NCBI GenBank assembly: GCA_964016885.1
Contig: OZ024751.1
Span: 7,130,001-7,194,000 of the forward strand
Direction: 5' to 3'
Source of the DNA: Eledone cirrhosa
Taxonomy: Eukaryota
Length of the DNA stretch: 64,000 nucleotides
Shown here: positions 1 through 64,000 of the stretch, in pieces
How positions within the stretch are numbered: the stretch's first letter is position 1
Layout: each line of letters starts with the position of its first letter
Translations under genes and position numbers: made by a program
The notes under the pieces: generated by a model
Database searches by the model: none
What the model was told of the DNA's origin: nothing
What the model saw: the letters and a program-made list of their open reading frames with translations, nothing else

Positions 1-1340
1 AATCGTTCTTTTTAAAGCAACTCACATTTCTGTATTGTATTGTACAAATTAACTGATAGCTGGGTATGTAGCTTCTTAATGTAGTTGCTAAAATGGTTAT
101 TATGTGTGGTTCACTGAAGTAACGTTAGGTCTTCTCTTTGATTCGATAAACAAGATAATACATGAAAATAAAAATACACAAAAAACTTGCTTCGGATAAT
201 TTGATATTCAAGTGTTTTAGTAACAACTTGAAAATAATGATGTAGTAGATTGAAATTATACGGTTTCTAGGGAGAGAAGTAATTAAATTTATGTCGCTAA
301 ACCAAGCTGTTCACGAATGGAAGAATCTATATTTCAAGTAATTATTTCTGAGGCAAATTAAACGAAATCCTACTGAAAATTCCAGGTGAAAAAAAATGGG
401 TATGTTGTATGACCACTTAAAACCTGCATAGAATTTATTGAAACACGAGAATCGATTCACATTTGCACTTTCCAGGTACTCATAAAGTATGAAATGGAAA
501 CAGTTTCAAAGTTTTGCAATGAAATAGATAAAAAGAGGTAATATGTATCTGATTGTTATGTGTTTACTTCAACTAGCAAGATATTTTACTTGCATAAATG
601 TATATGGCTTCCTTGCTATTGTTTCTAAATTGATTAACATCCATTTGCTACTGTTGATTCTTAAGTGTCCACATTTGTACATCGTTCAATTTATGTATAA
701 CATTTGTATTTTATTTTCTCGAGTGATCCACAATGCACTGAATCCCAACATGTTTCGTTTACCAGATGGTACAATTGTATTCTGTCGTGCAATATGTATT
801 ATATTCACAATAAGTCTAACATAAAAACAGTGTGGTTTCGAAAGGCATTTCAAATAAATAGAACCGTTTCAGCATTCTATTTAGTCTATGTCGTGTATTT
901 TGAAGCGAAGGATATAGTATACATCGTTAAAGGAATCGTATAACAAAATTTAGTGTTATGTCTATACACGAAGAAAATAATTCTAACAACACCATGTCTC
1001 GTATCTACATCTATAGTACATTTCTACAAAGAAATATTCCAGTAGCTGCCTATGCGCTCAGTCAATATGTTATGTTCTAAACATTTCGCATATTAACTGA
1101 TCTTACGATTGTTAATTCTTATGGATTGTTAAATTTTGGCATTTCATATTTAAACAAATATTAAAACGAAAACAAATATAAATGACTCTAGTACTATTTC
1201 ATATTACAGGCTGCAGGTTCACTATAACTAACCTTGCAGATTTACGAAGAAAATTCCACAATATACATGAGCATATTATAATATAGCCACCATCATTATG
1301 AAAGTAAACGGTTGCAAGTAAAATCCGAAGCCTACGTATC

Positions 1341-1373
<33 letters not shown>

Positions 1374-1376
<3 letters not shown>

Positions 1377-1424
1377 TGGGCCGGCCGTCGAAGAAACAAC
1401 ACCATGCGCTCGGCCGCACCACTG
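1374..1424. mobile_element. Tiny Tc1/mariner-type terminal remnant (51 bp)
   Basis: TA|CAGTGGGCCGGCCG...CGGCCGCACCACTG|TA: imperfect ~14-bp inverted termini beginning CAGT, flanked by TA. Confidence 0.4.
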
Positions 1425-1592
1425 TATCATGAAAAGAAAACCTTTTTCGCCGAATTTATTGTTTTTTCGAATTTAAAGGTTTTTTTAGGAACGTTCAATG
1501 TTTATTTTAGGTTTTGCCGTCTGGAGAGTTCATCAGTGAAATATATATAACGGAGTTTTAAATAAACCTGAATCAACTATATATGGCCCCCG

Positions 1593-1624
<32 letters not shown>

Positions 1625-1625
<1 letters not shown>

Positions 1626-2070
1626 TTAAAATAACAGATAACATGTTAAGAAAAAGAATTGCTGCTTTCTCCCTTAACGGGGTCTTCTGAAACTAAAAAA
1701 ATAAATCTGTAAACGCAGAAGTAAATATTTCGAAAAACGTTGCAACCGAAGGAAGACAGGAAGACGATACTTTGGTTCGTAAAGACGTTCCCTGACAATG
1801 AACGGAAACAATGAAGATAATACGTCATTATGTGGAGTGATGAGAACAATTACACGCAAAGACAAAACCACGTTTATGGTATCACTGAAGTCGTAGACTA
1901 TAATTCTATTTAGGAAACCGAATGATTCCCTTCTTCAGAGTGAAGAATAATGTAAATAAATTACAGAGGTTATTGAAATCAACAATAATTAAATATATAC
2001 ATGCACGCATCCATATACTTACATACACATGCATACGCGAGAACACCCGTCATGGGTATGCAAAATATAA
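1625..2070 (-). repeat. Dispersed non-coding repeat, inverse copy of 4690-5290
   Basis: Reverse complement aligns by eye with ~4710-5285; shorter pieces at ~7888-8005 and ~24695-24810; copies abut (TA)n. Confidence 0.75.
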
Positions 2071-2074
2071 ATAT

Positions 2075-3200
2075 TAGATTAAAAAATCTAATAGTACCCC
2101 ATTCGACGTGAGGATGGGCGCCAGCAATTCTGCGGAGGTTACTGATCTTATCGGCTTTTTCCTTCTTTTCTCTATCAATGAAAAATTTCCCCAACGTAGG
2201 CGGTGGTTTGTACAGTGATGACGGTCATTTGACCATGACAAAGTGCGGCCCACGTGCTTGCGACAGGTTCAGAAAAGAACTCAAAGCCTTCTTTAAAGGC
2301 TTAAACCTCTCCATGCAGGTTGAGGCCAACCTTTCTGTCGTTAATTACCTCGACGTTACCCTCAATTTGTCGAAATACCCGTATAGAAAGCTTAATTACA
2401 TAAGTAAGCATTCTACCCATCCTGCCAGCATAACCAAGAACCTGGTAAGAAACGTTACTTTTAGGCTTTCCCGTCTATCTACAAACGAGTATATTTTCAC
2501 CGACCATTCCACATATTACAATGAGGCTCCTGCTCGGAGTGGATTTGTCGATAAGGTAACACATACAGAGTATGAGAATAGACCTAGGAAAAATAGATCC
2601 CGACGCATTATATGGTATAACACACCATATAATATGGAAGTGGCCACACCATTAGCTAAGATCTTTCTCTCCCTTATTATGAAGCATTTACCACCAGCAC
2701 ATAAATATAGTAACATTTTAATAGAAATACCAATCAAGTTTCTTACTCTACGATTCTCACCTTGCACATAACATCACTGCTTCAAATTTAGCTAAATTAC
2801 CTGTCGTAGGAACACGAGCAACCCTGTAGCTAATACTACCTGTAATTGTAGGAATCGGATTGACTGCCCCTATCCGGGAAATGCCTCTCTAGTAACATTT
2901 TCTACAAATTTAAAGTCCAAACGCCCACGTCCCGTAGGGCCTACATAGGGTTAACCGCCAATAGATTCAAGCAGCGTCTTAACAACCATACCCTTTCTTT
3001 TCTTAACCCTTTAAGAAGGAATATAACGTCACTTTCAGCTTATATCTGGAGTCTAAAAGACAAACACACCCAATATAAGTTACACTAACAGATCCTAGCT
3101 AGGGGTAGATCGTATAACGGAAATAAAATACCATGTGACATCTGCGTCGCTTCAGCAGAAATACACTACGCCAAAACCACATCTTAAACAAAAAGATAGA
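2075..3200 (+). mobile_element. Degenerate 5'-truncated Naiad-type Penelope-like element (RT + GIY-YIG)
   Basis: FDVRMGASNSAEVTDLIG, GGGLYSDDG, VNYLDVTLNL, IIWYNTPY (ORF 2178-2771), then CNC...CP and AYIG in shifted frames. Confidence 0.9.
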
Positions 3201-3362
3201 CAATAACGCACCAGAGTACTCAATACTTAGGGTAGTAGAGTGGGAAATAGGAAAAGTATGACCCCGACGGCAGAGCTCAAGCCGTTTCGACGTCTATTTC
3301 TGAGTCCAGAAATAGCCGTCGAAACGGCTTGAGCTCTGCCGTCGGGTTCATACTTTTTCCTA
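3201..3362. repeat. Fold-back remnant of the 3' terminus of the 44.3-kb PLE family (3' half of an HHR on both strands)
   Basis: ~55-bp arms centred near 3304; GAAACggcttgagctctgccGTC; matches 8355-8553, 8893-9023 and 44273-44415. Confidence 0.85.
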
Positions 3363-3382
3363 CATATATATACATATATATA

Positions 3383-3835
3383 AGAGACGTAAAATAAGAA
3401 AATTATAAAATTAACTTACTTACTAAAATATCACTTCCAACTAATTAGTTTCTGGAACGGAGTAAATATATTTTCCGAAGAATATTATAGAGAAGCATTC
3501 CGTCGTCAGGAAAGTCTATTCTCATGTAAGTTTCCAGGCAAAGCGAGGACACTGGAAACTTATTAAAAATAATTCACTGGATAGGAAATAGCGAAGCGTG
3601 GACTGAATTCCAAGCCATTGAGAAAATCACTGCCTCTACGTCTGTGGCAAATTCAAAAAGAATCGAACACGTGACATCGAGGTCAATCAGTGGAAAGTGG
3701 TTTGCTAATAAGACAGCGGCCTGCCTACAACCGTAGCAGCAGTCATGGACAATATTGCTCGACAAATAATTTGGAGATAATAATAAAGAATTCATATCTA
3801 GTAACATATATATACATACAGATGCATATCTGTAT
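3383..3835 (-). mobile_element. Partial copy of the ~525-bp HHR-bearing non-coding unit (HHR at 3433-3515)
   Basis: Homologous to 27248-28484 and 42932-44134; flanked by (TA)n. Confidence 0.85.
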
Positions 3836-3933
3836 GTATATATATGTTACTAGATATGGATTCTTTATTATATACATATATATATATATATATGTATATA
3901 CATATATATACATACACATATATATATATATAC

Positions 3934-4018
<85 letters not shown>

Positions 4019-4230
4019 GGCTGTTTAAGTATCGAGAGAGAGAGAAAAGGAAGTATAGGCAATACATACATTTAGTTGCAAATAGATTGTGCAGATGTGT
4101 TCAATACTCGTGCCTACAGGGTTAAATATTAGAAGCGTCAATATTTAGTGGGCAAGAAAAAATAAACAGAGCAATTATAAAAGAAATGAATACAACGAGT
4201 TTAAAACCGTTAAAACATGTTTATATAACA

Positions 4231-4275
4231 ATGCACCTACGTACGTTTCGCCCAGAATGGGCTTATCAAGGGCAT
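4231..4275 (-). ncRNA. Type I hammerhead ribozyme, U3-A8 core variant
   Basis: Minus strand reads atgccc TTGATAA gccca ttc tgggc GAAAC gtac GTA^ggtgcat; 5-bp stem II, palindromic loop III. Confidence 0.75.
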
Positions 4276-4676
4276 GGAAAACAAAAAAAATGATCAATAA
4301 GCTAACTAGGTGGGGTTTTAAGGTTAAATTCCCATCAGAGTTCTTTCTTCACTTACGTCCATGTGCTGTTATTACCGCAGAGCATGGGGAGTAACTCTGG
4401 CCGGTGCTCAAACAATCTTGTCCCACTTGGTTTTTTATCCATTCACATGATGTTGTTTTGCGTTATTATTTTATGGGTGCTGTTTCATTAATGCCAGTCC
4501 GAGCCTGGTCTGGGATGCACATTTATTATTAAGTGGTTGTTGCTTCACTAATGCCTATTCGAGCAGGGTCTGGGATGTACATGTGGTTTACAGATGTTTG
4601 TTTACACCGCCTGCAATATTATATACGTATTTATTTATTTATATACGTCACTTTAATTATTTGCATACACGCACAG

Positions 4677-4689
<13 letters not shown>

Positions 4690-4710
<21 letters not shown>

Positions 4711-5290
4711 GTGCGTGTATTTGTCTACCTATGGCGAGTGTTTTCGCGTATGCTTGTGTATGTACGTATTTGGATGCGTGTATGTATTTATTTAATTTCA
4801 ATTACCTCTGTATTTTATTTACTTTATTCTTAACTCTGCAGCCGAGAATCAGTCGGTTTCCTAAATAGAATGTTAGTCTACGACTTCAGTTATACCATTT
4901 ACGTGGTTTTTGTCTTTGCGTGCAATTGTTCTCCACGCTCCACATATGACGTACTATCTTCGTTTTCTTTCGTTCATTGCCAGAGAACGTCTCTTTGAAC
5001 CACCTAATAGAATCTTAGTCTACGACTTCTTTTATACCATAAACGTGGTTTTGTCTTTGTTGTTTTTCAAACTCCAAATAATGACGTTTTATATTCGTTT
5101 TTCCCCGTTCTTTGACAGGGAACGTTTCCACGACCCAAATTATCGTATTCCTGTCTTCCTCCAGTTGCAACATTTTTTGAAATATTCACTTCTACGTTCA
5201 CAGATTGACTTTGTTAGTTTCAGAAGATCCCGTTAAGGGTAAAAGCAGCGATTCTTTGCTTAAACTTTAATCTGTTATTTTAATAAATAT
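4690..5290 (+). repeat. Dispersed non-coding repeat with an internal direct duplication (~4865-5000 vs ~5008-5135)
   Basis: Block tagtctacgacttc...tatacca...acgtggtt occurs twice; inverse copy at 1625-2070. Confidence 0.7.
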
Positions 5291-5417
5291 TTGCTCTACG
5301 GTTCTTATATATTTGATATACAATTATCCTTATCAAGCCCTCTTTGGATTTTAGTTTTCAAATGTATTACTATTACTATGAAATATAAGAATCAAAGAAC
5401 TGTTCAAAACATTATTG

Positions 5418-5464
5418 TGCTTACAGCTGTTTCCTCCAAACCGAGATTTGGATTCTTCGGAGCA
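5418..5464 (-). ncRNA. Type I hammerhead, CCGAAGA (U4C) core
   Basis: tgct CCGAAGA atccaaatctcggtttggag GAAAC agct GTA^agca. Confidence 0.7.
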
Positions 5465-5558
5465 ATTTATTAATGAATGGACAGTTATATGACCTCCTTT
5501 TCAGCCAAGAGACATACCATTACTATTACTATATATATATATATATATATTTATATAC

Positions 5559-5589
<31 letters not shown>

Positions 5590-5590
5590 C

Positions 5591-5624
<34 letters not shown>

Positions 5625-5687
5625 GTACATATATATATATGTATATATATATATGTATGTGTATATATGCATATATATATGTATATA

Positions 5688-5749
<62 letters not shown>

Positions 5750-5801
5750 CATGTATATATATATGTATATATATATATATACATATCTATATATATATAT
5801 G

Positions 5802-5840
<39 letters not shown>

Positions 5841-5954
5841 CTATATATATATATATATATGTATCTATATATATGTATATATATATAGATATATATATAT
5901 ATATATGTATCTATATATATGTATATATATATGTATCTCTCTCTCCCTCTCTCC

Positions 5955-5986
<32 letters not shown>

Positions 5987-5987
<1 letters not shown>

Positions 5988-7682
5988 ATATAAGATAAAA
6001 AGATGGTTAAAGGAGTTCCATGTATTTTATTATGCGCATTTCAAAAACAAACATCATCATGCAATAATATTTGTGTTTTCATCAGATAAAACAGGAGAAC
6101 ATGATATGAAGGCTAAAAAACACTTGTGGATAGTGCAGTTTTAAATCAACATATGATAAGTGCTTTTAGATTGATGTGTGATATTGGGAAAAATATTTTA
6201 TTTAGAGAGGGGGGGGGTGGAAAGGATGAAAAAGGGGAGGAGATGAGAGGGAGAGATGGGTGATAGAGAGAAAGAGATAGTTTTTATAACTGAGAGAATA
6301 TATATTGTTTTACATAGAGAGGTTGAAAACCGTTGGAAGATAATGTATAAATTAAAAGAATTTGAAAATTAACGAAGGGAAGATATGTATGAGGAAAAAA
6401 TATTTTATTTAGGGAGGGGGGGAGTGGAAAGGATGAAAAAAAGGGGGAGGAGATGGGAGTGAAGGTGGAGAGGGAGAGATGGGTGATAGAGAGAAAGAGA
6501 TAGTTTTTATAACTGAGAAAAGATATATTGTTTTACATAGAGAGGTTGAGAACCGTTGGAAGATAATGTATAAATTAAAAGAATTTGAAAATTAACGAAG
6601 GGAATTTATGTATGAAGATAGAAAGAAAAAATAATAATTGTGGATGAATATTCTAACGTCAAAAAGAAGTGTATGTTGATAAGTATTGTGGCAATTTCAA
6701 AATTAACGAAGAGAAAAAATGATTAAGGTTTGTGTGTAGAAGGATTTGAGAAAAATAATGTGAAGTTAAAGTTTGTATATTGAAGGAATTGATATGTGCG
6801 AATATAGAGTTAATATGTATTAAGAATGAGTTCGTTGATGGGGAGAAAAAAATAATAAATTAAGGATGAAATTGAGATTAAAAAGTTTTATGATAGAGAG
6901 AAAAAATAATAATAATTGCGGATGAATATTCTAACGTCAAAAAAACAAATGTTTATGTTATGAAGGATTTTACAAGGTGAAGATAGAAAGAGGGTAATGA
7001 GTAAACAAGTATTATAGAGTGTATAATGCCCTTTGAAGTAAGGTAGGAAGATGGGTATATTTTAAAGAGGTGTATGTATATGTGCCTTTGAGAAAAGATT
7101 CTAAATTGATAAAGAATTGGATATTAACTGTATACTGTGTGAAAAGTCCTATGGAATTTATGCAGGCAGATAGAAAACAAATCTGTACGTTTATTTATTA
7201 TAGAATCTAGGTTAGAGATAATGGTAAATGTTTCATTTAGGCAGAGATTACAGATTTTAGATAGAGAGCTGTTCAAGTATGAGGATGCAGAAGAAACCTT
7301 CTTCCATCTTTTGGAAGAAGGTTTCTTCTGCATCCTCATACTTGAACTCCCCTTTTTCATCCTTTCCACCCCCCCTCTCTAAATAAAATATTTTTCGCAA
7401 TATCACACATCAATCTAAAACCACTTTTCATATGTCGATTTAAAACTGTACTATCCACAAGTGTTTTTTAGCCTTCATATCATGTTCTCCTGTTTTATCT
7501 GATGAAAACACAAATATTATTGCATGATGATGTTTGTTTTTGAAATGCGCATAATAAAATACATGGAACTCCTTTAACCATCTTTTGATCTCATATTACG
7601 TATACTCCAGTCCTACAAACTGTAGAGTGCTTCTTATCCGATATCTGCATTGCTTTATTGTACTACAATAAAACTCACCTCC

Positions 7683-7685
<3 letters not shown>
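5987..7685. mobile_element. Inverted PLE insertion: minus-strand 3' end of the Naiad family at 15750-18532 plus a plus-strand terminal repeat
   Basis: ORF 7124-7369 ends ICNLCLNETFTIISNLDSIINKRTDLFSICLHKFHRTFHTVYS, near-identical to the end of ORF 16723-17193; ~5990-6230 is the inverse of ~7350-7598; HHRs at 6025-6091(-) and 7493-7559(+). Confidence 0.9.
7493..7559 (+). ncRNA. Type I hammerhead ribozyme in PLE terminal repeat
   Basis: ttttat CTGATGA [stem II] GAAAT gcgc ATA^ataaaa; 6-bp stem I, palindromic loop III. Confidence 0.9.
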
Positions 7686-7772
<87 letters not shown>

Positions 7773-7799
7773 CATATATATATATATATATATAAATAC

Positions 7800-7833
<34 letters not shown>

Positions 7834-7834
7834 T

Positions 7835-7892
<58 letters not shown>

Positions 7893-8002
7893 TTGAAATA
7901 TTCACTTCTGCGTTTACAGATTGACTCTGTTAGTTTCAGAAGATCCCGTTAAGGGTGAAAGCAGCGATTCTTTGTTTAAACCTTAATCTGTTATTTTAAT
8001 AA

Positions 8003-8095
<93 letters not shown>

Positions 8096-8184
8096 TATAT
8101 ATAGGGCGGTTAAAATCCCGAATTTTTCTTGTCAATGGCTGACAATTCCTTACCGGCGCCACTCGAATAAGGTAGTTGTTTAAC

Positions 8185-8328
8185 CCATGAATGGAGCCCT
8201 AACAGGTACTACTACTTCGGGCCAGAGCAGACCTGGGAGTTATGACAACTAAGGGGTAACTCCACATTCCCCAAAGCTTCTGAACTCCCATGCCACTGGA
8301 TGTAGTTTAATGTCATACCCAGGACAAA
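8185..8328 (+). mobile_element. Retroelement 3'-tail fragment (SINE/LINE, family uncertain)
   Basis: ctaacaggtactactact...gacctgggag...ggggtaactccacattcccc...tgtcatacccaggaca resembles, from memory, a widespread aquatic-animal retroelement tail. Confidence 0.45.
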
Positions 8329-8354
8329 ATACATATATATATATACATATATAT

Positions 8355-8553
8355 AGGAACCAGTAAGACCCCGACGGCTGAGCTGAGCCGTTTCGACGGC
8401 TAATTCTGTACTCGTCCAGAATTAGCCGTCGAAACGGCTTGAGCTCAGCCGTCGGGGTCTTACTGGTTCCTATTACCCACTCTGCTACCCTAAGTATTGA
8501 GTACTTTGGTGCGTTATGGTCCATCTGGTTCCTTACCACATTTCCTTCGTTAG
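8355..8553. repeat. Fold-back remnant of the 44.3-kb PLE 3' terminus with a one-sided tail
   Basis: Near-perfect palindrome 8355-8472, then an ~80-bp tail matching 44273-44355 in reverse; another piece at 8893-9023. Confidence 0.85.
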
Positions 8554-8691
8554 AAATATATATATATATGAAAAAGAACACAAGAGCGTCTACAACATCA
8601 ACAGATTTTTATTGGCTTACAATGCTTCTTCCTTACGTAACCGTAGGATTCGTCAGAGCTATGAAAGGGGTTTGATTGGTGTTATGGACTC

Positions 8692-8742
<51 letters not shown>

Positions 8743-8744
8743 AC

Positions 8745-8894
<150 letters not shown>

Positions 8895-9133
8895 CGAAGG
8901 AAATGTGGTAAGGAACCAGGTGGACCATAACGCACCAAAGTACTCAATACTTATTGTCCCGAATTAGTCCAGAATTAGCCGTCGAAACGGCTTGAGCTCA
9001 GCTGTCGGGGTCTTACTGGTTCCTATATATATATAAACGGGAAAAAATGAAACGAAATTTCATTTCTCACTCTTAGTACGGCTGTTACTTAAATATAAGT
9101 ATGTATACGTACATACATATATGTATACAGACG

Positions 9134-9896
9134 TACAGTAATTCAAATTCAAGATCAAAATGAAAATCAAAATTAAAATCAAAATCAAAATTAAAATACA
9201 TTCGCCAGATAACACTGATCATGCAGAAGGATAGTTTGATAGTCAGATCTAGTAGATAGTGTATGCGTTATTTACAGATGTAGCATGCTAGTGTGTCTCA
9301 TTTTCATACGATTATTGTGTGGCAAGGTGTTACATGTAATGCAAGCACTCTAAACGGGTAAGCAAGAGTATTATGGTGGTTGTAGTGGTAGGGTATTTTT
9401 TGTATAGATCAAAAAAGTATGTGTGCAGAAACATAAAAAGAAAAAGAAGAAGCAAAAGAAATTTATAGTTTTCGTATCCGCCACCATTTTCACTTTCAGA
9501 AATGTGATGGATGTAATAACTATATCTTACATTTTCTGAATGGTCGTCGATACGAAAACTATAACTTTCTTTTGCTTTTTCTTTTTCTTTTTCTTTTTCT
9601 TTTTCTTTTTCTTTTTCTGCACACATACTTTTTTCATCTATAAAAAAAAATACCCTACCTCTAGAACCACCATAATACTCTTGCTTACCCGCTTAAAGTT
9701 CTTGCATTACATTGTAACACCTTGCCACGCAAGAATCGTATGAACATGAGACACACTTGCATGCTCCATGTGTAACTAACGCATACGCTACCTACTAGAT
9801 CTGATTATCAAACTATGCTCCTGCATTATCTGTGTTATCTGCCGAATGTATTTTAATTTTGATTCTGATTTTGATCTTGAATTTGAATTGCTGTAC
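9134..9896. repeat. Large imperfect palindrome (arms ~9134-9480 and ~9550-9896)
   Basis: tacagtaattcaaattcaagatcaaaa... mirrored by ...ttttgatcttgaatttgaattgctgta; no clear HHR or ORF. Confidence 0.85.
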
Positions 9897-10006
9897 AAAA
9901 ATAGTATAGTATAATATATGTCACTCCACTGTACATCAATATATACATATGTATCTGTATGTCTCTTGCGTTGGAAAAGAGGTCAATTATATGTACAAAC
10001 ATAAAT

Positions 10007-10051
10007 GCTCCGAAGAAATCAAGCCTCGGTTTAGATGAAACAATTGTAAGT
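10007..10051 (+). ncRNA. Type I hammerhead relic, CCGAAGA core (same family as 5418-5464)
   Basis: gct CCGAAGA aatcaagcctcggtttagat GAAAC aatt GTA^agt. Confidence 0.6.
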
Positions 10052-10248
10052 GAATAAATGCTTTGAACATAGCTTTGATTCTTGTGAATTCTATATAACT
10101 TCTCTGTAGAACAACTGATGTTATGACATTGAGCTATCTATCTTACTGGTAATAAGGTAGTAATAAATTACTGACCTTCACTGTTTAAGGCTTAAAATAT
10201 ATATAACTATAAAAAAGTTTAATATAAACATAACCATATATAGTATCC

Positions 10249-10301
<53 letters not shown>

Positions 10302-10357
10302 CACATATATATATATATATGTATATGTATATATATATATATGTATATATATGTATA

Positions 10358-10434
<77 letters not shown>

Positions 10435-10456
10435 TGTATATATATGTATATATATG

Positions 10457-10491
<35 letters not shown>

Positions 10492-10552
10492 ATATGTATA
10501 TGCACATATATATATGTATATATACCTTTATATATAGTATGTATATATATGT

Positions 10553-11690
10553 GTATAGGTTTAGGAATAAACAAAGAGTGCTTAGAAATACATTGTTTTA
10601 TTAGCTAACAGTGTTTCATCCATACCCTAAAGCAGGTATCATAAGAGCCTATAAACAAGAGTATATCAATAGTTTCATGCTCCATCAATCTGCGTCATCA
10701 GAACAAGGTTAAGGGGCCAGCAGGGAGGGGGGGGGGCGAGGGCAGCGCTAAATAGAAACATACACAATTCATGACGCATATACTGTCATAAAACGTCATA
10801 AAAAATCTCATAAAAAATGTCATAAAGTATTACATCAAATATCACATCAACAATTTGTTTACATGGTGCAATAGATGACAAGGAGGTTGGGAGAGGGTAG
10901 CAGGGAATGAGTGAAGGTGTTACTCAGCAAGATAACAAAATTAAAAAACAAAAATAAAAACAATAAAAAACGCAGAAGCAAACACCAAAATAAACAAACA
11001 AATCAAGGCATAGATACATCAAAGCAGAAGCAGTGTAGATACAGGATGTACAGGCAGATTAAGAGATCTTGCAAGCATGAGTCTGTGAGAAGGATAGTTG
11101 GTGCAGCTTTACACGTAGGATTGTCTATAGGAAGGTTATACCGCCTTGTAATAGGTCTATCCTCCGTATATTATCAGCATCCTACGGACAACATCCATTA
11201 GTTCCAGTTCCGAACGTTAGGCGAAGTAACACTATGTTTCCAAAACATATAGCCGGGGATTTATCCGGATAGGGAGTCAATCCCCTGCTACCCTCTCACA
11301 ACCTCCTTGTCATCTATTGCACCAGGTAATTGATAAACTTTTGATGTGATCTTTGATGTAATTTTTTATGACATTTTTTATGACATTTTATGACAGTATA
11401 TGCGCCTGCTGGCCCCTTAACCTTGTTCTGATGACGCAGCTTCATGGAGCAAGCAACTATTGATATACTCTTGTTTATAGGCTCTGATAATTCCTGCCTT
11501 AGGGTACGGATGAAACACTGTTAGCTAATAAAACAATGTATTTCTATTTCTAAGCACTCTTTTGTTATTCCTAAACATATAACGGCTCTGTAGTATACCA
11601 ATTATCCTACTTTGAGCTAAACCCACACTGTCATACCAAGGGCAAATCATCTGCGTGTCTGCACACATTGATATATTTGTAAACGAAACT
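10553..11690. mobile_element. Palindromic non-coding PLE-derived insertion with two HHR-like cores per arm
   Basis: ~10555-10900 is the inverse of ~11290-11580; CTGATGA...G(A/C)AAC followed by a second core...GAAACactGTT; one-sided tail to ~11690; (TA)n flanks. Confidence 0.75.
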
Positions 11691-11729
11691 ATATATGTGT
11701 AAATACATATATATATGTGTATATATATA

Positions 11730-12074
11730 CTAGCTGACCTACCCAGCTTCGACCGGGTAAACAGATGATAAGAGAAGACAGGTAAAAGACAACATGACTG
11801 CGAAAATGACTAATGTTTGTCTGGTTACAGTATGAGGCCAGTCCGTGTGATAAAAAAAAACAGTAAAAAAAATCTTCCAGATATACCAGATTCTTCGTTG
11901 TACTATTTGTGTATAGTATATGAACAATTTTAGGTTCTCCCACCTAGAATAGTGACCTCTAGGATATGGTTCATCTTCTGCCTGACTGTAAAAGGTGTAT
12001 CATTGCATAGACGTGGTTGTTCCACGTTTCTCAAAAGGATGATGGAAGTTTCAAACTTTTATATTATATGTAGA
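11730..12074 (-). mobile_element. Non-autonomous Helitron retaining the helicase C-terminus
   Basis: Minus strand begins A|TC, ends CTAG|T with a subterminal GC hairpin (11741-11758); internal VGEPKIVHILYTNSTTKNLVYLEDF matches the Helitron helicase end motif SRV...TKNIVYxE. Confidence 0.8.
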
Positions 12075-12087
12075 TATAGATTATTAA

Positions 12088-12531
12088 CTAGACCGGAATA
12101 ATGCGGAAGCTCAAAAGAGCCACAGAATGTTATAATAAACCTTCAAAATTGTGGGTCTAGAGTTGTTGCTCAAAAATATTGTAATCATTATCTATGGTAC
12201 ACTCTGTGGCATCCTATTATAAAAGAGATACTCATAACGAATTCAACACGACACGATAATTATTTAAGCTAATGTTCAATATCTCATACTAGATGTTTAG
12301 TAATGATTTATATGAAATGCACTTAAACCGAATTCTATATTATAAATTCACTCAAATAATTATCGTGTCGTCTTGAGTTCGTTATGAGTCTCTTTTTTAT
12401 AAAAGGATGCCACAGAGTGTACGATAGATAATGATTACAATATTTTTGAGCAACAACTCTAGTCCCACACTTTTGAAGGTTTATTATAACATTCTGTGGC
12501 TCTTTTGATCTTGCGCATTTTTCAGGTCTAG
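12088..12531. mobile_element. MITE/foldback-like element with ~178-bp terminal inverted repeats
   Basis: 12088-12265 is the inverse of 12354-12531; TTAA at 12084-87 and 12533-36; no HHR or ORF. Confidence 0.75.
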
Positions 12532-14052
12532 ATTAATATTTTTTTAAGGCAACCCTTGTAATAACTCTAGTTAAACAGGATATATATTAATAATAAATTA
12601 TCGTTGTAATGTAATTAGATTATATAATTGTTATTTTATAAATGATCTTATAAATATTATTGTAAGATGTATAAAAATATTTTCAGAATTTTACTATAAA
12701 CAACTACAAAAAACAATCAATATTAAATAAATATATTTTAGATAATAATTGTTATAGTTGAATCAATAAAAAATAAATATTACATACATATAGTCTCACA
12801 TAATAATAAAAAAAATAATCTAACATAATAATAAAATAATCTGACATAAAACGAACAATAATAGGGACATATATACAAGTAAATATGATACAACTAATAT
12901 TCTAAGCATGTTATAACGAACTTAAAAAAATAGTTAATATAATTTTAAAAAATCATATATAAATTAACAATATAAGTTACCAAAACGAGAAAAATATTTT
13001 GATAATAAAACGACAAAATACAGGAGAGAGATTCGAAAGCGAAACGATAAATAAACGTGCAAATATAACGCTTTTGAGCAACAATTACTCTCGCTGGTTG
13101 ATTAGCCAATAAGGCGATGAAATTAGCCAATAAGACGATACATTACAAAACATGTTTTGAAGTGAAGGAATCGCCACGGCCAGCGATACCCCTTGACTAT
13201 TTTATTCACAAGCTACGCATATATTGTAAGATAACATGCAGACTTAAAACATTCTGTTGTTAGTCACTGCGTATATAACAGATATAAAAGATGTCCGTCA
13301 ATGTAAAAAAAAGGTCCCTATTTACTCCCTTCACAACTCTGTGTATGTTAGACTGACAGACAGGCACACAGACAGATAAACTGCGTGGAGATTGAGGTAT
13401 GCCGCACGTACACACACATACACGCATGGAAACGCACACACACACGAAAACTTACACACATGCACAGACTCACACATGTTGATAGCTTTTACTTTCTGTG
13501 GAATGCTGCACGCACGCACACACACATAAACATACGCGCACGGACATAAACACGCACATATATTAATATTTATTGCTTTCCTTCCCCTCTTATTTGCACA
13601 CGCACACACATGTCTCTACACTGACACATATAGATAGTGTATCCAACCACAGCGTTCACTTTGCCTCTCTCTCTCTCCCCTCTCACTCCAGCACTGGCAT
13701 TATGCATGTTAATTTAACTTTGGTGACGTTGAGGTGGGCGGAGTCTTTTGAAACATATCAACCAATGATAATCGAGAATTATGACGGAATAGTGACATTG
13801 TTCAAATTAATATATAGATGTATATATATGTGTATATATATGTGTATATACATACATCCATGCATATATAAATTCAGCGAGAATCGCATTTCGGCGCCAT
13901 GCTGGCAAGCGCTCCAATGGCTAAAAAACGAGAGCTATAAACATAGGTTATAAACGCCATACAAACTGAGAAGGCGGTCAAGAAGGCATTAACCGCCTAA
14001 GCCAAAAAACAAAAGTCAAGCTAAACAGTTCAGACAAAATAAATGACATAAT

Positions 14053-14127
<75 letters not shown>

Positions 14128-14133
<6 letters not shown>

Positions 14134-15469
14134 AGAACAAAAGATGGTTAAAAGAGTTCCATGTATTTTATTATGCGCTTTTCAAAAACAAATATAATCA
14201 TGCAATAATATTTGTGTTTTCATCAGATAAAACAGGAAGACATGATATGAAGGTTAAAAAAACACTTGTGGATAGTGCAGTTTTAAATCAACATATGAAA
14301 AGTAGTTATAGATTGATGTGTGATATTGGGAAACATATTTTATTTTGTGGGGGGTGGGGGTGGAAAGGATGAAACAGAGGAGGAGATGAGAGTAAAAAGT
14401 GGAGAGGGGGTAGTATAATGAGGAAGGATGAGATAGGAGGAGAGATGGGTGATAGAGAGAGAGAGATAGCTTTTATAACTGAGAAAGATATATTGTTTTA
14501 CATAGAGAGGTTGAAAACCGTTGGAAGATAATGTATAAATAAAAATAATTTGAAAATTAACGAAGAGAAAAATAATGTAAAGTTAAGGTTTGTATATTGA
14601 GGGGTTTAATAATATGTGCGATGAAAAGAAAATGTTAATATGTATTAAGATTATTCATCCTCAATTCATTATTTTTTCTCACTTTCATCTAACTCATTCA
14701 TGCTCATCTCACAATATACCCTTACTTAAATTACCTATTCTTTTTAATAATACATATCAACATTTTCTTTCCATCGCACATATTATTAAACCCTAAATAT
14801 CATTCTTAATACATATTAACTTTTTCTTTTCCATCGCACATGTTATTAAACCCTTAAATATTATTCTTAATACATATTAACATTTTCTTTTCATCGCACA
14901 TATTATTAAACCCCTAAATATTCAAACCTTAACTTTACATTATTTTTCTCTTCGTTAATTTTCAAATTCTTTTAATTTATGCATTATCTTCCAACGGTTT
15001 TCAACCTCTCTATGTAAAACAATATATCTTTCTCAGTTATAAAAGCTATCTCTCTCTCTCTATCACCCATCTCTCCTCCTATCTAATCCTTCCTCATTAT
15101 ACTCCTCCCTCTCCACTTTTTACTCTTATCTCCTCCTCTTTTTCATACCCCCCCCCCCCCCCTCAAAATAAAATATTTTTCCCAATATCACACATCAATC
15201 TATAACTACTTTTCATATGTTGATTTAAAACTGCACAATCCACAAGTGTTTTTTTAACCTTCATATCATGTCTTCCTGTTTTATCTGATGAAAACACAAA
15301 TGTTATTGCATGATTATATTTGTTTTTGAAAGCGCATAATAAAATACATGGAACTCTTTTAATCATCTTTTGTTCTTATATATTATGTATACTCCAGTCC
15401 TACAAACTGTAGAGTGCTTCTTATCCGATATCTGCATTGCTTTATTGTACTACAATAAAACTCACCTCC

Positions 15470-15472
<3 letters not shown>
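14128..15472. mobile_element. Palindromic copy of the Naiad 3'UTR/terminal repeat (family of 15750-18532)
   Basis: ~14130-14650 is the inverse of ~14865-15385; three ~59-bp tandem units near the centre; both HHRs altered at stem III (GAAAAgcgc, GAAAgcgc); tail to 15472. Confidence 0.9.
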
Positions 15473-15537
<65 letters not shown>

Positions 15538-15749
15538 TATACACATATATATAACTAACCTGGACCCATTGGAATTGATAGTAAAATACAATACAGGGTT
15601 TCTGTGACACCTAAATAAATAATACTAAGCTTTTGGTATAATGATCGAACGAGGAATATCACCTTATGAACATTTATTTTATTCTGCGCCAGTATTGTGA
15701 GTGACGTAGTGTTTTGTAAAAGCTCATATATACATGCATATATACATGC

Positions 15750-18529
15750 ATGGGTTCATCCGATTCATCCCAATTGACAGATATAATTGGTATCTTTATT
15801 TTGAACTCTTTGAATCGGAAAATTTCTCAACTTCGCGGTGGAATTTATCGGGACGATGGACTTATTACTATCTTAAATTGCAACATAGTTAACCTTAATA
15901 TTATTAAGAACAATATACGTGATCTCTTTAACCAACATAACTTAAAAATTGAATTTGATAACAACGTCAAACTAGCTAACTTCTTGGATATATCCCTTAA
16001 TCTTGACACTGGCCTATATTACCCTTACCATAAAAAAAATGAGAATCTAAATTATGTTAATTTTAAATCTAACCACCCCACTAACATTAAACATTCTATA
16101 GTTACTAATATTGGAAAAAGAATATCAAACCTATTATCTAATAAAAATATCTTTGATACTAACGCCAATTCCTATAATAACGCGCTTTCTAAAGCCGGTT
16201 ATCCTGATAAAATCAAATACAGTAAAGAAACCAATCCTAGAAGATCTTACAGTAAAATAATTAATTATGATCGTTCCAATAACTTAAATAAAAGACCTAG
16301 ATACAAAAATATAATCTGGCATAATGCTCCTTTCTCCATCTCTATTAATAATAATATTCCTAAATTATTCTTTAGTGCCCTAATTAAATGCTTCCCTCCC
16401 TGACATATCTATAGTAAAATATTTAACAAACATACTATAACATTTTCCTATTCGACCTCCTCCAACATCTCCAACATTATCTCTAAACACAACAATAAAA
16501 TATTAAATTCTAAATCACTTCCTTCCAACACTGAATGTCATAATAATAGAAGTAGTACTCCCGACGTCATTGTTAACTATAGGCTAGTTTCTGCAAACCC
16601 AAATACGACGTCAAACGTAACTTCGTCAAATGTTCTTAATACCAATCTAAATCAGGAAACTATTATTCCTATCGTAAATAACTTCTCCAATCCAATTCAT
16701 CCTATAGATAACACTAGGCCACTTGTTAATAACTCTGTTAATCTCTCTAATCGCAATTGTAATTGCCCTGTTAAAAATAAATGTCAACAACCTCTCAACA
16801 ACCATTATCTTGAAAAAAACCTTAATCTATGAATGTAAAGTTATAACTGACACCAATTCCTTTACCTATTTTGGCTCAACTTCCACCTCCTTTAAAGTCC
16901 GTCTTTATAATCATCATTCTTCTTTTAAATACCAACTTAAAAGAACCAACACAGCACTCTCAGAACTCATATGGTCCTTGAAAGACAAAACTATTAACTA
17001 TAACATCTCTTCGAGGAAAGTTTGTTCTGCCTCTCCCTACTTGAATGCCTCTCTATCCCAAACATGTAACCTCTGTTTATGTGAGAAATTTACCATTATA
17101 TCTGATTTAGATTATATAATAAATAGACGCACTGACTTATTTTCTCTCTGCTTGCATACATTCCACAGAACATTCCATAAAGTATACAGCTAATATCTAA
17201 TACTTTACCAGTTTAAAATCCTTTTTCTCAAAGCCATATATATATATATTTCTTTAAACATATACCCATCTTTCTACCTTATTTCAATGATATTCATTTT
17301 ACATTATATAACACTAGTTACTCATTCTATATCTTTCCTATTTATCAATTCCCTTTCTTCCTCTTTTCTATTAATTTCAAACCTCTAATCTGTACTTTTT
17401 CTTCCTAGATACTTCTCAATTCTTACTCACCACAATATATCCATTCTTTCTTCTTCCTTCATATCATTGACCATAAAACTTATTATTACCTTTTAAATAC
17501 TTTATAGTATTACCTTTAAAAATCCTTCGTAAACATAAACATTTTTTGACGTTGTATATTCCTCCTCAATTCATTATATTTTTCTCCATTTCATGCTCGT
17601 CTAACATTTACATATTACATATCACAATACATAAAACAAACTTAAACCCTAACTAATCTCCTTTATTACATTATATTATTACCATTAGGAAATACTTCAT
17701 AAACATATATGTTTTGTTGTTAGAGTCTTCTCTTCCTTAAACACTATTTTCTTCTTTGCTTTCTGCGCTCATTTGTAAACAAACTATTTACATATATTAC
17801 GCATACATATTACATTACATAAAAACAAACTTAAACACTATCTAATTCCTCTAAATTCATAATTCATCCACTCTTCTACTTCTTATATCCTTAATAACAT
17901 TAATATTTTTATTTTAATAATACTTATTAACAATTTCTTTTCATCGCACATATTATTAAACCCTTCAATATACAAACCTTAATTTAAAATTATTCTTAAT
18001 TTTTTTTCTCTACATTAATATTTGTTCTCTTCATCAATTTTCTTTTAAATTATATATTATCTTCCAACGTCTTTTGAACCTCTCACTCTGAAACAATATA
18101 TTTTTCTCAGTTATAAACGCTATCTCTCTCTTTCTATCACCCATCTCTCCTCCTATCTCATCCTTCCTTATTATACTCCTCCACCACTATTCTTTACTCT
18201 CATCTCCTCCTCTTTTTCATCCTCCCCTCTCATTTGTTTCCCAATATCACACATCAATCTTAAATTAATTTTCATATGTTGATTTAAAACTGCACTATTC
18301 ACAAGTGTTTTTTAACCTTCATAACATGTCTCCCTATTTTATCTGACGAAAACGCAAATGTCATCTCATGATGATATTTGTTTTTGAAATGCGCATAATA
18401 AAATACATGGAACTCTTTTAACCATCTGTTGATCTTATATTATATTATTTATACTCCAGTCCCACAAACTGTAGAGTGCTACTTATCCGATATCTGCATT
18501 GCTTTATTGTACTGCAATAAAACTCACCT

Positions 18530-18532
<3 letters not shown>
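15750..18532 (+). mobile_element. 5'-truncated Naiad-type PLE: RT, Zn-finger, GIY-YIG, long 3'UTR and HHR terminal repeat
   Basis: MGSSDSSQLTDIIG, GGIYRDDGL, ANFLDISLNL, IIWHNAPF, IYEC...YFGST...R..NH, CNLC; stop and frameshift present; HHR at 18337-18403. Confidence 0.93.
18337..18403 (+). ncRNA. Type I hammerhead ribozyme
   Basis: ttttat CTGACGA ... GAAAT gcgc ATA^ataaaa. Confidence 0.85.
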
Positions 18533-18616
<84 letters not shown>

Positions 18617-18651
18617 GTATATATATGTGTATATACATATATATATGTATA

Positions 18652-18727
<76 letters not shown>

Positions 18728-19028
18728 AGTTAAAACAATGAAATAAATAATCAAGTTATTAGAAATATACTTCACTGCTTTACGATCGTTTCTAGGTGAT
18801 GATAATACATCGTAACTATACTTCGATATGGATCTATGTATGGTTAGTTACAAAATATCAGATAAAGCGAATATTTACTTACATATATTTAACAACAGCT
18901 GGTGATATGCATGTAAGTAAATATAGTAAGTATATATATATATATATTTTAACGGCTTGTATCTCTTTCATTCACTCATTCTTTTACTCATATATACACA
19001 TATGCATATATATATATATACATATACG

Positions 19029-19066
<38 letters not shown>

Positions 19067-19171
19067 TTAACATATATATATATATATATATATATGGGAT
19101 AACAAGTTATCGTTATATAACGCCCTTATTCTACAGCCAACCTTGTTACTTTTCTTTCTTTAACTCTATAC

Positions 19172-19259
<88 letters not shown>

Positions 19260-20055
19260 ACATGTAAGTATATACATACTACTGTACTTCTGTATACATA
19301 TATGTATGTACGTATACATACTTATATTCAAGTATCAGCCGTACTAAGAGTGAGAAATGAAATTTCCTTTTTCCATTTATCGTTTTCGGTACGCTCGGCC
19401 GACTAACTCCCTCGATATGCAAATTAGGCTGCTCAGCCGTTAATATGCATTTCAAAATTAGTATACCACCACTTCAACACATTTATAATTCTCATATTAT
19501 TTTATAAATACTACCAAAATATATAATTATAAAATTAAAGAAATAATTATAATTATATTACTCCCTTTACACCATTACTGATTTGATCGATACAATTATA
19601 TTTTAATAATAACAGTGTATTTGTAAACATAATATATTTTTTTTCTTATACTCATTCCTGAAATTCTCTACACCCTAATATTATTATTAACATATCTCTC
19701 TTCTCCCCTTAAAAATAGAAAAATAAAAATTGAACATCATAATTATTTAAATTTACCTAGAGACTAAATATCACGATATTTTTCAACTGTACGTTAGCCT
19801 CATATTTCATTCTAAGATTTGAAATTTGAAAGTTTTTGTTTTTGGATATACAATATTTATGAAACAATTTTTGTATTTTATGTGATGAGAGCGTACCAAC
19901 ATTTTGGTACACTTGAAATATATATAATAACATAAATATGGTTTTATAAAGATAGTTTCCATGTATTAATATCATTGATATATATATATAGACATATATA
20001 TATACCTATATATATATATACATATATATATACATATATATATATACATATATAT

Positions 20056-22674
<2,619 letters not shown>

Positions 22675-22694
22675 GTAATTAAATATTCATACAT

Positions 22695-22904
<210 letters not shown>

Positions 22905-22929
22905 TTATACATATATATATATATATATA

Positions 22930-24078
22930 TATTCACCTCTGCTAAGATGCGAGTCCCTGTGAAAATTTTGTCGCGTCACTCCTGGCCCGACTGCGGTGTG
23001 ACATTAATATCGACCTTCCTTCCTCTCTCTTTCTATCTTCCTTCTTGTAGCTATCAACCATTACTCTTTTACTTCTCTAAGCAAAATTTTAAAGTTCCAA
23101 CTTTCTGTCGGACTGTTGGGTGGGCTTTAATGGCGGCGCGACCAGCTCCCTGGCGAACGAGCTCACCTGGAGTGCTTGGAAAAATAAATTTCCCCTTCTT
23201 TCAGTAAATGAAAATACTCGGCGTGGCTTAATTCGCCATGGGGCCCGGGGCGCGGCCGTTGTTTAACCGCCAAATAGTACCTTTAAATTACAGAACAAAT
23301 CGGAACTATTATATAATTAAATGTTAAACTGTTGAACTTTAACTTTTCTAACCTCTTTAATATTGAATATTGATTATTAATTTTTTTAACTTCATCCTAG
23401 AAGTCTAAACACTGTAAAACACTGACTCCCAATATATTCACCTCCGCTAAGATGCGGGTCCCTGTGAAAATTTTCTCGCGCCAATCCTGTCTTGACTGTG
23501 GCCTGACATTAATATCGACCTTTCTTCCTCTTTCTTTCTATCTTCCTTCTTGTAGCCATCAACCCTTACTTTTCTACTTCTCTCTTCCCTTCCTTCTCTT
23601 CTCCCCTCCTCCTGTCTTCCTCCCGCAGACTTATCTTCCTTCCCCCTCTTGCTTGCCTATATCTGACCAGTAGTAGTTGCCTTCTTCTTTTAGCTGACAT
23701 TAACCCTGGCTTCTCTTCTTCTTTCTTCCCCCTTCTTCTCTCTCCTTCCTTTCTTTCTTTCTTTTACCTTGTGTCATGGGATCGACGTTAACCTATGCTC
23801 CCATCCCTTTCTGTTTTCGTTCATCTGACCGGTAGTAGCATACTATAAAATTTAGCCACGTCACTCCAGGGCGACCGGCTGAGGTTGAAGGAACAGAATA
23901 GCGGTCGCCCTCGGGTCTCGATTTTCAGCCCCATGGATTTTACCTATTACATTCACGTATTATATTTCGAATACCTGATGATATCACGGGATTCATACGG
24001 AACCCCGTCATTGAAATGATCATAGTATAATAAACCTTTCAAGGATTTACACAAATCCAGCCTCCTGTCATTTCATTA
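22930..24078 (+). mobile_element. Non-coding PLE-like 3' end with internal direct repeat and terminal HHR
   Basis: 22930-23078 repeated at ~23435-23583; pyrimidine-rich UTR; HHR at 23971-24028; (TA)n on both sides. Confidence 0.7.
23971..24028 (+). ncRNA. Type I hammerhead ribozyme
   Basis: atac CTGATGA tatcacgggattcatacggaaccccgtcatt GAAAT gatc ATA^gtat. Confidence 0.9.
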
Positions 24079-24088
24079 TATATATTTA

Positions 24089-24139
<51 letters not shown>

Positions 24140-24142
<3 letters not shown>

Positions 24143-24671
24143 GATTTTGAGTTTATGTTGGTTGTATACCAACACCTCAGTATGCAGGTTGGAGCACTCG
24201 ACGAAGTGCGCAGGTTGGTTTGGTTACTCCGGAGTAGTGTAAAAGAAAGTTAAATAAAAGTCAAATGATTAAAATTTAGCTTCGTTTATTACTGCTATAT
24301 ATATTTCAGTGACAGCCATCTTTGGCTGTGACCTCTTCAGGCAGTTTAAATTAGTATGGCATAGACAAGTACATATGTTGTTTAGGTGTATAATATTGTC
24401 AATACTCTGATATGCCCAGTTCCTTCTTTGGTTGTTAATTCACTGATCAACTGGAGTCAGTTCCTCAGTGAATTAAGAACCAAACAAGGAACTGGGCATA
24501 TCAGAGTATTGACAATATTATACACCGAAACAACATATGTACTTGTCTATACCATACTAATTCAAACTGCCTGAAGAGGTCACAGCCAAAGATGGCTGTC
24601 ACTGAAATATATATAGCAGTAATAAATGAAGCTAAATTTTAATCATTTGACTTTTATTTAACTTTCTTTTA
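24140..24671. mobile_element. Near-perfect palindromic HHR element with one-sided tail (relative at ~26850-27210)
   Basis: 24240-24671 is palindromic about ~24455; HHRs at 24291-24345(-) and 24566-24620(+); tail ~24140-24239. Confidence 0.9.
24566..24620 (+). ncRNA. Type I hammerhead ribozyme
   Basis: actgc CTGAAGA ggtcacagcca aaga tggctgtcact GAAAT atat ATA^gcagt. Confidence 0.9.
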
Positions 24672-24810
24672 TATATATACATATATATATTTATTAAAAT
24701 AACAGATTAAAGTTTAAGCAAAGAATCGGTACTTTCAGCCTTAACGGGATCGGCTGAAACTTATCGATCCCTCTTTGGATTTTAGTCTTCAAATTTATTA
24801 TTATTACTAT

Positions 24811-24869
<59 letters not shown>

Positions 24870-24899
24870 ACGAGCTCAGGATTCCTTTTCCTTTGAGCA

Positions 24900-25200
24900 C
24901 ATTATTGACAGAGAATAACGAGAGTCTGTGGCTCCGTCAGTTTATCGTGATATTTCGCTCCTTATAACATCTTTCCTCACTCTGTTTGGTTGAGCACACT
25001 TTTTTGAGTGGTTTTGGGCTGCCCTTTCTAGAAGCTCGTCCCTCAGATACCAGTGGTCCACTCCACTAAATACGCATCAATCTGCCTCGTGTAGATGTAC
25101 GGTCGCTTTAGATTCTCTTAGAGTTGTCTGGAATATATAGTCTTGCACGCACTGATGAACCATAGACTATTCCATTTCGGTCAACAACTTCCTGGCGAAA
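24900..25200 (-). mobile_element. Possible highly decayed Tc1-like transposase fragment
   Basis: Scattered minus-strand peptides LHEA, KPL, LFS in the order of Tc1 LHEAG...KKPLL...LFSDE; heavily interrupted. Confidence 0.25.
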
Positions 25201-25384
25201 CAGATCTCTTTGGATGTGAACGTGTGTGTTATAAAGTTATAGAGGTGCGTATATACATTTTAATTCATATTTTTAATTACTGTCTGTCTACTCTGCCTTC
25301 CGTAGATTATAGATTCCATACACTGGTGCTTCTCCCTGTTTTTTATGGCACTCTAGTGTGTTACGTTTTCAACATATTGTATTT

Positions 25385-25442
<58 letters not shown>

Positions 25443-25688
25443 CAGATAAATCCACCAATTAATGGTAGGGTCCAAGCCGTATGAAGAACTCAATATATAT
25501 TTATTTCTGAAAACAGCGGTTAGGGAGACGTATGTATATTTTGGTACTTTGATAATTTGTAATATATTTTACATAGATCACTAGTAGAATGAACATACGG
25601 AAAACTACCCTCCAGAAACGATCGTAAAATAATGAGTTTTACTATGAATTACCGTATTATGTTTAATTTCCTTGTTTTCACTATCTGC

Positions 25689-26820
<1,132 letters not shown>

Positions 26821-27215
26821 CATATATATATATATATATATATATATACATTTTGAGTATATGTTGTTTACCGACACTCAGTATGCAGATTGGATCACTC
26901 GACGCAGGTTGCTTTGTTTACTCCGGAGTGATCGAAAATAATTAAGTCAAATATGTAAAATTTGGCTTCGTTTATTATAAATTATAAATTTACTGGTATA
27001 TATATTTCGGTGACAGCCATCATTGACTGTGACTTCTTCAGGCAGACTGAATTGCTGTGGAAAAGACAGATACACATGTTGGTAAAGTGTGTTTAACTCC
27101 GTCAATACATCGATATGTCAAGCTCCTGGGTGTGTTGTTATTCCTCCGAGGAACTGGAATCATATGGTAATAAACGAAGCCAAATTTTACATCTTTTGAC
27201 TTACTTATTTTATAT

Positions 27216-27247
<32 letters not shown>

Positions 27248-27248
<1 letters not shown>

Positions 27249-28477
27249 AGGAATTTATATCTAGTAACATTTATATACACACAGATGCACATCAATGTTA
27301 GCAAATATATAGGTTTTGTCTTATTAACAATGTGGTTCAATGCATGGGGTTGCAGAACAATAATATGAGAGACGTAAAATAAGAAAATTATAAAATTAAC
27401 TTACTTACTAAAAAATCACTTCCAACTAATTAGTTTCTGGAATGGAGTAAATATATTTTCCGAAGAAACATATCGAAAATCATTCCGTCATCAGGAAAGT
27501 CTTTTTCCGTATAGGTCTCCAGCCATAGCGAGGACACTGGAAACTTATTAAAAAAATTATTCAGTGGAATGGAAATAGCGATGCGTGGACTGGATTCCAA
27601 GCCAATTAGAAAATCACTGCCTTTACGTCTGTGGCAAATACCAAAAAGAAACAATCACGTGACATCGAGGTCAATCAGTGCAGAGCGAGTGGTTATTAAG
27701 ACAGCGGCCAGCTTACTACCATAGTAGCAGTCATGGCCACGCATCGCTATTTCCATTCCACTGAATTATTTTTTTAATAAGTTTCCAGTGTCCTCGTTAT
27801 GCCTGGAGACCTATACGGAAAAAGACTTTCCTGATGACAGAATGATTTTCAATATGTTTCTTCGGAAAATATATTTACTCCATTCCAGAAACTAATTAGT
27901 TGGAAGTGATTTTTTAGTAAGTAAGTTAATTTTATAATTTTCTTATTTTACGTCTCTCATATTATTGTTCTGCAACCCCATGCATTAAACCACATTGTTA
28001 ATAAGACAAAACCTATATATTTGCTAGCATTGATGTGCATCTGTGTGTATATAAATGTTACTAGATATAAATTCCTTATAATTATCTCCAATTCATTTGT
28101 CGAGCAATATTTGGCCATGACTGCTACTATGGTAGTAAGCTGGCCGCTGTCTTAATAACCACTCGCTCTCCACTGATTGACCTCGATGTCACGTGATTGA
28201 TTCTTTTTGAATTTGCCACAGACGTAAAGGCAGTGATTTTCTCAATGGCTTGGAATCCAGTCCACGCATCGCTATTTCCATTCCACTGAATTATGTTTTA
28301 AATAAGTTTCCAGTGTCCTCGCTATGCCTGGAGACCTATACGGAAAAAGACTTTCTTGATGACGGAATGATTTTCGATATGTTTCTTCGGAAAATATATT
28401 TACTCCATTCCAGAAACTAATTAGTTGGAAGTGACTTTTTAGTAAGTAAGTTAATTTTATAAATTTCTTATTTTACG

Positions 28478-28484
<7 letters not shown>
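27248..28484 (+). mobile_element. Retrozyme-like element: inverted copy plus ~1.4 tandem copies of a 525-bp HHR unit
   Basis: Direct repeat with period 525 (27741 vs 28266); inverse arm 27248-27740; HHRs at 27418-27500(-), 27825-27907(+), 28350-28432(+). Confidence 0.85.
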
Positions 28485-28551
<67 letters not shown>

Positions 28552-28719
28552 TATCGGAGAAAGGTAATAGCGATACTCCGGCCGAATCCCAATTCACTCA
28601 ACAAGCATTAGGAAATAAGTGAGTATATTCCTAATTAGACGTTCGAGGTGCTAACTAATTGTATTGTGTGGAAAATTGGGTGTATTATTTCATATGAGAT
28701 ATATCAAATATATCTCTTC

Positions 28720-28844
28720 CCAGACGGACGTCTCGTTTCATTAAAAGATTCCTACAAGTTAGGTGAAATTATACCAATTTATGTAGAAGCCTCTATAAGA
28801 TAAACAGATACTTATTCAAGTGGGCTCTTATAATTCTTCAGTGG
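28720..28844 (-). ncRNA. Putative hammerhead with ~95-nt stem II insertion
   Basis: cca CTGAAGA att...aat GAAAC gagacgtcc GTC^tgg; stem I only 3 bp. Confidence 0.45.
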
Positions 28845-28985
28845 CTGCCCAATAACATTAATATTGATAGTCAAATCAACATCAATATTTAGCGATAATC
28901 ACCATCAGTGCTTGAGGTAGCTGTTAGGTTGCTAGCCCAGCAGTTTTAAAGAAATTCTCATAGTCTCAAAAAAGAGGAAGGAGAA

Positions 28986-29039
28986 TTACCGCCAAAAAAC
29001 AATACATGCGCAGGACAATGAATTCTAAAAGGAATTCAA

Positions 29040-29090
<51 letters not shown>

Positions 29091-29869
29091 TGTGGTGTCA
29101 AAACTCGTAGGTTCAAATCCCGCTACGGTTAAATCTGTCCTTCGTCCTTATCAGGTCGTTAAACTAATATACCAATAGTGCACTGCGCTCATTTTAATCG
29201 ACTTTCCTTTCAACAATCATTTACACTTTATTTGCTTCGAGATGCGTCGTTAAACAGTTTGTAATAGTGATTAAATCCGAATCGGGTTTTCTTAAAAATG
29301 TTTCCCGTCTAGCTAACTGAATTGAATTCTTATAGCACTTCATATCAGTTAGATACATTGAAATATTTTTTATATTCTCAAATATACGAAGAATTCATCT
29401 GTTTGTATCTATTTTATCTAAGTGATGTTCTAGAAAAAATCATGTTTTCTTTAACCACTACAGACCAAATGCCCAAGATATGACACCATAAAGAGTATTA
29501 TGGAAACCTTTCAACAATGAAACATTAATCCTGTCATGTATCCTATAGGAAAAAATTGTTGCACGTTTCATATACTAATGATAGATACTAAGAAATATAT
29601 TTTTAATATGTCTTCAGGCTGTGCCTGAAGTGAAGTCATCACGACAGCAGATGTGACTTAAAGTGGGTTAATCTTTATTGTAATTTATCATATGAAATAT
29701 GAAGTCTGCTTGTTGTTTATCGTATATAGTTAAAGGTATTAGACTCATGTGTAAGTAAATACGTAAATGATATGTCTGTGTCTGATACTTTCATTCAGCA
29801 TTGTGTTTACTTCCAATAAAAAGCAGAATATATATGGGAATACATTCATATATGCAGGTACACATAGTC

Positions 29870-29914
<45 letters not shown>

Positions 29915-29941
29915 TAGATATATATATATACATGTGTGTCA

Positions 29942-29986
<45 letters not shown>

Positions 29987-30025
29987 TATATAGATTGATA
30001 GATAGATAGATATACATGTGTGTCG

Positions 30026-30075
<50 letters not shown>

Positions 30076-30126
30076 CGACACACATGCATATATATATCTC
30101 TCTCTCTCTTTCTCTCTCTCTCTCTG

Positions 30127-30164
<38 letters not shown>

Positions 30165-30209
30165 CACCGACACACATGTATATATCTCTCTCTCTTTCTC
30201 TCTCTCTCC

Positions 30210-30257
<48 letters not shown>

Positions 30258-30314
30258 CGACACACATGTATATATCTCTCTCTCTTTCTCTCTCTCTCCC
30301 TCTCTCTCTCTCTA

Positions 30315-30348
<34 letters not shown>

Positions 30349-31211
30349 CACTACTATGTGTACCTGCATATATGAATGTATTCCCATATATATTCTGCTT
30401 TTTATTGGAAGTAAACACAATGCCGAATGAAAGTATCAGACACAGACATATCATTTACGTATTTACTTACACATGAGTCTAATACCTTTAACTATATACG
30501 ATAAACAACAAGCAGACTTCGTATTTCATATGATAAATTACAATAAAGATTAACCCACTTTAAGTCACATCTGCTGTCGTGATGACTTCACTTCAGGCAC
30601 AGCCTGAGGACATATTAAAAGTATATTTCTTAGTATCTATCATTAGTATATAAAACGTGCAACAATATTTTCCTATAGCATACATGACAGGATTAATGTT
30701 TCATTGTTGAAAGGATTTCCACAATAATCTTTATGGTGTCATATCTTGGGCATTTGGTCTGTAGTGGTTAAAGAAAACATGATTTTGTCTAGAACAACAC
30801 TTAGATACAATAGATACAGACAGATGAATTCTTCGTATATTTGAGAATATAAAAAAATATTTCAATGTATCTAACTGATATGAAGTGCTATAAGAATTCA
30901 ATTCAGTAAGCTAGACGTGAAACATGTTTCAGAAAATCCGATTCGGATTTAATCACTATTACAAACTTTTTAACGACGCACCTCGAAGCAAATAAAGGAT
31001 AAATGATTGTTGAAAGAAAGTCGATTAAAATGAGCGCAGTGCACTATTGGTATATTAGTTTAACGACCTGGTAAGGACAACAGACAAATTTAACCGTAGC
31101 GGGATTTCAACTTACGAGTTTTTTACACCACATGCATATATATATATATATATATATTTGAATTCCTTTTAGAGTTCATTGTCCCGCGCATGTATTGTTT
31201 TTTGGCGGTAA
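28986..31211. repeat. 2.2-kb palindrome centred on a (TA)n tract near 30050
   Basis: 28986-~29880 is the inverse of ~30345-31211 with scattered mismatches; inner ccgacacacatg units are also mirrored. Confidence 0.92.
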
Positions 31212-31254
31212 TATATAAAGAGAAGAGAGAGAGAGATTATTATTATTATATGGA

Positions 31255-31592
31255 TTGGCAGTATCGTTAGAGGGTCAACCGCCATGCTTTGCAGAATAGA
31301 GTTTAGGCCCTTTATGGTGTGAGTTCAACTCCTGACGAGGTTAACTTTGCCTTTCATCCTTACGGGGTCGATAAATAAAATACCAATCATGCGCTGGTTT
31401 TCTGGCCTTGTACCTATATAAGAAACCATCGGTAGAGGGTCGGACGCCATGCTTTCCAGCATAGTTACGTCCCTTTACGGTCTGAGTTCAAATGGCATCC
31501 AGATGAACTTTGCTCTCATCCTTACGGGGTCGATAAAATAAAGTACCAGTAATTTTCTGATGATTTTGTTGGCCTTGTGCCCAAAGTAGAAA
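31255..31592 (+). mobile_element. Two tandem SINE copies with Nin/Deu-type central domain
   Basis: B-box-like gagttcaa followed by aactttgcctttcatccttacggggtcgataaa...tacca, twice; relics also inside both arms of the 28986-31211 palindrome. Confidence 0.75.
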
Positions 31593-31611
31593 TAACAATC
31601 ATATATATATA

Positions 31612-33085
31612 TTGTTTAGGTAATCCAGTTAGAGGTTATGAGTTCTCTGTACTATGGATAGTTTTAACGTACGGCGTCGTTTGACTCAAGAAGAGGTTTC
31701 CTTAGATAGGTAGCAAGTTTGCGAGAATTCCCATGTAGGTTATTCTTGGAGTAATATTACTGAAAGATTGAAGAATAACATGGTCCGCTGTACACAAAGG
31801 ATTTTATTTACAGTATTAACAATTGTTTCATTGATCAGGTGAGTCTAAAGGCCGCTAATCACAAGGATGGCCTCAAATACATACAGGATAGAGACAGCAA
31901 CTACAAACCTAACAACTAGCCTACCTTCACCTATAGGAGTAACAAATATAGAACTAAACATGGAAATAGGCAATGAGTACCAGAAATAACCGAACCGAAC
32001 AATTATATAGAGACCACTAAAAACAACAGAAAATCCAGAGATAGTAAATATTTATGGTTCAATCTAATCTTCAACTACTCTATATAAACCACCCTACCTT
32101 CTACATTCTTTAAACTAATTGAGAAACACTTCCCTAAACTACACAAACATCATAGAATTTTTAACAGAAGAACTATCAAACTCTCTTATTTTACTGCAGC
32201 CAACATAGAATCACGCATACATAAAATCAACTATAAAAGAATATCTAAAGAAAATAACCTACCAACATACACCATAGCACCAAATACAAAACGGAAACAC
32301 ATAACAGCATCACAACCACACACACATCGCAACAAAACATCAATAAACCTAAATCTCAACCCATCCCTAACAACGTACAAAACCGCAACGGAGAACCTGC
32401 ACAGAGGAAGACCTCCAAGTGTAACTGCCACCTGTCGGATAAATGCCCACTATAATAATAGATGTCTGGAATCAAGTATAGTGTACCTGTTTACTATCAA
32501 ATAAGGCAACTTAGCATGGCATTACATAGGTTCTACTGCTGGGCAATAAAAAAAAACATGGGATGTACATAGGCATTCTATAAAAAACAGTAGACTAGAG
32601 AACTCCACGACGCTGGCTAATAAGATCTGGCAAATTAAGGACACCAACCAGAAATATAAGATTAGCTGGTCGAAGTTATCGACTGCAAGGGCCTACAAAA
32701 ATGGAATGTCCCACTGCGGACTTTGCAATATTGAGCTGCTCCATATTTTAAAGTATGATAAAATGCTGCCTAATAACAAAATAGTACGATCCATTTTATG
32801 TAGGCACAAAGCAGCTACCAAGTTCTCTAACTTGAAACCAGCATGATTCGATCCAGCAATATCAGAATTCAAGCAGAACCATCCGGGTTTTAATGTACTA
32901 GTTTCAGACCACTCCACTGTTATTAGCTGTCAACTGACCAACCAATCATTAAATCAACATCATAAATCTCCCAACATTTATTCCACTCACTCTCTATAAC
33001 CGCATCACTTCCATTAAGATGAAACAATCAGTCTGCCAGACCTTAATCACCCATATATCATCACTACCCCTTTCACTTTTTATTC

Positions 33086-33174
<89 letters not shown>

Positions 33175-33805
33175 TTACTCTTTCACCGTCCTTAGTTCTA
33201 CCCCTTATGTCTCATCCTCGAATCCTTATCCTCATTCTATGTCTCCTGTCTCTTATCTCTTCCTCTCTTACTTTTTTTAATTATAATTTTTTATTTTAAT
33301 CCTCCGAGATTTGATTAAACCTCTTATATTTATACTACATATCATGTATTTTTTTTATTTCTTTTCATGTTATTGTTATCATTACTGTTATGACTATTTT
33401 ACACTTCCACTTACTGACCATCATATCTTCAACTAACACCAACACTACTACTATTATCAGCAATCTCATTCTGTACTTATCTTTTGCTTATTTTTTAAGT
33501 CCCTATCATTTTCATTCTAACGCCTTTATTATTATCTTTTATTATCTTTTATTATCTTTTATTATCGATGTTACTGTTTTCACTCACTTGATTCTCCGAT
33601 GTATCTATAAATACCAATGCCATGTGTTACACCCTCCAATATTCCGATAATCTGATCAGAGACACACACTGTATTTAAGATCGAGTGGTGTAACTTCGAG
33701 TGATTAGCGGCCTTTAGACTCACCTGATCAATGAAACAATTGTTAATGGTGTAAATAAAACCCATTTTGTACAGCCGACCATGTTATTCTTCATGTTTTC
33801 ACTAC
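31612..33805 (+). mobile_element. Degenerate Naiad-type PLE 3' part with inverted terminal repeat
   Basis: WFN, LIEKHFP, CNC...CPL, YYIGS, CGLC, LCRH in ~32050-32850; ~31770-31862 is the inverse of ~33700-33795; decayed HHR CCGATAA...GAAACaattGTT. Confidence 0.88.
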
Positions 33806-34158
33806 TATATATATGTATGTATATATATATATATATATACGATATATTAACAAATGGAAACTATATTTATAAAACCATATTTATTTCATTATACATAATT
33901 CAATGACACCAAGTCAAATTATGGTGCGCTTTCATCAGATAAAATATAATATAGATCAGTTTTATAAATAAATATTGACATACCCATAATTTGACTTGGT
34001 GTCCTTGAAATATCTATAATGAAATAAATATAGTTTTATAAATATAGTTTCCATTTGTTAATATATCGTATTTTTACTCCAATAATTTGTTGAGTGCTTT
34101 ATATCAGTTATACAAATGTTTGCTTGTTGTATCCCAACAATTTAAATATAAATTTTAC

Positions 34159-34245
<87 letters not shown>

Positions 34246-34341
34246 ATATGTATATGTAGTATATGTATATATATATATGTATATAAATATATATATATCA
34301 ATAATATTAATAAATGGAAGCTATCTTTATGAAATTATATT

Positions 34342-34402
34342 TATTTTATTATACATATTTCAAGGGTACAAACATTTTGGTCCGCACTCATCAGATAAAA
34401 TA
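34342..34402 (-). ncRNA. Type I hammerhead ribozyme
   Basis: tattttat CTGATGA gtgcggaccaaaatgtttgtaccctt GAAAT atgt ATA^ataaaata. Confidence 0.8.
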
Positions 34403-35011
34403 CAAGAGTTGGTTTCAAGATAGTGACATATTCAGAAAAGAACGTAATGATGTGAGTTCTATTTGAATAGTGAAGAAAAACTTCAAATTCCGGGCGTACA
34501 TGTATGAACGTAAGCACACAAGCTACTCTCTATGTATCTGTCCGTATTTCTGTGATGTGCGTGTGTGTGAGTGCGCGCGTGGGAGTATGAGCTGGTAAAC
34601 AGCAGTAATTTTGCCGACGGGACAGCGGTTGAGTGACAGCTCACGCCGTGATGGTCAGTGGTCAGAATAATGATGACGTCACTAACCGGTAACCAACGCA
34701 AGGGCGCGCAAACGGATGAAGGTGGACGATATAGACCCGTAGGATGAGGATATGATCCGAAATCAATAGACGTGTCTGAGGAACCTGCGAGTCTAGAGTC
34801 ACGTCGAACCACACATGGATGGCACCTCGAGCCCTTCGCAGGGGAAACAATTGTAACGCACAATAAATTGAGTTGCGATGCATCACTGATTTTTCATTTT
34901 CCATTATATCATACTCTGCTCCTTAGGAGCATAGAGTGCTCAACCGGCATATCGCCTATGGAAGCATCTTAGCTACCATTAGACATATATATATACATAC
35001 ATATATATATA

Positions 35012-35620
35012 TGGTGGCTGCCAACTCGTTTTCGAGTACGGCCACTACTTTATAGCCATGTAGGAGAACCCCTACCGATGCGGTGAACGAGTGTGACTTT
35101 TTAGTCCAGCCAGCGACTTGAAAACTCTGGTACAAACACTACACTTGTGACAATTATTGACACATGGTGCTGGGCCCATGGTACCATTTGACGACAAGTG
35201 CAGAGAGATCTCCAGATATAAAGCAATGCCTGTGCTGTGAAGCTTTTATAGTGAGTAAAGGCACTGCACAAAGCCAGTTCCACTCTCTTAACCAAGAAGA
35301 TATTTACCAAAAAGAAGAACAAGTCAACATCATTGCATACCATCAGGGTTGCAGGTGTTATATCAGAGTTTTCCTTCTCCTAGAATTCTGCCTTGACAAA
35401 GGCTAAGAGGTTATCTCTCCCGGTGATTTTGGATGGCCATTGACTCTTAAGAACTCCTTTGCCCTTTGACAGGTTTTGTTTTTAGTCCTGCAGGATGTCC
35501 AAAGCCACCCTCCCCATCAAGAAACCTTGGTGGGGTTGCCACTTTAGTCGTCAACGACCCGACCATGAGACAGGTTGTACTGGGATACATGTTACCAGTA
35601 GCACCAACTGGTGACCTCAC
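35012..35620 (-). mobile_element. Probable non-autonomous RTE-related element
   Basis: GC-richer insert between (TA)n tracts; ttttccttctcctag...gccttgacaaaggct resembles the reverse complement of RTE 5'UTR motifs (from memory); structured 5' end. Confidence 0.45.
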
Positions 35621-35690
35621 ATATATATATACATACATATATACTTACATATATATATATACATAGATATATATATACATACACACACAC

Positions 35691-35723
<33 letters not shown>

Positions 35724-36346
35724 CATATATATATACATACATATATACACATATATATACATACTTAGATAAATATATATACATAAATACATATGTATAT
35801 ATGTATGTGTATATATAAATATATATATATGTGTGTGTCTGTGTTGGTGTGTGTAAACACACAGCCCTAATGTACTGTACATGTATGTGTGTGTCTGGTT
35901 GCTTGTCGATAATTTCCTCCTATATTTTGCAATAATTGTACGAATCTGCCATGTTCTCTATTTAATTGATGTCGCATATACTATTAGTTTAGCAATCATT
36001 AGTGACCAATAACTGCTAAATAGCCGGCTACACTATTATATTATTTCTTAGCAGACACTCAGAGAATAAATGGAAAATATAGTTACATATAATGCAAAAC
36101 TAATGTATCTTGTTTCAAGGGATCTTCCAAATCTTTTCATATTCTGATATATTTGCTTTCGTTTTCTATGGTAACTATTATAGAATATTGATATACGTTG
36201 CTATATGAAGACTTTATGTTTCTACCACATTTTGGTGTATAATTGATAATTGAGTGAAGACACTTAAGAGACGAGACTACACTCTACTATTATCAATTCA
36301 AACATGACTTATTTTACTGATCACTTTTAGGGTGACTTATTTTAAC

Positions 36347-36554
36347 AATAACACACCTCTACATACACAGATACAGGCATATGAGCAGGCTCAAGTAAAC
36401 AAATAGACAAATGTACACACATATACTTATCCAGAAAAGGAGACATATCTTCGCATAAATATGAATTGTGAAACGATATACAATAATGTTTCTATATATA
36501 CATACATATATACATATATATATACATACACACATATTTATATACATACATACA

Positions 36555-36588
<34 letters not shown>

Positions 36589-36680
36589 CATACATACATA
36601 CATACATACATACATTTATCTATTTGTTTACTTGAGCCTGCTCATATGCCAGTATATGTGTATGTAGAGGTGTGTCATTG
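36347..36680. mobile_element. MITE-like element with ~68-bp inverted termini and internal (TACA)n
   Basis: 36347-36414 is the inverse of ~36611-36680; target duplication not resolvable. Confidence 0.65.
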
Positions 36681-36688
36681 ATAAAGTT

Positions 36689-37440
36689 GTGCATGGATAC
36701 TTGAGACGTAAAACACAGACCATAGAGGGGATAAACCACTCAAAAAGCCTGGCATGGAGTTCCGACAAGTTTATGACGTCACACCTTGAGGGATGTCTCT
36801 ATGCAATACAGGAACAAGAACTCCCTACCAAATATCTGCTGCACAAAATGGGAGGGCCATCAGCTGACAATAAATGTAGGCTATGTAAAACAAAGATCGA
36901 GGATGTAAGCCACATTGTTGCCAGCTGCGAAAGAATGTCATCTCGCTACTATCTCCCCATGAGACACGATTGGATAGCTAGAACCATCTGGAACGCACTT
37001 CGGAAAACAAAAGTTAACAACAAACGAGGAAGAATATATTGAGACAGATGGCACTAAGGAATACTGGTGGAACCTGAAAATAAAAACTGCCACCAAATTA
37101 AAGCACAACCGGACTGATATTGTTATTTGGGACCACACATTGAAAACGTGTTCTGTTGTGGAGATCAGCTGCTCACTTGTGTAAACGTTGTCAGAAAAAT
37201 ACAGGAGAAGGAGGACATCTACGGACCATTGATGAGGAGTTTACAAATCCAGTATCCAAGATACACCTTTAGCTTCATACCCATCATTATTGGAGATACC
37301 AACCCGCTTGGACCAAAGTATGACTGAACTTGGATTTGCGGACAAAGAGCGCAGCTCCCTAATTCATAGTCTGCAAATGGTTGCGATAGCTGGCACCTTC
37401 AAAATTTGCAAAATATTCTTGCGATTCAAGGGATGACAAT
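36689..37440 (+). mobile_element. Decayed 3' fragment of an R4-type LINE (restriction-like endonuclease)
   Basis: MHG...AIQEQ...CRLC...HIVASC...RHD, then HNRTDIV, IPIIIG in shifted frames. Confidence 0.85.
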
Positions 37441-38123
37441 TTCTTTTCTTTTACAATCTTGCCACCAGGAAGGTGGCCGGTCAAAAAAATATACTCGAAA
37501 TTAAGAGAAAGAGATAACATACATACATACATATTTATATACATACAAGCATACATTTGCACGACTTGCATATAAACACATTTGTTCCTTTCGATACTTA
37601 TCTCAAACATTCTCTAGAGGATGGTAATATGGAAACATGAATCATCTTTGTCAAACATATAACATATGATGAATGATACATCAGAGACGCAATTAGTAAT
37701 TAAAGGAGCTTTTAAAATTAGATGATTACTTGTTCCTCAAGGGTGATGTTCGGTAAAATGACTCTATATCATTGATACTTTCAATACATAATATATAGAG
37801 TATGGTCTCTGCCTGTATTGGATTCACCAATGAACTGAATTATATATGGACGATGGACGACTGGTGTTTTGCTTCATAACAATTTCGTTTCGTGTTCAAT
37901 CATATTCTGTTCCTTTTTAGACCAGTAATCTCCCGCTGTTGCACAGGGTCGACGCAATGATTTTGTTCCTTCTATTATTTTTCACACAAACAAATACATT
38001 TTCTCGGCTTAATGCACACTGCGATCCAACTACGAACCGTATGCTTAAGAAGATAACTTCGTGTAGCTACCTTATTGTACAATTGTAAACAGGCACGCAC
38101 TCACGCCCACTTACACACATATA

Positions 38124-38230
<107 letters not shown>

Positions 38231-38704
38231 ATATATATACAATGTATATATGAGGTGGGGTGTTGACCAGTGCAACCAAGTTGTTAGAGATGATAGGCGT
38301 GGGCTAAATTCCGCTGGTGATTTCTCAAATCTGAATCATAACGTTGTTGTTTTTTATTTATATGTATCTCTCCCAATGAGGCTACGTATTTCCTGTGATG
38401 ATTGATCCGTTACATATGAATTCTTTTAAGTTGATAGTCAAATAAGCATCTACAGTATTAATGAAATCTTTACGATAAATACCGTTAAACATTTAATCTG
38501 ACACTGTACAGGATTTGCTAGTTTAATTCCATTTTAAAGATATGCATAATAGACCGTGAGGAAAACTTGACATGATTTTAATTTAAATAAATTAATGTTA
38601 TAGCAACATTTAAATTCTTGTAACGAGGTGTAGTCTTGGTTTGCATAAGCTGTGGACGCTTGTCAGATGATTATATACATCAACAGTCCTAACAAATACT
38701 CAGG

Positions 38705-38960
38705 TATTCGTGGTTAGAATGTCTCACGAAAGAATCGCTGGACATATTTTACTAGCAAAACCAACCGTCATGAATCCCAGTGGGAGATCGCGAGCAAGAT
38801 GTGTGGATCAAACCCAGGAGCCTGGCCGGTCTCGCTTGGGCATCCAGCCGGATCAGTTGGGGACGGTTGTTTCTGGTGCGACCAATTGGAAGGAGTGTTT
38901 AAGGACACTGCCACCACGACCCTCTTAGGACGAAGAATCGAAGTGGAAGAACAAGAAGTG
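38705..38960 (+). mobile_element. RTE-clade LINE C-terminal fragment
   Basis: VRMSHERIAGHILLAKP...GRSRARCVDQ...LG...W...LPPRPS is typical of the RTE ORF end. Confidence 0.7.
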
Positions 38961-39753
38961 TTGTTGGTAATATTTTGCATGAAGTAAATTGAGATTTGAC
39001 TAATGAATGTTTTAAAGGCACCCCAGACGTGCCGATACCGTCTTTACTCAGGTTGTTAAATATAATCATTGCTTTTGACATATGAAGTACTTGAAGCAAA
39101 TGCAGAGAAACAATATTTGCCACATAAACTTCTTTTGAAATATATTAATCCGATTTTATTTGAACGTCGAAATCAATTCTGCAAATTTAATATGTGATAT
39201 TTAATAAGGCTTAAAATGTAATCATGTCGGTGAAAAAGTCCCCCAGCAATATTACCTCTTTTCATTAAATGTATGTAAATTATGAGATGGATAGATTGTT
39301 CAGTCTAACTGATATGAATTACAGACGACATGTATAAAGCATGAAAAAGCTCAGGGCTGAACAAGAGAGGAATACTTTGCCTTTAAATCTTTGAATATAA
39401 ATGACTACAATCATCAGCAGATGCGTGAGGTCATTTTCGCAGTCTTGTATTTTATTGGATAAAAGAAATATTTGCCTATCCTTAGGTAGTATTAACAAAC
39501 ACATGTGGTTTAAAGTTTAATTATGATCGATAAAACAATATAGAAATTCGAGATATTTGCTCTTTATAGCTATAAACGTTATTAAATGTATTGTTGCATA
39601 TATTTTTGACAATCCCTCAATCTCCATTTTCTATCAATTTAGTTTTAACAATTAAAGTAAGAAACTGTTGAATACAATAGGCGACGATGTGTTTAGACAT
39701 AGCGTAAATAACATCATGCATATATATTTCTCTCTACATGTGCCTATAAATAA

Positions 39754-39859
<106 letters not shown>

Positions 39860-40011
39860 AGAGAGTTAATGTATTATTCAGTTTCCATTAGTGTAATCAA
39901 TTAATTTGATTGTGTAACAAGGATCAGAAATCAGGGTCATGCGAAAAAATGTTATTCCCACTCTTCAGGACTGTGATGTCTTGAATAATAATGTGTTGTA
40001 AATGTCCATAA

Positions 40012-40104
<93 letters not shown>

Positions 40105-40115
40105 ATATATATAAT

Positions 40116-40153
<38 letters not shown>

Positions 40154-40247
40154 TATATATAATTATGTCTATATATATATATGAATATATGTCTCTCTCT
40201 CAATATATGCCTATATATATATATATGTCTATATACAATTATATATA

Positions 40248-41115
40248 TAGTGGTGGAACACTGGAAGGTAATATCCGTAGTGGTAGAGCACTCAGTCCAA
40301 GGGACGAGTTAGGTAGAAGTGGTTACACAACAGTTAGTTCACCATACCGAGAACAATTGTTTCACCTTCGCGGATCTTCAGCTCGGGATGTGTATGGTTA
40401 TAGGAACAGGAAGGACAACCGCACGAACGCGCATGCGCAGAAACTCGGTCACTTCACACAGTCAATACTAGACTGCGTGCGGGAGGTGTAAGGGAGATAA
40501 CTGCGAAAGTCCGGAAAGTTTTTAGGTTGAAAATAAAATAAAAGAATTAAAAATAAAATTACAAAGAATCAGTCCGGAGCCTTGTAGTTATGCAATAGAT
40601 GTTTGGTGACGTGTGGGCAACATGTGAAAAATTCACTTCTCAGGTTTAGGCAATCACTATTGCGTAATTTCTTTAGGATAGTTATTCGTTCGTCAATACA
40701 TAAGCCACACGTCGGATTTCCCATTGCGTATTGCTTGGACATCGTGATGGCTTTCCATTGAATGGAGTAGTCTCTACTTGAGTCCTTGAGGGTCCATACG
40801 TGACTCGCGAGTTTCGTGGATGAACGTCTGTCTGGGTATCTGGTGGTTCAGGAAACGCTCCTTGAATTGGCCCTCCTCTATGCCCACGTAGGATTTGACC
40901 TCATGTGGTTCGTTTGGTCGGTTGGAAATGACCTCAGCTTAATAGATTACATCTGGTGTGTTGCATTGCTGTTGAAGGGGTCAAGCTTCATGCCTACGAC
41001 AAGAGCACCCTGGTGGGGTTGTTGCTCCTAGGGCTGCTGGTGATGTGGGCCTTCATTTTCTTAGCGCAGGAGTATTCTAGTTTAACTTTGTGTCGGTTAA
41101 AGATGGAGCGGTATT
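40248..41115 (-). mobile_element. Decayed Naiad-type PLE 3' end (Zn-finger + GIY-YIG + HHR repeat), missed by the ORF track
   Basis: Manual translation: CSCRRHEA*PLQQQC...VIY*AEV...SYVGIEEGQFKERFLNH...STKLASHVWTLKD...CGLCIDERITIL...LNLRSEFFTCCPH; HHR at 40347-40386. Confidence 0.9.
40347..40386 (-). ncRNA. Minimal type I hammerhead (second copy 42345-42384)
   Basis: ccgag CTGAAGA tccgcgaaggt GAAAC aatt GTT^ctcgg. Confidence 0.85.
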
Positions 41116-41307
41116 TATGACCTATATGTATACAGACGTACAGTAGTATGTATATATATATACATAGATGCACATATATATATATATATGTAAGAATTCA
41201 CCGAATATTTATTATAATACTCGGTGTGTTTGTAAACAGACATCCCGTATTAAGCGGTACAGTGTCTAGCAACCATCGTTGCTCATTTGTTCAACACTGA
41301 CAAAGGA

Positions 41308-41350
41308 ACGCTGTACTAGTTTCAAGCTTATTAGCTATCGTCAGCAACGT
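41308..41350 (-). ncRNA. Minimal type I hammerhead
   Basis: acgttg CTGACGA tagct aata agctt GAAAC ta GTA^cagcgt. Confidence 0.85.
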
Positions 41351-41419
41351 ATACCTTCCTGCCAGATGGTTGAACGTCTGAAAGTATATACCTTCCTTAT
41401 ACATATTAACGGCTGATAT

Positions 41420-41562
41420 ATATACATATATATTTATACGTGTATATATATATATATATATTTATATATGTGTGTGGGTGTGTGTATATATGTGTATATA
41501 TATGTATGTGTGTATGTATGCGTATATATTAGTATATATATGTGTATATATGTGTGTATGTA

Positions 41563-41606
<44 letters not shown>

Positions 41607-41733
41607 CATATATATTATAGATACACATACATACACACATATATACATATATATACAAACATATATATATATACACATATATATACTCACATATACATAC
41701 ATATATACATAGATATATACACACACATATATA

Positions 41734-41826
<93 letters not shown>

Positions 41827-41858
41827 TTATATAGACATATATACATATATATATATAC

Positions 41859-41889
<31 letters not shown>

Positions 41890-42205
41890 CATATATACGC
41901 ATATACATATACATACACACATATATACAGATATACATATATATACATATAAATATATACACATATACACACATATATATATATATATATACATATACAC
42001 ACACATATATAAATATATATATATACACATATTCACACATATATATATACACACCTATACATATATATATATATATACACACATATATACATATATATAT
42101 ATATATGCACACATATATAGATATATAATCACACATATATACATATATATAAACACACACACACATATATATACACACGTATATACATATATGTATATAC
42201 CCAGA

Positions 42206-42285
<80 letters not shown>

Positions 42286-42307
42286 CATATATATTTATAT
42301 ATATATA
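41420..42307. repeat. Compound (TA)n/(CA)n microsatellite, representative of dozens in the window
   Basis: Direct reading; other long tracts include 3870-4016, 5530-5990, 7685-7886, 8695-8893, 10256-10552, 18532-18727, 19978-20166, 22697-22932, 51113-51490. Confidence 0.98.
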
Positions 42308-42835
42308 GAGTCAGAAGTGGTTTCTCAACAGTTAGTTCACCATATCGAGAACAATTGTTTCACCTTCGCGGATCTTCAGCTTGGGATGTATATTGTTATA
42401 GGAACAGGAAGGACATATATATATATATGCGTCTGTGTATTTAAAACATATATCTGTTAGAATTGTCTACGACATTAATAATTCCAATAAAACCAACAAG
42501 TCATTTGTACGATATAAAAGTAAAAAAACACTGTAAACACGTACAATTTCCAGACCGCAAAAAAGAAATCAATAGATATTTTTTAAAATATGTACATCAA
42601 AGCTTAATCATGTATTTTGTTATGTTTATTCGAAATAGTACAGAATAGTATAAATATTTTATTTTCAATAATCAGTAGCAACTTAATGAACACTATTGTC
42701 TGAAGCATAACTACCTTGAAATGTATAAAGATAATATAAGACAAGGTTGCGTGTGTATATATATGTATGTGTGAGTGTGTGTGTGTGTGTGTGTGCACAT
42801 ATAAATATATATGCGTTTATATCTATATATATATT

Positions 42836-44134
<1,299 letters not shown>

Positions 44135-44149
44135 ACATATATATATATA

Positions 44150-47135
<2,986 letters not shown>

Positions 47136-49020
47136 AGAGGATTGGATAGCTTCTATTCCTAGGTTGTGGGGGATGTTGGAGAACCAACTACATCGAACGT
47201 CACTAGTAGGGTTTGTTCAGAAAGGGGCATATTAGGGAGGTGATTGAGCATATCTAGGTCGTCCCTTATATAGCTTTTGATGTGTTTGAGAAAAGGCTTG
47301 AGAAGGGTATCAATGAAGTTGCTAAGGCGGTGGGTTTCGCAAGCGGGGCCTGCTATTATAGGTCTTAATTTCAGATCATTGGGGGAGGGGACATTGATGA
47401 CTATGTCTGTGGCATCCTTGCATGCCTTACTTATTAATTCGCTTTTATGTACTTTAGGGATACCGTAGAAAAGGCTGGATTTACTTGAGAAGTCTGTGAT
47501 GAAGCTGAATTCCTTGTTAGTGAGTCCTTCTTTGTATTGGTTGATCAGAGTTTTTAGATTTCTCATAATTTTCTGTTGATTGTAGTGTTCAACCTTTTCG
47601 TAGTATGTTTCGTTTTCCAAAGTGGAGATCGCTAAGTTGATATAGAATTCTGTCTCCATTAGGACTACTGTACTCCCTTTATAAGCCTCTTTAATTGTAA
47701 TGGTTCTGTCGGTTTTTAATCTATTTAATTCTTCCCACACTTTCTTGTTGAGGTTTGGCTTGTGTTTTTGTCTGTGCAACTGTTGGTAAGGGAAGTTTGT
47801 GATGTGTTCACAGAATTCGTCCACGATTTTATTTCTACCTTTTGATGGGGTGTAATTGCTTCTATTTCTGGCTAATGATTAATCCTCATTGTACTGGTCG
47901 AATAGTTCTTCACTGAGTCGTAACTTTCTACAGAAGTCTGTGGTGTCTTCCTTCATCTCATAGTAGTTAGGACGTAGTGGGGTCGGTGTGAATTTAAGAC
48001 CTTTGGAGAGTAAGTTGATAAGGTTAGGTGTTGGTTCTGCACTAGTTAGATTGATAATGTTTATTACTATCGCTTTCTCCTCCCTGTCTTGTGTTATCTT
48101 GTTTGCCTGTATCTGTGTGCTGTGTCTAAAAAATGGTTGGGGTAGAGGGGTTGTCTGCGGATGTTAAGTGGTCTCCTGTGTTTGTTATATTCCTTGTTGT
48201 TGTAAAATGTGGTTCGGGTTGGTGGTTGTAGATTGAATGGGGTGCTCCTGTACTGCGACTATGGGTGTGTGTTTACATGTGCCATGTTGGATTGTGGTGT
48301 TATAGGTTCTACGTTGTTGGTTGTATCGTGTGGTGTGGGTTTGTTGTGTATTGTGGAAGCGAGAGTTGAGAAAATGGAAATTACCTTGCTGTCCCCTTGA
48401 AGCGGGGAAGTTGTTACATCTATCATGGTGGTGGTATCTTTTCCCTATGTTTGACGATGAGGGATCCGCGTAGTAGTTGAGTAATTTGGTATGGTGTCTC
48501 CTTGAAGGGGGAAAGTTGTAAATGTCATTCTGGGGGAGATGATTTCTAGGGTTTTGTTCCTTCTTATGGTCGCGAGGTTGGGAAGTTCATCTTCGGTGTG
48601 GTGCTTCCTTCTTCGTTTGTTAGTGGCTTGGGGGTTTGCGAAGTTTTTGTGCGGTTCAGTTATGGGTTTTCCTATTTTTATGAACGGGTTATTGCAGGTG
48701 TAATCCATTTGAAAATTCGATTCATAGTGTAGGAACCAATCGGTACTTTTTTCCCAGCGTTGAAGGGATTTCAGTTCTTCTCTGTTGCAGTCCCCTTTCC
48801 ATAATTTGGAGATCTTGTCTACCTTGGGGCCTTCAGTTTTATTGTTAATTTCCAGGAGGATCTCTTCATCGATGGTTTTGATTTTTTCCTCATTTGTCTG
48901 GGCCCTCAATTTAAGAAGTTCAATTTCTGTCTTCATTTTTTCCAATGCCATTCTTTCCCTAAGGTGTCTTTGAGGTTCGGGTTCATTTGGAATGGACTTT
49001 AAAAGCTTAGAAATGCGCAA
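47136..49020 (-). mobile_element. 5' half of a different (Neptune/Poseidon-like) PLE: upstream ORF plus N-terminal RT
   Basis: INLT...LLSKGLKFTPTP, IKEAYKG (DKG motif), FYGIPKVHK, LRPIIAG, YIRDD, LVTFDV...SNIPH; helical upstream ORF from 49020. Confidence 0.9.
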
Positions 49021-49154
49021 CCGGTAAAACTTAAAACCAAAACTGAATACTAAGCAATGCCATTACTAATTCTCACTTATTCCTAATTAAACTATTTTTC
49101 ACTGTGAACAATTTGTCAGCATTTTCTTTTCCGTTTACCAATATATATATATAT

Positions 49155-49500
49155 ATAATAAGGGTTGATGGACCCAGCATATTTATCAATGCCAGTACCG
49201 GTTGTATCTCAGCGCACTCAATGGGCAATGTAAAATGCATTACCAGAGTATACACATAGTTATTTGCCTCAACACAACACACGTAAAACGGGTGCCTACA
49301 AGGTTCCCGGACTCGAGTTTCTGCAGCACTAATGCAGGAGTAAGGTGCACTGCACCATCTGTCTGTATATATTATGCAACAATGCACAATCGCCTTATGC
49401 GGATCCATCACCGGGTATCGCCTAATCAGTAACCAATCGATCGACATAATCCAAACACCGGCCCGTGCCGGTCGTGACTGTTTGTGACAACCGACACGGT
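49155..49500 (-). repeat. Short retroposon-like repeat; partial direct copy at ~50175-50410
   Basis: ~235 bp shared; both end ...caacccttattat on the minus strand. Confidence 0.7.
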
Positions 49501-49862
49501 AAAGCGATTAACTGGCAACCGATAGGATTCTATCTCTCAACTAGCCACTGATTTACACATTTTACGTGGAGACGGGAAGCTAAAAAGAATCAATCTTTTA
49601 GTTCCTGTCAGAAGATCTCAGCCAACGTGTCTCACACACTAATTATCAAGGGGTCAAAAGATGGCTATTAGAAATAGCAGTTCACATTGATATAAAATAG
49701 AATGGTAGCATTCGGTTCATGTCTCCAAGCCCCATTGCTAGAGGAAAGCGATGGTAACAATGGTAGTGCCAAGAACATTTAACGGACTTTAAATGCGATC
49801 ATCCATTATATACCAATATAGTAGCGAGCTGAAATGTGTCACCACGTGCGTAGATAATTGTT

Positions 49863-50030
49863 TCTACTTTTGGCACAAGGCCAGCAAATACCCAGTACAT
49901 TCCTGGTACTTTATTTTATCGACCTGGTAAGGATGAACGGCAAAGTTAACCTCGGCGGGATTTGAACACAGATCGTAAAGGGACGTAACTACGCTGGAAA
50001 GCATGTCCGGCCCTTTACCGATACTGCCAA
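49863..50030 (-). mobile_element. SINE with Nin/Deu-type domain
   Basis: Reverse complement has gttcaaatccc...aactttgccgttcatccttaccaggtcgataaaataaagtaccag, like 31255-31592. Confidence 0.75.
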
Positions 50031-51106
50031 CGTGCGTAGATAATGAGTCTAATTCACAACTTAAAAGAGTGAGAGACAAAATTAAAAGCAGGAAAAAGAG
50101 TGCATATCAAACAAAAACACAATAAAAAGTGAAAAATTGTTTAACTTACTCTCAATATTCCGCTCGTTGGGAGATAATAATAATAAGGGTTGACGGACCC
50201 AGCATATTTACCAATGCCAGTACCGGTTGAATCTCAGCGAACTCAATGGGCAATGTGAGATACATTACCAGAGTATACACATAGTTATTTGCCTCAACAC
50301 AACACACGTAAAACGGGTGCCTATAAGGTTCCCGGACTCGAGTTTCTGCAGCACTAATGCAGGCGTAAGGTTCACTGCACCATCTGTCTGCATATATTAT
50401 GCAACATTGCATATATATATATATATGTATATATATGTCTTGCTTTGTAGGCAGCTAATGTGGATAACACAGTTGTCCTCTGCTCCTCAGTTTCATTAGC
50501 TCGACGCTGCTTTTCCTTAACCAAACCGGTCGACAATCTGCTGAGGCAACTTCTTTTTTTTCCACGAGGCATCAAAACGAAATGTGTAAAGCTTGAAACG
50601 ATAAATTATACAATGTCAAATCTATAACTTAACTTAGTAATATGTTAGAAATTTCTGGTTGTGAAATATACAAAATATTATTGCTAGTACCTTTTGTTTC
50701 AAGTACAAAGAGTAAATTAAAATACGAATGAGCCGAATTGTAATAATCAAAACTGTAATAAAATTGTAATAATCACCCTAAAAGATGAGTTCCTATTGTA
50801 TTGACGAAAGATAACTCTTGTCTTACTTAAAGATAACACTTGTCTTACTTAATCACGAAAATTGACACAAATAACCGAAAGTTTTTTAATGTCTCCAATA
50901 TCGATTTTTGAAAGCCTTTGTAGATCATGTACAGGTTTTGTGCAAGGAGAAGCTCTGTAAAAAATTCCAAAGAAATTGCATGAATGGTTTAAAATATATG
51001 AGCCCTCATTAAAAATTCTCCACACACATACACACAGACAGAGAAAACTTCATCATTATATATACAGATATATGTATGCACATATAAATATGTGTGCTTA
51101 TATATG

Positions 51107-51186
<80 letters not shown>

Positions 51187-51274
51187 CATATATATGCGTA
51201 TATATATACACACACATATAAACATATATATGCGTATATATATATACACACATATAAACATATATATGCGTATA

Positions 51275-51314
<40 letters not shown>

Positions 51315-51751
51315 TATATACGCATAAATATGTTTATATGTGTATATATATATATACATATACGCATATATATGTTTATATGTGTGTGTATATATATACG
51401 CATATATGTTTATATGTGTGTGTATATATATACGCATATACATGTTTATATCTGTGTGTATATATATATATATATATATATGTTTATATGTATGTACGTT
51501 AATATATAAATATATACTTTGGCCGTTGTTTGTAACCATTTTCTTTTTTTACTATAACATTTCTGCTACAAAATTAAATATTAAATATTGGAGCCCTATG
51601 CCAATATGTGATGCTTTCAGTTATTTTGTATAATCCGGCTGATACAAAATAAATATAGTTACATATATATAAAATATATATGTAACTATACATATATATT
51701 TTAACATATATTTTAAGAATGTCAATTTAATTATTATTATTATTATTATTC

Positions 51752-51935
51752 TTTGAGACTCAGTTATTGATGTTATTTAACTGGAAAGTTTGTTGAAATG
51801 AATATCAAGCCGTTACCTGCAGATTCAGATATTCAGGACGTATCGGAGGGTTCTTGCTGTTCCCAGCAAGCATGCCTTTGGAAGTGTTCCAAAAAGCGGG
51901 GCTGGACTAATTTTCTTTAACCATCCTTGGAATGT
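51752..51935 (-). mobile_element. Dong/R4 LINE extreme 3' fragment ending in (TAA)n
   Basis: KACLLGTARTLRYVLNI and 3'UTR shared with 60574-61472. Confidence 0.85.
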
Positions 51936-52200
51936 AGAGTTAATCAATGCGTGTATACATTTATTTGCGACACTATATATATATACGCAAACGAAATACA
52001 TACAAATTATGGTGAGGATTTTCATTTTCCAATTCCATACCTCCCATCTCCTCAATCTACTGTATTCTTTCTTCTCAGGAAGGACCAGCGTCCGAAACGT
52101 TAAGACCCTCTTCCTGCTATATCAAGAGTTAACCTTCCATATACTGTACCGATTGTGTTGTTATTTCTGTTTACCTTTTACACACACACACACACACGTG

Positions 52201-52870
52201 TGCACGCACTCGTTCAGTGGCCGAGCATTGCTGACTTGTGGAGCTATGTCGAACAGTTGCTGTCACGTGTGGGACTGATCCGGTTGTCGACTGAGTCCAT
52301 TGTGCAGATGGTCTCGCCGTCTTCTTTCGGGGAGGAAGGGTAGGCGGTTTTCATCTGCCTGGTGGCCATGGCGAAAGAGATTGTGTGGTGGAAAAGGTTG
52401 AAAGGATTAAAGACAAACACTTTCCTCTTCGGCGAATCTCTAATTAACTTTTCCAAGTTTCACTTGAAGAAGAAAATCAGGGTGGAGAGGCAAGTGCTGC
52501 TTTCTAGCAAGTTTGTTGAAAGGTGGGTGAATGTAGCGAGAATGGTTCGAGTGAACGGGACCACTCTGAATATACGTCTGTAGTTTGAGAGATGGAAAAA
52601 TTGAGAGAGGGCGCTTGCCCTGGTAGTCAGGGTGGCCGTGGTCTTTTGTGTGGTTTTCGCCACGAGTAACGCTTGGAGGTTTCCCGCCTATTGGGGAATT
52701 TTTCATTGTTTCAATTTTCATTTTATTGCTTATATATATATATGTGTTATGTCTTTTTTCTTTTCTTATATAAATAATAAAAATATTTACACGCACAAAA
52801 CCCACATCGTACCGTCCTGTTCCGTCTGTGATGTTTTTCTTGATGTCAGCCCTTGTGGCCTATAAATAAA
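52201..52870 (+). mobile_element. 5'-truncated Tx1/L1 LINE copy ending in (ATT)n
   Basis: Homologous to ~59900-60525 (AMAKEIVWW...INF.KFHLK.KIRVER); AATAAA then (ATT)n. Confidence 0.9.
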
Positions 52871-52932
<62 letters not shown>

Positions 52933-52933
52933 T

Positions 52934-54100
52934 GTCTCAGTCATTGGTGTTAGTTAACTGGAAAGTTTGTTGAAATGAATATCAAGCCACTACCTGCAGC
53001 CTCAGATATTCAGGACGTATCGGAAGGTTCTTGCAGTTCCCAGCAAGCATGCCTTTTGAAGTGTTCCAAAAAGCGGGGCGGGGCTAATTTTCTTTAACCA
53101 TCCCTGGAAACTTTTGGAGATAGTACCTAGTGTGCTTATGACAATCGGGACCACTTTGACTTTATGGCAGTTCCAAATCCTTTATACCTCCCATTTTAAG
53201 TCCTGGTATCGGTTAATTTTCTCCCTCTCATTCTCTTGCACTCTCATGTCGTTTCCTCTCGCTTTCATACCAAGTAGTTTCCTCACCGTATTTGCTGTTG
53301 CTTTGAGGATATTGTTGCACTGGTGAAGGCTCCTCGCCTCAAGTCATGGGAAGACTTTGTTTACCTTAGCTGTTGTTTCTTTTAACTGTTTCCTGTCTAC
53401 AAATCTTAGGTTCATAGGTCTCCCACTATCATTGTTCAATTCATCTACCACAAAGTTTAGGATATCAACCAAATCTTGTCCTAGCCCGTCAGCATTCATC
53501 TCCTCAGTGGCCGTATCTCTGTTCCAGGTATTATTTATCTCAGCATTTAGATCATTGTCTGCTTCGGGTGGTTCCTCCGTTCTCTCGACCTCTTCACCTT
53601 CATTTCCCACTGGCTCGTTTGCCTGGCATACTCCACTCTCCATCTCCAAGCTAATCTCTCTGCTGAGTTCCTCCAGTTCCAGTTCGCTTATCCACCCATT
53701 AGTTCTTATTACCCGAGCCAGCCCGGCCAATTTTTGTTCATCTAATTTAAATAGACCAATCTCGTTCTAAATGTTATGCATCCGTTTCCTATAGCCTTTC
53801 TCCTTGGGGTTACTCTTCAGGTAACATTGCATAACAGTTCTATTCAATTCTTTCGTCCAGTTAGTTCTGGTCCCTTTCCTTCTTCTTCTTCCTCCGACAC
53901 CAGCAGTATTTGGTTGACAGCCAGGTCCCTGATGCTGAACCAGGGAGCACCTGTTGGGTGAGAGTCTGTCACATGACATTCTGTTTAGGTTCGACATTTA
54001 AACACACTTATCGAGGATTGGCGAATGTATGGTTACATAACCACCGGTGATTTCGTCACTCCACGTGATTTTTGCGTGACATTATCACGCTGTAGACGAA
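52934..54100 (-). mobile_element. Internally deleted Dong/R4 LINE (N-terminus joined to 3' end near 53251)
   Basis: WTKELNRTVMQCYLKSNPKEKGYRKRMH...ARVIRTNGWISELELEEL (R4/Dong N-terminus), then the 3' end shared with 60574-60897. Confidence 0.85.
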
Positions 54101-54577
54101 CATAAATAAACAAACAAACAAACGAGCAAAAAAACCCCCAAAAATGAATAAGCATAAGTTTCATTGTAATGTAATGTTTGAATGTCTGACTTAGTTTTTC
54201 CCTTCCCTTCTCTGTCCGTCTATTTGTTTTTCTCTTCATTTTTCTTTTCTTTACGTTTTTCGTTGTTGTTGTGCTGCTTTGATTTTGATTTTTGATTTTG
54301 ACCGGGTAATCAATTCAGTCTATTTATATATTTTGATGCCTTCCTCTTTTAGTGGGGTCACTACGATTTAGCAGGGGGTAGCGGGAGATAATAGCGGCGG
54401 TAGTGATAATGAGGCATTAGTGGTGGTGGTGGTGTCGGTGCTGTGCTAGCAGCAACTAGCAGGAGGTAGTGGGAGAGAATAGCGGCGGTAGCGATAATGA
54501 GGCAGTGGTGGTGGTGATGTTATCGTAGTACTGTAGTGATGGTGTTGAAGTTGGAGTAGTATAGCGGTTGAGTCGAC

Positions 54578-54615
<38 letters not shown>

Positions 54616-54823
54616 GGCGACCTACGTAGTAAATCGTATCATCGTGAGCTCCGCAAAGGTTTGTTATTTCCGTTTGTTAAAAATTGCCATTTATGGAAAA
54701 TTTTATTGTTAACTGTTTATAAGCACACATACATTGTTTTCCGAAAAGGTCACCCAAAAAGATTGGGGCCTTGTGCCCAAAATTTTAACTTTTATTATTA
54801 TCAAAAAATTTCTTTGAAAAAAA

Positions 54824-56827
54824 ATGGCTAATTCCCCTCTGCACGAAGCAGCTGAAAGCCTTCCTCACAAAATAACACCTCACACCGACACCACCATTGT
54901 AAATGTTACTACGTTTGCCAACACAAAAAAAAATATAAGCAGTAGCAATATTTTAAATTTGTCTCAGGCAGACATTCATTTCCCGCCATTACCAATGACT
55001 GCAGGTGTTAAAGCCTCCACCACCACCACCACCGCGACAACCACCACCCTCACCAGCACCGCGACAACAAAAACAAAAGAAGAAAAAAATAAATTAACTC
55101 GTGATGTCGAAATGAAATCAAGCAAAATGGACTCTTGCGCACCAAAGACGAATGACGTCACCATCACCACAACTGAAACAAAAATTAAGATTAACACAAA
55201 TAACGATAGCAACAACAACAACAATGACATTATAAAACCGACCCTCAGTTTCGCCATCGTAGCAAAACAATTCGAAGCGTTCACGGTAACTCAAGAAGAT
55301 TTAGAAACTGCCAAACAAATGGTAAAGAAAGATGGGTACAGGGTCAGCCTCACCCCCCCCCCCACCTAATAAAATGGAGCATCGGCGCCTATGCACCGTG
55401 TCGAATAGAACAATAAATGTAAAATCGCGCCGAGTGGAACGGGCATCCGAGTCCCAAATCCAAAAAGCTTTGGGACATGTGTGGGCAAGAAAAACCCACA
55501 TCAGACGTGGGCAAAAGTATGGAACCGTGTACGTGTTCTTTGAAACACCAGAGGAGGCTAGAGAACACTCCATGGCCCCATTAAAAAGTGACGACCTCAC
55601 ACTCGTCCCAAGCTATTGTGGCCAGAGACTCGTAAAGATCAGGGTGACCCACGTTCCACCGGCCATCGAAATTCCCTGGCTAATAGCGGCTGTCCTCGCC
55701 GGCATCGAAGCCAACACGAAAATAATAGCAGTAGCAAAAGAAAAGCAGGAAAACTGGTCCGGATCTGGGATGGAGCTCCTGATCCAAGCGGACCAAAAAA
55801 GCATTGAGGAGATCCCAGAGGTAATAGACCTCACTGACGGCAGCCACCTCACGGTAATTGTCGAGGGCAGAAGACCTAGGTGTGTCGTTTGTGGTGAAGG
55901 AACCCACCTAAGTGCTTTCTGCCCTCAGGCTAAAAGGTTGAGGCCACCTCTCCTACCCACCCCAGTGACACAACCATCAACACCACCAGTAGCAGAGATG
56001 GCAGCAACAACTGTAGCAGCAACAACAGAAGCAACTATAACAGCAACAACCCCAGCAACAGTAGCAAAACCAACACCACTACCACCACCAGCAAAACCAA
56101 CACCACCACCACCCAACGCTTCAGAACTAGCACCAGCGCCTACACCATCCACCACACCACAACCAAAACTAACGGCTGTGGAGGATTTTCCACTCCCCGG
56201 CCTATCACAACTGGAGACAGATTGTGGCGACGAGGAGTGGGAAATGATATCCGGAAAAAAAAAAGAAACCAAAAAAGAAAAAATTCTCTTCCTTCTCCCT
56301 CCAAAAACAAAATGCAGAGGGAAACAAATAAACTAAGAAACAAAAAAGTTAGGACATATATGCCACCATCCACACCAGCATCACCAACCCCATCAACCCA
56401 AACACCAACACCATCACCATCACCATCATTAACTCCAACACCACCATCACCTACACCACAAAAGTCACCAAAATGCGAAACAGAAACAAACCCACAACAA
56501 ACGCAAACAAAACAAAACAACCAAAACGATACACACTACACAGCATTAAATTTGAACAACAAGCAATTATTACACTACATCCAACACAACACCAGCATCA
56601 CAGAAAAAGACTACACAACAACCCCAAAATTCACACCACCTCCACACATACAAATCACTCGCATCACACAGAAAACGTACATGACACTAAAACAAAAATT
56701 CCCAAAAGGCATCGGAGACTTCCGACAAGCACTCTCCAGGAGGATTTATAAGGACATCCTTCCTGAGGAGGCCACAAGCAGTGAAAAGGATGGAAAAACC
56801 GTCCTTCCCCTACGAGAAGTAAGGTAA
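54824..56827 (+). CDS. Tx1 ORF1 (CCHC zinc knuckle), split by two homopolymer frameshifts
   Basis: ORFs 54824-55369, 55332-56336 (CVVCGEGTHLSAFC) and 56222-56827 overlap at a C11 run (55353-63) and an A10 run (56255-64). Confidence 0.8.
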
Positions 56828-56861
56828 GTGGTCTTTCCCATCTTTTCCACTCCTTTTCAAC

Positions 56862-59800
56862 ATGACCTCACTCAGAATAGGCAGCATAAATGCGCGTGGC
56901 TTGGGGTCGTCATGGAAGCAGGGCCACCTGCTCAACGACCTCAGGTCACTAAACATAGATGTAGTGGCCATCAGCGAGACCAGAATCTCCGAAGCACAGG
57001 CTTTCGCACCGATCTTCGGCGGCTACGATGTGTACGCATATTCCAGCCGTCCGGGATCGGGGGGAGGAGTTGCTGTGCTTTTTCGGAGAGGTTTGGATCT
57101 TGCCATACGGGCCATCTTCCTGGACCCAGAAGGTAAGTTGGTGGTGCTGGACGTGACCAGCGGAGACGGGCAAGCTTTCAGTTTAGTGGCCGTCTATGCC
57201 CCGACAGGAGCAGGGCGGCCTGATTTCTTCCGGCGTCTGGAGACCTTTCTTGGAATGTCCCGCTCTTTAGTGTTAGTGGGCGACTGGAACGGGATCTTAG
57301 ATGCACGCTGGGATTGTGTGGGATTAGTGGATAGGGAAGGAGGGTGCAAGAGTCTCACCAACCTGCTCAGACGTTTTGAACTGTCTGACAGGTACCGAAT
57401 GGATTTCCCGAATGTACCAATGTGGACTTGGACAAATCGCATAGGGTCATCCAGATCATATCTAGATAGAGTATTTTGTAGGGAAATAGATAGGTCTAGC
57501 ATAGGCTGTCCACAATTCAAGATAGTCAGCTACACGGACCACAAATTCGTGATCTGTGTGCTTGACTTAGATAGGCTTCATAGACGAGGACCCGGCTACT
57601 GGAAGCTAAACGCGTCCTTACCAGCGCGCAAGGCCTACAGAGACCGGATTAGCGAACTAGTTAAGCGGGCGTTGACGGGGGCCATCGTCAACAACAAGTG
57701 GTGGTTTGCTCTGAAAAGAGCAATTAGAATAGAGTCCATTAGGTTTAGTAAGACTTTAGCAATAGAGAAAAATAGAGCAGAGGGAGAATTAGTTAGAAAA
57801 TTAGATGAGGCGCTTAGCAAAGGCATCGCGACGGACGTACTTGCGGCGAAATTGGCCCTTGACCAATTCTTCAATGCAAAGCACGAAGGCTGCGTTGTCA
57901 GAGCTAGGGTGCGTGCTCTCAGACACGAGGGGACGAAAGCCGTTCAATGGGCCCGAGTGGCGGAGGCGCGTCGTGGCCACAAAGCCACGATCCGGTCTTT
58001 GGTGGACCACGACGGGCGCATGCTACTCGATCCCGGGCAAATGTGTGAAGCTTTTCAGCGACACTTCGCTCAACTATTCGGGGGCAGTGCCGGGCCGGAT
58101 CGAGGGATGGACTTTAGTGTCTACCTCGACGGACTGCCGCGGCTTTCGGCCACTGAGGCGGAGTGTTGCGAAAAGCCGATAACAACCGCTGAAGTACGGG
58201 ATGCAATGACTAGTTGCACAAGGGGTAAATCGCCTGGTTTGGATGGTCTGCCCTATGAACTTTACGTACAAATGCCAAACTTGTTCGGAGGCCTCTTGGC
58301 GGACGTCTACTGCAACTGGCAACAGAACGGGAGAATTCCCAGCTCTGTGAGCCGAGGAGCGGTGGCGCTGCTGAGAAAGGATCCGAACAAGGGGGATAAC
58401 ATACATAATTTTAGGCCCATAACTCTGCTAAACACAGAGTTCAAGATTTTGGCCAAGGTGCTAGCAAAGAGGTTGGCGCTTGTCGTTGGTGGTCTGGTGA
58501 GAGAGGCACAGACATGCGCCATTCCCGACAGATCCATCCACGACAACCTCCACTTCATGCGATACATCGTAGAGAGGGTAGCTAGGGAACCTGGCACGGG
58601 TGGGTCTTTGATCAATTTAGATCAGTCGAAAGCCTTCGATAGGGTCGACCATCGTTACCTAGCGGCAGTCCTGAGGGCGGCTGGCTTTGGGCCCGTCTTC
58701 AGAGGCTGGATCGCTTCCAAGCACAGCGACATCTGCTCTGCAGTGAGAGTGAACGGTCACCTTTCGGAACCGTTCAACATCATGCGCTCGGTCCGCCAAG
58801 GATGTCCCCTCTCGTCCCTATTGTACGTATTGACTCTCGAGCCATTACTGCACAAGCTGGAGACGTTGAGGGGGGTCCCGCGCGAACTAGGATGCGGAAG
58901 ATCCGTGTCAGCATATGCCGACGATGTCACCGTAGTGGTGTCGAACGCCAAACACATCGAGGCGATCGGCACTACACTAAGAGAATACGAAGCGGTGACA
59001 GGAGCAATGGTCAACCAGGAAAAGTCAGTGGGCCTGCAGCTCGGCACCTGGAGAGGCAGGTCCATGCCGTCCAACAGCGTCGTCGGGCGCTGGACGGACG
59101 GACCGGTTAAATTGCTAGGGGTCTGGTTCGGTCCAGACCTCCAGACGGGCAAAAACTGGGACGAGGTGACGAGCAGGGTGGCTTCTCTCACCCAGAAATG
59201 GGCCGAGAGGAAGCTATCCCTGAAAGGTCGAGCGGAGGTGGCGAATGCATACATCGCATCCGTCATCTACTACCGCCTGACCGTCGTACCTTGTCCTAAG
59301 CCCCGCCTGACTGCGCTGGAGCGTTTGCTCTTTCGCTTCTTGTAGAAGGGACGCGCTCCGATGGTCAGGCGGTCCATCTGCTGTCAACACCCGCTACGTG
59401 GAGGGCTGGGCATGCCGTGGCTGATGATGCGCAGACACGCGCTCAGGCTACGACATCTCCACCTCTTCCTCGACGGTGATCAGGTGTGGTCGCCGTTTGC
59501 AAGGCACGTTTTTCCCCAGCTCGTCTCATTGACGGAGCTGCAGTCCTGGGTCAAGCGAAGACCGAGAGGGAGCGCTTGGAGACTGGAATGTCTTCAGGCG
59601 CTCACAGCCCTCGACCAATCGGGCAATGTGATCGGTGGAAACTCCACCTTGGCGTTCTATAGGGGATTAGCGGAGGGGAAGAGCGACGACGTACTTGGAG
59701 AAACTCTAGGCGTCGACGAAAATCAACTAGCCAATCTCTTCGGAAGGACTTTCGGGCCGGGCCCTATGGACAACTTCCAGAAATCCCTGGCCTGGCAGTG

Positions 59801-60281
59801 CTACCGAGGAGCTTTGCCAGTTCGGGATAAACTCTACAGGCATGGAGGTGCCGTCAGCCGGGCATGTCCGAGATGCGCGCAGGGCGACGAAACCGTCCTG
59901 CACGCACTCGTCCAGTGTCTGAGCATTGCTGACTTGTGGGTTTATGTCGAACACCTGCTGTCACGTGTAGGACCTATCCAGCTATCAGCTGAGTCCATCG
60001 TGAGGATTGCCCCGCCCCCTTCCTTTAGCCTGGAAGGGCAGGCAGTTTTTATCTGTCTGGTGGCCATGGCGAAAGAGATAGTATGGTGGACACGTTTGAA
60101 AGGGCTGAAGACGAGCACTTACCTCTTCAGTGATGCCCTGATTAACTTTTTCAAATTTCATTTGAAAAGGAAAATCAGGGTAGAGAGGGAAGTGCTCTCT
60201 TCCCAGCATTTTGTTGAAAGATGGGTGAGAGAAGCAAGTATGGCCCGAATGAATGGGCCTTCTCTGAGTATGTGTCTGTAA
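56862..60281 (+). CDS. Tx1 ORF2: APE endonuclease + RT + Cys-rich C-terminus, one in-frame TAG at 59343-45
   Basis: SINARGL, SET, VYAP, GDWN, YLDR, TDH; KSPGLDG, FRPITLLN, DQSKAFD, RQGCPLS, AYADD; CPRC...ETVLHAL..C. Confidence 0.95.
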
Positions 60282-60524
60282 ATTAAAGGTGGAAAACTGG
60301 GAGAGGGCACTTGCCCTGGTGGTCAGGGCCACTGTGGTCTTTTAATGGGCTTTCTCCACAAATGTCCCTTGGAAGTCTCCCCCCTATTGGGGAATTTTTC
60401 TTTGTTATTTTATTTCAACCTCTGTTTTTTTTACACGCAGAAATGCCCATTTGTACCGTCTTGTATTGTCCTGTACTGTCCTTAATGTCTACTTTATGTG
60501 AACCCTTGTGGTTAATAAAGAAAA

Positions 60525-60561
<37 letters not shown>

Positions 60562-60573
60562 GTTATTGTTATT

Positions 60574-61471
60574 CCTTGAATCTCAGTCATTGATGTTGGT
60601 TAACTGGAAAGTCCGTTGGATTGAATATCAAGCCACTACCTGCAGCCTCAGATATTCAGGATGTATCGGAGGGTTCTTGCTGTTCCAAGCAAGCATGCCT
60701 TTTGAAGCGTTCCAAAAAGCGTGAAGGGGCCGATTTTCTTTAACCATCCCTGGAAACTTTTGGAGATAGTCCCCAGTGCGCCTATGACAATCGGGATCAC
60801 TTTGACTTCATGGCAGTTCCAAATCCTTTTCACCTCCCACTTTAGGTCCTGGTATCGGTTAATTTTCTCCCTCTCCTTCTCTTGCACTCTCGTGTCGAAT
60901 GGGAAGGCCACATCCACAATCAGGCACGATCTTTTTTCTTTGTCTACAACCACCAGGTCAGGTCTATTGTGTTCCAGTTTTTTGTCCGTCTGTATCCTAA
61001 AATCCCACAGCACCTTCACCTGATTGTTCTCCATCACCGCCTCTGGCCTATGCTCATACCATTTCTCAGAATGTGGTAGATTGTTTACTTTGCACAGGTG
61101 CCAGTGGATCACCCTGCCCATCACATCGTGTCTCCAGCCCTTATAGTGGGTCTGGGCTAGGTGTTTACACTCGGACACAATGTGAGCCACAGTCTCCTCT
61201 CTCTCTCCACAGATCCTGCACAGTGGGCTGGCCTCCTCCTTGTAGATATGGTGCTTCAACCACTTCGTTTTGAGGGCCTGCTCCTGCGCAGCCATTAGCA
61301 TTCCTTCTGTAGCCTTTTTGAGGTCTCCTCTTCTCAACCAGTTCCATGTCTGTGGATCTCTAAATTCAGTTTTCTCAAAGAAGGTACTATGAAGGGGTTT
61401 TCCCTTAAGGCTGCTCTTCCTCCTTGATGTTATTTCCTCCCTGGACATCCCCTGGCCTACTGTCCCCTCCA

Positions 61472-61472
<1 letters not shown>
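60574..61472 (-). mobile_element. 5'-truncated Dong/R4 LINE in (TAA)n (shorter copy 61541-61830)
   Basis: ORF 60648-61472: KPLH, AAQEQAL, CRIC...HIVSEC, RHD, HNRPDL, EK...Y.DL; microsatellite on both flanks. Confidence 0.93.
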
Positions 61473-61541
<69 letters not shown>

Positions 61542-61829
61542 CTTGAACCTCAGTCATTGATGTTAGTTAACTGGAAAGTCCGTTGGAATGAATATCAAGC
61601 CACTACCTGCAGGACGTTTCGGAGGGTTCTTGCTGTTCCCAGCAAGCATGCCTTTTGAAGCGTTCCAAAAAGCGTGAAGGGGCCGATTTTCTTTAACCAT
61701 CCCTGGATACTTTTGGAGATAGTCCCCAGTGCGCCTATGACAATCGGAATCACTTTGACTTCATGGCAGTTCCAAATCCTTTTTACCTCCCACTTTAAGT
61801 CCTGGTATCGGTTCATTTTCTCCTTCTCC

Positions 61830-61914
<85 letters not shown>

Positions 61915-62056
61915 AGTTGCATTTATCTTGTTTATGTGCATACGAGTTATCACCAAGTCACAACCAGTGACCTCAAGAGACAACAAGGTCCGCCATGTTC
62001 AAGAAAGAACATACATATTCACACATGCATCTTTAGTGTTTAGACTTGTGATGTAC

Positions 62057-64000
62057 TTATATTGACAGAATCTTCCTTAGTATATGGGCAGTTCCCATTA
62101 GTACTATCTTTTGTATTTCTCCTATACGCGGGTTTCCTGGGATTTGCGATATGTAATCATTAGACCCCTTAGGTATCATTCCCAGAGCGCCTACAACCAC
62201 TGGTATTGTTTTAGTTCTCAATTTCCACATTTTTCCAATTTCTATCTCCAGGTCCTTATACTTGCTCAATTTTTCAAATGTTTTTATAGATACATTCTTG
62301 TCTATTGGAACAGACATATCAAGTAGCAGGCATACCCTCTTTTGAAAGTATTTCAATATTATATCAGGTCTGTTTGCATCTATCTTTCGGTCTGTTTGGA
62401 TGCTAAAGTTCCACAAGATTGAGATGTGATCTTTTTCAAGTATGGGAGGTGGTTGATGCTCCCACCAATTCTTTTGATGGGGCAGGTCAAAATGCTTACA
62501 CATTATCCAATGTATGTATTGTGCAGCTCTGTCATGCCTGTTTAGGTATTCGGTTGGAGCTATAGGACTGCACATTGAAATTATATGGTCAATGGTCTCT
62601 GGTTGTTTTTTGCATACACGGCATAATGGGCTGCACCCATTTTTTATTATGTTGGCTTGGTAATTTTTTGTTGGCAGACACTGATCTTGTGCCGATATAA
62701 TCAGTCCTTCAGTCTCCGATTTCAGTCCAGAGGATGCCAACCACTGATGCGTTAAAGTTTTGTCAACATCAGGATTGTTAGCTCGCTCTGGGTATTTTCC
62801 ATACAGAGGCTTTTCTTGCCATTTCTTAGCCAGTTTCTGTAGCAGTTCTTTCTTTGCAGTTACTACTACCTGCTTTGCTTTTTCTGTGTTTTCCATTTCA
62901 GCAGTAAATGGGACTTCTGAAATTTGTAGTCCATTACTGTATCTTTGTGCATCTTTTGTAATGGAATATGATCTTTTGATGCTTTCGTGTTTCAAAACGA
63001 GTTTGATCATCCAATCATGTGATTCCCTTAGATATGTAGATAATCCAATTGTTGCAGTTTTCAACGCAATATCTAACTGGATTAACCCACGTCCTCCTTC
63101 TTTACTAGGGAGATATATTCTATCTATATCTGCCTTAGGGTGATGCATTCTGTGCATGGTTAAGAATTTTCGAATTTTTGTATCGAGCCTACGGATCTCT
63201 GTGCTTGAGCAGTTGATGACATTGTAACTGTAGGTTACTACTGGTATGGCAAGCGTGTTTATGGCATCGATCCTATTCCTTGCATTCAATTCCGTTCTTA
63301 AGATTGCTCTTACTCTGCGGTAACATTCCTTCCTTATCCTTTCCCTCATTGTCGAGTGCTTGATTCCGTCTCCTTCACAAACACCTAGATATTTGTAAGT
63401 TTTTTCTTGATCAAGTTCTCTTATCACGTTCCCCCGAACAAGATTAATGTCTGAACTATTCAGCAGCTTTCCTCTGGTGAACGTTGCTTTGGCGCATTTA
63501 TCCAGTCCAAACTCCATTTTAATGTCATCACTGAACTTCTTCACAATGGATAATAGCCCTTGCAATTGTTCATCATTTTTTGCAAATAGTTTCAGGTCAT
63601 CCATGTAGAACAGGTGATTAATTGTTTTGTCATAGACTTTATATCCATGTTTTGTTTCATTGAGCATTTTACTTAATGGTATAAGTGCGATGCAGAATAA
63701 AAGCGGTGATAAAGAGTCACCCGGAAAAATTCCACAATTAATATTAACTTCTCCAGCTTCCAGTGATTTTGTTTCACTATTCAAAAGGAGTGTCGTTTTC
63801 CATGTCTTCATACTGAATGACAAAATCCTCCTGACAACGGGGGATACTTTGAAAATCTCTAAACATTTTTCAATCCAACTGTGTGGCAAACTATCAAATG
63901 CTTTTTTATAATCTATCCAAGCAATCGATAGATTTTTGTGTCTATTATGACAATCTTCCAGTATCATTTTGTTAACCAGAAGCTGATCCTTACAGCCATA
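62057..64000 (-). CDS. R4/Dong-clade LINE ORF (RT + Zn-finger + REL endonuclease), open past the window end
   Basis: WIDYKKAFDS, GIFPGDSLSP, HLFYMDD, YKYLG, GGRGL, CRVC, RHD, NRPDI; 3'UTR ~61915-62056 then (TAA)n/(GAA)n. Confidence 0.95.
   Translation of the reverse strand, partial: YGCKDQLLVNKMILEDCHNRHKNLSIAWIDYKKAFDSLPHSWIEKCLEIFKVSPVVRRILSFSMKTWKTTLLLNSETKSLEAGEVNINCGIFPGDSLSPLLFCIALIPLSKMLNETKHGYKVYDKTINHLFYMDDLKLFAKNDEQLQGLLSIVKKFSDDIKMEFGLDKCAKATFTRGKLLNSSDINLVRGNVIRELDQEKTYKYLGVCEGDGIKHSTMRERIRKECYRRVRAILRTELNARNRIDAINTLAIPVVTYSYNVINCSSTEIRRLDTKIRKFLTMHRMHHPKADIDRIYLPSKEGGRGLIQLDIALKTATIGLSTYLRESHDWMIKLVLKHESIKRSYSITKDAQRYSNGLQISEVPFTAEMENTEKAKQVVVTAKKELLQKLAKKWQEKPLYGKYPERANNPDVDKTLTHQWLASSGLKSETEGLIISAQDQCLPTKNYQANIIKNGCSPLCRVCKKQPETIDHIISMCSPIAPTEYLNRHDRAAQYIHWIMCKHFDLPHQKNWWEHQPPPILEKDHISILWNFSIQTDRKIDANRPDIILKYFQKRVCLLLDMSVPIDKNVSIKTFEKLSKYKDLEIEIGKMWKLRTKTIPVVVGALGMIPKGSNDYISQIPGNPRIGEIQKIVLMGTAHILRKILSI

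Follow-up and report, generated by a model that had tools for sequence, protein, structure and literature searches.

A 64,000-nt window of Eledone cirrhosa DNA (the whole stretch that we analysed) carries three insertions of a tandem repeat that, judged by its sequence features, is a new animal non-LTR retrozyme, apparently acting like a non-autonomous Penelope-like element. Each unit has a predicted type I hammerhead, the repeats, each some hundreds of base pairs long, run head to tail, GC is below 50% (34–35% in the units), and there is neither coding sequence nor an LTR. The account that we hold with good confidence is a non-LTR retrozyme whose insertion into (TA)n was probably the work of an enzyme encoded by a Hydra-type Penelope-like retrotransposon of the same genome. 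A preliminary description of this DNA had proposed a retrozyme mobilised by Penelope-like elements (PLEs); the dispersed, ORF-less tandem family with Penelope-type footprints in (TA)n stands, while the monomer release that it placed at this locus does not. The element itself is an ordinary case of a known kind, and the part that merits specialist attention is a one-base hotspot at unit position 417.

Structure of the element and its relatives in the window

Coordinates are positions within the window, and the unit is numbered 1–525 starting at 27960. The element at 27245–28484 consists of an inverted arm on the minus strand (27245–27739; unit positions 153–525, then 1–121) placed head to head with a sense arm of 1.4 units (27737–28484), with (TA)n on both sides (27211–27248 and 28484–28548). 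The arms meet at a fold-back junction near 27735–27740, at a 6-bp palindrome. The sense arm is made up of a 5'-truncated unit (27737–27959, plus strand; positions 303–525) and a full 525-bp unit (27960–28484, plus strand). One fixed end, Y, abuts (TA)n at the end of the full unit, and a second, X, abuts (TA)n at the end of the inverted arm; a 121-nt tail (27960–28080, plus strand) separates the two. Directly past each end lies a bulged hairpin, hairpin 1 past Y (intact copy at 27335–27358, minus strand) and hairpin 2 past X (28085–28105, plus strand). A 17-nt block with a CACGTG palindrome (28187–28203, plus strand) has the same letters in a sister family that is 69% identical, and could conceivably be a promoter element.

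The sole intact hammerhead of the locus, a predicted type I ribozyme, is on the minus strand (27418–27500; core start 27494, predicted cut after 27424). Both sense hammerheads are damaged. In the first (27825–27907; predicted cut after 27901) G10.1 has changed to A at 27839, which disrupts the first pair of helix II, and the second (28350–28432; predicted cut after 28426) has the C3U change, at 28356, that had already been noticed. Because both are damaged, this copy would not release the 525-nt monomer formerly predicted from it, and within the model proposed below it is a dead daughter insertion. The hypervariable loop-2 position, 417, is A at 27851 and G at 28376 on the plus strand, and G at 27474 on the minus strand.

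The second insertion (42930–44135) belongs to a 543-bp subfamily and has an X-ended inverted arm (42930–43469) and a Y-ended sense arm (43468–44135). Its full predicted hammerheads are at 43988–44057 (plus strand) and 43198–43129 (minus strand); the first sense hammerhead is 5'-truncated at 43468, which leaves one full sense ribozyme at the locus. The third insertion (3383–3871) is a partial copy from an older subfamily, with a Y-ended arm (3383–3830, minus strand), an X-ended arm (3828–3871, plus strand) and a predicted hammerhead at 3509–3439 (minus strand).

Several points of the preliminary description hold at these loci: the tandem periods of 525 bp (between the predicted cuts after 27901 and 28426) and 543 bp (43514 to 44057), the third copy at 3383–3830, here placed on the minus strand, and the absence of coding. 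Two monomers read as circles have no ATG-started frame longer than 53 aa and no stop-free run longer than 76 aa. An inverted arm had been seen in two copies only, but all three have one (3828–3871 in the third). The common end ...acgtctct against (TA)n is real, but it is not the only one, as the second fixed end lies 121 nt further.

Folded as circles, two monomers are 57–60% paired, with z of −2.5 and −3.3 (30 shuffles each); the second was opened 6 nt off its predicted cut, which is immaterial for a circle. A target-site duplication is unreadable inside (TA)n. Further long inverted-arm elements lie in the window at 9163–9884, 12082–12538, and 29101–31121.

A dispersed tandem family

A search of the 3.0-Gb genome with the unit returned 1,993 candidates, of which 39 were scored, and full units 97–98% identical were found on many contigs. 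A 22-nt core pattern has at least 2,339 exact matches in the genome, and its reversed control has none. We examined 97 non-redundant loci (the best matches and the first pattern matches, contig 1) plus forty picked for multiple copies. Unit length is 521–543 bp, and at least four subfamilies are present among the loci examined. The loci are composed of unit pieces in colinear order, unit-only and set in (TA)n. Head-to-tail arms reach 4.9 units, and the predicted cut site is passed twice or more in 45 of 151 arms. Head-to-tail monomers without an ORF had been suggested as something to look for genome-wide, and dispersed tandem units of this kind are what we found.

The sister family has a unit of about 559 bp and is younger, with copies 98–99% identical and arrays of up to thirteen units. 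Its own pattern has up to 2,528 matches, a few of which come from a third variant. The sister family has compensatory changes in helices I and II and no UUCG loop (examples at L040:102-655 and G000:C3:9135992-9143316).

The predicted hammerhead ribozyme

In the hammerhead, helix I is followed by CUGANGA and one additional C; after a helix II of 6 bp, which has a long loop, come an additional A, GAAA, helix III (a palindrome) and the triplet GUU, and the predicted cut follows unit position 467. By motif and pairing criteria 128 of 165 cores are intact, in a set partly picked by the core pattern. A C.A mismatch at the base of helix II is almost constant (163/165 and 62/62). The core, helices I–III and this mismatch are kept across the subfamilies and the sister family, while loop 2 drifts. 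In a covariation analysis of thirteen hand-picked sequences, whose relatedness inflates the control, 93.6% of cells are paired and five pairs have two-sided changes, four of them in a cUUCGg-capped hairpin inside loop 2. Rfam gives no hammerhead in 27240–28490 at E up to 10 and none among the 150 listed of 188 window matches, so the hammerhead is called from motif, pairing, and covariation. When five ribozyme regions were folded in isolation, the minimum-energy structures were mostly not hammerheads (z −2.4 to +1.0). An alternative hammerhead fold cutting near position 442 was dropped by eye, as it is without helix I.

The C.A mismatch, the GUU triplet and the palindromic helix III are departures from an optimum ribozyme. 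There are precedents in published work, which is cited here and below in part: Penelope hammerheads, poor cleavers in vitro, are described with one additional base after A9, a G10.1–C11.1 pair and a helix III that is a palindrome (PMC4209133); the axolotl retrozyme ribozyme HHR_Amex2 has a U.U mismatch at the base of helix II and cleaves weakly as a monomer and better as a dimer (PMC7229834); and eight of nine Xenopus retrozyme dimers were without cleavage in vitro (bioRxiv 10.64898/2026.07.22.740005). Self-cleavage by the family's ribozyme is plausible as far as its letters go.

An A6G core change (unit position 400) recurs in six loci (L089, L103, L083, L075, L099, L178) and is present in all five units of L089; editing and escape from cleavage are both possible causes. 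At least five other hammerhead families lie in the window, on the plus strand at 7499, 18343, 24571, 26635, and 34776 and on the minus strand at 6085, 24340, 25931, 34394, and 41344. In several of these the base of helix II is mismatched, and most lie near a bulged hairpin of the same shape as those described here.

Two fixed ends in (TA)n

Across the family, the 5' end of an arm varies and its 3' end is fixed at one of two points, Y at positions 523–525 or X at positions 119–123 of the next unit. A TA run lies within 60 nt of 71/73 X ends and 76/78 Y ends (147/151 together), as expected from the earlier proposal of targeting to (TA)n. Among 58 two-armed insertions, 47 pair X with Y, none pairs X with X, two were called Y+Y, and nine have one irregular end. 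The X+Y count (47/49) differs from the one half expected (p = 2e-12), and on inspection the two Y+Y calls are not true ones: one is X+Y with a deleted tail, and the other continues 25 nt into the tail. The pairing is also X+Y in 10/10 two-armed insertions of the sister family and in all twenty-two that could be called among forty further loci (eighteen were not called). L1-style twin priming from one linear RNA was rejected, since the arm sequences overlap and X arms rarely stop at Y.

Six single-armed copies (L006, L013, L020, L024, L031, L083) stop at the same TA, positions 483–484, 16 nt past the predicted cut. Head-to-head fusions in which the other arm comes from an unrelated hammerhead family, and in which TA is scarce or absent between the arms, occur at L006:1-1458, L014:1065-1196, L055:1967-2275, and L056:1639-1740; the fusion at L006 looks like Y plus X and that at L055 looks like X plus X. 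Such fusions suggest that two different RNAs can serve one insertion.

A candidate Penelope-type helper

The bulged hairpins, at unit positions 8 and 126, lie 5–7 nt beyond both ends and share one shape: a short stem, a two-base 3' bulge, a second short stem, and a loop of 5–7 nt. The same shape, with other sequence, is found 7 and 2 nt beyond two ends of family P (19 and 27 copies use them); because the retrozyme family and family P supplied the hairpin descriptor, those two matches are by construction. The sister family has the shape too, as do several further repeat families in the window, compared with 0.00–0.03 per unit in shuffles.

Family P is autonomous and young, with frames of 784–790 codons and 3,531-bp tandem units that are 99.96% identical (L165–L166). 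Its 784-codon frame has RWR, DKT, and CxCX5C motifs and a C-terminal endonuclease, and matches the Hydra-clade features given in the cited part of PMC8557442; a Pfam match to this frame was not obtained. Its unit of 3.5 kb exceeds the usual length of less than 3 kb for that clade in the same source. The two ends of family P are 83 nt apart, and it has a U3–A8 type hammerhead-like motif with a long helix III. A truncated family P copy with Hydra-type motifs lies near the element as a separate insertion (44277–46971, minus strand).

Since each end of the retrozyme precedes a bulged hairpin of a kind common with an intact Hydra-type Penelope element, mobilisation by the co-resident Penelope machinery is likely. 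The link between the retrozyme and family P is the hairpin shape only, and no sequence likeness to the P ends was found. Families P and Q were also tried as sequence partners and rejected: in blastn neither the main nor the sister unit has any likeness to 63 loci of these two autonomous families beyond neighbouring copies. As the unit is without such likeness, family P is a candidate helper only. Origin from an autonomous Penelope element by internal deletion is possible; the sequence comparison covered families P and Q.

The window also has a LINE-like element at 56823–60281 (plus strand) with frames of 840 and 311 codons, which we take to encode endonuclease and reverse transcriptase, and upstream of it a frame at 55326–56336 that is presumably gag-like.

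The template of reverse transcription

Units and arms within one insertion resemble each other, which points to one template per insertion. In the youngest subfamily the distance is 0.010–0.014 within an insertion versus 0.024 between loci. Rare variants are common to units of one locus at 0.26–1.4 per 100 columns versus 0.004–0.04 between loci, which makes such sharing 15 to 100 times commoner within an insertion, and it extends across arms. This fits a circular template, and it also fits a homogeneous uncut multimer or later gene conversion. The predicted cut site is crossed 211 times with one deletion and no insertions, and these near-scarless crossings mean that the template was continuous there. 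With forced passes removed, thirteen 5' ends fall in the 26 nt after the cut versus 5.1 expected (2.6-fold, p = 0.002); the uncorrected test gives 15/151 (p = 0.07), and an unrelated hairpin at positions 64–90 gathers more 5' ends. A-to-G editing was rejected: it stands at 21 versus 12 in the youngest subfamily, where p = 0.02 comes from one of 24 tests, and is absent in the other three sets.

In the model that we propose, intact tandem copies elsewhere would be transcribed, cut and closed into circles, a step that we judge slightly better than an even call. The palindrome of helix III makes it likely that cutting would take place in dimers. Very probably the enzyme would then cut (TA)n, bind the two hairpins, and prime one cDNA per DNA end, at Y and at X. 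Each cDNA would continue through the cut site and the two would join by microhomology. At position 417 the enzyme would likely insert a base regardless of template in about 30% of passes, mostly dA and then dG.

A sizeable minority of our confidence goes to a different template: the same element and enzyme would be at work, on a multimeric RNA transcribed from a tandem source copy and left uncut; circles would not form, and the hammerhead would be weak or could be dispensed with. Arms that cross the predicted cut site without scars would be expected from such a transcript, and the weakening features of the ribozyme, the A6G change throughout L089 and the mosaic structure of the thirteen-unit sister-family array agree with it. 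The Anolis Penelope enzyme, moreover, mainly uses uncut RNA in the cited part of PMC11167929. Against an uncut multimer, the core, the three helices and the C.A mismatch have been kept while loop 2 has drifted, rare variants are common to the units and arms of one insertion, and 5' ends are modestly enriched after the predicted cut. We also infer that 5'-truncated copying of linear multimers would shorten arrays every generation.

The loci also bear on whether the unit belongs to something larger. A Penelope protein match occurs somewhere in 24 of 136 loci and within 400 nt of the unit in eleven, at scattered distances and to scattered parts of the protein, and six of these eleven are the terminal tail of family P. 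At L099, the sole one of the eleven read in detail, a coding element's 3' end is fused in-strand to the unit at position 194. Among the 136 loci the unit is never a regular terminal repeat of a coding element, although the preliminary description had allowed that it might always be the terminal repeat of an ORF-bearing PLE, and neither the frames of the unit nor the protein matches around these loci gave an RT plus GIY-YIG frame in the unit. It is thus very improbable that the unit is only pLTR debris of an ORF-bearing Penelope element yet to be found: a hammerhead, two ends and a tail do make up a pLTR layout, about 136 loci were examined out of at least 2,339 cores and L099 offers its fusion, but unit runs into unit for up to 4.9 units (thirteen in the sister family) with no room for a frame, and the few close protein matches are scattered or belong to the tail of family P.

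A hypervariable site at unit position 417

Position 417 is the 5' base of the cUUCGg-capped loop-2 hairpin, its last pair in the copying direction, and the partner A is invariant. In the youngest subfamily the position reads T79 C26 G17 A13 and is discordant within 17 of 47 multi-copy loci, versus 251/15,955 for other columns (Fisher p = 7e-19). The 543-bp subfamily behaves in the same way, with discordance in 9/25 loci versus 131/6,535 (p = 1e-9). Discordance within insertions is thus more than twenty times that of other columns, which stand at about 2%. Two hand-counted samples selected without regard to the base gave T66 C14 A10 G10 (the first 100 of 369 matches) and T44 A27 C21 G5 (97 of 97 matches), and the control positions 412 and 435 gave 0–1 of 100. 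All four bases occur on one haplotype background, and the minor bases are partly inherited, with some loci sharing one across up to five units. The two positions beside 417 are the next most variable, and changes at 416 stand beside T417 in 11/13 cases. There is one insertion and no deletion at 417 in 200 passes, and a pile of 5' ends there is not significant (4 versus 2.2 expected, p = 0.17). The sister family, which is without the UUCG loop as well as the hot site, has no four-base column, and neither have the 3' regions of families P and Q.

We compared models on 71 loci, leaving out L234 and two separate neighbouring insertions. The best replaces any base in about 30% of copies, with a draw of T54 C21 A17 G9 (AIC 357.8); replacement of U only (375.5) and independence (419.6) are worse, and a U-specific reading was dropped on this comparison. 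Mixed templates could mimic part of the any-base pattern. Read in the cDNA, the replacement spectrum is dA over dG over dT over dC, and purine-first spectra are as found for untemplated addition or a non-instructive template. In the older subfamilies T is found in 39/49 units and 2/14 loci are discordant, compared with 79/135 and 17/47 in the youngest; this lower degree of scrambling speaks against a DNA clock. Copies with T are no more and no less diverged than the others (p = 0.28). We consider it probable that the hot site arises in reverse transcription. A description of a single hypervariable site in retrozyme or Penelope copies was not found in the openly accessible literature searched.

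As to the cause, we rank a stall at the hairpin base first, a modified nucleotide or odd linkage second, and a DNA hotspot or error last. In the first of these, which we favour tentatively and at somewhat less than an even chance, the enzyme would halt once the cUUCGg-capped hairpin has been copied, put in one base that is untemplated or templated by fold-back, and go on in register, the RNA being unmarked. The place of 417 as the last pair in the copying direction, beside an invariant partner, points this way, as do the cDNA spectrum, the better fit of the any-base model, the joint lack of UUCG loop and hot site in the sister family, and the variability of both neighbouring positions. Untemplated additions usually bring indels, however, and only the single insertion was seen; the older subfamilies, too, keep the UUCG loop and yet are less discordant.

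A modified nucleotide or unusual linkage in cellular RNA, misread by the enzyme so that the genomic copies are a fossil reverse-transcription signature, is a rather unlikely second possibility. A single-site, four-base and indel-poor error that spills over to the adjacent position, as at 416 beside T417, resembles the signatures of modified ribonucleosides in the cited part of PMC7466121, but the U-only model fits worse than the any-base model and 5' ends do not pile up significantly at the site. The specific form of this idea, in which a fixed chemical mark or unusual linkage sits in loop 2 of the retrozyme RNA and its misreading by Penelope has been fossilised in thousands of copies, we regard as less likely still.

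It is improbable that the cause is a hotspot in DNA that acts once the copy has inserted, or an error in the assembly: short inverted repeats can raise local mutation rates, and the age comparison is weakened by sequence contexts that differ between subfamilies, but older subfamilies are not more scrambled, T and non-T copies do not differ in divergence, the pairing partner is invariant, whole loci of up to five units share a minor base, and other read sets (three contig sets from one sample of unrecorded kind, about 1.4 Gb each) have alternative 60-nt contigs centred on 417, their differing letter not being listed.

Significance

The entry of animal retrozymes into genomes has been proposed and not demonstrated, according to the publications cited here. 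The family lends itself readily to a test: its RNA is defined, hairpins mark the two predicted start sites, and an intact enzyme is co-resident and suits a published in vitro assay. If the hotspot at 417 does come from reverse transcription, each repeat of an array goes back to a copying of RNA, not to duplication at the DNA level. The hotspot may then also be relevant to the high variability that Penelope hammerheads are reported to have (PMC4209133, in part). Should the modification reading be true, each repeat would record one pass round an RNA circle, the copies would be a genomic read-out of RNA modification and rolling-circle reverse transcription, and there would be a mechanism for the unexplained variability of Penelope hammerheads.

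Comparison with known systems

Animal non-LTR retrozymes have already been described (Cervera and de la Pena 2020, PMC7229834; Li, Clavereau and Pollet 2026, bioRxiv 10.64898/2026.07.22.740005). Like them, in the cited parts of these two publications, the Eledone cirrhosa family consists of tandem units that are low in GC, do not code and have one type I hammerhead apiece; it is dispersed as monomers to multimers and shares its genome with Penelope-like elements. Its mismatch where helix II begins likewise has a precedent, in HHR_Amex2. The unit of 525–543 nt is above the 150–450 nt of PMC7229834 and inside the 51–972 nt of bioRxiv 10.64898/2026.07.22.740005. RNA and circles have been demonstrated for animal non-LTR retrozymes, whereas this family is known from genomic DNA alone. 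Two fixed ends, inverted arms, end hairpins and a hypervariable site are present here and are not described for animal non-LTR retrozymes in the cited parts of either publication.

These features have their counterparts among Penelope-like elements. The purified Anolis Poseidon PAc enzyme starts at two internal sites that lie downstream of the hammerhead and are separated by a tail, and it cuts and extends both DNA strands (PMC11167929, in part). The retrozyme resembles Poseidon PAc and the Hydra clade (PMC11167929; PMC8557442, both in part) in having a hammerhead followed by two start sites with a tail, an inverted 5'-truncated arm, partial tandems, and AT-rich or (TA)n targets. It differs from Penelope-like elements with a C-terminal endonuclease, as they appear in these sources, in having no frame, a tail of 121 nt versus 30–40 nt, and no likeness to families P and Q.

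Non-autonomous Chlamys elements such as MRC1, in the cited part of PMC8557442, are likewise non-coding, with pLTR-like ends and insertions of multiple copies set head to tail, and are moved by a Penelope-like partner, for which we have a candidate here. MRC1-type elements share the 3' sequence of their partner and are mostly without a hammerhead in that source, whereas the link here is through the hairpin only and a hammerhead is present. Finally, the reverse-transcription signatures of modified ribonucleosides (PMC7466121, in part) were measured in vitro on tRNA, and the pattern at 417 is found in genomic copies, without a clear arrest and over several template bases; the two have in common a mismatch at a single site that involves several bases, and effects on the adjacent position.
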